Source: Convolutriloba macropyga
Taxonomy: Eukaryota
Direction of reading: 5' to 3'
DNA length: 64,000 nt
Assembly: GCF_964194025.1 (NCBI RefSeq)
Contig: NC_134472.1
Coordinates: 21,204,001-21,268,000, forward strand
Below are positions 1 to 64,000 of the stretch, one piece after another. Below the pieces are notes generated by a model that was not told where the DNA came from, did not search any database, and was given only the letters and a program-made list of their open reading frames with translations. The number at the start of each line of letters is the position of its first letter. The first letter of the stretch is position 1. The translations under genes and the position numbers were made by a program.

Positions 1-572
1 AGGCGATACCTGAGGCTATTATTGGCCTTCTCTTGGTTTTTACGACTCGAAGAGGAGTATTGGTTTTTATTTCGTCGTCAAGATTTTTGTTACGACCATA
101 TGACGTCACAATCACTTCAAATCTGCGTTTTGTTCATTCGATCATGCAATTTAACTGAATTGCTTACGTGACGTCATTTTTCACTCTTAGTGGAGATTTT
201 TTTGTTCATTCGCGTGATTGTCTATATAACCTTCAACTGAAAAATCTAAAAAGTTTTTTGCTCTACATTTTCAGCGACCGGAGGACATCGGAGTGATTTC
301 AAGTTTTTAAAAAATTTTGTTTCACAACAGCTTTATAATGACAAATATGCTCTAAAAACATCCAGAGATCAGCTTTAAGCAGATGAAAAATCAATTAATC
401 CGCATTCTGTTCACATTTTTTTTGCACAATTGAATAAATTTAATTGGATAATAACGTGACACCAATAACTCTTAGTCAATTTGGCGACTAAACTGATATA
501 TTAAAACTGTCTGTGCTCTTAATGATCGAAACAATGCTTTTTGGAGCTGAATGTGTTTACTTTCTGTTTCAG

Positions 573-741
573 TCAAAGACAAGTTGAAAATAGACCCAGA
601 CTCGGAAATAGCCATGACTACTCTCAGAATCTCCCTCAACTGTCCTCTCGGTGTCTGCAGAATGACTTTGCCTGTTAGGAGTAAACAGTGTACACACGTG
701 CAGTGTTTCGACGCAACCTTCTATGTCAAAATGAACGAGAA
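573..741 (+). CDS. PIAS1: PIAS-family SUMO E3 ligase, internal exon (N-terminal part of SP-RING/zf-MIZ); upstream exons not found in this window
   Basis: Acceptor tttcag at 567-572 and donor gtacg at 742. Translation KDKLKIDPDSEIAMTTLRISLNCPLGVCRMTLPVRSKQCTHVQCFDATFYVKMNEK matches the PIAS pattern ADPDSEIATTSLRVSLxCPLGKMRL..CxHLQCFDA. The paralogue number is not resolvable. Confidence 0.93.
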
Positions 742-820
742 GTACGAACATTAATGACTCTGATATGGGCTGTGTATATAAATTGTGTTGAGAAAGTGGA
801 TAGTTGATTCTGGATTTTAG

Positions 821-886
821 GAGACCGTGTTGGCAGTGTCCAGTATGTGGTAAAGATGCCCCCTTCTCAGAACTTGTTCTTGATGG
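821..886 (+). CDS. PIAS1: PIAS exon (C-terminal part of SP-RING)
   Basis: Acceptor ttttag ends at 820, donor gttagt at 887. Phase-compatible translation (K)RPCWQCPVCGKDAPFSELVLDG. Confidence 0.92.
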
Positions 887-1083
887 GTTAGTCGTTTTTT
901 CTTCTTTGCTTCGATTTTTTGCATCAAATTTTAAAAGTAAAAAGAGTATTTGCGCTCTACTTGTGTTTTCTTAAAAGTTTGCAATGTATAATCTGCTAGT
1001 TTTCAGTCCAAAGACAGTAAATGTCGGTTTCTCTAATGATTTGTTAAAATTTCTCTCACGCCATTGCCTTTTGCTTTCGCATT

Positions 1084-1283
1084 TTCGATGGTGTTTATTT
1101 CAACAAATAAATGCAAGAATACAGTTGCTGTTCTTTCAATTTTTTTGAAAATATCATTCAGTGTACACATGTTGAGTTTCCTGTTCGATGGTGTTTATTT
1201 CAGGAAATACACGCAAGAATACAGTTGCTGTTCTTGCAATTTTTTGAAAATATCATTCAATGTACACATGTTGAGTTTCCTGT
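1084..1283 (+). repeat. Intronic tandem duplication, 2 x ~100 bp
   Basis: ttcgatggtgtttatt...gttgagtttcctg occurs twice head-to-tail inside a PIAS intron. Confidence 0.9.
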
Positions 1284-1322
1284 TTTTGGACTCCGGAATT
1301 ATGATAAATGTTGCTTTTTTAG

Positions 1323-1925
1323 ATATTTCATCGAAGTCCTTGATTCATCTACGTACGACTGCACGGAAATCTTTTGTTACGATAACGGATCATGGGAGCC
1401 TATTGACGGGGACAAGAAGACGTTTCAAACTATTGGAACTCCGTATCAGCAGAACAAATCAGCTACTTCACCTGCCGTTGGCACCGATCTAACGTCACCT
1501 GTTAAAGTTGAAGATTCTCCAAACACACACAGTGAGAACAATAGTGCGAGCATGCGTCGGTCAAGTGTTAGTTCCGCGACTTCAAAGTCAGCTGTGGCCA
1601 CTAAAGAAGGTCCCAAAGAGGAGAAAAGTAAAGCGTCCGCTCAGGCACCTGTACCCGAGGAACAAGAGGAACCCCCGGAAGTTGTGGACCTCTGCTCGGA
1701 TTCAGATGATGAGGAGCCGGCTCAGAAGGAAGCTCCACCCGCCAGACCAGTCTCGGCAATTTCGCTCTCGTCCGCATCTCCAGCCGAAAGTAACCCGAAC
1801 AATGGAAGTGTTCCTCATCCAAAAGAGAGTTCGCCCTTTCCATCGCCACCTTTGATGCCGAATCATGAATTGCAACGCGCAGCGAACCATAGTCAATCTG
1901 AAAGAGCTTATGAGACTCGAAAACG
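1323..1925 (+). CDS. PIAS1: PIAS exon (post-RING region, SUMO-interacting motif and acidic patch)
   Basis: Acceptor tttttag ends at 1322. Reads (G)YFIEVLDSSTYDCTEIFCYDNGSWEP, then the SIM EVVDLCSDSDDEE at about 1678-1716. Donor gtaagt at 1926. Confidence 0.9.
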
Positions 1926-2347
1926 GTAAGTTCAAACCGATTTTTTTACTCTCGGCATGACACTGATCTTCCTTGGAAACCTTTAAGGATGGCAATTGTT
2001 GCAAAAAGTTTATCTGCAAAACGTTTATCTTTGCTGTAGGTGCGCAAAAAACAGAAGAGTGGTATAACTAACAGTTCGGAGGATATTTGTTCAAATTTCG
2101 TTATGGAATTGATGTTCTTTAAAAATCCAGCCATCTCATCATTTTCGAGAAAAATTTACCCGGAAAAATATCAGATAATTATGGACACTAAGTAGAAGCC
2201 GATTTTAAAAGATTTCAAATAATGTGAATAGCAGGGGAAATGAAATATACGTTTTTAGCGCTCGTATGATCGACTATGACGAAATGTGTTCCATTCCGGG
2301 TCACCGTAACCATGTATGAAAAAACTATTGTATTTTTTGGACTGCGT

Positions 2348-4117
2348 AATAGCCGCGAAGCGATAGCGGCTATTATTGGGTACATCGTGGTTTTTTACAA
2401 TTGAAAGAATTTGAATTGTATTGGGGCGCTGTTTTTTTAAGATGTTTTCACACATTTTTCAATGGCTTTGATCTTTCAAAACGGCATAAACAGGTAAAGC
2501 CCTGTGGGCGTTAAGTTTCATTAGAGGCACAAAATGGGCTTTAGTAGTCCTTCAAGTGCTTAGTGGTGCAGCTGCTGGGATGGCCTTAATGTAAGGTTAA
2601 AAGATCATTTTAAGGAGTTTGCGAGACAAAATTACTTATGACCATTTTATGAGCTATAAGTTTTGGTACTACAAACACAAACACGCAAAATGATACTAAT
2701 TTCTGCAATTTTTTTTCAAGTTTTTGAAGCTTTTGTCATTTTTTGAGTTTTTCCAGCCACAAGTGCCAGGGAGTCTCCTTTACGGTTTGTTAATAAGGCA
2801 CTGAATAGTTTCTAGTAGCAATGGAATGGTTTTCAACATTTTTATGTCTCGAATTTTAGCACTTTGATAAAAGCTGCAATTATTTTAAGTTTTCCTAAAA
2901 TTTTTTTTGTCAATTTTTGATATTTGTTCAGCCTCAAGGGCCAGAAAACCTATTCCACGGTCTTATTAAACGTTACTGCATGGTTGTTAGTGTCAATGAA
3001 ATTGTTCAACAGTTTAACATTTCGAATTTTAGGAAATTTTTTTGATAAAATTTGCATTTTTTAAAAACTTTCTGAAAACAATCGTTTTTTATTCAATTTT
3101 TCTTGCCTCAGTAGCCAGGGTTTGATAGTGTGTTATTACATAGTTGCTAGGAGCAATGGAATGGTTATCAACATTTTAATAGAATGAATTTATATTTTGA
3201 AATTTTTGCCTGTCGATCTTTGAGCCAATGAATTTTTTAAGGCTTGGAATTGGGTTACTGGATAGCCACACAGAAATGGTTGTGAGGTTATTAGTATCAG
3301 CATGATTTCATTAAAATTTGCAATTGATTTCTTTTTCTAAAAAGATTTTCTGCCATTTTCTGAGTTAATCGATCTTCAAGGGACGTTGAATTTTTTTCAG
3401 GTCTTGCAGATATAATACTGGACCGATTTCAGTGACAAAAATTGGTTTCGCACATATTTTTGAAATAGTTATGTTTAACTGGATCCAGTTTTGCCTTCGG
3501 GGTAAAAGCTTCAAGATTTTTACCAATGAGTATAGTTTTGTTTAGTTTGTTTGTTTTAGTTTTTCAAACTTTTTGTTGATTTTGTGTGTTTTGGCTGGCA
3601 TTGTTCAATAGATCTGCTGGTCAGGTAGAGTACTTCTAAGTTTTTCATTCATTTCCTCGGATTGTATTTCAGGACTTGTCCTGCTATGGTTTTTTATTTC
3701 GTCGTCTCCAGTGATGATTCTGGCGACCTGACTTCTTGGAATTGACTTTTCCAATTTCAGTGATTTCTACTGCTTTGCCGTTAAAACTGAAATGATTTCT
3801 GAACTCGCTTAATGAAATTTAAATTTTTATGAACTTTTACTAGATAAAGGTCAATAGTATGCATCTAAGTAGTGCAAAACGTGTATGCCCTAATTCTTGA
3901 GTATTAGAGTTTTTGGTTTCGAATATTAATTTTGAAAAAGCTCCGTTAGGGATTTTCCTTATAGAGCGTATGTGTCTGATAAGAATCTAACCAAAAAGTC
4001 TAGTGGTCTATGAAAGGACTGGTGGTCAATCTGTCTATCTTATTTCTTTAGTTGTTTCAATTCATGGAAGGTCCCATGCGTCTATCGTGGCTTTTTTCCG
4101 GCAATCTGCCGGTTATG
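2348..4117 (+). mobile_element. Helentron/HINE-like element, family Z, with nested family X element (2397-3688)
   Basis: 5' hairpin AATAGCCGC-gaagcgata-GCGGCTATT. 3' end TCGTGGCT + CCGGCAATCTGCCGG + TTATG. The nested X starts ACAATTGAAAGAATTTGAATTGT and ends CAGGACTTGTCCTG-CTATG. Confidence 0.75.
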
Positions 4118-4251
4118 TTATGTATTAGATACCATTTTGCACTGATACTATTATTGAACTGATATACCATTATAAAGATGTATCATGAACGCGAGATGGT
4201 CATATTCTACTGTTACAACTGTTACAGATTTAGGTCTTGGTCTTTTTACAG

Positions 4252-4567
4252 ATCGCTTGCACAGGCCAATTCGGGTTCTTACCTTGAAGAAGAGTCAAGT
4301 TATGCCAAATCCGCTCCCGCTTCACAATCCAGAGCATTTCTCAACCCACCCTTGGTGACATCCAATTTGGCACTGGGAGTTGGGGCCTCGAGTCGAGGAC
4401 TACCAGGGTCAGTTGTGCCCCCCACCGTCATCCCTCGGCCTCCGGTTCCGACTCCGACGTTTTTGAACGACGCAGCGCCAATGGGCAGTTTGAGTAGCGC
4501 CTCCACTGATCTGTATGGGCGAAGCAAGCTTAACCCAAATGCTGCAGTTTTCAACCCATCCTATAAT
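4252..4567 (+). CDS. PIAS1: PIAS exon (Ser/Pro-rich C-terminal region containing a PAM2-like motif)
   Basis: Acceptor tttttacag ends at 4251 and its phase 2 matches the previous exon (CG+A = R, then SLAQANSG). GC-richer open frame; donor gtgagt at 4568. Confidence 0.8.
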
Positions 4568-4607
4568 GTGAGTTGTATAGTACACTGTAACATTATAATT
4601 TCTTTTT

Positions 4608-6867
4608 ATAGCTGCGAAGCTGTAAGCTGAGCGTAGCTATATTGCGGTGCTCTTGGTTTTTACGACTCGAAGAGGAGTATTGGTTTTCTTAAGGTTTTTT
4701 TTTTTACCGGAAGTACTATTCGTTCAGACGATGTTTTGACCTAAAAGCGAAAGCGAGTAAAATTGCAGTGTGAACTAATTTTTTCTGAGCGAGAGAAGTT
4801 TTTTGATCATGCGCTGAGTTTAGTGAATGACTTTTTGATATTGAAAAGTAGTTTTTGACTGAATGGCACATATAGATAACCGTTTTTAGCTGTTTTTTCG
4901 TCTAAGTGGCCTAGTTTTTTTGCTTGTAATTTGGTTTTTTGTATAAATAATTTTTAATCGATGCTATGTGGAAATGTAAACCCCGGAAATTGATAGCACA
5001 GTATTTTGCATAGCCTGAAACTGCGTTTCAAATGCGAAATTGGCACATATTTCTTGATTTTTTAGTTAATTTTTGACTTTTTTTCTATTAATTTCTTCAT
5101 TTTTGGATCTTTTATCTGTTTTTTGTCAAAAATCAGTTAATATGGCAACTTCCCTTTGATAATTCATATACTCAATGCCTCTTTCTACCTCGATGTAATT
5201 TTGTTTCATAAAATTGTACATTTGCTAATCCGATTTTCGTAGTTTTTTGCCATTTTTTTCAGTTTTTTGTTTGTATTTTGCTTTTAATTACTAGAAATAG
5301 TATTTTGAGGAACATGAGGGACTTTAATTTTGTTTCAATAAAAATGCAATTATTTTTTGGTGTTAAGTTTTTGAAAAAACAGAAATTTTTTTCATAAATG
5401 CAGTCTTAAATATTTTTTGACCACTTTGCAAAATGTTTCAATGTTTCGCATGTCTGAATTTTGCTTTTTCTTGTTTTATTCTCTTGAGCAAGTTGGATTT
5501 TTGTCTCGAATGACTCATTGTCTTTTATATGTCTCGAATGCTGATCAATGAAATGTACTCGTTTTTCTTGATTTTTTTAAATTTGATTTTTAACTTTCAA
5601 AAATCAAGAATTGGTCTTTTTGTTACGGTGTTCCTAACATTGTGTCTATATTCTTCACATTCTCGTTTGTATCATTCTAGTTTCGTCCTGGCACCTACTT
5701 TTATATTCGTTTTATTGATTTTTTAGTTGTTAAAAAATTGAATGAATTCAGCTTTTTCTTAGATCTTGGTTTCTTCGGTTTGCAATTGATTTAATTCAAA
5801 ATAAAGCAGTACTGGGAGTTTGCTAGAAAGTCTTTTCCAACATTTCTACTTATTCCTATTCATTGCAATTTTCTTCCGGGCTTGGTATTGTTTTTAGACG
5901 ATTTTTTGCCTTTGAATATTATTCTGTTGCTTTTGTTTTTCTATGATTAATTTAATTTTTGAATTAGTATGAAATCATGTTGCCTAGCATATATACAACA
6001 AGGAAGAATCATGTATTATTTTTGTCTTAATTGCCGTGATTAGAAATCTAATTGTAGTGGTTCTCTGATTCTTAAGTTTGAGCACTCTTTTTTGAATTAT
6101 TTTGACTTTCCTGTCTTTTTTGAAAAGTTTTTATCTGACGTTTGCTTTCGCGATCTTTTTGAGATTAGAATCAATAATTATCTGAAGGCAATTGATGGCC
6201 CTGTCAGCTTTGTCAGGCTATCAGCTTTTCGACCATCCTAAAAATTTCAGACTTTTTTAACGTTACCAAACGTTTTCAATAATAAAATTTTGCTGCATTT
6301 TCTTTCTCTTGGTGACTTGGTTTAAATTTCACCGATTTTTAGATCAGACCCGGGGAGGCAATGAGTTAATGGTTTAATACAAAAGGTAATGGCTTCAGCT
6401 TTTTGTGAAGTTTTGGTGATTCGAGTCGCTTCCGGAATTTTTCCGGCTATGTTTTTTTGTTTCGTCGTCTGACGCTTTATTTTCGTTTTACATTTGTTCT
6501 AGAACATTCTGTCTCGTCACTGCTTAAATGGCTTTTTCGCGCTTGATTTCACGCTTTCTGCGTGACCTAAATTGCGGTTATTCAGAAACAGAATCTGTTC
6601 CTAAAACAAAATTGATTGTAAGAAAACAGATTGTATGGTCCGACAGCCGAGTGGTTAAGGCGACTGGCTGTTAATCCGGAAATCGCCGGTTCGAGACGCG
6701 ACAGGGAAACTTTTTTTGCACCCAAAAACAACCTCCTTTGAAATAAACTTGTAAGTTTTATAGGCGGCGGCGATAACTATTATCAACTCACTTCTCTATC
6801 TTTTTCCATCTGTATTTTACGGCACGCAAGTCTATTTCGCAGCTATTCCGGCAATCTGCCGGCTATG
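4608..6867 (+). mobile_element. HINE-like family Z element (tRNA-carrying subfamily) with nested family W element (4662-6451)
   Basis: 5' ATAGCTGCGA...CGTAGCTAT; 3' TCGCAGCTAT + CCGGCAATCTGCCGG + CTATG. W is bounded by ACGACTCGAA and TTCGAGTCGC + CCGGAATTTTTCCGG + CTATG. Host sequence is nearly identical to the outer parts of 49277-51227. Confidence 0.8.
6637..6710 (+). pseudogene. tRNA-derived (Asn GTT-like) Pol III cassette inside a family Z element
   Basis: A-box-like CAGCCGAGTGG, D-stem GCC/GGC, loop CTGTTAA, B-box GGTTCGAGAC, followed by a T7 run. Acceptor and T stems pair poorly, so it is not a functional tRNA. Confidence 0.7.
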
Positions 6868-7169
6868 TTACATATCGTAAAATGATATACAAAAATTGAC
6901 TGCAAATTCAACAGAATTTTCACATTTTTTGTACTCGTTTAACTGCTCTCGAACGAAGTTCGAACCAGTTATTGTAAACAAGTTTGTCTTTTTTATGCAA
7001 AACTTTCGCGTGACCGTTGTGTTCAAGAACATTCTTCCCGTTCACTTCTCGAGTGACTTTTTCCACGCTTGACTTCTTGATTTCTTGCATATCCTAAATT
7101 GCTCTAATTGAGAAATCAAGTCTGTCGTTAAAACAAATCCGATTTCAATCTATCACGAGACCCTGATAG

Positions 7170-7522
7170 ACGAACTTTGTAGCAATTGTATTAGTCCTGT
7201 GGTCTTTTTTAATGCGATTTTTCGCTTGACTGATTTTTTGTGTGGCCCATTTGACTTTTCGTCCTCAAAGGATAAACAGCTACCGCCCGGAAGGCATGGA
7301 GGTCTCTATGAGCCTTACCAGTATCTAAGAATGCTATTTATCGAAACTATTTCGAGCAGAAAATTTCATGTTGTGAAGGACGGTTCTTAATCTTCCCACT
7401 CTGCTCCACCCACTCCGCTCCCCCTCCCCAACGCTAGCATCTCTGAGCATCAGCTGGGTACTACCACAGACAACCGCTCTCCAGTCGTTTGCGAGCAATT
7501 CGCCCGACTTTAGTCGGTTACG
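7170..7522 (+). mobile_element. HINE-like family V element (5' end degenerate)
   Basis: cgaactttgtagcaattgtattagtc near the 5' end; 3' CGTTTGCGAGCAATT + CCGACTTTAGTCGG + TTACG. Homologous to 31624-32015 and 46389-46842. Confidence 0.6.
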
Positions 7523-10003
7523 TTCAATGCTTTTAGTCTATTAAGCCGGAAGTCGGGGGTTTCGAACCACTCCTAGCTCGAACTACCAATTATCCAGGGT
7601 GGTTGACCAGCCACCAAATTTTATCCAAGCCACAGCTTTCAATCAGTTTTTCTATTTGAATTTTTTGTTGTCATAAAGATCATAGTATTCTAAAGTATTA
7701 TTTTTTGGGTAGTTTTGATAGCGCTTTTAAGACTTTTGATAATTAGGAGGAGAGTACGCTAATTTAAGGCTTTTTCAAGTGTTTCGCGGTTTTTCGGCTA
7801 TTTTAGCGATGCCGTAACAATAAATTTATTATTGCATTTTTTAAAAACTGAATTGAAGCCTAATGCCCCTAAGCATTTTCTATTATGAACTGAATTATAT
7901 TTTGGGTGCAAAGCAGTTTTCTTGTAAAGTTAGTCAAAACAATTGACTAATTTTTAGAAATTTTTTCATTGGTTTTTTAAAAGTTATGGAGATTTGTGAC
8001 TTGTTTTGGCTTGCCTTTTATTGTATGAGAAATGATTTAGTCTCGAATGCATCCAACAAACTTTCCGTGTGGATGTTGACTTTGTTACATAAAAAAGTAA
8101 TTGAGTTTTCCTGATTTTTTAAGTTAATTTCGTTTTTGGTAAGCTTTATTTGACATACCATTTTTGTCTTCTCTGCTTTCATTCGCTCTGCCAAGAGAAA
8201 ATAGAGGCTATTTCTGGCGAAGATGAATCTTATCGAGTTGTATCTGTAATTCTTCCGGCTATAAAATTAAGATCTCACTATTTCATGATTTTTAAAGTCA
8301 TATTGTAGTGATCATTTTGGTAATGCTGAAACGGGAAGTAAAGCAAATAAAGCTTGTGATTTTGGCGTGAATTTTTATATATCTAATTTAAAAGTAAATT
8401 GAGGAAACAGTTCAGCTTTCTCACTAGTGGTTTTGTTCAGGTGCGGCAGTGTGACTTGAGTTTTACTGTTTTTCAACCGAATTTTTTCCCAATTATTTCC
8501 CAGTTCATTCTACGTTTAGGTTTTTGTTTAGTTGATGAAACGTCTTTGAATTGGAGTTTGTTCAGAACTTGTCCTGCAATGTTGTTTGTTCTGATATGGG
8601 AGTGATATTAGAATCGGAAACTCGAGGAGTGGTCTAAGTTTGTAGCAGGTGTTTCGGTGCACAAATGGGAAAAGTGGAGAAAACTGAGTGTGGTAATTTT
8701 TATTATAGCTTCTTTGAAAACAGAGAAAGGAATGATGGTGTGAAATTTTTTTAAGGGAGCAAATTTATTTTAATCACGTGCTGCTTTTTCAAACAGTTAT
8801 TTCGTTTCTTATTTTGTTCTAAAAAAATTTATTGGTGATCAGAAAGAACGTTTTTAGAAAGAACGTTTTCAGGTCTTTTCAGAACGTTTTTTTATTTAGA
8901 AAGAACGTTTTTAGGTAGCTCAGATAGCTACCTTAAAACGTTCGGTTAGGTAGTCTTAGTAATTAAAGTGAGTTTCCATTTTTTTTGGATTTTTAAGCTA
9001 TTGTAGTGATTTTGGCCCGTTGTTCTGTTTATTGCCTCTATGGGTATGTGAATTTGGTTTTAATACTAATGAGAATGTTTTACTGTACTATATAAAATAC
9101 GGCATTTTGGTACAAAGTTTTTATTCTTTAGAATTTGAAAATGAAAAATGAGAATTTTTTTTGCTATTCTTCTATTTCTTAGTTTTCTTTTTATTCAAAA
9201 TTAGATTTTTGTAACCTTAATACGGCTTGCTTAATTTTTGTGAGCATTTTTGTAGTCTCTATTGCATGAAAGGAAGTTTGTTGTTTGTTTGTGTACTAAC
9301 ACTATACCAAAAATAAATTGATTTTTCTATTTCTATTGTTAATTTGCTTTTGGCTTATTTTTGTTATTTGTTTTAACATTGTTATGTTCTCTACTTTGAG
9401 TTTTGCCAGTTGATGCTAGTAATTTAATATGCCATTTTTTTGGGTTAAAGCAACTTCGAGTCGTTTTGGGAACTCTTCCGGCTATTTTTTTAATGTTCTG
9501 TTCACACTTTCTACTTTTTGATGTTAATGAGAAGTCAAATTAGAGTGGCAATTTTTTTTCACAATGAAGTAGTAAAGGGTGTAAAAAAGCGATCATGTTC
9601 TAAATCCGATTTTTTAAGAAGTATTTTTTTAAAAAGAAAGTGAAATTGGTGATAGAAGTAACTCTTGTTTTGTTTTAAGATTTTTCACCTGAGGCAATTT
9701 GAGATCTGTGTTCAGTGTTTGTTTTTCATGAGTGCTATTAAAAACCGAGCGACAGTTTCATTCTAATTGTGCCTAGTTGCAAAGGGTTTAATCCCTCAAG
9801 GGGCAGTTGAAGTGTTTTACGATCTTGACACAATTTACTTCAAGTCTGTTATTTAGATCATTTCTGATAGTCCTCAAGGGTTGCTAATAGGTATATGAGA
9901 ATTGAAATAGCGTTCTTAGTTCATAGCTAGTGGTTTCTCTAGCATTGTCACTAATTTTTTTCAAAGAATAACTTGCTTTTTTTGTGTTTTTCCGTTTGCG
10001 TTT

Positions 10004-10501
10004 AATAGCCGGAAAGCGATAGCTGAAGCTGTTTTTGGCCTTCTCTTGGTTTTTTCATTTCGTCGGCAAGATTTTTGTTCGATTATTTGATGTCACAATA
10101 ACTTGAAATCTGCTTTTTGTTCATTCGTTTATGCAGTCTCACTTGAATTGTGTGCGTGACGTCATTTCTCGATCTTAGTAGAGAGAATTTTTTTTTCATT
10201 CGCGTTATTTAAGTTTTGGTCAGACATGACTTATCTCACTCTCAAAATTGACTTGCTCGCTCTGAAGTTGACTTTTTTTACTGCAATTCATAGAGATGAG
10301 GTCAAGTGAATGCGTGTCACTCTTATTGAAGGGTATTGGAGTGCTATTAGAAGGAGCTATAAGTTACAGATTCTTTATCAAAACAACATCTCAACATTTA
10401 ATAAAAAGAAGTTTCTTCTTTGGTCTGATTCTTTTACTATTTTTTAAGACTGCAAATCTACGAAGCTGTTGCGGCTATTTTCTGGCAACCTGCCAGCTTT
10501 G
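10004..10501 (+). mobile_element. HINE-like family Z element with an empty internal T-tract
   Basis: 5' AATAGCCGGA; 3' GCGGCTATT + CTGGCAACCTGCCAG. The site tcttgg-T7-catttcgtcg is uninterrupted. Body homologous to 1-220 and 18902-19377. Confidence 0.7.
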
Positions 10502-11251
10502 TTGCTCTTTTTGTTGTCATAAGTTTTGTCTCGTTGATGACTGGTCATATCGGTTGCAAATGAATTATAAAGTATTATTGGTTGGAATTGCGGAGCTTTT
10601 GTTTTTTAATTGCTCTCAAACGAAGTTTGTAGCAATTATATTAGTCCGGTTGGTTTTTTTATGTGATTTTTTGCTTGACCAATTTTTCGTCTGACCCATT
10701 TGACTTTTGGTCCTCGAAAACAGGATAACAAGTTGTTCCCAGCGGGCATTAAGTTCCCTTAGAGCCTTGCAGCTCACTAGTGTCCAAATATGCGATTCAC
10801 AGAAACTGTTTTAGAGACTTGTACTTATGGTGTGCATGGCGGCCCTTAGACGTTGACCCTTAGAGGTTGTTCTAATGTTGTGGAATTTGTTGGTTTCTGT
10901 TGGGTGTATGCATATTATGATCATTTTGTTGGTTTCTGTTTGGTGTATGCATATTAGGACCATATTATCAATATTTCTATAAATTTTTTTTTCATATATT
11001 TTATCAACACTTCGTTATATATTTTTATCAACACTATTTTTCGCGAAATGGAAATTTGTACCTTCAAATTTGTTCTTTTTTGCGGATTTTGGGTCATTTG
11101 CTTTGTTAAGTGTCGAAGTTTTATTTCTTTAGAAATATGGCGATTTCCAGGTCATTGGTTATTTCAATTCTTCGGATTGTAATTCAGAACTTGTCTTGCT
11201 GTGTTTATAAATCGTCGTTATCCTTAGTTTGTTACGACCATTTGATCACGC

Positions 11252-11668
11252 GCCAAAAAGTCGAAGTGGGATTTTTTAGACGTGTACCCCTCTGCAGTTG
11301 AATTTTTGTGCGTGACGTCATTTGTTACTGCTTTCTGTATGGGTTTTCATGTCAATGCTGTAATGAATTTTTATCAATCATAACTTACCTCACATAAAAT
11401 ATTTTTTTCCGTCACTTATTTCGTCTAATTTCAGGGTTTAAAGTCTAATTTGAATAGTCGAAGCCAAAAAGTCGAAGTGGGATTTCTTAGACGTGTACCC
11501 CTCTGCAGTTGAATTTTTGTGCGTGACGTCATTTGTTACTGCTTTCTGTATAGGGTTTCATGTCAATGCTGTGATGAATTTTTATCAATCATGACTCACC
11601 TCACTTAAAATATTTTTTTCCGTCTTTTATTTAGTCTAATTTCAGAGTTTAAAGTCTAATTTGAATAG
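11252..11668 (+). repeat. Tandem duplication, 2 x ~210 bp
   Basis: gccaaaaagtcgaagtgggattt...aagtctaatttgaatag starts at 11252 and again at 11463. Confidence 0.9.
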
Positions 11669-12013
11669 AAGTTAACCGATAATTATAAGGCTATATTACT
11701 TGAAACCCATCAGTAATTAAAGTTTTATTTGAAAATAAGGGTAATTTGGAATCAGAGTCAGTTTTTCAGACCGCAGTTTTTCTTTGGTGTTGATTTTGTT
11801 AACTATATTGTCTAGCAGCGGTTTTTTGCGCGACTATTATCCGGCAATTTGATTTCTTAGTTTAGCATGGAAGTTAGAACAGAAATAAGTGACATTAGAT
11901 TGTAATTAAAACGGATTCCTTATCTTTTGTATATCATAAATGCACAGCTCTTTGGTAACTATATTTGTAGCTCTTTGGTACTATCTGCAGACCCAGTAGT
12001 CTTTGTTTTCCAG

Positions 12014-12235
12014 TCATACGCCGCAATTGATCCGCGAACTGGCTTCACCGGACACCACCCTCAACAACAGCGTGACAACAACAGTGCAATCAATTCCATA
12101 GGCATCCCACCACCACCCTCTCGCCCCACCAGCGCACGATCAGCTACTAACGAGAATTACCCTCAAATTAGCAATTCGTTTTTCCCACCGCCTCCTATGC
12201 GCCCTAAAGAGTTCAACATTATCGAGCTAGAATAG
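12014..12235 (+). CDS. PIAS1: PIAS terminal exon
   Basis: Acceptor ttttccag ends at 12013, phase 0 as required. Pro-rich frame ending FNIIELE-stop, like the PIAS C-terminal SIM (IISLD type). AATAAA at 12241. Confidence 0.8.
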   Translation, partial: SYAAIDPRTGFTGHHPQQQRDNNSAINSIGIPPPPSRPTSARSATNENYPQISNSFFPPPPMRPKEFNIIELE

Positions 12236-13010
12236 TATGAAATAAATTGAGATCCAGCTTTAAATTGTGTTGATTTCTAGGTTTGTTGATTACAGTCTGT
12301 TTATGCTTTTTGAAATTGATGATCGGGATAGCGATTGGCACTCTTAACATTGCTAGAAGAAGCCGCTTAAATTTGGCACCCTATTGTCGCTGTATTGAAT
12401 TTGAGTGTGTGTTACGGAAGTTACTTATTTTTAGGAACTATCTTCGGTTAGAACCAGCTGAGTTTACGATTTAACTGAATTTATTTTTTCTCAAAGCAAC
12501 TTCTTTAGAACAAACAAGATTATGACAAACTACAGGTGCATTTATTTACCAAATGTACGTTATTATTGGCTCTCAAATGCAACATTTGAGTCTTTACCAG
12601 TATTTTTAATGCGATTTCCGTCCGATTGTGTTCCATCGAGTATTTGGAATGATTAACTGATCAAGCCCGAGGATATTACATTGACTGGCAATTTTTCACT
12701 TTAGCTTTTTATGGTGAATTTGCACGGTGTATAAAAATAGCTCAGATGGCAGAATTTAAGGTTTATAGGCCGGTTTTTGAAAAGTTCGGCTGAGTGTATT
12801 GCAGTCATTAATTGCTCTCAAACAAAGTTTGTAGCAATTATATTAGTCTTTTTTACGCGATTTTTCGTGCTACCGACTTTTCCTGCTCAAAAATGGGATA
12901 AACAGGTAGCGCCCAGATATAGCCTTTCAGCTCATTAATCTCCAAGTATGCGATTCACTGTTTTGTAGACGTATACTCATGGTGTGAAGGGTTGTTCTTA
13001 AAGTATGTTT

Positions 13011-14020
13011 AATAGCCGCGTCAGCAATTCAAGGCAGCTATTATTGCGGTCCTAATTTTTAACAATTCAAAGAATTTGAATTGTATTGGGGCGCTGTCTG
13101 TTTTTAAAGATCTGTTCACACATTTTCATGATTTTTGAAATCAAATTGGAGTAGTGATTTTGGTCACGCCGAAACAGGAGATGGAGCGAAAAGAGAGCGG
13201 TTTTGAGGCGTGAATTTTTTTGCTCTAATTTTAAAGTAGAGTGAGAAAACAGTGTTTGAACAAAAATTCCCTTTCTCGCTAGTGGTTATTTGTTCACATG
13301 CGGCAATTTCACTTTGGTTTTTACTGTTTTTTTAATTTTTGGATCGGATTTTTTTTCTGAATGGTTTTCCCAATCCATTCATAGTTCATTCTAGGCCTAG
13401 TTTTTTGTTAGAATCGAATTTTGCTTTTCTCGCTAGTGGTTTTTTGTTCTCGCTAGCAGCATTTTGACATTGATTGTTTTTTTTGTTTTTTTGATCTGAT
13501 GTTTTTAGAAATGGTTTTCCCAATTTACTCATAAGTTGTTCTATGTCTAGTTTTTTTTTTAGTCAATGAAAATTCTTTGAATTGTACGTCAGGACTTGTC
13601 CTGCTATGTTTTTTTACTTCGTCTTACCCTGACTTCTTGGAATTGATTTTTTCAATGACTTACCTCACTCAAAAAATTGACTTCTGAACGAACTCACTTA
13701 CGGAACTTGAAATTTTATGAACATTTACTCATTAAAGGTCAATAGTGTGCATCAAAAGTAGTGCCAAGCATATATGCCCTAATTCTTGATTATTAGAGTC
13801 TTGAGTTTTTCATTTCGAATATTAATTTTGAAAAGCCCTATTAGGGTTTTCTCCCTATAGAGCTTATGTGTCTCATAAAAATGACAGTTGAAGCTAACCC
13901 AAAAAGTCTAGTGGTCTATTAAAGGTCGGGTGGTCGATCTGTCTACTTTAGTTGTTTGAATTCATGTAACGCCGCCGCAAGCGTCTATCGCGGCTATTTT
14001 CCGGCAATCTACCGGCTATG
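13011..14020 (+). mobile_element. HINE-like family Z element with nested family X element (13062-13608)
   Basis: 5' AATAGCCGCG; 3' TCGCGGCTATT + CCGGCAATCTACCGG + CTATG. X has a 16-bp subTIR pair ACAATTCAAAGAATTT / AAATTCTTTGAATTGT followed by CAGGACTTGTCCTG-CTATG. Confidence 0.8.
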
Positions 14021-14823
14021 TTTTAGGTATTTTGTCTTTTTTGTATGCTCGACGAATGTTCAAAACAAATATAAATTAAATTTCTTAATTCTGCTCCTCT
14101 GTTTTTGATTAGCTTTTGTCAAATGGGTGCTCATACCTTTTAATAGCTCTCGAATGTTTACAGTAATTGTTGTGGTTGTGTTAGTATAACCAATATTTGC
14201 CTTATGACTGGACTGGGGCTGGCACAATGATTTCTACCACCGAAAAACTAATTGCAACCAATTTTTAATTGCTCCCGTCGAGAAGCAATTATTGTAAACG
14301 TGTGCGTCTTTTTTTATGCAAAATTTTTGCTTGACCGTTTTGACTTTTCGAGTGACTCTTACGCCCTTGACGTTTTGCGTGATCTAAAATTCCCTCTCAA
14401 TCACAATTTCATGAACCGTAACTCAATTGGTGGCAATTTAATACTCAAAGGCAAATGAAAAGTGCAGCAAAGCTGGTGCCATTGTTCACTTTAAATCTTA
14501 ACAGTGGTATATATTAACCTCTAATGTGGTTATTTGAAGCCCACTATTGAACCTCTTAGTCCCATTTCGGCTCCCCCCACCCGATTGAAGCAGGCTGCAG
14601 TTGATTAGAGCTCCCACTGGTCGTTCGAATGCAGTTCTTTTGACATTTGGTCGGTTATGTTTTTGGCTAATTTTCACCAGTATAGGATAACTTCTGAGGG
14701 TTAAGTTGACTGGTGAAATTGAAGTAGTCAAATGGCAGCTGTTATAAGGTGTACTCCAGAAATTAAAAGCTACTTAGTTCCTAGAGTCCCATTAAAGGTC
14801 TTTGGAAAAAATTTAAAAAAAAA

Positions 14824-15374
14824 CATAGCAGGACAAGTCCTGACGTACAATTCAACCAATTGTGATTGACTAAACAAAAAACTAGACCTAGAATGGACTA
14901 TGAGTGAATTGGGAAAACAATTTTGAAATAATCAGATTAAAAAAATTTAAAAAAATTGAAAATTAAAGTCAAAATGCCGCATGTGAACATAAAACCACTA
15001 GAGAGAAAAGAAAATGTGGTTCAAACAAAAAAACTAGGCCTAGAATGAACTATGAATGGATTGGGAAAACTATTTAGAAAAAAATCCGATCCGAAAATCG
15101 AAAAAAACAGTAATCAAGGTGAAATTGCCGTATGTGAGCAAAAAACCACTAGCGAGGAAGCGAATTTTTGTTCAAACACCGCAAAACGCAAGAAAACCAA
15201 AACGCAAGAAAACAAAAAAATTTCACGCTGCAAAGCTCGCTTTTTTGCTCCACTTCGTGATTCCGCGTGACCAAAATCACTACTCCAATTTGACTTCAAA
15301 AACCATGAAAATATGTGGACAGGTCTTCAAAAGAAACTACCGAGCCCCAATACTATTCAAATTCTTTGAATTGT
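14824..15374 (-). mobile_element. Family X element in inverted orientation
   Basis: Reverse complement of the 13062-13608 family: catagcaggacaagtcctg at the left, caaattctttgaattgt at the right, both flanked by A-tracts. Confidence 0.8.
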
Positions 15375-16185
15375 AAAAAACCTATCTTAGACACCAGAAG
15401 CCTTAAACTTTAAAAATTTTCAAAAATTTTTTTTGTAGGTTTTCTTTTGGAGCCCTAAAATGATTTGAAATTTAGCGCTATAAAAGAGCACTCCAAAGTG
15501 ATTTTTTGTTGACCTCACTTTTTTTCACCTGTGCAGTATGAGGGACTGAAACAGCAAGCGTTTCAAAATTTTTGAGGAAAAGTTGTTACCTGAAATAGTC
15601 TGAAATGGATTTTGCGCTATAAAAAGCACTCAAAGGTGATTTTTGTTGACTTTTTTTTCACCTGTGCAGTATGGGGGGTTGAAACTGGAATTTTTTTAAG
15701 TGGGCGCTAAAATGGTCTGAAATGGATTTTGCAACGTTTTTTGCTTTACCGTTTTCTTTACGTTTAAGCAATTTCGAGATTTGCGTTACCTAAAATGTTC
15801 TCTCATTCGCTATTTTACAGTTGAACGCAGTTGGTGGTAGTTGATTACTAAAAGTCAAATGAAAAGTGCGCCAAAACCTGTTTCTTTTTGTATTATCATC
15901 TCAAATCTTGGTCTATAATTGCCTCTAGTGGCGTTATGTGAAGCCCCCTTAGTATACGGGCAGACAATAGAATTGAGCCCCCGCCATGCATTCGAGAGCT
16001 GTTTGGTGCAATGTTAATTGGTTATGCCTGTTATATTTTTTCACTCCTAATAATCAAAAGCCCTTTCGGTTTTCTTTCACGCATTTTTGTTCAAATTGTA
16101 CAGCTGCTAAAATTTTATGCTGCCTCTATTGATATTGATAATCAAGATATTAGCGGGGCAACTGTTATAAAAGTTAGTGCTAATT

Positions 16186-17709
16186 AATAGCCGCCCTTAG
16201 GTCAGTCGGCTTTTATAGCGGGCTTATTTTTTTAACAATCCAAAGTTTTTGGCTTGTGTTGTTGCGCTGGATTTTTTTGATTTGTTCACACTATTGATTT
16301 TTTGACGTCAATCAAAGGTCAAATTAGTAGATTATCTTCAGTTTTTGAGACGGATTTTTTTCACATGCGTCAACTTGACTTCTTTTTTTCAGTGTTTCTT
16401 CTCTTGAGCGCTATTAATAGGATACATATACCTTCTAATTGCGCCTATTTGCATTAGCTTGAATTAATCATCGGGAAGTTGATGCTTTTTTTTTTACTTT
16501 TACTCAATTGGCATAAAAAAATTAGCAAATAATTGAATTGCCCCCTTTTTAATTTTCTCCTGTCCTATCACTTAGTATTTTTAATGACAAGTCTTGCTTG
16601 TTGCTAATGAGAAACAATTGAACCTAATTAATGGTGTGAGTTCACAGCTAGTGGTTTTCTTGACTTTGACACTATTTCTTCTCAGAAACTTTTTAGTGAG
16701 TTTTTGAGGTTTTAGCGTATTTTTTTTTACTTTTGTTGACTTATCATTTTAGGGACAAACCTTATAGATTGCTACTAGAGAAATTGGTGGATTTAATGGT
16801 TTCAATACAAAGCTGGTGATTTCTTTGACATTGCCGCTATTTGTTTTGTTTACTAAGAAGTATTATCGAATTATCGAGTTTTCCGAGTTTGTTTTCTTGA
16901 CTCTTAGGCTCATTAATGACAGGTCTTATTGGTGGCTCTTTATACCTAAATAAATCGAATTTATCGGTTTGGTTAATAGCTTTGATTAATGATGAAAAAT
17001 GCCCTTAATTAGTTCTTAGCAATCCTTTTTTTGGACACTTTTTTTTCAAAAAATGAAAATTGGTTTTTTAGTCTGTTATTGTTTTGTTTGGGTTCTTACT
17101 GCTAAGTCTCAAAAATGATCTCTAATTGGCCTTCTAGTGCGACATAAATTTGGCAAGTTTATTTGCTCCAAAGTTTAGCTAGCGTTTTTACTGACTGCGA
17201 TACCGTTTGCTTTCGAAATATTTAAGCGAATTGTGAATCTTTCTTTGTTCTTTTATTGTCCCTTTGCAGCCATTGGAACTGCCAAAGGGTACTTTATTAC
17301 TTTTAAGTTTTATGTTATGCTCTGTTTAAGCATTTTTGTATTTAGTTTTGTGATAGTTTTTCTTTGATGCCACTGATTTTCAAAAAATATTCTAATTTTC
17401 CAATTTCTGTTTTTGCGTTTTTTGCTTCGTTTGTCATTGCTTCCCACAAGGTTGTTATATTGTGTACTCATTCTGAGGATGCGTGCAATCAATGCTTTGA
17501 TAAAGTGTTAATTTGGGTTTTGTTTCTGATAACACTAGATTTTTTTGAAAACAACATTTTCTAATTGTTTTTAGATTTCTTGATCATTTTTCCGCATATA
17601 GGGTCATGTATTTCTTTTACCCGTCTTAGTCTGGCGTTGTTTTAATAAGGTTAGTTGTCAGATTATTAGTTTATTCAGTTTTTTGTAAATCAGGACTTGT
17701 CCTGCTATG
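16186..17709 (+). mobile_element. Degenerate family Z 5' end followed by an old family X element
   Basis: aatagccgcc...gcgggcttatt, a T-tract, acaatccaaag at about 16235, and caggacttgtcctgctatg ending at 17709. Confidence 0.5.
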
Positions 17710-18901
17710 TTTTCTTTTACTGCTTGGCATAAAAATTTGTCTCGCTTTTTAACAGCTTTTTTAATATATTGCGTGAAATTTTTTGACTTCTCTATCCGAG
17801 TGTCACTTCTCTCATTCTGCTCCAAGTGCTTTTAACCGGCTGTTGTTCAGAAGAGGAATCTAAAAAGATTGTAGTCAATACTGAAAAACGAATCGAAAAA
17901 TTGAAACGGGATAAAGCCTAGTTTTTGATGCCCGCTTCTTGAACTCCGTTTTCATAAGTTTTAGTTGCTTCCTCAAATGCTTTTTGTTTTCGATACTAGT
18001 CCCTGTATTCTCTTATTATGAAAAATTAGTAGGCCTAACTACCGAATGAGATAAAAATTTGGCTTTGATTTTGGGAATTTTGCTTTTGCGATTTAGGTTT
18101 TCTTCGTATTTTGTTTCTTCCTTCTTTGACAGGTTTTAGCCGTAAGTAATTTTCTGATATTAAAGAAATTAGTGGTCAAAAATAGAACATTTTTGTGTTT
18201 GCCTTGTTTTTCGTTTTTAACTCCCTCTGCTCGTTTTCATGTGACTAGAAAAGGGTGTTTTGAGGGAGGAGGTAATAAATAAATTTTCGATTTAAGCTTG
18301 AAATTAGTTTAAAAACTATCGTTGATTTCTGCGTTTTTGCTTTTGCTTTTTTTGTGACAGATATAAAAATATGCCAGCGAATTCTTTTATCGAGCTTGAT
18401 AATCGAGATCAAATGAGACAAATTTTGAGATCAAATGTTATGAAGTGAAAGAATTTAGCAAATCACATTCTTACATTTTTGAAATATTTTTAAGAAGTGG
18501 CTTTGTTCAGACGCTTTTTGGCTTTTTTGTTTATCGCTTTATTTTCTTACTCTAGGTAAGACAAAACGATGTAAATAATGGTTTCAAAGTGTACGATCCC
18601 ATTAATGTCGGGAAGTTATATGCCTAAGAACTGTGCAATTACTAAATTTTGAAACATGTCGAATTAAAGAAAAGGTTTGATCTGGACTGAATTAACTCTT
18701 CTGATGTGGATTTTTAACTCACTTTATGTTCTCGATCGATTACCAACACCCTAAACTTCTTATCAATATTAGGATGGTACCAGTAGTTTTAATTTCAAAA
18801 TGCCCATTGCCAAGTACAATACTGACGGTTCGATTTTTGAGAGTAGAGAACTATCAGCTTTGGTTTTTCTTTAGTTCTCAGCATTCGTTAAATTATTTAT
18901 T

Positions 18902-19377
18902 AATGGCTGCGATAACGATTGTTGTGTGGGGCTATTATTGGCCTTCTGTTTTAATTTTTATTTTGGCGTCAAGATTTATGTTGCACCCTGTGCCGTTACG
19001 CTCTGTTCAAATCTGCTTCTTTTTCATTCTTTCATGCAATCTCGACTCAAGTGGTTGCGTGACGTCATTTTCAGTGTTATTGGAGAGAGTGTGTTGTTGT
19101 TTCGCTTCATTTTGTTTGGTCACACCTGACTTTCCTCTCTGTCCAAAATGACATTCCTCACTCTCAAAGACTTTTGCTTACTTTAATTGAAAGAGAAAAG
19201 ATCAACTGAGTCTTTTTAGTCTAATTGAAGGTCCTTTCAGAGCAACTAATAGAAATAACGCAAGTTAAACAATTTCTTTAAAAAAATCAAAATATGACAG
19301 CTCAGCAATGAGTACAAAAAACAGCAATTAGTACTAGGAAGCTATTGTAGCTAGTTTCTGGCAATCTACCAGCTACG
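18902..19377 (+). mobile_element. Diverged family Z element without insertion
   Basis: aatggctgcg...ggctattattggccttct at the 5' end and ctggcaatctaccagctacg at the 3' end; homologous to 10004-10501. Confidence 0.6.
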
Positions 19378-19479
19378 TAGATGTTTTGAGTTTTGGTGTT
19401 TATTCGACTGTGAACTATTCCAAAATAAATTTAACCATTTTTCAACTACAAGTTAGATATGCTTGGAGTAAAAACAAAG

Positions 19480-19791
19480 AGGAATGCCTTACAATTTTTT
19501 CACATCAACAGAAGTGTCATTTGTTGCATTTTTTAATGTGCAAAGTCATATAGATGGGCCGCATTTGAGAAAAATCAAGCTAACCTCAAACAATTCAAGC
19601 TGGCCTGTACAAAAATTTCAAGCTGGCCTTAATGCCTTAAAAGGAATGCCTTACATTTTTTTCACATCAACAGAAGTGTCATTTGTTGCATTTTTTAATG
19701 TGCAAAGTCATATAGATGGGCCGCATTTGAGAAAAATCAAGCTAACCTCAAACAATTCAAGCTGGCCTGTACAAAAATTTCAAGCTGGCCT
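19480..19791 (+). repeat. Near-perfect tandem duplication, 2 x 162 bp
   Basis: aggaatgccttaca...caagctggcct starts at 19480 and 19642. Confidence 0.92.
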
Positions 19792-20138
19792 GAATTTCCT
19801 AGCCCGAATTTGGCTGGTTTAACCATTGATAGGAAGTGATAGTTGAGCAGTTTCGACCCTTTTCGGCTGTTTTATCGTTTCTAGATCTTTCAAATTTTGA
19901 CTTTGGTTGGGCTGGATACCCCCATTTCTAGTTGCAGTTGCTTGAATTAAAGTTCAAGCATGGGGCCAAAAAAGAAAGGTTTTGGTTAGACTAGAGTTAG
20001 TCTTAAAAACACCTTCGTTTTCAGCTTTTTGTTGCCAATTTTTTGCTAGACATTAATGTCTTTGTATCTTGTATAATTGGTATGTCGTGAATGTCAGTTG
20101 ATAGTCTGTGAACAATTGGTTAATTTTCAGTGTTTGTA

Positions 20139-20205
20139 ATGTTCGGCCAAAGCAACGTGACGCAGAAACCTGGCGGTTTATTTGGAACTGGAACCGCTGG
20201 AACAG
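20139..20205 (+). CDS. NUP62: Nucleoporin Nup62, coding exon 1
   Basis: ATG at 20139 giving MFGQSNVTQKPGGLFGTGTAGT(G). Donor gtacgt at 20206, phase 1, compatible with the acceptor ending at 20526. Confidence 0.82.
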
Positions 20206-20526
20206 GTACGTTGAGATTTAGCTTAACGGAAGATTCATCAAATCCCCCCAGCCCAAAGTTTCATTTAGCTCATTAAGAAAATGTAAATATTACTTCGATT
20301 TTGGCTAGGAAAATTGACTTTCTCACGGATTTTGTTTTTAGTTCTGATATTGTGTCTTTTAACATGTTTCCTCATTAGTAGTCGCAATTACGCATTGTTT
20401 GAACGCTATAACGATTTCTGAATGGACGCTAGTGCCGCATTATGATCTTAAATGGTGTCGATAAAAGTCAGCAAACTTAAATTCCTGAGCTTAGTTTTCA
20501 TGAGTGACTTAGAGTGCTCTTTTCAG

Positions 20527-21902
20527 GTCTATTTGGCGCAACTACGTCTGCTGCACCCACTGCTGGTGGTCTCTTTGGCACCCAAAATGCGAACACCGCC
20601 CAGTCCACCGGTTCTTTGTTCTCCAAACCGGCTGCAACGCCCGGCTTCTCGCTCACTGCGCCTGCTGCAAGCTCTGCAGCATCCACGGGAGTAGCCACTG
20701 GCGGATTGTTTTCGACGCCTGCGACGAGTAAACCACCGAGTCTGTTTGGTCAGCCCCTGGCAAATGCAGCAGCCGCTTCTACTATATCAGGAACTGGCAT
20801 GGGGTTGCAGCTTGGACAACAAAAACCCACTGGCACTGCGACTCCAGTGTTGTCGAGTATTCTGGGTGGAACCGCGAGTTCGGCGTCAACAGCTAGCACT
20901 GTGCCCTCATTCGGTGTGTCAACTTCAGCACCGAGTAGTCAGCCGAGTGTCGGGAGTTTGTTCGGGACGAGTGTTTCAAGTTCAGCGACCACACTTGGTG
21001 GTTTGGGAAAGAGCTTGGTCGTCTCCCAGCCCGCTGCTGGAACTCCCAATTTCTCATTTGGGATTCCAAAAGCATCAACTACGGCTGTTTCTTCAACTGG
21101 TGGAGGGTTGTCCTTGAATATCTCAGGGGCTGCTGCATCGAGTACTACTGGAGCAGTTAGCAGCACGGGCACTAGCTTGTTCACAGGTGCTGCCGCTGCA
21201 ACATCTGCGGCTCCAGGACTTGGATTGAGTTTAGGTGTGAAAACTAGTACAAGCACTGCTGCTCCATCAGTCTCAATACAGCCAACTGTAACCACAGTCT
21301 CGCTTGGAGGCTCCACGACCGTGGCTCAACAAGCAACTGGCAAGGAAGTAACGTTCAAGCAGCTGGAAGAAAATGTTAGCAAGTGGAACGATGATTTAGA
21401 CGAATTGGAACGCCAATTTCTGGCTCAAGCTACTCAAATTAATGCTTGGGATCGATTAGTTTTGGAGAATGGTGATCGTATCACAGCTCTGAACGAAGAA
21501 ATCGGAAAAATCAAATCAAATCAGGACAAACTGGACCACGATTTGGACTTCATTGGAACTCAGCAGAAAGATCTGGAGGAGTTCATCAACAATTTGGAAG
21601 GATCTCTGGCAAACAGTGCAATTAGCCAACCACAAGATGCGGCCGATGAACAAAGACGAGATATTTTTGCGACAGCTGAAAACGTCGATTGTCAGCTTAA
21701 ACAAATGACTCAAGATCTGCGAGAGGTTATTGAACGTATCAATGCTTCGACACAAAGCGATGAAAGCTCAGTGGTGTCACCATTCGGTCAATTGGAGCGT
21801 ATTCTGAACGCACATGTTGATTCACTTAATTGGGCGGACCAGAACATTGAGAATTTAGCTAAACAAATTGATCAAATTCAAATTCCAAAAGTGGCTAACT
21901 AA
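20527..21902 (+). CDS. NUP62: Nucleoporin Nup62 (Nsp1-like), main exon
   Basis: S/T/A/G-rich FG region followed by the Nsp1_C coiled coil TFKQLEENVSKW..ERQFLAQATQINAWDRLVLENG..LDHDLDFI..ILNAHVDSLNW. AATAAA at 21966. Confidence 0.95.
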
Positions 21903-22962
21903 CTTGTGAGTTTTGCTTATGGGAAATGATGGAACCCTTTTGACGAGTTTTGTTTTTGTGATACCAATAAAAACTGATATTTATGATTTTCTTGAAGGAT
22001 GTGTTTGACTATGTGAATAGAAGCAATCGTTATCTGTATATTAGATCACTGCTGTCGAAGTATCGAGACAGAAATGAGGCCGATAGGCCACAAGACAGCT
22101 CGTGAATGGTTGTCTCAAACATCAGTAATGAAGAGTTGAACTGTGTTGAAGTAGCTTCAATTTTATTAGGAAGATTAAATTAATTCTGTGTCTGTTTCAG
22201 AAAATAACCCTTAATTAGTTAGCTCCATTTTTAGTCAAACGTTGCAAGCTAATTGGAGCCATGTCTGCATATTTTTTTTCTAGAAATTTAGGAGAAACGC
22301 TTATAATACACACGCATTAAATCTTAGGTTTTAGGACAATCGACGCTTAAAATTGGAAATATTTTTTTGTGCTTTTCTCAAGTGATTAAATATGCTGATG
22401 TTCTTGTTTAGAAAGCTCTCTTAATTATCAATTCTTAAAGATGATTGTGAAATTGAACCCCGATTTATTGACAATTTATTGGATCTAATTTGAGCTTGAA
22501 CTAGGAATAGCCAGAACTTGAGTTTTTCTAATTTTTTGAATTTTTAACATGACTCCTATATTTATTCCGTTGACTGAAAACCTCCATCAACTCCAGATTA
22601 TTGAAGGGGCTATTTTTGGCGAAAGTCACAAGATACTGGAAACAATTAATAGAATATAAGCATGTTTTTGTGCTTTTTTCAAGAATTTATGGTTTCTGCT
22701 GGTCTAGTCTCAAAAAACACATTCTTTACTTTTTCGTTTAAATCAATTCTCGAGTTAACTAAGACATGGGCTTGAGCCTAAGGGTAAATGGTCACTGAGA
22801 GTTTTAAATAATGAATCGAAAAGCTTATTTTTAGTGGCCATCTTTTCGCACTTTTAGTGTGTTTAGGTATCTTGTGACGCCTACAAAATAAGGATTTATG
22901 TCAAATTCATTTTGTCTTATTGTCTAGAGAAGTTTTCTTCGGTAATTTTTTTGTACGTCAAG

Positions 22963-22993
<31 letters not shown>
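22963..22993 (+). repeat. (TC)n microsatellite
   Basis: About 15 TC units seen directly. Confidence 0.9.
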
Positions 22994-24719
22994 GTTTATT
23001 TGTGTCCGGTGACCCTCTTAGACAAAAGAAGTTAGCTAGAAGGTATTGTTTAGGTTAAAAACAAAAAAACATCTTTAGAATCGAGTTTTTTCAAATTCCA
23101 GCGTTCTTTTTGCTTTTTCCGTTCTCATAAATAATGAATTTTAGCTCGGTTTTAGCTATGTTGGGAACCTATTCAGCTTTAACAATTGTACACTTGATTT
23201 TACTTTTACATTATCGAACACAAAATTCACGCTTATCTGTTTATCATTGAATTCGTCAGCTCTCTTGGGGGAAAGCATTTTGTTTTTGGGATCGAGCGTG
23301 GGTTTTATCAGAGTTTAGTTCTGTCCTTATTTCAACGATTGAGAATTTTTCCGCGATCAAATTTAATTCCTCAGTCAGCTTTTGAAAAGTTAAACAGTTA
23401 GCAATCAGACATTCCATTGTCTCATCAGCTCCATTGGGTTTTCTTGAAGTAATATTTCTTTCATGCAATGAAAATATGATCCTTTGTAATATGCTATTAG
23501 AAATGTAAATGCTCCCAGAAAGCTGATCTGTACTCCCAAACAAAAACGGAATGATCAATTTAAAACGATGAAATTGCAGTTTTCGGTTGCTTTGAATTAT
23601 TGATATTGGTACTGGTTTTTTCTGTCATAAAAGCAATTTTTCGTTCTTTGCGGCAAGATAAGTTCCATCATCTCGAAATGGTGGAATTCCCCCTAATTTG
23701 AATATTTTGTCCTTTCATTTTAAAATACATCTTGATATGATTTAGACTAATTGTTGTGATGAACTCCTCTCCTCCCCATTCCAATCAGATGCGCATGAGC
23801 GTAGTGACATCAAGATTTTCGGTCTGGAAGAGGGCCCCGTGCGATGAAGTAGTTAATATCGCAAAGCTGATGTGAGTGAATATCATAACGACTGATATTA
23901 GTGTATGTTGCCGGCTCACAAGCATACGAGGTAAAAAACTTAATTGTTAAGTTTGTCCAGCGGTAAACGATGTTTGAGATTAAGCGAAGCAAAAGGAAAC
24001 TGAAAGAAGGCCAGCATTAAGCCTACATCAATTTTGACGTGTCACCTTTGAGATTAAAGATGGCTGCCAATTACATCAAATTTTTGGCAAATTTAAGCCC
24101 CTGGTAAGGCCGTACCGAACTATGGAAGTCTAATGATATCTTCTGCAGTTCATATCAATAATCAACCAGAAAAACGTTCAACTCCAGAAATCCATTAAAA
24201 AGGTCAAAACAGATTTCGTTTCAAAGAAGACCAATGTTTACGTATTATGTCTCAAAAAATATTAGCTGTAAACTGAAGTTCGGAAAAACATACATGTACT
24301 AAAACCGTTCGGGACTCTTCTTCAAAATGGATAACGAACAAATTAAAAATAGCATAAATAGCGGAAGCTCTACGCTATCAAGACGCTCGACGCTTAGCTT
24401 TCAAGACTAAAGATGCCATCAGAAGCAACGCAATAAAACACAAAAAATATTGAGATTAGGCACAAAAGACTGATTACTTTTATTGAAAATTTAGGGCGCC
24501 AAAGAAGTTCTACACAGCGCTAAATTCACTTTTTGATCAACAACGTTGTCGAAACCAACATAAACAGATATTCTTGAATCATTTCTCAAACCAAAAATTT
24601 CCGACGATTTCGAAATAGCCAATGCGTTCAATGATGCATTCACGGCACGGATACAGTTGGGCACCTGATTGGTCCTCAGTACAACGATCATTGCCTTAAG
24701 AAGGTTTCCTTTTGTGAAC

Positions 24720-25990
24720 ACTTGTTTTTAAATCCAATACCCAATGACCTCCGGAATTGCAAAAAAAATGTCAAACTTTGAGATCACAGGGCAACTGGTC
24801 TCGATGAAATATCTTCCGAAATTTTGTAATGTAGCATTGAGGTATTTTGTCACATATCATTGGAGCTATGTAATGGATCACTAAGATTAGGATTTTTCCG
24901 AGATTGTTTGAAAATTTCACGAGTAAATCCTCTACACCACAAATGATTGAAGACCTGTATCAACCATTACCGTTCTAATTCTTTTTTATCAACAGCTGTT
25001 AAAGCATTAGAAAGAGCTCCTCGTGGATTTCTGTTTTTTTTTGTGGATGAATAGAAACTTCTGTATCCCAGGCGGTTTGGATTTTGGTTGGGACATTTAA
25101 CCTGCTCATTAAAATTACTAATTGAATCCGAGTCAGTGAATATCAGCATTTTATACAGGTGCTATTGTATTTGCGGAAAGTTTCTGACACTGTAAATCAT
25201 GGAAGAGAACTCATGAAGCCAATTTCTTAGTTTAAGTCCTATTTAAATAATGGTTACAGGTGTGTTCATGTAAATGCAACCCGTTCAGGTGTTTGACTAG
25301 TTTTATCTGGGGTACCACAGGGAAAGATTCCGGGACCGCTGCTTTCATTTTTTTTCATAATTGATAGCCCATGTGTATCTTCGCTTTTTGAATTTTTTTT
25401 CTCCCAGGTGAAACCAATGGTTTATACTCAATTTTAAAAGATGAAGCGTTTAGTCTCAGTGATGAAGATGCAAAAGTAGTGAATTGACAAACTAATGGGC
25501 TTGCTTTGATTATTGAAAAACGCAGGTTTTAAAGGTCGGATTGCCGTATCATGATGTGATTTTGAGTGGTCAAGTGTTAATTAAGCAGAGCGTAGTCAAT
25601 TATATATTTTTTGCATCAATCAAACAATTTTTTTCGCATCATGTATAGACAGTTGTGAAAATACCGAAACATATCTTTTTTAGACAGTGTCAGTTGGTAT
25701 CAAGAAGTTTTCTTATTCGATATTATAACGTGTACGTGAAACGTCTTATTTCATAGGTCGTCTTTTGTATGGGTGCACCGCGAAAACTCAATTACTGACT
25801 GGTTTTAATGTGCAAAAGATGACATCGAGAATTGTCCGTTTAAAGTCGAAAATATTACACTTTAATGATTTGAAGTGGAAGCGTCAAATATATATACGGG
25901 AGCATCAAATATATATGACATGTACACCATCGAACTCGTGCAATTCTGCATACAAACTAAAACTAACGTTTATCCGAGAGCTAGTTTGAA
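24720..25990 (+). mobile_element. Heavily decayed non-LTR retrotransposon RT relic
   Basis: Remnant motifs RATGLDEIS (about 24790), a frameshifted YRxIS-like motif (about 24968) and GVPQGKIPGPLL (25309-25344). Many stops; boundaries approximate. Confidence 0.65.
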
Positions 25991-26933
25991 TTCTTTGTTC
26001 ACACTTTAAGATGCGTAGTCAATGAGCAGGAGAAGCTATATTGTGGCTATTTGAGCTACCCGATGATAAACCTACTAATATAAAACACTCTACGGTACCG
26101 GGGGTCTAGCGTTTTGATCTATCCAGTTGTAAATCAAAGTTGATGTGCTTACGCCTGCAGCTTTGAGTTTAAGAAGGCGTCCGGAACCATATATTCTTGT
26201 TCAAAAACGGAATTTCAATTAAATTTTTTGACCTACTGGGAATTGTTATTCAAAACTCTTCCCCGATTGTTTTTTCTTTTAGCAATTTCATTAGTTATTG
26301 AAACGCGCGTTCAAATTTTTCTATTTTCCTCTGCAATGTTACCGAATGAATCGTTTTGGATTTTGTGAAAAATGTGAATTAATTCGTGAACAAAGAACTC
26401 TTAGTCTGGGTTGAAACTACACTGCGGGGGTTTTGTTTCTGTTGATTCGCATAATAACATTGCTACATTTTTAAAAAAATACAATTTTGTCCAAAAATTA
26501 CAAAATTTTACTTGGCTGATGGATTCTGTAAAGCGACATAGCTGGCATCCATTGGCAAAGCGCAGGCGTGAAAAACGTGATTAAATTATGAATAGTTGTT
26601 GCCTTTTGTAAAGCTATTGCGTTGGAATTTGTCGAAAAGATTACAACTCTTGTTGCATCTGCCAAATAATTAGAGCCTTGAGTTTTGAATAAATTCGTTT
26701 ATATTTTTATGACTTCAACTTTATTTTATTACCTCGTGTGGATTATCATCTCCCATCATTAGCAGAGCTAAACCGCAGAGTTCGGGGCTTTTACACGCCG
26801 ATCTGTCGGTTTTTGAATTGCGTGATCTCGATACTGTTTTGCACGTTTGTCCGATCAAACTAAAGCCGCAATCATGCTCCTTTTTCATTAGTATCTTTTT
26901 TTGCAATTGTTCTACTTTCAGATATCGAAACTA

Positions 26934-27746
26934 ATGGCTGTTAGTCTCATTCTAGACTGCTTACCTGCAGATTTCTCCTCAGTTTTGACGTTATGGAATA
27001 CAGAATCCCCGGAACAACTTCAAGGGTTTATGGGCGAAATTAAAAACAGGTTCCCAAATATCACCAACATTGCTTTTGAACAATTCCAGCAGATCGAGAA
27101 TTCGATGCGAGCAGCGAGTTCGTTTGATGTTGCCATTTTGACGGAGTCAATTGAAATTACGGAAGCGTTGCTCGAATTTTGCTCCAAGATCTTGAAAGCT
27201 AATGGAACTTTGATTTCCGCTGTCAGAAATGAAGCATCGCACGACCATCTGGCAAAATTGGTCAAACTTGCTGGTCTTTCTTGTCCTGAAAACTTTGAAA
27301 AGGTCTATGAGCTGTACGTTTTGAAAGCTCAGAAGAAGTTTTCAACCGGAGCTGCGCAAAAGCTAAATTTTTCGAAGTCAAAATTGTCCATTCAGAGTGC
27401 GAAAAGCTCAACCAACCAGAGTAACGGGAATGTTAAAGTGTGGAAATTGGACATGGACGACGATGATGATTTAATCGACACTGACGCTCTTTTAACCGAA
27501 AAGGATCTTAGCCGACCAACGGCTGAGTCACTCAAGGCTGAATGTGGACCTAATTCGGGTAAAAAGAAGGCTTGCAAAAATTGTACTTGTGGTTTGGCGG
27601 AAGTCTTGGAAGGAAAAGAGGCACCGGCAGTCAAGAGCAGTTGTGGATCGTGTTACCTTGGCGATGCATTCCGATGCAGTTCATGTCCATATTTGGGACT
27701 TCCGCCCTTCAAACCCGGCGAGACAGTCAAGCTGGATATATCCTAA
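26934..27746 (+). CDS. CIAPIN1: Anamorsin / Dre2 homolog (cytosolic Fe-S assembly), intronless CDS
   Basis: Methyltransferase-like N-terminal domain, acidic linker [12 protein letters not shown], and C-terminal [13 protein letters not shown] and [29 protein letters not shown]. First ATG after acceptor ctttcag is at 26934. Confidence 0.96.
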
Positions 27747-30405
27747 ATGTGGAGATGAGATTTTTTGTACCGCCAATCCGCAGAGCAATTGAAAGTGATC
27801 AAAATTGGACTAGAACCTAAACTTTAGGGGTCCCATGTATAGCCAGCCAACAATAATGGGAAACCAAAATATCAAACCGAAATAATAAATTTACCCCTTT
27901 GATATAGGTTTTGGTTTTTTTCGCACAACTCATCTACATTTGAGGGCAAATAATTTCGAGAACAAAGAATAAATCATTGAGTGTAGCCAAAGATTTTTAG
28001 TTTACTTATGAAATGATGATAATGCTAGCAGATGAGTCATAAAAATGGAGTGATTGGTATAAACTAGGAATATTTTATAATTTATCTAACTCTCGTATTT
28101 ATTTTTCTCAAGAACCAGAAGGTAGTTGTAAAACGGGTACACGGACAGTTGGCCTTTAACAGATGATGACGATTGCATGTGGAAGTAGTGGTAGCAGTCC
28201 ATGTCTTTTTATCCACCCTTTCTCTACATAGGGTGCATACAAAATTTTTCCACCAATCTAAATCATATATTAGGCCAAATAGCTAGAAGCATATTCTCTC
28301 AAACCTTCAGGAGTTTTTAGGCCTGTATTAAGTAGATGTGCAGAAATGTTGAGCGGATGTTACAGATTGAACCATTCAGGGAATCACTGGAAAATCGCGC
28401 AAGCAATTAAAGTCGGCTTTTACTGCACGTTTGTCTCATCTTTTTTGCCCTCCCTGACTTTGTAGCCCTCTCGCAGAAACGAAACCTCAATATTGGCACC
28501 TTCAACTGTGAACACAGGACGCTACAAAAGTGAAATGGAAAAGTCAACTTCGTGAAATGTTCTGATAAATATGTTCTCGTCATACACATTTTTAGTTGCA
28601 TTTTCTAAGTTCTTTTGAGATAACTTAGCTCCTCTCTCGCATATTCGAAATATGCTAATCAGCACTGACACTTGTTAATATAATAAAGCCCGACAAAATT
28701 TTCAATTTCTAGTATCAGGGCTTCCAATTTCCTGATAAAGTATTTTGTGTATCGACCTACCTAGTATCTGTCCCATGCTAATAGTGATAAAATTTAACAT
28801 TAAATTAATTAATTAATTATTATTAATTATTTAACATTACTTTAATTCAACTTTATTCTGAAATGAAAAGAAAAAAAAATTTAAAGTTTACCTTTCTCCC
28901 TTTTTCTCCATTCCGATGTGAGGAATGAATGTCAGAATATTGTGTTTGGAAGGCTGTTAATCTTACTTTGGTTTCTCTTTGTTCCACCCTGGTGATAGAG
29001 AATTTTTTCATATTTTTCATGAATCAGACAAAAATGAAAATCAAATGAGATCAAATATATATTTTACCATTTCCTCATTTTGTATCAGAAAGGCTTCCTT
29101 AAATTTGAAAATTTTTGCACAATTAAGATAATTTGTGAGAACGGTGCTTATCCGAAGTACGTTGTACAGTTTGATACACTTGTACGAAACTGATTTCCTC
29201 TCAATTTTTCCTTTTAACAGAGGTTCTTGAAGAAGATCTATGACTTACCGTCTTGTCGGTTTTTCTGGTTCAAAGTGAAATAAATTATTCAATTAAGTTT
29301 CACAATGATGGCCGTTGATTGATCTTAGCACAAATTTAAGTAATTCGTAGATGTGAAGTTCATACCCAGTTAAGAGGTTGTTTCTGCGGAAAATATCATC
29401 CGAACGATTACTTTGTTTTCTGGAAAAAAAAACAAATTTTTTTCTCAGAAATAAGTATGGGCATTAAAGATGAATAACTACAACATCCATATACTAAAAC
29501 TCCGTACTGAATGATCGGATTGACGTTGCGTAGATAATAGTTCAGAAGTTGTTTACGGGAAACATATCTTATTTTTGCGACCAAGCCGCTTTCGGTACTT
29601 AAATTGGATAGTACGAAATCGATGTGTTACTGAAATGACAATTTTGCATCAAGAAAAATGCCAAGATCTTACAAATTGGTTCAACTTGAACACTATTCCG
29701 ACCTAGCTTGGAGCTCAAACTGGAAGCACTCGATCCAATATTTAATTGAACTGTTTTAATGGTTAACAACTAATTTGTTTGCATTTAGCCATTTATTTGC
29801 TATCTCAAGATCCTTCTGTATAGTATGAATCTAACCGGTTATTGGGGGTTAGACTTATAAAACTGTCTAAATTGTGTGTTTTGCTTCTTTACGAGTAAGA
29901 TACATTACGATGTTTCTCAAAATATCTTCCGGTTTAGAAAAAGGATTTGGTCCACCGACTGTTAGGTTTAGCGATAAGTTCAAAGAACTGAGATTTCCTT
30001 GATTAGGCGGAAAAATTGGTAGACTTTCTTAGGTTTTTTTCTGATCTCGTCCGATATGCCTGGACTACAAAAATTTTGGTCCACGCAGCTTTGGAAATGA
30101 ACAAAATCTGAATTAATGCGCCCGAATAACGCACGTGAAAATAACGAAAATAGTGTTGAAGACAATTGATTTCATGATTTGTAAGTAGCCTCAACTTTGT
30201 AATGTTGTTTCGCTCTCAAACTTATTCTTTAGGAGGTCAGATGGTGCCAGCATGAATGCAAATAAAAGATTTCTTCATTTGTGAAGTTTTGCTCTGAAAA
30301 GTGAAGGAAAGTTATGGAAAATTCATGTATGAAATTCGGCGCGCTGTAGATACTCTTGTAAATTTGATTTCGTTTGCTTTCAGAATAACTATTTGAAACA
30401 ATGAG

Positions 30406-30939
30406 ATGAAAGAAAAGCCTCTCAGTTACTCATTTGAAGACATTTATCCTCTGATCGGGAAGCTAGTCAGAATATCACACTTGGACAACATTCCATCGTC
30501 TATCGGAAGACTTTCAATTGTTGATCCTGAATCTCTTGCTATTGTGATTGCTGTTGAACACGGTATCAGAATTGTAATCAGTAGTTCTGTTTTAGCAATT
30601 GAAGAATTTGATGCTACCCTTAGTGACTTTACTTTGCATGACCACTCTTTAAATCTGATTGATGACAACTTTAAACTGATATCTGAAGAGAAAAGCAAAC
30701 TGGATGCAAAATCCGAGGTCGCAAATTTTGACTCTGAAACTTTGTTGAAAAACAAAAAGCGCGTTTTAGAAACTCTGAAAAAGGTGCATCTTGTTTTTAC
30801 AGAAGACTCAAGCAGTGGAGTGTTGACAGTTCTTAATTGTGTCCAGATTCACAAACCTTATACAGCCTCAAGTTGCTACAGCGCCAACGAGTTAATATTG
30901 ACCAGAGTTAAGAAATTGTTGCAATCATTAGAATCATGA
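30406..30939 (+). CDS. GEMIN6: Gem-associated protein 6 (SMN complex; Sm-like fold plus AD domain)
   Basis: GRLSIVDPESLAIVI resembles GWVLTTDPVSANIVL. The C-terminus IHKPYTASSCYSANELILTRVKKLL resembles IDPPYGPENCSSSNEIILSRVQDLI. Confidence 0.88.
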   Translation: MKEKPLSYSFEDIYPLIGKLVRISHLDNIPSSIGRLSIVDPESLAIVIAVEHGIRIVISSSVLAIEEFDATLSDFTLHDHSLNLIDDNFKLISEEKSKLDAKSEVANFDSETLLKNKKRVLETLKKVHLVFTEDSSSGVLTVLNCVQIHKPYTASSCYSANELILTRVKKLLQSLES

Positions 30940-31367
30940 CTTTAAGTGAAATAGTTGACAGATTTACCAAGAAATTTGAGAAACAAATTAAAGTTGACAG
31001 CGAAGCAGACGAGAAAAAAGGTATTAGCAAAGGTTCGATTCCGAAAGAGAAGTTAGTGACTGGATTAGCGTTTGTGGGTTTTGGATCCCTATGGCTTGGA
31101 CTAGGTTTTATGGCTGGATTATCACGGGCAAAGCGGAAGAGTAAAGATCAACTGCAGCCACCTTCAACCTCGATTCATCCGAATACTTTTATGATGAAAG
31201 AAGATGGCGTGAAATTGGCCCGACGGGCTCTTGCTTATGGCTCTCTTGCGGCTATAGTGGGCGTCGCCTCTTCTGTGATTGTCACTTGCTATGCTTTAGA
31301 GATTAGATCTATTCAGGAATTGAGGGATATATCACAAGCAGCAACTCGTAGTCGGAACTGGAAATAG
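30936..31367 (+). CDS. TMEM242: Transmembrane protein 242 (DUF1358)
   Basis: Two Gly-rich hydrophobic helices separated by AKRKS. EDGVKLARRALAYGSLAAIVGV..ALEIRSIQELR resembles [33 protein letters not shown]. Confidence 0.88.
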   Translation: MTLSEIVDRFTKKFEKQIKVDSEADEKKGISKGSIPKEKLVTGLAFVGFGSLWLGLGFMAGLSRAKRKSKDQLQPPSTSIHPNTFMMKEDGVKLARRALAYGSLAAIVGVASSVIVTCYALEIRSIQELRDISQAATRSRNWK

Positions 31368-31623
31368 CAATTAGAAGTTGTTCTTTTAAAAACACTTTCA
31401 ATATATTTTTGTTTCTCCATAATTTGTTTCCGTTGACAGTTCTGATGGTTCTGCTTAGTCACTTTGAGCAAATTAACAGTAGCATCACAACGAAAAGTAA
31501 CAAAAGGGAATTGTGCTATTTCCCATAGAGCTTTTTCTGTGCCGTTGTAGGTTTAAACCTGCCCCCCTTTCAACTGAAGAATAACAAGTGGCTTATGTGA
31601 TTAATCAAGTTTTTTTCGTTTTT

Positions 31624-32015
31624 ATTGCCTTAAATCGAAATTTGTAGCAATAATAGTCATGTTGATCTTTTTTAATGAGATGTTGCGTTCTACCGACTTT
31701 TTGTCTGATAGCTGTTGTCTGACCTGAAAGGCATTAAGTCGCTGAGTGGTTTCAGTTCTCTTTGAGCTTTACAAGTGTATAAGTTACCGAAGCTGTGAGA
31801 AGATAAAAGTTAAACGTGAAGGGCCGTTGTCGGCGTTGAAACCCCCCAGCTCCACCCCCCTCAATTAAGCCACCCCATGATGCACCTCATTTTCCAACTC
31901 TTTCCCACCTCTCTCAGATAATCTTTAAGCTAGACTGCCTAGGCCCCAGCTAGCTACCGACGAAGCTAACCGCGCGACAGTTTGAGAGAAATTTTCCCGA
32001 CGCTAGTCGGTTATG
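31624..32015 (+). mobile_element. HINE-like family V element
   Basis: 5' attgcc..tttgtagcaat; 3' TTTGAGAGAAATT + CCGACGCTAGTCGG + TTATG + T-tract. Confidence 0.6.
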
Positions 32016-34412
32016 TTTTTTTGACTACGCAGTTGATATAGTTTTTGCCAATTCGTCATTTACGTTTAAGTAGGCAAACACCAGCAGAGATACATCTTGA
32101 GTGCATTTTATTTAACCATCAAATTTTAGCAAGTTGGTCAAGGAAGAAAGTTCTTCAAGGCAACAATTTGTCATTCCAACTGTGCGCCCCTCTTGCATTA
32201 TCATCATCATCAAGATAGACCACAAAAATAGTTTTATTTTCGCAACCTTTTAGGTTTATAGCAATTAAAATAGTCCTGAGTTCTTTTTGTGCGAGTTTTT
32301 GCTGGACCGATTTTTCTTCGACGATTTTAACTTTTTGTCCTCGCCCTTAAGCCCCAGCTGGGTACTACCGAATCCCACCCCTCGCCGGTCGTTTGATAGC
32401 AATCCACCCGATGTTAAGGTAGTAACGTTGAGAAAAATAAGCTCAATATTCCCGTTTTGTATAACTTCACAATTGTTTTGATTTGTTCCACGTTCTATCG
32501 ATTGGGTTGTTACATTATGTTCTGTCATGGATTGAGTTTGATTGGTTACTTAATTTTCCCCCATTTTTAAACGAAAAAATGATGCTATTTTATTCTAGCC
32601 CAGTTTTTTATTCTGACACTTTTGTGAGGCATCCCCGACTAACATATCTGGTATCAAATTGAAGCTCTATGCGTGTAGAAATTCACTACAACGAGAATTT
32701 CACGAGTTTAGCTGTTTTAGTTGTTGTGCTATTGTGTTTTACAGATCATGATCAGCTAATTGATTTGACTATTATTGCTCTTCCCTCCCTTAGAGATAGG
32801 AGATTTTGGCGTTGTTTGTGCGCTTTCTATTCAATTAAAGAGGGAAGCTGTAGAGAAGTAATTCAAGGCAGTAGTAAAGCCGGAAGACAAAATTATGGTT
32901 TTGTATGCAACGACCTGGCTGGCATTTTTCATCGGAGAAATGTGTCCATTCGAAATTTTCTATTGCTTTAGTTTCAGAAATGTTAATTGTTTGTAGTTTG
33001 CGCCATTAAGAAATCTGTTTGCGCAAAATTTTCATTATAGAGAATGTGGTCATTTTCTAACTACAATAACCGCTTTTTATTTGCTAGAGTGCGTTTGCTA
33101 TAAGATCCGGGTTTGAAAGTTTTTGAATGAAATTGATAATTTTTTTTAACTTTGCATGCTGATGTTCACACAGTCAAATGAGTTTCCATTTTCTTCTATG
33201 CTTGTTGTTCCAACTTTTTTTTCAAAATGGGAGAATATATAGGCCAGTCTGGTTTTTTCTGCAGTCAATTTTTCACCATTGTGTACGCATCGTAGCGAAA
33301 AGAGATTTTGTAGCCCGTACAAGCTAGATTTGGTTTTTATAAAAAAACTACAAATTTCATTACCGGTGTAAAATGGGGGGCTGTATACTAAAGTAATTGC
33401 TAGAAAAATTGTCATTGAATTAGATAACTACAATTTTATTCGATTATTTAAATTTGTTTGAAAACAAAACAAAGAGAAAATTTCCTTAAAAGTATTTATT
33501 CAAAAGACAGAAAACTGGAAAATTGTTTTTCCAACTTTTCGCTAGTTGTTGCTCTTCTTCCTTCTTAGTGCGCATTTTAAGCTTTAGAATGAAATTTTGT
33601 AATTCAATAGATTTTCAACTTAACGAAAAATTTGAATTGCTAAAAGAATTCCTGAATTTTTTCTGCTGAAAAACACTTGCTAAAAGTTGGTTTCTAACTG
33701 AATTCCTCCAGTCAATTTAGGCTTCTATTTGACGAAGCTTGTTTTAGTCTGATTGGTTTGGTTGAAAACTTACTTTCTACAGCTGACTCAGATCTGGTTG
33801 AATTATCATATTTTAGATTTCGCATGTATAAGCCAGTTGAAATACAAAGGAAATCATTAATCCAGTACGGAAAATGTAAAAAAAAATTACATTTCCTTCC
33901 ACTTGTCACGTAAATTTTGATTTGTATTGTTCTGATTTTGAAAAGGTTCTATTTGAAACGGTTCTCAGGACAAATGAATTGAAGATAACTTCAGACACAG
34001 CTATTACCCATAGGACAAAACTTGACATAAATAATTCTAATTTTTGATGTTTTCTTGATGTCTGGTAACACTTGTTTAAAAAATATTCAATTGAATCTTG
34101 AATCTAACTAAATGGTAAACATTTTATCAGTTGAACAAATTGTCAATGAGAAAAAATGGATGAGAAAAATACCAGTTAATACCAGTTAACTATTTGCTAC
34201 TTCTAGCGTTTAATCTGACGCCTTCACTGGAAATTGACTGTGTTAATTTAAGATAAGTTCTCTTTGCGACTAATTGCTTTTGTTGAGCAGTTAGTGAAGC
34301 TTCTTCAATTTTGTGGGAAATCTATTTATGTTGCAACATATCTGACAGTGCATGTGATTTAATGCCTCTTAAATTTGAATCAAAATGAAGATTGATTTTT
34401 AATTTTCACAAA

Positions 34413-35800
34413 TTCGTAGATCCGGACCTAACGAAATCTGAACGAGAAGTACAATATCAACTGCGCGCCGAAAAACGCAGCCTACAGCAGAAATACACTA
34501 ACAAAAGCTTTGTGATCAGAAACGGAAGAGTGACTTAACGAAAATGACTACGAAATGAAACAAGCAACTGCTAAACAAAATAAATTCTAATCAGCACGGT
34601 TTTCAACAGGGTCACTCAACAATTACGCAACTTGTTCCCTTCATTGACAAGTTTTATGCCAATTTTGACAATAATTGGGAGAAAATTGTGCTATATCTTG
34701 ACTTCAATAAAGCATTTGATACTGTCGATCATGCAACCCTTATTAGTAAACTAGGCTATTTAGGATTAGACTGAGTTTAGAAGCTTAATTAGATCATATT
34801 TGGCTGATAGATCGCAACGAGTTTATCGATGGAAACCTTTCGGAGATTGTATCTATATGTAGTGAGATTCCCCAAGGAAGTGTTTTGGAACCAATGTTGT
34901 TTTTGGTTTATAAAGACGTTACGCTGCAACTTCCCAAAAAATACAATTGTTACTGCTTTGCGGATATCAAGTTGGTGTGATCTTCAACAAATGTTTTTAG
35001 TGACAGTCAAGTGGACATCAATCGACTGTATAATTGGTCGAATTCCAACAGCCTGAACTCAATATATCAAAATGTTCTTATCAGTATTTCACAGAAAATT
35101 ACTGTTGATTTGTTTTGAAACAGCGAAAAACTGCGGAGAGTGGAATCAACGACTGATCTTGGTATTGAAGTCACTAGCTGTCTAAGATTTGATTGAAGCT
35201 AAACAAAGCAAGACAGAACTTCAATTAATTCAGAGACAATGTCCCAAACAGTTTGTCGAACAGAGTTAAATACAACCTGTATTCAGCTTGTTTTTTGTGT
35301 CTTACTGTATGATTCTCCTGCCTGTTATGCAGGTCTAACTCACTTGCGATTACTCGAGAATTGAACGAAAAATGTTTGAGTTGGTGTTTTAGTTAAAAGA
35401 GCTATCTTGATTTTTTTTGTTGGCTGCTGATACGATTCCCATCGCATACCAGCTGCTTTACATTAATCTGAAACTTTTTGCTGCCATTGCTACAGGAAAG
35501 TGTTGTATTACGTTTGAAATATTTCATTATTAAAAAGAATAACAGTTCTCCACGCAGTGACAAACAGTAATTGGTTTCTAAATGCCCACGCAAATCGGTC
35601 ACTGAACTGAATTATCATTTTTTAACAGTGGAACTCTTTTGGCTAACGATTTTAATGATTCTAGCGATATAAACATCATATTCCCCCTGCAATTATTAAA
35701 TCGCTATTAAAGGGCTTCTTCGTCACTCTACTTGATTTGAAATACGATATATCAAGAACCTGTACGTCGTCAATCAAATGCCGCTCTGCCGTTTGCAGAT
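34413..35800 (+). mobile_element. Decayed, internally deleted LINE (ORF1 tail joined to RT domain)
   Basis: FVDPDLTKSEREVQYQLRAEKR..FVIRNGRVT-stop (34413-34538), then NQHGFQQGHSTITQL, LYLDFNKAFDTVDH and SEIPQGSVLEP, with stops and frameshifts. Confidence 0.75.
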
Positions 35801-36616
35801 GTTGAACGTATCTTAGAATATTTCCTTCAAATCATTTTTCTACCGCTATCTTCTATAAAGATCTTTTTAGTACTGTCAAAATTCCCCTATTACCACTACT
35901 ACTAAAGAACTTTTTGATCAGATTGCTCCAAAACTTTGCTTCAATCTATGCTTTAGTTAGTCAAAAAGTGTTTTTCCTCTCAAAACAAGAAAATTGAGAA
36001 CGTATGTTGTAAATTTTTGCGCTATGCACAGTGTCCCACGAGCCGTCTTGTTTCAATTCCAACTAAATTCGAAAAATCAAATCAACTCAATTGAGGTTTC
36101 TCTGAAGTTTGTGGGCTGTGTTTAAAATAAACGAGATACACTTCGAAGATTTCTGTGATTTGCTGAATTGTGGGTTCCTAGAACGAATGTGTAAGCACTG
36201 TGCCTACTCATCAGATATGAGAGCTTTCCGCTTTTAACGTCATCTAAATATCTAATTTTAACTGGTGCTACAAAACTTATCTGACAGTAGATGTGCTTCA
36301 TGATTTTTGCATTTTGGTTCGACATTATCGAGCCGTGTTACCTAACTTAATTGTTGTCCAAGATTTTTTACTGGTCAAAACAGATTTCATGATTTAATGA
36401 AACATTGGTAGTAAAATGCTATGTCCGCACAGATGTGTTCTTTTTCATATTATAAGTACTCAATATTAAACAATATTGTTAAGTTATTTTTTATGACGAC
36501 TGGGGCTCTTGTCTTTTGGGTTGAAATATCTGCACGCAAGACCTGAATGAGATTTTAGTGATACAAAAATATCGAATTGGAAGCTCCCTCATTTCAATTA
36601 AATTAAGTATAAATTT

Positions 36617-38935
36617 TTATATTTGGAGATAGAAGTACTCGTCTTCGCGGAAGTTTTGACTGTTCATGTCAGTTGTTGACTGACTTCTCAGGGCCAACTG
36701 CAAATTGCCACCTCCCAAGCTCCTATGGTCACGTGGTAGACTGTTGAACATGTCATTACGATGCTCTTGAGTTACTAACTCTGGCAGCGATGATGTGCTA
36801 GTTTTATACCCTCTCATCTGGTCAAAAAGTCTGAATGAGCGCATTTGTGGATAGTGACCTGGTCTGTTTTCAGGGATATAAGAGGTCTTCAGGTCACTGT
36901 TTGCACGGTTCCGATGCTTCTCATAATTTGTCACAAACAGGCGTGGAGTTGTGTCGTGGTCCTGCAATGTTGCATGTTCTGGCAGCGGGTTCAATACAAA
37001 GTTGTAATAGTCACTGGACCTGCTGGCGTTCTCCGCTCGGCTGCTGGAACCCGTCGATCCCGAGGAGCCATGCTCTACGTTTGATCTTGTGCCTGCTTTT
37101 TGGAATTCATTTCGAGGGTGCTCCAAATTGCTGCCGCTGTATGGTGTCGGTAAATTTTCTGGCGGCCGGATTCGTTCTTCATCGAATCGTGGTGAAAGGT
37201 TGAAATACATCATTTTTGGGTCGGAATGATGGAATCCTTGGTTATCAAATGCGTTGATTTCGTTACAAGAAGCGTACTTACGTGTGTACCCATTGAGAAA
37301 AGTTGGTTGACCTTGAGGTTCTATCGGACTCGCGTTAATATCGTACATTGACGATGAGTTTGTTGCTAAGTAAACTGGACGAGCAATTTTTGCCATGAAA
37401 TCTTCGTCAGTTCCATATTGACCATTGCGCATAACTGCATCTTCATATCTGTTCTGGATGCCAGGATTTCCATAAAGCCCATTACGAGAAACGGGTCGTT
37501 GAAGGGTGTCCCGATTCCCATACTCGTCTGGCATGCAGTAGACATTTTCCATAGGGGTTGAAGTTAAAGCTCTCTGTTGTGGTAAAGCTGTGACTGGTCT
37601 TTGTTCCGTTAGGTTCTGGAACACTCCCACATCAACAGGGACAAAGCTTGCGGTAGTGTCGAGCACCCCATTTTCAGTCCTTGGGTTTGTGAAGTAGCTC
37701 AACTCATTTCCTTGAGTTTCGCCTGTTTGTAGTGTCTTGGTTCCTCGCCAGGCTCGGCAATATTTGCTGGTTATAAGTATCGTAATGCTGACCAAAATTA
37801 TAATGATAAAAATTGCTGCAATTGTGATAATTATCGATAATAGAATTTCATTGACTTTGGAATCCGAGTTCCCTTGACTCTCGGCTGCTGGCAGTGTGTC
37901 GCTGACCAGATAATCGGAGGCGCGAGTTGCTTGTGTTATGGCGTAGTGTTCCCCATCAGGGCATATAAAGGTTCTGCTTTCAAGAACCCAGAGTAAATAT
38001 CGCGTGTCAGGTGTAAGTTTCTTAGACAGAATTTGAGGAAGAAATTTGGTATCAATTATTGCAGTCTGATCGGTTCTTGCAGATGTCTGCAGATCTGACA
38101 CTATATTGTGAATGAGATCATTGCTTTGTTCGTTGCAAGAAGCGAAGCCTTTTAGGTCAATATCAATCGGAGGAGTTTTAAATCTTTCTTGGGTGAATTC
38201 CTCTACTAATACTAGATAAACAGGAGAACCCAGAATTGAGTTGTCATCGTCAGTATTCGAGACGTCCGATGCCAACTTGACCTCAAAATGGGTAGAGAAA
38301 GTGTGAACAATTATAGATCGGCTCTCAATTAAGCAAATGATCTCGTAGTCGATTTCAATCTCAGTCGCTCCTAGAGAGTTCCTCGCAATCGTTTCAATTG
38401 GCAGTGTTAAGTAAGGCAATGTCAAAGTCTGGTTCACTTTATCGTAAGCGTCATTGAGTTCGATGCTGTTGTGATAAATATAGATATCGGGTTCGGGGTA
38501 TCCATCGACGTCAAATACTAACTTGGTCGGGAACCGTTCGAGGATTCGAAATTGTTGGCTTCCGCTCATTAGACTAACTGGCTTGTATTTGACCTTGACG
38601 TACGAAGCAGCCGAGGACTGAACTGCTTCGATTTCGTTTGAAGCCAGGCAAAAGTAGGTGCCGCTGTGGTCTTTGGTGACATTTGTAATTGTGATCTTGG
38701 ATTCGTAATTAAACCCTCCCAGAGAGGTATCAACTTGGACGAAACGGACCTGGTTACCATTGAACATCCAGATGATTTCGGTTTGATCCGGTGCGTTGTT
38801 GATATTGCAGACGATAGTTAGTGTCTGACCAGAGTCGATTTCGATATTGACATCTTCCATTGAAACGCTCAGCTCACTTCTTCCTTCTCGTAGAAGGATA
38901 AAGATGATCAGTACTAGCAGTTGTCGAGTCATCAT
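36617..38935 (-). CDS. Single-pass type I membrane protein with N-terminal Ig domain and long Tyr-rich cytoplasmic tail, 772 aa, intronless
   Basis: Signal peptide LLVLIIFILL; Ig signature IVC..IIW..DHSGTYFCLASN; partial second Ig (VDGYPEPDI); TM segment ILLSIIITIAAIFIIIILVSITILI; about 380-aa low-complexity tail. Confidence 0.9.
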   Translation of the reverse strand: MMTRQLLVLIIFILLREGRSELSVSMEDVNIEIDSGQTLTIVCNINNAPDQTEIIWMFNGNQVRFVQVDTSLGGFNYESKITITNVTKDHSGTYFCLASNEIEAVQSSAASYVKVKYKPVSLMSGSQQFRILERFPTKLVFDVDGYPEPDIYIYHNSIELNDAYDKVNQTLTLPYLTLPIETIARNSLGATEIEIDYEIICLIESRSIIVHTFSTHFEVKLASDVSNTDDDNSILGSPVYLVLVEEFTQERFKTPPIDIDLKGFASCNEQSNDLIHNIVSDLQTSARTDQTAIIDTKFLPQILSKKLTPDTRYLLWVLESRTFICPDGEHYAITQATRASDYLVSDTLPAAESQGNSDSKVNEILLSIIITIAAIFIIIILVSITILITSKYCRAWRGTKTLQTGETQGNELSYFTNPRTENGVLDTTASFVPVDVGVFQNLTEQRPVTALPQQRALTSTPMENVYCMPDEYGNRDTLQRPVSRNGLYGNPGIQNRYEDAVMRNGQYGTDEDFMAKIARPVYLATNSSSMYDINASPIEPQGQPTFLNGYTRKYASCNEINAFDNQGFHHSDPKMMYFNLSPRFDEERIRPPENLPTPYSGSNLEHPRNEFQKAGTRSNVEHGSSGSTGSSSRAENASRSSDYYNFVLNPLPEHATLQDHDTTPRLFVTNYEKHRNRANSDLKTSYIPENRPGHYPQMRSFRLFDQMRGYKTSTSSLPELVTQEHRNDMFNSLPRDHRSLGGGNLQLALRSQSTTDMNSQNFREDEYFYLQI

Positions 38936-41900
38936 TTAGAAGAACGCCGAGATTTTATTTCCATCACATATATGTTACAAAATAAACAACGAGATAACTG
39001 AGACCTTTTTATGCTGTACGATACCATATCAATATGTCTTGCTAATTGAAGCCAGATGTACAAATTTACGCCAATAATGTGGCTATCAAGCTGAGAAATT
39101 GTTTACGTGGCAGAATGTATGCAATTCTCTTGTCAACGAGTAAATTTGAAATAAAGCGATACCCAATAGGTTTCTCTCCATTTTATTAACAATGTCTGTT
39201 GGAGTTAAATTGAATTAATAAGTGGTAAACGGAAACATAATGATCTTTCATAGTTTTTTGATGGCAATTTTCATTTTAAAGGTTCCGACAATAGAATATT
39301 ATTTTGAGACTAATTTTTTAAAATGATGATATAATCCGTGGAAACGATAACGTGAAATTTGCACAACTAAATATAATCAAGTCTTCGCGAATAAATCGAA
39401 ATATGATGAATCTTTTTCAGAAACCACATACGGAATCAATATATCAAGGACGGGGAAATTCAGTGAGAGAAAATTCCATAAAATTATTAGGAATAAATTT
39501 ATATGGATAGATGCTAGATAGACAATGAGGAATAAAACATAGGATTGAATGAACAAACAATGATTGGTACTATTTATGGCTGCCGAAATTATGGAAGTAC
39601 TAGAAGCGCTTTGCGGGAGGCTATAAAATTGAGCTTAAAGCAACCACGTATGTTTGCTGCTGTTTGTGTGCTTTCCTCATCTCATCCATTGTTTTCATGC
39701 GCAGTGTTTTCTTTGTTCACTCCAAACTCAATTTGGAGCCAAACGCAGGTGGATCTACTTTAGTTCCATTCCTGTTAAAAAACGGCACTTTTTTAGTATT
39801 TATTTTTATCCAATTTATTAAGATTGTTTGCTCAGAATTCTTCAAATCTGTTTTGTTAAGATCTCAAATCCGTTCCGTGCCAAATCAGCTTGAGAAATAT
39901 GTTCTCAACCGAGGAACAACAAGCCAAAAAGTGGCAAAAACGAACGTAAAAACTGCAAAATAATCCAAACAAAATAAATGGTGCACAATTATATCGCATA
40001 GAATTCGCTAAAATTGTGGAAACGTTTTTATACAAGAACTCACGATGAAAATTATTTGATTGTAAAATTGTATGTTTGAACACTAATCCGACAATACTTG
40101 TGGCAATAAATTTTTAATCAGTAATGACAATTTCAATTTTATGGCCTTCTATTTCATGGAATGTTTTCGAGTTCCCATTTTTGAGATTTACCATTCTTAA
40201 GCTGATTTACTAATTATACTACAATATAAACATGAGCAGGTGGCGAGGAAATTGTTTTCATATCAGACGCTGAATAAAAGCAATCGTTAATTTATGGCGC
40301 CTTGTTTGAGATTTTTGTGGTCGTAGGCGTAGACCAGGAAGAAAAAGCCTCTCATAAATCAAAGTAGCTTGTTTTCGCGTACTAAAATAAGCGATCATTG
40401 ACTTAATAAACCAATCCATTGTTTTATGAAATTTTTTTTAAAAAGAAGCATTGTGACGTGTTTATAAAAATGGATTAATTGATTAGGTCTGAGAGGAGAG
40501 CTTTAAAATTGATATTAAAATTGATTTTCTTTCATCGATGTCTCTTTTAAACAATCTTGTTTAATCAGATGAATTCACAATGTACCATCACATTCGATGG
40601 TCTTTTAAAGTGCAACTCGAACAATACGACAAGTATATTGCAATACTTTAATTATGACAACCTAAATGAGTCTAAGTCTTGTCAAGCTGTTGTTTTGGTG
40701 TCCCCGCTCATTGGGTGAGACAAAACAGTTATTTGGTCGTTTGTGTCGGCTCGTTTTTGACAAATTTTTCATCAACAAATCGGCTCTAGTTTGGGCGAGT
40801 TTTATTTTTAAAAATGGGACAATCAAGTGGCTTTATCTAGATAGTTATTCTATTCAAATGTTCAAGTTACATAATTATCTCAGATACCGTTCAAAAATGT
40901 TTTTAAAAATCACTTTGAAAATGCAAGCAATGAAATAGCTGTTGACAGCTACCCTACGTAATAAATTTTGTTCAAGTAGGCACCATAGTTGGCAGGCCAA
41001 TTCACTCACTATGAATTTTTTCATAAATCATTTTCAACGGAAATGTTTTTTTAAGGTTTTAGGAATGTAAGTGCAGTTATTTGTACAAAAATGTTGGAAA
41101 AACAGCAGCTGCATAGTTTTTCATTGCTATTGTATTATAAAAATGGAGCGTCTAATTTTGTTGGTCGCTTCTTTTTCAAGGTAAATTAGATGGCCTTGTG
41201 GACGAAAACTCTCTGTGGTAGTGTTGTTTTCAAACTTCTTGTGCCCAAGTACAATGTACAAACCCTCAAACGTGTTGGAACAAAATTACATACAACAAAA
41301 ATTAGGTGAGAACAATCAGTTTCTAATTTTGTCCAAAATATAGCTCGCTTCTACTTTCTTTGCTTCTGTGCAGTCGAAATCTCCGAAAAGCCCTTTCACG
41401 TTCTATATCATTAAGGAAACATCGATCATGCTTTTTTGTATTTTTGCACGCGTTTTTTTTATTAGTGGCAAGTTTGAAATTGACTCTTCGTTCACTTGAG
41501 ATGTTTGTTAAATGAAAAGACAAAAAAAAAAACAATTGCAACTCTGGACAAACTTTTCCAAGAAAAAGTACAAATTAGGAATTGGACGATGCATTCTGTT
41601 TTAAAAATTTACTTTGTTGATTGTAAATCATGGTTAACCAATGACCAACGCCCTTTTTTTCACGTAAACCAGTTAAATTAACGGAAACGTTGAGCTTAAG
41701 TTTTTTTGGGTAAAAATTTTTGAAAGCTTAATTTTTGGAAAGCTCTGAATTGTTCTCAAGAGATTTTGTGCTGTCATTTCACACCGTTTCTAGGTCTCAA
41801 TTGACATTTATGAGAGGTGAGTGGATGTTCTCGGATTTGTAGATGGAATCCGTTCTGCAATCTGAAAACATAATAGAGAGCATTTCAAGTTGATATTTCT

Positions 41901-43260
41901 TATTTTGAGAAAGTATTGTCGATTAGGGAAACTGCGAACTATCCTCTCACGTATTCAGTAAGAGAAAATCCTGCAGTATGAGGCTGAAGCATTTAAGAGT
42001 TAATCAAGAGCTGGTGGCAGGACAATTTACCCAATTCAGTTATACCCAACCTGCCATTTTACCCAATGCCAACTTGCCCAAGAGCTGAAGAGCTATTTTG
42101 TTTAAGGAAGGTTTTTGAGCCAATTTCTCTGCACTTACCAAGAAGCTCGATAAACTTGAACGCCTTTTATGAGCACTGGAAAATAGTTTTTATCATTTAA
42201 TAACTGTACATAGACTACTCATCCCCATATGCACCGAGGGTGTCTCCTATGAAATTGGAGTTGTTGTGGACTGCATTTCTCATATAGACTTCTGTTTTCT
42301 CCAATAGAGTAATTTGTTTGTTTTGAATCTAAATTGATGTTTTTAAATTTACCTTCATATTTTGACGGTTGTTATGAGTTTTACTCTATAAATTTGAATG
42401 AAGTTGTCTGACTTCATGCCTTCAGCAATTCTCCAGTAGGCTTGCCGGCTAGTCCACTCTTGAATGACTTTGTACATAATGATATTCTCTTTGTTTCTGT
42501 GTTTTTTCAGGACGAATCAAATTATTGTGTTACAATAAAGGAGTAAGCGTATATAGGGCATATAATCATCTCGGCTACTTTTGGAAACGTCGTTGCCAGG
42601 AAAGCTGTAGCTAGTACGTCAGTTTTTCGCAATCTTCTCAAAATGCTATCACATAAGAGGCTTATTCATTAACCTTTGCCTTTTTGATCATTCAGTCAAT
42701 CGGGAAAAAAATGTGCATTGTAACTTTTAATTGTAGGATTACTTAAATATTGTTTTCATTTTTTAAAGCCAATCTTTTTGGAGGTTATATATCAAAATTA
42801 ATTCAGTTGGGCAAATAATTGAATTATTGCAGATTTTACTGATTTTGGATGAGGCAATTTGTTTGGATAAATAATTATTAGTTGACCTTTCCTTACCTAT
42901 CTGTTCAAACAGCACAGCCAGTCAACGAACAATTGTTCATTAACCATAAAACCAACAAGATCATTTGGTTTCATTGTTTCCATTTTTAAAATATATATAT
43001 TTGAAAGGGAATCAAATTTCAGCTGTTCATAATTCACTTCATATCAAAACAATATTTCCCAATTATGGTTTGAAATTCACTTTTATGGCTTTAAACCTGT
43101 CTGCATGGCCCGCAGCGCATCAATTATTTTGACGTTGAATATCCAAATATCCAAGCCTTGTATGACAGGCTTGAAATAGGCCATAATGTCTGGAAAAATG
43201 CTTCAAATTGGCAATAACTGGAGCTTGGAATGGGATTGTTCACGTTTCAGATCAGTAACT

Positions 43261-43454
43261 ATGGATCAAAGTGAACTTGACAAGTACATATGCAAAGAGC
43301 AACCTACCGAGACGAAAGGGTACTACATGCAGCAGACCATGATGCGGATAAAGGACCCGAGAAAGAGTCTAGACTTTTACACTAGAGTGCTGGGAATGCG
43401 TCTTCTCTACAAAGCGGACTTTCCGGAGGCAGAGTTCACGCTCTTTTTCATGGG
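43261..43454 (+). CDS. GLO1: Lactoylglutathione lyase (glyoxalase I), coding exon 1
   Basis: [31 protein letters not shown]; donor gtatgc at 43455. Confidence 0.95.
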
Positions 43455-43912
43455 GTATGCATGGAAGACTCAAATTGTCAATCGGATTCACCTTGGAGCA
43501 CGTTTGCAATTGATAGCTGGGCTTCTCTTACTTTAGCCCACCACACCCCTCACCCGCACGCGCTCATGTTATCATAGGCCGTTCTAAATTATTCCTCCTA
43601 AGACGGCGATGTATTTCTGTTGAGGCTTACTCTGGAATATAAAATCTAAGAATACACAAATGGGTTATCATAAAGACCAAACTTATATCCATTTAATAAC
43701 TTTCTGAAAATCTCATTGTCCATGTAGAAAGAACGATTTCTCACGATTGTCGAATAGATACAGCTTATCACAGACGACGAATGTCAAAAATGAGGTAACA
43801 GAAACTTAACATCGCATCAGTTCGTTCAAACTGTTTAGAGGCAATTTTATGTTCAACGATTTCATGAAATGATAAGCTTCTCTAGTAGTCTTTCGGAATT
43901 ATTTATGAACAG

Positions 43913-44105
43913 GTATCTGGACGAGTCTGTGAAGATCCCTGAGGATCCGGAGGAGGCCAAGAAGTTCTGTCTCTCCCAAGTGGGAACAGTGGAGTTAACC
44001 TACAACTATGGCACTGAGAAAGATGATGCCTTTGCCTACCATAATGGCAACTCCGACCCCAGAGGCTTCGGCCATATTGGGGTGGCTGTTGATGATCTTC
44101 ATAAG
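43913..44105 (+). CDS. GLO1: Glyoxalase I, coding exon 2
   Basis: VELTYNYGTE..YHNGNSDPRGFGHIGVAVDD; acceptor AG ends at 43912, donor gtgggt at 44106. Confidence 0.95.
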
Positions 44106-45234
44106 GTGGGTGTTTAAGGGACGCAAAAGGAAATGGAGCCAAACCTTTATTGGCGATTTGAAATGCTTTGTTCTTGTCATCAAAATCCTCTTAAAATTAG
44201 CTTATTTTCAGAGCTAGGGAGACCATTTTTTGTGGTCATGTCAAATGGTAGAAAATAGTATAACAGCTGCCAGTGTCCACAATTTTTCCTCGCCTTTGGA
44301 CATTTTCTCGCCTAATCCTTTGGCGCAATTTCCTTCCGTAACAAGTCTGTTTTTCAATTATCTGAAAACCGAACGACATTTGGACCGCAACTTTTCCCCT
44401 TAATGGAAAGACATTTTTAAAACATTTTTTGGAGAAAATATAGGGAGTCAATATATTCGTCTGCAAAAATGCAGAAAGCTAGCAAAACTAGCAATCGAGG
44501 AATCCAGCTAAGCACTCTAGCTACTAATTTGATTTATTTTGTACTCCAAAGACTCCAAAAGTTTCTTATTTCTTATTTCCTCAAAAAACATGGAAAAAAT
44601 TTCCGGAAAACAATAACCTTAGAGCTAAGATGATATTTTATTATAGATCTAGCCATAGACGGTTCGGATAGAAGCGAAATGATGGAAGAAAAAGTCTCCC
44701 AAATTTTTCACAGTCTGGCGTAGTCCGGCAAGTTGTTTTATTTGGTCAGTTTTTATCTCAAAAATTTTTTTCCTCATTAAAATGTTTTTCAAATTTCTGA
44801 GAACAAAATTGGGGGTCGCTGTATTAAGATAAACGCTAAAAGTTAAAATAGTTGAAAATTTATCCCCCGTTGATTGATATCTCCCTAAATATCAAACCAA
44901 TCATTGGTCAATGCTGAAACAGCTTGCCAAATTAGTTTAAAACTAAGAATTTGAATTTTTCCAAAAATGCATTTGTTTTCACAGATAAATTTAGAAGAGC
45001 TACTTCCCGGTGGTGTGTGCGTAATAGTAATATCTGAGTTGCTCACAGTTCCAAACCGAATGTTAACTATAAAATAACAAATTGAAAATATTTGAAACTG
45101 CCGGTGAAAGGAACCCCCCCCCCCCCCCATTGCTGCCCCCCCCCCAAATAACTTATTAAAGGTAATGTTATGGTTATACCTAGTCTGGCAACATGACTAA
45201 CTTGATGTAAGAAGTCTCTGCTTTTTTGTTCCAG

Positions 45235-45366
45235 GCTTGCGATAGATTTGAGAAGCTGGGAGTTGAGTTTCAAAAGAGACCACAAGATGGTAGAATGAAA
45301 CACATTGCTTTCATCAGGGATCCGGACAATTACTGGATCGAGATATTCGCCGCTTCCAAATTCTGA
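45235..45366 (+). CDS. GLO1: Glyoxalase I, coding exon 3
   Basis: [43 protein letters not shown]-stop. Joined CDS is 519 nt (172 aa) and keeps the Q, E, H, E metal ligands. AATAAA at about 45398 and 45437. Confidence 0.95.
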
Positions 45367-46057
45367 TTCCAGTTCTGCCTTCCTTCTGATTTCTACTAAT
45401 AAATCAGTACTTGATTTACCACTGATACAATTGTTTAATAAATGTAAATCAATTGGTAACTTTGCTGTAAAAATGGATAATCGCCTTATATTTTCATAAA
45501 TAATGTGTAAAATTTGTTGGGTGTCGAGCTTACATTCAACTTACATTTGAAAAATTGTCTTGAAGCAATTCTGTTCTATTATGGTCACTATATGGAAAAA
45601 CCGTGGAAAAATGGAGTGAAACCATGGATTATATTGCGTGTACAGATGTCTGTAGCGAATTGAATAATAGACTAAGCCATTGAAAGCAAAGATTTTCACT
45701 CACTGTGGAAAATTAGATGCCTCCGTTGTTTTGTTTTACATGTGCTTTCTTCTTTTCAGAGTTCAAATGTAATGTACTGCAACTAAGAGTCTATTTCATT
45801 CCATTTCAAGTTCACCTCAAAACGTGCTTAATACGGATAGTTGAGACAAAAGATTTCTTTTAACCTCTCGGCAAGCGCGCTTAAAATAGACTAAAAACTG
45901 CTTTCTTCCAATTGTGATCTCAAATTTACCACAAGAAGATTGATAGCTAGCTGAAAGAACCCATTTTATGAGGTGAACTGGTTTCTGTGAGCGAACTGAT
46001 TGGAAAAACTGTTAATTGGCACCTTAGGGGAAAACTTAATCGCTTGACTTGCGAAAA

Positions 46058-46124
46058 ATGGCTGGTTCAGCTCTCAAACGGCTTATGCACGAGTACAAAC
46101 AATTGACACTGCAACCTCCTGAAG
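46058..46124 (+). CDS. UBE2G2: Ubiquitin-conjugating enzyme E2 G2 (Ubc7), exon 1
   Basis: MAGSALKRLMHEYKQLTLQPPE(G); donor gtaatt at 46125. Confidence 0.93.
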
Positions 46125-46388
46125 GTAATTATTAATGAACTGCAGTAATGCATTACATAGTTTTTTGTCCGTATAAAAATTAGATAACAAAGGTATGGTA
46201 AACAATTAAGTAAAATCAGTTTAAAGTAAAATATGAAGAATTTTGTAATTTTGTCGTTAGAAGGCGTCTAGATGGGGACTGGCTAGGACCAAAAATTCTA
46301 TCAAAATTTAGAAAGATCTGTGCGGTAGTTCCTCTTGTTGTTGGAAGTGTACTGTTTTCTTCCAAGAAGGTTGCTTTCGTGACTGTTT

Positions 46389-46842
46389 AATGGCTCTCAA
46401 ACGAGAATTGTAGCAATTATATTAGACCTGTGGTCTTTTTGCGCAATTTTCTGCTTGACCGTTTTGACTTTTCGTCCTCGAAAGCGAAATAAACCGTTAA
46501 AGTTCGGAGGGCATTAAGTGGCTGGGCAGCCCTCTTAGAGCCTGACGCTTTACTAGTCTCAAAGTATGTGATTCAAAAAAAAGTGTTTTGAGGAGACAAT
46601 TTTATGGTGTGTAGGGCTTTCTCTAATCTTAAATGTTTGACCCACTCTGTCATCGCCACACCTAGGTCACCTCCACCCTTCAGTCACCAGTCCACCCTCC
46701 TCCATCTGGCGATTTGGACCCCCCTCTCTTCACACCATCCTAACCCAGCTCGACTGCTAACATCCCTAAACCCCAGCTGGCTACCTAAGCCAACTGCTCG
46801 CCGGTCATTTGAGAGAATTTTGCCCGATTTTAGTCGGTTAAG
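46389..46842 (+). mobile_element. HINE-like family V element
   Basis: 5' AATGGCTCTCAAACG..AGCAATT; 3' TTTGAGAGAATT + CCGATTTTAGTCGG + TTAAG. Confidence 0.7.
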
Positions 46843-49276
46843 TCTCCAGTTTTTGTTATCTTTAAGGGAAATAACCAGCTTTTGGATACCTGAAAAAACT
46901 CGCTGTTTTCATTGTCTGTACAATTGTTCGTTGCACCAACAGTTCCATTTAGATGCGAATGGAACTTAAGGAATCAACATTTTACGGGGGGTGGGGTGGG
47001 GTAGCTTCAGGTGCTTTTTTCAATAAATGAGTTCATGTTGCCAAAACTCTTCCGAACAACCCTTGTGTTTTTCTGTACATTTCAAGAGTTCTAAGCAATC
47101 TTTTTTCTTTTCTACTAGTCTCAGGCATCAAACGTAATTCAGAACTCATTATTTCCACCGAACACTTGGCTTGGAAAATTCTGGCTTATAGAAAGTCTTA
47201 GAGCTACATCTTAGAGCTCATTTTTAGAGCTACATCTTATTGATTCTCCATTGTAAAACAAGAAAAGCTCCGGTAAAGTTTAGTTTTTTATCTTAAAGTT
47301 ATATAGACGCTTTGGTTTTTCCCGCATGGAAGTTCGTCACGCAAGTCTTTGTTACAATTTCTATTCTTGTCTACATTAGTCAGTAGCTGGCAAATTATTC
47401 TTCAATTTGTTGAAAAATCAAAAAATAAGGTGCTTAAAAGCAGGTTTTGCCTCTTAGACATTTTGTTGACTAAATTTTGTTTTTTGACTGAGTTTAAGTT
47501 CTCCTAACGTGGGCTTTTAGAGGTTGCATTTTAGGGTTTGGGAAGAGCACTGGAACCAAACTACTATTAGTTTTTGCAAAGTCTTTTGTTCTTCCATTCC
47601 TAATTAATTTGAAATTGCTGCATATATTCTCATTTGGATTTATTTCTGACATGTCGGCAAATTGGTAGCTTATGGGAATCTAGTTTTGTATTTGTTTGAG
47701 CAGATCTATTATTTGTTTAATCAGAAACGATTATTTGTTTAATCAAAAAAATTTCACTGCTCTTGTCCGTAGTTTGTTTGTTTATTTTATAAATACGAGC
47801 AAGATTAGCTACAAAATTTTGCAAACTAACTAACTCCTCAATATCAAAGTTTCAAATAAGTGTTCATGGCGTCGGATTGTTAAAATTATGGTGTCAGCGA
47901 CTACTGAATAATGAATCAATTTCTTTGAGCTTATCCCAAGATAATGAAGTTTGTTGAAATCGGTTTTTAAGCATTCTTCCGTTATTTTTGTCAAGGAACT
48001 TTACACTACGAAAAAATCAGGTTAAGTTTTTCAACATTCAAACCAAAAATGTGATAAGCTGTTAAAAGTTGTTCTCCATCAGGGTACTAGCTTCTTGTGT
48101 TATGAGCACAAGCACTGTTCCACGGTCATGCAGTTTTTTTTACGAAAATTGTCTGTCAGATAATTGAATTTTGGGAGCATAAAATCAAATATCTGTGCCA
48201 GTTTAAAACAATGACTATACCTGAGCAATTTGAAATGATATGTCCATTGTCACACTCCATATAGTTCTTCAAATTTCAGCGGAAAGACCTTGGTTTGTGA
48301 TGGACATTTAGTTATAATTTTTTGCAGAATTTGTTCGTTATAGATTCAGCAAGATATTTGTGCTGCTTATATTGGAGAACCTCTTTTGTGTTTTGAAGAT
48401 TTCTGTATAGATGTGTCGTGAAGGTTTTATATTGTGAAGGCGAGTGGACACATTTTGTATATCGAACCTTGCATGAGCCTAATTGAGCCTACGCAAGATT
48501 GAAAATTAGCCTGAAGCAGACAAATTCTGGTTTAAGTTCATAATGGTGTTTGGTCTTGTGGTTGTCTTGGTTTGTAAAAATAAGCAGGTGTTTTGTAGCA
48601 AAATTTTGTGATACCATGAATAATTAATGCTTGATATTTACGTGCAGACATCTTAAAAATCAAACTCCCTCGCAATGTCTGCCATGGCTTTGCATTTTAC
48701 AATCAAGTTTGACGGAGGTCTTTTTTGATAGTGTGATTATGTCTTACATATGCATAAGTATGCATGCGTCTTAAATATAAACGAATTAAGACTGTTTTAT
48801 CCCACTTAGAAGTTTAGAAAAATAAACTGAATAACAAATTGTTGTGAAAAGCAAAAAAGAGCATCATGACGCCAAGCCTTATATAGACTATTGAATATGT
48901 ATATCATATTTAGTAGAATTTGATTTTTCTGCCAAACAGAGTATTATGAGCTTTAAATAGGATAATCTTATATCCCAAAAGCAATAGGTCAATGTTATAT
49001 GTAGTTGAGACCGTACCATGTACAGGTGGAATAACTCGAACGAAGCGGTGTCAAACGATTGCATGCAATAAAAAATTGGTTAGTACAGTGCTGTGGATAG
49101 GTTCATTTTTTATCTTGGAGGTAATTATTCGTCAATGAATTTGAGAGACAACTCAATTTCTTGAAAACGTGCCAAAACTCTGAATTTTTGGCAGGCGTGT
49201 TCTTACATCTTCAGCATATAAGAAGAGCACGGTTTTAAAACATCGTTTATGCAAAATATGAATACTTTATTTTGTT

Positions 49277-51227
49277 ATAGCTGCGAAGCTGTAAGCTGAG
49301 CGTAGCTATATTGCGGTGCTCTTGGTTTTTTTTACAATTCAAAGAATTTGAATTGTATTGGGGCGCTGTCTTTTTTACGACTCGAAGAGGAGTATTGGAG
49401 AAGTCCTTTTTTTTTTAATCAATTTTATTGGAGTGATTTTTGAAGCGGGAAGTGAAAGGCGTGAAAAAATTTGCAGTGATTTTGGCGCTGAACAAAAGTG
49501 AAGAGCGGAGCGAAAAGAGAGTGGTATTTGTTCATACCGCTGTTTTTGAGAGAGCGAGAAATTGATGTGTGAAAAAATTTTCTCTAAGCGAGCGAAATTT
49601 TTTGTTCACGTGCGGCATTTTAAAGCAGTTTTTTTTTCATTTTTTTGGTTTAGAGGTTTGGTTATGATTTTGTTTTAATTTTAGGCTGGTTCCGGTAGTG
49701 GTTTGAAGGTTCCTGGAAATTAATATGAATTTTATGATAATTCGGAGGTTTTTAATGTATTTTGCTGATTTTCGAGCTAATTTTTGCGTTTTTTTGACGA
49801 TTTTTTTGTTTTACTGGCTCAAATGGGTATTGAAGAAACCCCTTCTACTTGAGCTATTTTATGATAACAATTGGTTACAGTTTTGTGGGTGAGAATCATT
49901 TTTTTGTTGAGAAATATGACAAAAAAATGGCGAAAATTGGAACTATTTTTCTTAATTTTTTGCAGTTTTTCGTTTTTTTTTTCTGTTTCTAGCAAGTTTT
50001 TTGCCTATTATGACATGCCTATTGTTTTACGAGCGTCTGGATACCCTATCGGTTGAAGGGAATTTTTCTCTGGATTTATATGTTTTTGAAATATTAAAAA
50101 AATTAGTAACTCTTTCCAGCTTTTCAGTGAACGTTGTTTTTAAGAGCTTTTTTTTCATAATTTTAGCCTATAGTAGTTTCTCAAAATTCACATAAGTGGT
50201 TTTTGTAAGTACTAGTTGTTTTGATAAAGTTATGTTGCCACAGATAATTTTTTCGGGATCTCAATTTATAACAAAATTTGATCAGATTTTTAATCATTTT
50301 AACAGATTTGATTTTATTGTTTTTACTTCTTTGTTTCATGACTTTGTTTCAAGATAATTATAAATTAGTGAAGGCACATTTTGTTTGATGAGTAGTTGGA
50401 TGGCGTTTAAATGGATTTTCACTTCGAGTCGTTTCCGGAATTCTTCCGGCTATGTTTTTTTTTAAGATCCGTTCACACATTTTCACGATTTTTGAAGTCA
50501 AATTGGAGTAGTGATTTTGGTCACGCCGAAACAGGAAATGGAGCGAAAAAGCAAGTGGTTTTGCGGCGTGAAATTTTTTTGCTCTAAATTTAAAGTAGAG
50601 TGAGAAAACGGTGTTTGAACAAAAATTCGCTTTCTCGCTAGTGGTTTTTTGTTCACATGCGGCAATTTCACTTTGATTTTTACTGTTTTTTCGATTTTTT
50701 GGATCGGATTTTTTTCGAAATGGTCTTTCCAATCCATTCATAGTCCGTTTTAGGTCTAGTTTTTTTAGTCAATGAAAATTCTTTGAATTGTACGTCAGGA
50801 CTTGTCCTGCTATGTTTTTTTGTTTCGTCGTCTGACGCTTTATTTTCGTTTTACATTTGTTCTAGAACATTCTGTCTCGTCACTGCTTAAATGGCTTTTT
50901 CGCGCTTGATTTCACGCTTTCTGCGTGACCTAAATTGCGGTTATTCAGAAACAGAATCTGTTCCTAAAACAAAGTTGATTGTAAGAAAACAGATTTTATG
51001 GTCCGACACCTGAGTGGTTAAGGCGACTGGATGTTAATCCGGAGATCGCCGGTTCGAGACGCGACAGGGAAACTTTTTTTTCACCCAAAAACAACCTTTG
51101 AAATAAACTTGTAAGTTTTATAGGCGGCGGCGATAACTATTATCAACTCACTTCTGTATCTTTTTCCATCTGTATTTGACGGCACGCAAGTCTATTTCGC
51201 AGCTATTCCGGCAATCTGCCGGCTATG
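49277..51227 (+). mobile_element. Triple nest: family Z (49277-51227) > family X (49334-50814) > family W (49377-50454)
   Basis: Three matched pairs of termini open in the order Z, X, W and close in the order W, X, Z. Removing W restores the 13062-13608 X-family sequence; removing X restores the host of 4608-6867. Confidence 0.85.
51000..51073 (+). pseudogene. Second copy of the tRNA-derived Pol III cassette
   Basis: Near-identical to 6637-6710, with B-box GGTTCGAGAC and a following T-run. Confidence 0.7.
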
Positions 51228-51839
51228 TTTATATTTATTTATTTTGTTAGTTATTATTAAGAGACGTACTTTCTCAAATTGGGGATGATGGCGATGCCAA
51301 ATAATAGCAATAAATAGCCGCTCCACTCTCGATACATCCTATGCAGAATGCATCGTTTTAAACTTTTCTCACAACACCAACGACTTTAACTTAATTTATT
51401 GCTGACAAGTAAATCCCAATGGCTGCGCTTGTAAAGATTTGTCTAAAGCCTCACTTGAATCAAAAATACTCTCAGATGAATGGCTTGTTGGATCAAAACT
51501 TCGAATACAATCAAATGTCCTCTGCTGTGAAAAGGTTAGACTCGTCTGCCTTATTATTGTACAAATTATATTGCCTGAAAATCAGCCCCAGCTGGATGCG
51601 AAGAATTGCTTCTATAGAAGAAGTATAATGGATATTTTAAACTCAACACAACAGTTGAATTGATTATATTCTTTCTAAGTAAGCAACATTTGTATTTTCG
51701 AAAACTAACAAACTCTAATTTACTTGCTGATTATTGCTCTGATATTTTTGATTGATTGAACGCAGCATTGAAATGCAATTGAAATGCATTTATAGGATTT
51801 GGAAAAGTTTATTTTCAAAAGGTAGACATTTTGATTTGT

Positions 51840-52214
51840 TTTAAGATGCGGTCTTTTAAAATGTCTTCACATAGTTTCATGATTTTTGAAGGCAAATTGA
51901 ATTGATAATTTTTGTCACGCCGAAAGAGGAATTGGAGCAAAAAAGCGAGTGATTATGGTACGTGAAATTTTAACACTCTAATTTTAAGAAAGAGTGAAAC
52001 AACGGTGTTTGAACAAAACAAAAAAATCGTATTCTTGTTTGTAGTTTTTTTTTGTTTTCATGCGGCAAATTGACTTTAGTTTTTACTCTATTTTTGTTAT
52101 TTCATTGGATTTTTCAAATGGTTTTCCCAATCCATTCAGAGTCCAATCTAAGTTGAGTTTTTGTATAATCTTTGAAAACTCTTAGAATTGTAGCACAGGA
52201 TTTGTCCTGCTATG
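51840..52214 (+). mobile_element. 5'-truncated family X element
   Basis: Homologous to 50460-50814; ends caggatttgtcctgctatg. Confidence 0.65.
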
Positions 52215-52899
52215 TTTTTTATTTTTGTTTTAGCTTTGGATCACGTTTTGCGGCTTACATAAGTCATGACCTTCACTTACGATCTCTGACTTACCTCACT
52301 CAATAATTCAACTGAATGGAACGTAGAATTCATCCAGAAAATCAGCGCGAGTACGTTTAGGGTCAGAAGGCGAAACTATTTGGACAGGTTTTACTTTTTA
52401 CAGAAGTCATGATTTTCACTTTTGACTTCTGACGTACCTCACTTAGTAATTAGAAAATTACTTTTCTTATTTTAGAAAATAGAATTTTGTTCTTAGGGAA
52501 CAGTGAATTACGAAAAATTTGCGGAAAAACCTATTTAGTTTACAAAAATATCTCATCCACTGATCTTTTGCAGCTCATTTATCACGGCTAAATTAGTTTT
52601 AACTGAAAGGATTTTAAGTTCTTTCACTCATTGAAATAAGCAATGTAGTGAATACAGTCAAGATCGAAACATCAAAATAATAATTAAAAAATTGGATAAA
52701 GCGATAAAGCCCGCTCATAGTGCATTAGGTTATCAACAAAGTTCATTATAGCGATTGCTAGCTGGCAGTAATATTAAGCTCAATAGCCTTCAGTTTAGAA
52801 ACTGAATTAAATTTAAGTCTAGAGTCTATCTGAAACTGCGCACCCATTTTGACACTTAGAAACGATTTCTGTCGATTTTGACTTCTGTTTCAATCCTGA

Positions 52900-55800
52900 C
52901 AATTATATTTGTAGGATGTAATTTGACTGCTTATTTGACGCTCATCAGACGCTCATTTGACTGCTTTTGGAGACGCTCATTTGACTGCCTATTAGACGCT
53001 CATTTGACTGCTTATCAGACGCTCATTTGACTGCTTATCAGACGCTCATTTGACTGCTTATTGAGACGCTCATTTGACTGCTTACAGGCGCTCATTTGAT
53101 TGCATTGAGACGCTCATTTGACTGCTTATCAGACGCTCATTTGACTGCTAATAGAACAGTCGCTCTTTCTTTCTCTCTTACTTTCGAACAATATCCTCAC
53201 TGACCTTAAAGAGTCTGACCTTCTCCTCTTTGACCTTAAAGAATTTTGTTGAAAACACTCGATTCTGAGCATTATTCATGCATTTCTAAACACATAACAG
53301 CTCTCAAGTCACACAGTAAAGCAATATTATTGTTTAATAAACAATAATGATCGATGATAAACAGTATTCCTCTGAAAAAACAAGACATTTACCAGCTCTA
53401 TGTTAAAACTTACAAAAAATTGGAAGAAAAAGAGAAATTTATAGAGGATACAATTACAAAATTTACCAAGATGATGGAGTCTGGTTTGTATATGGCTAAT
53501 CCCCAACTGGTAGGGGGTGAGACGGTTCAGGGTGGGGTTCTAATTGCAAAAGAATATAAAACAGTAGGCACCATGACGGAGGCGAACGAATTGGTCCGCG
53601 ATTTCCCAAAAAAAAGAAGTGTCACCGGAATGCGAAAACCTTGTTATTGGCAGTAGTATAATAGGCAAGCTTGAGATCGGCAAATCTATTCCAATCGACT
53701 GCGCAATTCATGCTTATCGTGGGTGCACTACCAACGAGAAAATTAAAGTTTTGAACAAATACGACCCAAAAAAAAATCCGAACATTAGTAATTCAAGACG
53801 GAACAAACAACGTGCTGAAACATAATAGTAAATCTGCCAACGAAAATTTCCTTCAACACAAAAAACTAATTGACTTATGCATTGAAAAATTCAATCCAGA
53901 TGTTTGCGTTGTTTGCGAAATACCACCATTGAAAAACATCGAGCGGTATCGGGATAAAAATGAAAAAATTGATGAAATCAATAATCTTATTACATCTTAC
54001 TATTCCGATAAACCATCTTTCAAGATAGCTTTTCTTAATGCTAATATTAAAAAGGTAAATGGTGCAGTAAACAAGGATAATTATAACGGTAGTGATTCCA
54101 TTGGATATAATTTCTTATATTTTGATAATGTGCATTTAAACTACCAGCTTGGTGTGCCTCTTCTCAAAAACTGGCTGCTTTCTCATCTTCTTTTGACATC
54201 TAATGGTAGCATCTGTCCCAAAGGACTCTATCAAAACAAAAGCCTAAATAATAAAAGTCCTCAAAACGCCTACAGCTCTAATTATCGAAATAAACCATAC
54301 AACTACCCCCAAACAAACAGAAATAATTTATCGACTTATAACAATAGTTATCAGCCTGTGAATCAAAGATACTCCGCACTAAACTATAAAGGTGCTTCTA
54401 ATTATTATGCCTAATCCTATCAAAGACCCCCATTCCAGTAAAACGATAATTTGTAATACTGATGATTTAGACAACTGTTGTTGCAATTGTTTAAAATAAA
54501 TGACATTGAACATCTTCTTTTCGTCAACCCAAGAATAACAATGTTTTTATTTAGTTTTGCTACTGTTGGCCTCAAGAATTCCCGCGTCAACAGTGGCAAT
54601 TACATTACATAGCAAAACAAAAATTTTCAACTTTCGACGAAGGCTTTGGAAAAGCTTTTAAGTATCTTCCACAAACAGGGTTTTTATTTGTAGGATGTAA
54701 AATTATTACTATATTTCTTTTTCTGATTAGCTTAACGCTACTCATAAGGGCTGGTGATGTAGAAACAAACCCAGGACCTGTTTTAACATACAATGATTCT
54801 ATCAAAATGACTCTAAAAAGAGAGTCGGAAATAAAAATTTATCATCTAAATGTACAAAGCATTCTTAGCAAGAAAGAACAACTACGCACGCTAGTGCACG
54901 ATCTTGGTCCTAACTGCATTTTTTTGTTTCACAGAAACATGGCTTTGTGAGTTTTATGATATAAACGTTTTCAATCGTGAAAAAGAAAGATACTGTTGTT
55001 TCAGGTCTGACCGTATTTCGCCTGCCGGAACGAAAACGAAAAAAGGTGGTGGAGTTATGATGCTTGTTCCAAAGGTTTTTTTCTCCAAAAATTCGTAATG
55101 ATTTGAATCTTTTTACGGGGAATTTTGAGAGTGTATGGGTCTCATTGAAAATACCAACTTGTCCATCCTTACTAGTGAATGTTACTTATAACCCCAATAA
55201 ACAAAACGGCACTGATTTTTTGGACCAACTTGCAATTAACATTGATAATGCAATTACGAAAAACGAAAAGATAATACTTCTGGGCGACTATAACATCAAC
55301 TATTTAGATACCTTGGAAAGATCTAGGCTTGAAACAGTAATACTTCCTTATGATTTACATATAAAGAACCAAACCATTCCTACTCGTTTAAACCGGGGCA
55401 ACAATACCATCAGCCTTATTGATTACATTATTACTGACTGTTCAACTATAAACGACACTCTAATTTGTGATAGCATAGTGAAAAGTGACCAATTTGCTAC
55501 TCTAAGTCTATTAGGGCTTCATGTTGAAACAAAAGGTACCAGTCCAGAAAAAAGTTTTCGATATAAAGAACTATAATGCACTTGATTTTAAACACTGCCT
55601 AGAACAACAAAACTGGCAAAAAATGTATATTCTGAACAACTTGGATTCAATGCTACAAGTTTTCTATGAAAATTTTACGACAGCACTTTCGAAAAGCGCT
55701 CCACTTAAAAAATGTTTTATCCGAAATGACAAAAGTTTTTTACATTAACAGACAAATGGTTAAGTAGAAAATCAAGACAACTGATGGTCGATCGAGATAG

Positions 55801-57870
55801 GTTTTTGAATGATAAAGACTATGAAAATTTCTTTGATCTAAAAACCAGTTTAGTATTTCTAATGACAACGATTTCAACAGATTTCATAGAAATCTTTTTG
55901 AAGCAGCAGAAAGTGACAGAAAAAAGTGGATGCTGATAAATGAAGTAAGAAACTCTGAAAAAACAAAACCCAGAATCTACAGTTTGAGAAATGTATTTGG
56001 TGATTATGTAACCCAAACAAAAAAACTGCTAACCTGTTGAACTATCGTTTCTCTACATTTGTGAATTTCCAAGGCCCTCAGCATCCACTACATTTTCTGG
56101 GACAGGCAATCCTAAACAAAAAACTTTTAGCTTTCACTATGTAACGGAAAAAGACTGTCATGACGCAATTAGGGCACTGGGGAGAAATAAACTGATTGGA
56201 CCATCAAACATTCCTGCATGGGCTATTAAAGACTCAAGCTCTGTCATTGTTCCTCATTTAAATTTCCTTGTGAACTACTGCATCAAATTATCGTGCTTCC
56301 CCAATGAGCTTAAACGAGCACATGTTGTACCACTATACAAGAAAGATGACCCTGAGGAACCTAATAACTATCGCCCAATTTCCATTACCCCATGCCTTTC
56401 TAAGATCATTGAAACCATCTTGAGGGATCAAATTTGTCAGTACCTTCACGACAACAAATTACTAAGTAAAAATCAGTATGGTTTTAGGAAAAAGTTTTCT
56501 ACCATCGATTCCCTATTATTTTGCACAGAATTCATCAGAAACAAAACTGACATTAACATTTTGGTCACAGCAGCATTTCTTGACCTATCAAAAGCTTTGA
56601 TTCTATCAATTATGACATTTTGGATATCAAGTTAGGTAACTTAGGTTTTGATGAGAGCTCAAAAAATCTCTTAAGAAGTTTCGTTACAAACCGCCGCCAA
56701 TCCGTTGTACTACAAGATTGCATATCAGATGAACTAATGCTTCATAGAGGTGTACCACAAGGAACAGTACTTGGTCCGCTCCTATTTAATCTGTACATTA
56801 ATGACATGGCAACAAGAGTTGACAATGAAATTGAACTCATATAATATGCTGACGATACCGTTATTTTAACTTTTGATACCTCCATTGACAAAAGCAAAAT
56901 CAAGTTAGAGCAAAATGCAAACAAACTTATTCGATTTTTTCATGAACATCACCTCACAGTTAATACCTCTAAAACTGAATTCATTATATTTGGTAAGAGC
57001 AAAAGAAAAGATTTCAGTGAACAGATAATTTTAGATTCAATTCCAATAGACGAGAAACCTGAAGTAAAATATTTAGGGGTTCACATAGACAACAATTTAA
57101 CGTTTCAAGAGGAAGTGAAACATATCTTACGAAAAATGGCCCGAGGAATAAAAACAATTTATGCTATTAGAAAATCAATTCCACAAAAACTATTGATACT
57201 TGTCCTAAATGCCCTAGTATTAAGTCACTTGCACTACTCAGCGGTTATCAATCACGCAATTGAGCAAAATTTAATAATGTCTCTTGAGAAACAGCTTAAC
57301 TGGTCATTACGAGCAACCTTTTTTGGAGAGAAATTTGAATCTGTTCAAGATATTAAATGCAGTCGGAATATACTACCCGTAAAACTCTTTTTAAAAACAA
57401 AAAGATTACAATACTTTTGGAAAATAAAAAAACAGTTATGACCTGCTTTTTCACCATCTTCGGGACGTCCTTTAATCACCTGGAATCTTCATGAGTCTGT
57501 AAGGACAAAAAAATTGTTCTGGGACCAAAAAATTTTCTCTATCAAAAGGCAAAACTCGTTTGTTAGATTAGCGATACTAGATTGGAATGAACTACCCAGC
57601 GAAATTAAAATCAAACAAGACAAAAAAAAGTTTCCCCAAGCAACTTAGAACTTTCTTCTCCTCAGCTTACAAAAGGAACCCTTTTTTGTGGAAGGTTACT
57701 TATTCAACATGGCGTGACTTTAAATTTGGAAAATGAATTAGAACTACTGTTTACTGGTTGGGTTGACTTTATAAACTTAATTAATTTTTATTTTGAGATA
57801 TGCGACATAATTTGAATTTAACTCAAGTTTTCTGTTATAATATGTAAATAATAAATCCATTTAAATAATT
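52900..57870 (+). mobile_element. Near-full-length decayed LINE (CR1/L2 group) in UBE2G2 intron 1: SGNH-esterase ORF1, 2A-like peptide, APE endonuclease, RT
   Basis: ORF1 fragments 53354-54414 (VIGSSI, QDGTN, DNVH). ORF2 motifs GDVETNPGP, HLNVQS, TETWL, GGGV, LLGDYNI, IDYII, NNYRPIS, QYGFR, FLDLSKA, GVPQGTVLGPLLF, YADDT, KYLGV. Many frameshifts and stops; ends approximate. Confidence 0.92.
52921..53150 (+). repeat. Tandem array of ~21-24 bp units (gacgctcatttgactgctta..), about 9 copies, just upstream of LINE ORF1
   Basis: Units seen directly; no unique spacers. Confidence 0.9.
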
Positions 57871-58236
57871 ACACTGCCGGACTAATATCAATTGTACTCG
57901 TTGATGTGGATCGGAATTCAGTGTTTTTTGTAAACTTGTTATTTCCTATATTGAATGAACGATGGCCCTAGTATTTGTTCGGAGACAGGTTAATTTCAAG
58001 GAAAATGTACTTTTTTGTTTGTTCCTCGAAATTGTGCAAAAAAGAAAACCACTGTTTTTAAATTCGATACTTTGTAGTGCTGCCACTCGCTTGATTCGCA
58101 GAAATTGCCGACAATAAGGATTACCTCTAGCCGGTAATTCCTTTCCTGCTGAGATCAAGTCGAAAATTCTTCATTGATTACAATGGCTCACTATACATGT
58201 GGTCTTAACTTTTTTATGCATACAGTATTTATTTAG

Positions 58237-58458
58237 GCATAATCGCAGGACCAAAAGATGAGGAGAATTTCTTTGAGTGGGAGGCATACATTCGAGGACC
58301 AGAGAACAGTTACTATGAGAACGGAGTGTTCCCAGCCACCATCACATTCCCCACAGACTACCCCATGAGTCCCCCCAAAATGAGATTTACCTGTGATCTG
58401 TTCCACCCTAATGTTTACAGCAATGGAAACGTGTGCATATCAATATTACATTCGCCAG
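58237..58458 (+). CDS. UBE2G2: UBE2G2 exon 2 (HPN motif and catalytic Cys)
   Basis: [59 protein letters not shown]. Confidence 0.96.
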
Positions 58459-60064
58459 GTTAGTGGTGGTTCTTTATAGTATAGGTTAGTGGTGGTAGTT
58501 ATAGTGCTGACATCCATGTCTAATGTTTTATTGTTTTGTTTTATCGGGGGTTCCTCTCTACGTGAACGAAATTTTATTCTTCCTACTGTTGGAAAAATTT
58601 GGCCCTGTGTTTAATAGAAATACTAGTCATTATAGACAACCTAAATTACGATCAAGGTATCACGATCGAGGTGCAAAATATTACGAATGACTAACCAATC
58701 ATTTTCTTCGGGGGATCATGAAAATGAAGTACGCACCTCCCGAGCCGCGGTTTTTACTCTTGATTTGGTTAAAATGTACGAATTACTGGAGCTAATGGTA
58801 CGAAATCAAGAAATTGGATCTTGAAAAGGTAACCAATGTGTTTTATGTTTCATTACAATATGCTTGGCTATTGTAATCATTAATATGAGTCACTAAATTT
58901 AAGTCAGTTTCTTGCGATACAGTGCCGGCGAAGCTTCAGAAAATTACAATAGTGTGTATGAAGCTGTGCTAATGTGGGAAGCGAGTTAAATGGGAAATAT
59001 GATTTTTGTGCCAATCATCCTTTTGACAGCTCTGAACAAATAAACAAGACAAGGAAGTGTAACAGTTGTGCAACTGGAGTTTTCAATTTGTCATTGTCTC
59101 TTTTCCATTTATGTTTGAAACCATGTTGTTATTAATACAATGCAGAAGACTATGAACAATGGAATTTAGAGTGAATTCTTTACTTGTTAGCATACGGTTT
59201 ATTTTTCGTAGGCAAATCATATGTAAGCCTAAGACATTTTTTCAGTTTAGTGATAAGCAAAACAGATTTGTTCAATAGGTGAAAGGCGTTTCTGTTATGC
59301 TTGATCACCCATAGATTCATTCATCCCAATTTCTTCCAGATATGAAAAAAGCAGATTAAATTGGGACACAAATGTCCGCTGATTGAAACCGAACCCCTCC
59401 CCTCTCCCTCTCTCCGTACACGAATTGTCGCACAGCTGCTTAGTGCAAATTTATACATTCTGAACCATATCTGCCCGCTTAGTGGAGTTGGAACCAATTG
59501 ACCCCCATTGCCGTAACGATATACTTCATATAAGGGTGGCTATAATTTGCGATTGTCTATATTGCGACTGAATCTTGAAATCAAAACCGATGTGGATAAT
59601 GCTTATTAGCCCATCTCACCCAACCCTCCACCCACACGATCACCCCCACGACGAGAATTTGTTTTCATCATCCATGCGTGAATAATCGAATGCTTTTATT
59701 AACACTGGTTTAATCTATATTTCTGGCTTGGTTAAGACAAAGTTTAGGGAACTTTTAAGGTAATGTTACGGTAGTGAATTGAGGTAATTTTAAGGCAATC
59801 TAGAGTAAAATTTAAGGATTTTTTTAAGGTAGTGAGGCCTTAAGTTTTCAGAAGTTCAGGTAAAGTTAGTCTTAGTTAAGGCGAGTTAAGGAAATATACC
59901 TTAACAGTTAAGGTGAGTTAGGATGTTTTTTATGATGAAATTACCTTAACTTTATTTAGTGTGTAATAAGTGCGACTACCGATTACAATCAATGTGTAAT
60001 TTTATAGACATACGCAGCCATAGTCGACCCTTAACAGTTCCTGTTAACTGATATCTATGCTTAG

Positions 60065-60276
60065 GTGAGGACCCCACTGGTTATGAGAAGAGCAGTGAGA
60101 GATGGAGTGCAGTACAGGGGGTGGAAAAAATCCTCCTTTCTGTGATGAGCATGTTGGCTGAGCCAAACGACGAATCGGGTGCCAATGTTGATGCTAGTAA
60201 ACTGTACAGAGAAGATAGAGAGGCATTTGCACATAAAGCTGATTTGTGTGTGAGAAAGTCACTCAACTTGTCCTGA
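60065..60276 (+). CDS. UBE2G2: UBE2G2 exon 3
   Basis: [52 protein letters not shown]-stop, including the Ubc7-type acidic loop. Joined CDS is 501 nt (166 aa). Confidence 0.96.
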
Positions 60277-60835
60277 ATCAAATCAGGGTTCTTTTCCGTT
60301 TATGACCCCCCTCCCACCGCACCTTAGTGGGTGCATATTATTTGCAATCCCCAAGATCATGTACCTACACAATGACTGGAGACGTATGTTATTATTCAGT
60401 GAAGAGTATGAACGGGGAGGGGATGTTACGGAAGAGATTCTGAATCAATTATTTAGCGCAGCAGTACAATTCAAACTCAGTAGAAACTGAAGACTAAGCA
60501 GAATAATTAGGAGAATGGAACCAGTAAAATAATTTTAAAAAGTAATAATTTAGTGTCCTTGTATTAGTTTTCAATTTGAACTGATCTGTGACCAAAGTTT
60601 AAGGCTGATAATAATTTGAAAATTAATTTGTGATAAACGAAGGTAAGAGGAACTCATTAAGTGTTGTTTCGCTTCTGGCAAAAATTCCATAGTTGCTCAA
60701 GTTGCTTAGGTAAAGTGATTCTCTGGTTACTAGTTAAGGAGAGGTTGCGGGAAATACAAGTCATTGCGAAAATCTTCCGTCAACCGAGAACCGCGTTACC
60801 AGAATTTCGAAGTGTCTTTTGCAGACACGTAAGTA

Positions 60836-60950
60836 ATGGTTACGTGACTCTGCTTGAAGCCACTGAGAACTTCTGGCGTTTATCGAGAACCGCGAAGCGG
60901 TTCGAGATATTTAGAGTTTCGAAGTGACTTCTGCAGAGTCACGTAACCAT
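60836..60950. repeat. Inverted-repeat (MITE-like) hairpin element
   Basis: Perfect 18-bp arms ATGGTTACGTGACTCTGC / GCAGAGTCACGTAACCAT and an internal palindrome GAACCGC-gaa-GCGGTTC. Confidence 0.7.
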
Positions 60951-61134
60951 GGGTAAAACACGAACCGAGCACGTTTCAAAATGACGGGGAAGTCAACTTC
61001 TGGCTAAATAGGAAATTCTGGCATTTTAACTTCTGGCATTGCAGACTTTCGGCATTTTGAAATGTGCACGTGAGTGTTTTAACCTTTCGTGAAAACACAA
61101 ATCACAATATCTAAAATTTTGGCGCTAGTAGTGA

Positions 61135-61578
61135 TGTGTCTTTCTGGGCAAACTACGGGGGGGGGACATAAGTGTCTTCCCGTGAACACTACGGGGGGGG
61201 GGGGGGGGGACAAAAGTGTCTTCCTGGGCAAACTACAGGGTGGGACACTTTGAAATTCTTTCTCCTTATTTCCCCTGCCATGCATGAAACTAATCTTAGG
61301 AAACCATTTTCCCTCCACTTGCGTGACTGGTTTGCCGCTTTGGGCTTGAAGCCATTTTAACTACCACCGCTTCGAAAGTTAATTCGTCATATGTCTGAGC
61401 CAGGGTATTTAAGTCTTGTTTTGGTCTGGGCCATAAGTGTCTTCCCGTGAACACTACAGGAGGGGACATAAGTTTCTTCCCGGGCAAACTACAGGGGGGG
61501 GACATAAGTGTCTTCCCGTGAACACTACAGGGGGGGGGGACATAAGTGTCTTCCCGGGCAAACTACAGGGGGGACACT
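61135..61578 (+). repeat. Minisatellite of ~33-40 bp units with G-runs, in two clusters
   Basis: aagtgtcttccc(gtgaac/gggcaa)actac(a)-Gn-acat repeated about 7 times. Confidence 0.88.
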
Positions 61579-62199
61579 TAAATTTTTTTTTTGAGTTTTT
61601 TCGACTTTTATGCATGAAATCAACACTGGAAAAGACAGTCTAATAATTCTTGCTGCCTGTCTAAAGGCTGTGTCTGTTTTGCCTTTGAATAACGTAACAG
61701 TTACGCTATTTTCGCTTAGAAACATAATTCCTAAATGTCTCTTCAGGCGGGGTATTAACCGAAACTTGAATATGAGAACTTGAATATGCGGGTTATCCCA
61801 GAGAGTAAGGGACTAACAGTTTGCTTTGCTTTGCTTTGCGTCAACACCGAGCGGGGAATTTTTCAGTTTAATTATTGCAAATAAACTAACATTTAAACTT
61901 TGTCAGAATAGTCACTAAAGAAATTTAAGTTCCTTACTTTAATTTGTTTGCTTTGATCGGAAATCTTCCACTGTTTCTTTTTTCGGGCGGCAGAATTTAT
62001 AAAGGGACTATTAGCAATCATTACAATCTTTCCAACAATGGCGTCAAAGTCATCCAGATGGACATTTATAGTATGCATTTTCTTAATTTTTTTCCTGCGC
62101 TGTAGCAAAACTCATATCCAGTGGCTGCAAATTACTCATATGGGCGCCATTAAACAATGTCGTGTTAGAGCAAGAAAACGTTTGAGGTGCTGGTAGAAT

Positions 62200-63340
62200 T
62201 TAGTTTTGAGCAAATTCATCGAAAAAGCAAGTGACAAAGTGCGAGGAATGGAATGAGACAAAGAGATAAACAGACATATTGAGAACGAGGGGAATGTAAG
62301 TCAAAGAAGAGAAATTGAGGAAAATAGAATGATGTAGACTGCCGGGACAGCGTAAGACTAAGGCGAGGGGCGAACAAGGAGTGGATAGGTGGAGAGAGTG
62401 CAATGTGAAAGTGTGAAAGAGAGTGCAAAGAACGGGTGAAGGGAAACTATGCTAACGAATCAAAAACAAAAAATTCAGAGCAAAAATTAGTGGGCAATGG
62501 ATCGAGCATTCGATCAGGCTACTCTGTGGGACCGATTGAGAGACAAAGATTGAGCAACTAGGGGGAGAAGAAGAGAGAGGGAGAGAGTGGTGTGTTGAGA
62601 CGGATGCGCAAGGCAAACAGCTGGAGAAAACAATACGAGGAAAGCACCAAGCGTTAAAGTGAGTGAGAGCAATTGAGCGAGCAGCCAATCGAGTTATTAT
62701 GTGTGGGACCAACTCAGAGACAAAACGTGAGCAAACAAGGTGAGAGGAAGGTGTGTTGCGGCAAACAGGTGATAAATAATTAGAGAAAACCAGTGTTGGT
62801 AGTACTCGAGGAAGTGCGTGACGGCGCGATTAGGGTGTGATATTGGTTGAAAGACTAAAAGCGAGCAAACAAGGGGGAAAAGGTGAAATAGAGTTGATGT
62901 AAGTGTGTCGAGATACACAACGGTAGAACACGAGTGAAAAGGGACAAGCGAAAAAAAAGAAGAAAGTGGGAGAGCGAGTGATTGAGCAATCGATAGCACT
63001 AGTGTGGGGCCGATTGAGAGACAAATCGAAAGCAAGGAACCAAAGGGAGAAGGACAGGTGGAGGACGGTTAGTTGGAGCAAGAGGTGAGTAGTATTATAG
63101 TGACCGCTAGTGGCAAATACGACTTATGATGAAGACAGCAAGAGAAAACGATTTAGTTGGTTTGTGTGTGTGTGTGAGAAAGAAAGAAAGTCAGCAAGCG
63201 AACGAGTGATCGAAAGGTCGATGGGGCTATCGTGTGGGGCCCGTTGAGAGTTAGAGAGCAACCACGCAAGGAGAGAATAAGCGATCCAGAAGGTCAACTG
63301 AGACGAGTGGCGGGAGAATTGAATGGTGAACAAATACGAG
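62200..63340 (+). repeat. Purine-rich degenerate repeat block
   Basis: Strong G/A skew; recurring gagcaatcga..tgtggg(g/a)ccgattgagagacaaa at about 62503, 62680, 62984 and 63208. Confidence 0.6.
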
Positions 63341-63379
63341 TGGTCAAAAACAGTTGATAATTCGCTATATAAGTATTAT

Positions 63380-64000
63380 ATTAAAAAAACTCACAACTGT
63401 CTGTGAAAAGAAAATTTTTACTCTTCTACAGAACTTTTATATATGAGTATTGACTTTTTACCAAATACTAACCTTTTTTACTATAAGACTATCAAGACAA
63501 AAATTAATCATAACTGATTGATAAGGGAGAATTTCACACTTCTATTGATTTCTGCAAATAAAACTTGACATATCATGAATTGAAAACCTTTTTCGCCATT
63601 AGGCCATCATACCAAAACTTATCCACAACTAATTGAAAAATGAAAATTTTTACACTGCTACTGCAGTTCTTCACAAGAAAATAGACTTTTTACCAATTAA
63701 AAACCTTTTTTTTAATATATGGTTAAAAAATAAAAGTTTTTTATAACTACTTAAGTGGTGAGAATTTTGCACTTATACTGAATTCCTACATATAAAAATT
63801 GACTTTACCAAATAAAAACCTTTTTTTACTATATGGTCAATAAAACAAAAGATTTTTATAACTACTTGAGTAGTAAGATTTTACACTTTTACTGAACTCC
63901 TACATATGAAAATTGAATTTCTACTATTTAACAACCTTTTTATAATATATGGTGCAAAAAAAAGTTTTCTTAACTACTTAAGTAGTGAGATTTTTACACT
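63380..64000 (+). repeat. AT-rich tandem repeat, ~115-120 bp unit, running off the window end
   Basis: Recurring gactttt(t)accaa..aacctttttt..tatatggt..taactactt..agtagtgaga..tttacact. Confidence 0.8.

What the first reader, a model, noticed from the sequence alone, without database searches (positions are those of the whole stretch)
30401..31367. uORF, GEMIN6 and TMEM242 chained by two ATGA stop-start overlaps
Seen: the GEMIN6 stop TGA (30937-30939) overlaps the TMEM242 start ATG (30936-30938) as ATGA. A two-codon uORF ATG-AGA-TGA (30401-30409) overlaps the GEMIN6 start in the same way. Both CDSs are intronless, no intergenic space or AATAAA separates them, and GEMIN6 has no internal Met, although about four out-of-frame ATGs exist. 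Known: ATGA overlaps mediate translational coupling in prokaryotes and termination-reinitiation in some viruses, and are rare for nuclear genes. Inference: a bicistronic mRNA encoding an snRNP assembly factor and a mitochondrial membrane protein.
Basis: partly seen in the sequence, partly recalled or inferred. Interest (0 to 1): 0.78.

Follow-up and report, generated by a model that had tools for sequence, protein, structure and literature searches.

The report
Spliced-leader bicistronic Gemin6-TMEM242 mRNA in acoels
In this acoel worm, a spliced-leader-capped messenger RNA appears to carry a tiny upstream reading frame, the snRNP assembly factor Gemin6 and the mitochondrial membrane protein TMEM242, a layout kept across distant acoels that implies two proteins are made from one animal mRNA.

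Summary
ORF1 (30406-30939, Gemin6_C) and ORF2 (30936-31367, DUF1358/TMEM242) overlap as ATGA. A two-codon uORF (30401-30409) overlaps the Gemin6 start the same way.

New here: the genome is an acoel's. Contigs of run X4, RNA by its coverage pattern, show the published Symsagittifera spliced leader joined at the AG at 30382-30383. They then tile without a gap across both ORFs to about 31419. No leader junction is seen before ORF2. Both genes are single copy.

Six further acoel lineages (36-50% Gemin6 identity) keep Gemin6 immediately followed by TMEM242. One is a cDNA-like contig that starts with the same leader.

The ORF1/ORF2 ATGA is not conserved: the spacing runs from -17 to +12 nt. Three things are conserved:
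- the tight juxtaposition of the two ORFs;
- a uORF whose UGA overlaps the Gemin6 AUG, in 8 of 8 loci with a known 5'UTR;
- a shortage of ATG inside Gemin6 (17 seen, about 67 expected).

No TURBS motif 1 (UGGGA), stable structure or pyrimidine-rich internal acceptor was found.

Best reading: a true bicistronic mRNA whose second cistron is reached by scanning or reinitiating ribosomes, not by strict stop-start coupling. Translation itself is untested. Other windows of this genome already gave spliced-leader-headed LINEs and a PIG-P/LIPT1 overlap.

The parts
30367..30383 (+). Pyrimidine-rich tract (atttcgtttgctttc) plus AG (30382-30383): the spliced-leader trans-splice acceptor
   Evidence: an X4 contig lies on 30382-30546 with 22 loose letters before it. 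Those letters equal the published acoel SL. The final AG fits both the SL and the genome, so the exon starts at 30384. The pyrimidine fraction is 0.80.
30384..31419 (+). Body of the mature mRNA (about 1036 nt plus SL), holding the uORF, Gemin6 and TMEM242
   Evidence: X4 contigs 30382-30546, 30517-30750 and 30721-31419 (depth 186, 254, 301) overlap by 30 nt. X4 depth is zero across 28973-30351 and from 31534 to about 31927; beyond that only traces (0.55-0.7) over the repeat at 31928-32518.
30401..30409 (+). Two-codon uORF (ATG AGA TGA) whose stop overlaps the Gemin6 ATG
   Evidence: An equivalent uORF of 2-11 codons ends on the same overlapping TGA in 8 of 8 loci with a known 5'UTR. Chance per locus is 0.04-0.17.
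30406..30939 (+). Gemin6-like ORF, 177 aa, intronless, without internal Met and poor in ATG
   Evidence: Pfam Gemin6_C 1.8e-10. It is the only Gemin6_C locus in the genome. It has 4 interior ATGs against 10.3 expected, the lowest ratio of 13 ORFs in the window.
30611..30748 (+). The four +1-frame ATGs inside Gemin6 (30611, 30638, 30662, 30704), opening ORFs of 13, 4, 5 and 14 codons that all end at least 188 nt before the ORF2 ATG
30936..30939 (+). ATGA: ORF2 start overlapping ORF1 stop
   Evidence: It is kept in the L001/L016 lineage but not in L015, L017, L018, L027 or L028.
30936..31367 (+). TMEM242/AIM11-family ORF (DUF1358), 143 aa, two hydrophobic helices, intronless
   Evidence: Pfam DUF1358 2.7e-9. 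The nearest Atlas clusters are AIM11/DUF1358 and 'Transmembrane protein 242'. It is single copy in the genome. Its ATG count is not depleted: 7 against 8.1 expected.
30987..30992 (+). ATTAAA, the only canonical-type poly(A) hexamer within the transcript, 48 nt after the Gemin6 stop; no sign that it is used
   Evidence: An X4 contig runs across it unbroken.
31400..31419 (+). Apparent 3' end of the RNA (31419), with AATATA (31400-31405) as the only candidate signal
   Evidence: the contig ends at 31419 and depth is 0 from 31534; sequence. That AATATA acts as the signal is inferred.

Best explanation
The locus is one transcription unit of an acoel worm, Symsagittifera roscoffensis or a close relative. 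The pre-mRNA receives the species' spliced leader at the AG at 30382-30383. It ends near 31419. The result is a roughly 1.07-kb mature mRNA that carries, in order, a 2-codon uORF, Gemin6 and TMEM242. It is not resolved into two mRNAs. This much is shown at the level of RNA contigs. The rest is inferred. Both proteins are translated from this mRNA. TMEM242 is reached by ribosomes that scan through the Gemin6 ORF rather than by ribosomes that have just finished Gemin6. Ribosomes that start at the uORF AUG terminate on the UGA that overlaps the Gemin6 AUG. They are therefore past that AUG. They resume scanning along an AUG-poor stretch, where the few ATGs open ORFs of 1-26 codons. They then reinitiate at the TMEM242 AUG. 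Ribosomes that leak past the uORF AUG start 5 nt later and make Gemin6. On this reading the uORF splits ribosome flow between the two cistrons. The ATGA at the Gemin6/TMEM242 junction is one of several tolerated tight spacings.
For: RNA: X4 covers only exon-like blocks. It carries the SL at 30382/30384 and tiles across the junction at similar depth. Only three X4 records are partly laid, with loose ends at 30382, 32020 and 32381, none near 30932. The SL is identical to the published one, and SL RNA genes with a GT donor stand in arrays in this genome. L028 is a cDNA-like contig with a template-switch remnant and the full SL, followed by the 5'UTR, Gemin6, a 10-nt spacer and ORF2. Both genes are single copy, so TMEM242 must be expressed from here. 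Conservation: the Gemin6-TMEM242 order is found in seven lineages with 36-50% Gemin6 identity between lineages. Scanning signature: interior ATGs in Gemin6 number 4, 0, 2-3, 2, 3, 4 and 2 against 8-13 expected per lineage (P 0.02 or lower each, dinucleotide shuffles). ORF2 is not clearly depleted (one lineage, L018, is marginal at P 0.046). There is no internal Met in 8 of 9 sequences. A uORF stop overlaps the Gemin6 AUG in 8 of 8 loci, without any peptide conservation. The junction region is not structured (z 0 to +2).
Against: No translation data exist. In the window's own lineage the ATG shortage comes from the lack of Met codons, not from codon choice: the amino-acid-preserving permutation gives P=0.96. 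L028 has one in-frame internal Met. The Gemin6 AUG has a purine at -3 in four of seven lineages, so leakiness is not obvious. The very tight ORF1/ORF2 spacing in all lineages is not required by a scanning model and fits stop-start coupling better. Logan contigs drop minor variants and cannot show single molecules. uORFs are also common simple repressors.
Confidence: 0.5

Rival explanations
1. Termination-reinitiation. Ribosomes translate all of Gemin6, terminate at 30937-30939, and a fraction restarts at the overlapping or nearby TMEM242 AUG. TMEM242 output is then coupled to Gemin6 translation.
For: The stop and start lie within -17 to +12 nt in all seven lineages, and exactly ATGA in two of them. 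The spacers are too short for any processing signal. The same AUGA geometry occurs at the uORF/Gemin6 junction, and once more between two uORFs in L017.
Against: Restart after a 177-codon ORF normally needs a tethering element. No UGGGA (TURBS motif 1) lies within 120 nt upstream in any lineage, and no stable structure was found. The strong ATG shortage in Gemin6 has no role in this model. The exact overlap and the relative frame are not conserved.
Confidence: 0.2
2. Alternative SL trans-splicing, an operon-like resolution. Some pre-mRNAs receive the SL at an AG just upstream of the TMEM242 AUG (for example the AG at 30930-30931, with the exon starting at 30932). This gives a monocistronic TMEM242 mRNA. 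The bicistronic RNA yields only Gemin6.
For: The organism trans-splices about 30% of its genes (PMC9911081). In other SL-using animals polycistrons are resolved this way (general knowledge). Every lineage has an AG 2-28 nt before the ORF2 AUG. Depth rises mildly 5' to 3' (186, 254, 301). Contig simplification would clip a minor SL junction.
Against: No X4 contig carries a loose end near 30932. The candidate AGs lack a pyrimidine tract (0.27-0.67, against 0.80-0.87 at the real acceptors) and lack the tttcAG consensus. Use of such a site would leave a stop-less Gemin6 fragment. The ATG shortage in Gemin6 would be unexplained. An AG within 30 nt is expected by chance.
Confidence: 0.17
3. An internal promoter or an IRES-like element inside the Gemin6 ORF drives independent TMEM242 expression.
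For: Nothing specific. It cannot be excluded from contigs alone.
Against: There is no break or step in the RNA contigs within Gemin6 beyond the heterozygosity breaks shared with the DNA runs. No structure exceeds shuffles at the junction. The region is a conserved coding sequence.
Confidence: 0.05

Closest known systems
uORF-directed choice of downstream start sites by reinitiation (C/EBP alpha/beta isoforms; GCN4/ATF4 delayed reinitiation). From general knowledge, not checked in papers here.
   Same: A short uORF, independent of its own sequence, ends at or next to the first main AUG. Ribosomes that translated it skip that AUG and reinitiate further downstream. The position of the uORF stop is the conserved feature.
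   Different: Here the downstream start would open a second, unrelated protein in another frame about 530 nt away, not an N-terminally shortened isoform or a stress-regulated ORF. Nothing has been shown experimentally.
Eukaryotic bicistronic or polycistronic mRNAs read by leaky scanning (Drosophila dicistronic genes, green-algal and fungal polycistronic transcripts, plant-virus subgenomic RNAs). From general knowledge.
   Same: Two unrelated conserved proteins lie on one capped, polyadenylated mRNA. The upstream cistron is depleted of AUG. The intercistronic distance is small.
   Different: This one sits in an SL trans-splicing animal, where polycistrons would be expected to be resolved. The 5' end is an SL. 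An obligatory overlapping uORF precedes cistron 1.
Viral termination-reinitiation (calicivirus VP1/VP2, influenza B M1/BM2 UAAUG, some fungal viruses with AUGA). From general knowledge.
   Same: There is an AUGA or near-overlap of stop and start, and the second ORF is in another frame.
   Different: The UGGGA motif was not found, nor any structure. Other 18S complementarity was not tested. The spacing varies from -17 to +12 among relatives. The AUG-poor first cistron is not a feature of these systems.
SL-resolved operons of nematodes, flatworms and tunicates (Ciona operons lack intercistronic regions). From general knowledge. SL trans-splicing in S. roscoffensis is documented in PMC9911081.
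   Same: Genes lie on the same strand, tightly packed and often intronless, in an SL trans-splicing genome. The first gene's 5' end is SL trans-spliced.
   Different: No SL junction was seen on the second cistron. The cistrons overlap, so the first mRNA could not keep its stop codon. No operons have been reported for acoels in the searched literature.

Membership tests
Gemin6 (SMN-complex component) | C-terminal Gemin6_C domain (PF20417) above Pfam's gathering score | tested here: met
   40.8 bits against a cut-off of 33.4, residues 106-175; it is the only such locus in the genome; the top Atlas cluster is 'gem-associated protein 6-like' (0.93).
Gemin6 (SMN-complex component) | N-terminal Sm-like domain (PF06372) | tested here: inconclusive
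   no PF06372 hit at E up to 1; the AlphaFold model is poor (pLDDT 50.6; residues 1-107 below 50), so no fold comparison was made; no PDB hit by sequence.
Gemin6 (SMN-complex component) | Distinct from the related LSM12/AD-domain family | tested here: met
   AD scores only 16.7 bits, below its cut-off of 23.4; a separate AD-domain locus above the cut-off lies on another chromosome (C4).
TMEM242 / AIM11 (DUF1358, PF07096) | DUF1358 domain above the gathering score, with two hydrophobic helices | tested here: met
   37.4 bits against a cut-off of 23.4; the nearest Atlas clusters are AIM11/DUF1358 and TMEM242. The two hydrophobic stretches (about residues 41-62 and 101-121) are read directly from the translation.
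TMEM242 / AIM11 (DUF1358, PF07096) | Mitochondrial inner-membrane location and a role in ATP synthase assembly | not testable with these tools
   Known for the human protein from general knowledge only.
SL trans-spliced mRNA of acoels | Non-genomic spliced leader joined to the transcript at an AG acceptor | tested here: met
   a 22-nt loose end at 30382; it is identical to the published S. roscoffensis SL; the leader is absent from the window. SL RNA genes with a GT donor stand in arrays on C9.
SL-resolved operon | Downstream cistron carries its own SL at an acceptor between the cistrons | tested here: inconclusive
   no SL junction contig near 30932, but contigs drop minor forms; the candidate AGs lack pyrimidine tracts.
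SL-resolved operon | Upstream mRNA can be cleaved and polyadenylated ahead of the downstream acceptor with an intact ORF | tested here: not met
   the ORFs overlap by 4 nt, so any cut before the ORF2 AUG removes the Gemin6 stop; no AWTAAA upstream of the junction.
Termination-reinitiation (TURBS type) | Stop and restart codons overlapping or within a few nucleotides | tested here: met
   -4 nt here and -17 to +12 nt in relatives.
Termination-reinitiation (TURBS type) | Upstream tethering element (UGGGA motif 1 or a structured region) within about 100 nt | tested here: not met
   no TGGGA within 120 nt in any of 9 loci; folding z-scores of 0.03 to 2.1. Complementarity to the acoel 18S rRNA beyond motif 1 was not tested.
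Scanning-dependent bicistronic mRNA (leaky scanning or reinitiation) | Upstream cistron depleted of AUG in all frames | tested here: met
   17 observed against about 67 expected over seven lineages, while ORF2 is not clearly depleted (L018 marginal); the lowest ratio of 13 ORFs in the window. Caveat: codon-level avoidance is significant only in L001 and L018.
Scanning-dependent bicistronic mRNA (leaky scanning or reinitiation) | Weak context at the upstream AUG or a bypass device | tested here: inconclusive
   position -3 of the Gemin6 AUG is G, G, A, C, C, C and G, and +4 is always A. A uORF ending on the AUG is present in 8 of 8 loci, but its effect is untested.

The most novel reading that the evidence does not exclude
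A conserved ribosome splitter. In acoels a position-conserved uORF, whose stop codon overlaps the Gemin6 AUG, diverts a set fraction of ribosomes past Gemin6. These ribosomes travel through an AUG-cleared coding region to the TMEM242 AUG. One SL-capped mRNA would thus give fixed proportions of a nuclear RNA-processing factor and a mitochondrial assembly factor. This would be a stably maintained, unresolved bicistron in an SL trans-splicing animal. Together with the PIG-P/LIPT1 overlap in the same genome, it might be a sign that acoels use true polycistronic translation rather than SL resolution.
Probability: 0.35. Interest if true: 0.7.

Novelty: new member of a known kind. Interest (0 to 1): 0.55.

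Why it matters
Animals that trans-splice a leader onto mRNAs are thought to use it to cut polycistronic precursors into single-gene mRNAs. Here an SL-bearing mRNA appears to stay bicistronic. It has done so across acoel lineages that share only 36-50% Gemin6 protein identity. It also carries sequence signatures, a uORF stop on the first AUG and an AUG-cleared first cistron, that make a specific translational mechanism testable. It gives annotators of acoel genomes a concrete case where one transcript must be given two CDSs. It also offers a compact natural cassette of about 1 kb for studying reinitiation in a bilaterian outgroup. If the mechanism turns out to be plain leaky scanning, it is one more example of a known phenomenon.

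Tried and rejected
- Rfam scan of the whole window: no family at gathering score.
- PDB sequence search with ORF1: only a chance haemoglobin hit.
- AlphaFold2 of ORF1 with a 5-sequence alignment: pLDDT 50.6. This is too poor for a fold search, so none was run.
- Profile search for non-acoel Gemin6, meant to compare Met content: it returned only acoel relatives. Whether a Met-free Gemin6 is unusual for the family therefore could not be tested. My recollection that human GEMIN6 has several Met is from memory only.
- Scan of metagenome contigs for the ORF2 start of the L028 species: 0 hits. The collection evidently lacks that record, so other transcript forms could not be found.
- Look-up of P0014: not on record.
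- Literature. Gemin6 plus TMEM242 gave one irrelevant paper. Acoel plus operon plus trans-splicing gave nothing on acoel operons. Gemin7 plus bicistronic gave nothing that confirms my memory of a bicistronic Drosophila Gemin gene, so that claim is dropped.
- A frameshift or readthrough fusion of the two ORFs is rejected: ORF2 lies in a different relative frame in different lineages (+2, +1 and 0).
- RNA-level conservation of the TGCTACAGCGC..AACGAG block upstream of the junction is rejected: it encodes the conserved C(Y/F)SANE motif and varies at synonymous sites among lineages.
- The PIG-P/LIPT1 overlap (L029) as a second instance of the same design: its upstream ORF is not Met-free and the overlap is 71 nt, so it does not share the signature.
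- The exact splice sites of the 1.1-kb interruption in ORF2 of L017 could not be resolved.
Full report
**1. The observation**

- ORF1 runs 30406-30939 (177 aa) and ORF2 runs 30936-31367 (143 aa). They share ATGA at 30936-30939.
- ATG-AGA-TGA at 30401-30409 overlaps the ORF1 ATG in the same way.
- ORF1 has no internal Met. It has four +1-frame ATGs, at 30611, 30638, 30662 and 30704.
- There is no AATAAA between the ORFs. The only AWTAAA in the transcript is ATTAAA at 30987-30992.

The family names hold.
- Pfam places ORF1 in Gemin6_C (40.8 bits, cut-off 33.4) and ORF2 in DUF1358, the TMEM242/AIM11 family (37.4 bits, cut-off 23.4).
- The protein Atlas agrees.
- ORF1 is the only Gemin6_C locus in the genome, and a separate AD-domain (possibly LSM12) locus lies on another chromosome.
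- Both ORFs are single copy in the 1.18-Gb assembly.

**2. Organism and transcript**

Four public runs hold the stretch. Three cover it evenly and are DNA.

The fourth, X4, covers only 27200-28794 and 30382-31419, with zero depth between those blocks and only traces over a repeat beyond them. That is the pattern of RNA.
- Its contigs lie on 30382-30546, 30517-30750 and 30721-31419, at depths 186, 254 and 301.
- They overlap by 30 nt, at breaks that the DNA runs share.
- The last contig has more than 200 nt on each side of the ATGA.

The first contig begins with 22 letters that are not in the window. Those letters occur about 2,600 times in the genome. A full-text search finds them in one work only, as the spliced leader of the acoel Symsagittifera roscoffensis, GCCTAATTGTTGTGATAAACTTATTAAATAGA. 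That paper reports 30.2% of genes as SL trans-spliced, GC 36.7% and an assembly of 1.1 Gb (PMC9911081).

The genome holds arrays of SL RNA genes in which the leader is followed by GT. The window therefore comes from S. roscoffensis or a very close relative.

The mRNA starts by trans-splicing at the AG at 30382-30383, behind a pyrimidine-rich tract. It ends near 31419.

Only three X4 records are partly laid. Their loose ends are at 30382, 32020 and 32381, so none marks a leader junction before ORF2. The limit of this evidence is that these are Logan contigs. They drop minor variants and cannot prove single molecules.

**3. Relatives**

Protein searches and contig look-ups give the same gene pair in six further lineages, whose Gemin6 is 36-50% identical between lineages.
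- L002 and L031 are two alleles or haplotypes within one assembly. Their Gemin6 proteins are 93% identical.
- L028 is the most telling. It begins with a template-switch remnant and the full leader, and it continues through a 39-nt 5'UTR, Gemin6, a 10-nt spacer and ORF2. This is cDNA evidence for a leader-headed RNA spanning both ORFs in another acoel.
- The upstream neighbour CIAPIN1 is also syntenic.

**4. What is and is not conserved**

| Feature | Result across lineages |
|---|---|
| ORF1 stop to ORF2 start distance | -4 (window/L002), -4 (L001/L016), -17 (L015), +2 (L018), +4 (L017), +12 (L027/L032), +10 (L028) |
| Relative frame of ORF2 | +2, +1 or 0 |
| uORF whose TGA overlaps the Gemin6 ATG | Present in all 8 loci with a known 5'UTR; 2, 7, 10 or 11 codons; no peptide similarity |
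| Interior ATGs in the Gemin6 ORF | 4, 0, 2-3, 2, 3, 4 and 2, against 8-13 expected from dinucleotide shuffles |

- The ATGA at the second junction is one of several tight spacings. A frameshift or readthrough fusion is excluded by the varying frames.
- Shuffled 5'UTRs give such a uORF in 4-17% of trials per locus.
- The ATG shortage is significant in each lineage (P 0.02 or lower). The total is 17 observed against about 67 expected. ORF2 of the same loci is not clearly depleted (L018 is marginal, P 0.046).
- The window's Gemin6 has the lowest observed/expected ratio of the 13 ORFs of 120 aa or more in the window.
- Eight of nine Gemin6 sequences have no internal Met.
- The ATGs that remain open ORFs of 1-26 codons. 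Apart from L028's in-frame Met, all of them end before the ORF2 start.
- Caveat: with the amino-acid sequence held fixed, codon choice avoids ATG significantly only in L001 and L018. In the window lineage it does not (P=0.96), so there the shortage is at the protein level.

**5. Tests of the rivals**

*Termination-reinitiation.* The proximity of stop and start is met. No UGGGA lies within 120 nt upstream in any locus. The junction regions fold no better than shuffles (z 0.03 to 2.1).

*SL resolution.* Each lineage has an AG 2-28 nt before the ORF2 ATG, which is about what chance gives.
- These AGs have pyrimidine fractions of 0.27-0.67. The 5' acceptors score 0.80-0.87 and all read tttcAG or ttcAG.
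- Using such a site would remove the Gemin6 stop codon.
- No SL junction contig was seen there.

*Internal promoter or IRES.* Nothing supports it.

**6. Mechanism proposed**

Shown:
- an SL trans-spliced RNA species covering both ORFs;
- single-copy genes;
- long-term conservation of the arrangement.

Inferred: both proteins are translated from this RNA, and the second is reached by scanning ribosomes.

The most economical model uses all three conserved features.
- Ribosomes that initiate on the uORF terminate on the UGA overlapping the Gemin6 AUG. They are then past that AUG.
- They resume scanning while they reacquire the initiator complex.
- They meet few or no AUGs for about 530 nt.
- They reinitiate at the TMEM242 AUG.
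- Ribosomes that leak past the uORF AUG make Gemin6.

This works like uORF-directed start selection in C/EBP or delayed reinitiation in GCN4/ATF4 (general knowledge), applied here to two different proteins. The tight ORF1/ORF2 spacing is not explained by this model. It keeps stop-start coupling alive as a contributor.

My odds:

| Reading | Probability |
|---|---|
| Bicistronic mature mRNA is the main form | about 0.85 |
| ORF2 is translated from it | about 0.7 |
| Scanning or reinitiation is the main route | about 0.5 |
| Termination-reinitiation is the main route | about 0.2 |
| Alternative internal SL trans-splicing supplies TMEM242 | about 0.17 |

**7. Comparison and novelty**

SL trans-splicing in this species is published (PMC9911081). 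Bicistronic eukaryotic mRNAs and uORF-controlled reinitiation are known kinds. No paper in the searched library links Gemin6 and TMEM242 or describes acoel operons or bicistrons. I file this as a new member of a known kind. The interesting twist is that it stays unresolved in an SL trans-splicing animal and carries a position-conserved uORF.

Earlier notes of this scan on other windows of the same genome describe SL-headed LINE copies. That matches what I saw. They also describe a PIG-P/LIPT1 overlap. I looked at it briefly, and it does not share the AUG-poor signature.

Noticed in passing
G000 genome-wide; examples L003-L014: The 22-nt core of the spliced leader occurs about 2,600 times in the genome. 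In 12 of 12 sampled copies it is not followed by a GT donor but runs straight into varied sequence, and one downstream sequence family recurs (L007, L011, L013). This looks like retrocopies of trans-spliced RNAs and matches earlier notes on SL-headed LINEs.
   Followed up: partly
G000:C9:23.14-23.78 Mb and 62.06-62.12 Mb: There are large arrays of SL RNA genes (leader followed by GT) spaced about 1.0-1.9 kb apart on both strands. Isolated SL-GT copies lie on other chromosomes.
   Followed up: no
L028:1-46: The cDNA-like contig shows CTTTTA between the template-switch remnant (ACATGGGGG) and the published start of the leader. The full leader may therefore be about 37 nt, longer than the 32 nt reported in PMC9911081.
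   Followed up: no
window 26934-27746 (+), RNA contigs to 28794: The upstream neighbour is CIAPIN1/anamorsin, apparently as one uninterrupted 270-codon ORF with a 3'UTR of about 1 kb (depth falls from 889 to 63). The order CIAPIN1, Gemin6, TMEM242 is conserved in L001 and L017. Because the Gemin6 5' end is trans-spliced, its promoter is unknown and could lie in or before CIAPIN1. No RNA covers the 1.6 kb between them.
   Followed up: partly
L017:1892-3000: In one relative, ORF2 is interrupted about 64 nt after its ATG by roughly 1.1 kb that is absent from the near relative L027/L032. I could not place canonical GT-AG sites in frame, so it may be an intron with other boundaries or an insertion that breaks the gene in that copy.
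   Followed up: partly
L017:1248-1309: Two uORFs and Gemin6 are chained by two ATGA overlaps. The uORF1 stop at 1275-1277 lies on the uORF2 ATG at 1274-1276, and the uORF2 stop lies on the Gemin6 ATG at 1306. In L018 and L017 the first ATG follows the putative acceptor AG directly.
   Followed up: no
window 31995-32403: A repeat downstream of the gene has 4-5 times the depth in the DNA runs and many alternative joints and loose ends at 32018-32020 and 32381-32403. It is probably a transposable element that is polymorphic among haplotypes.
   Followed up: no
L002 versus L031 (both from assembly ERZ25071359): One assembly holds two versions of the locus. One has an ORF2 product identical to the window's, and the other has a Gemin6 only 93% identical to the window's. 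This means very high heterozygosity or a recent duplicate collapsed in G000. The intergenic DNA in runs X1 and X2 also differs from the window at many sites.
   Followed up: no
L029 and L030 (G000:C9:39.860-39.869 Mb): The PIG-P and lipoyltransferase-like ORFs overlap by 71 nt on the same strand, and the locus is present twice, 5 kb apart. The PIG-P ORF is not Met-free, so it does not show the AUG-poor signature of the Gemin6 cistron.
   Followed up: partly
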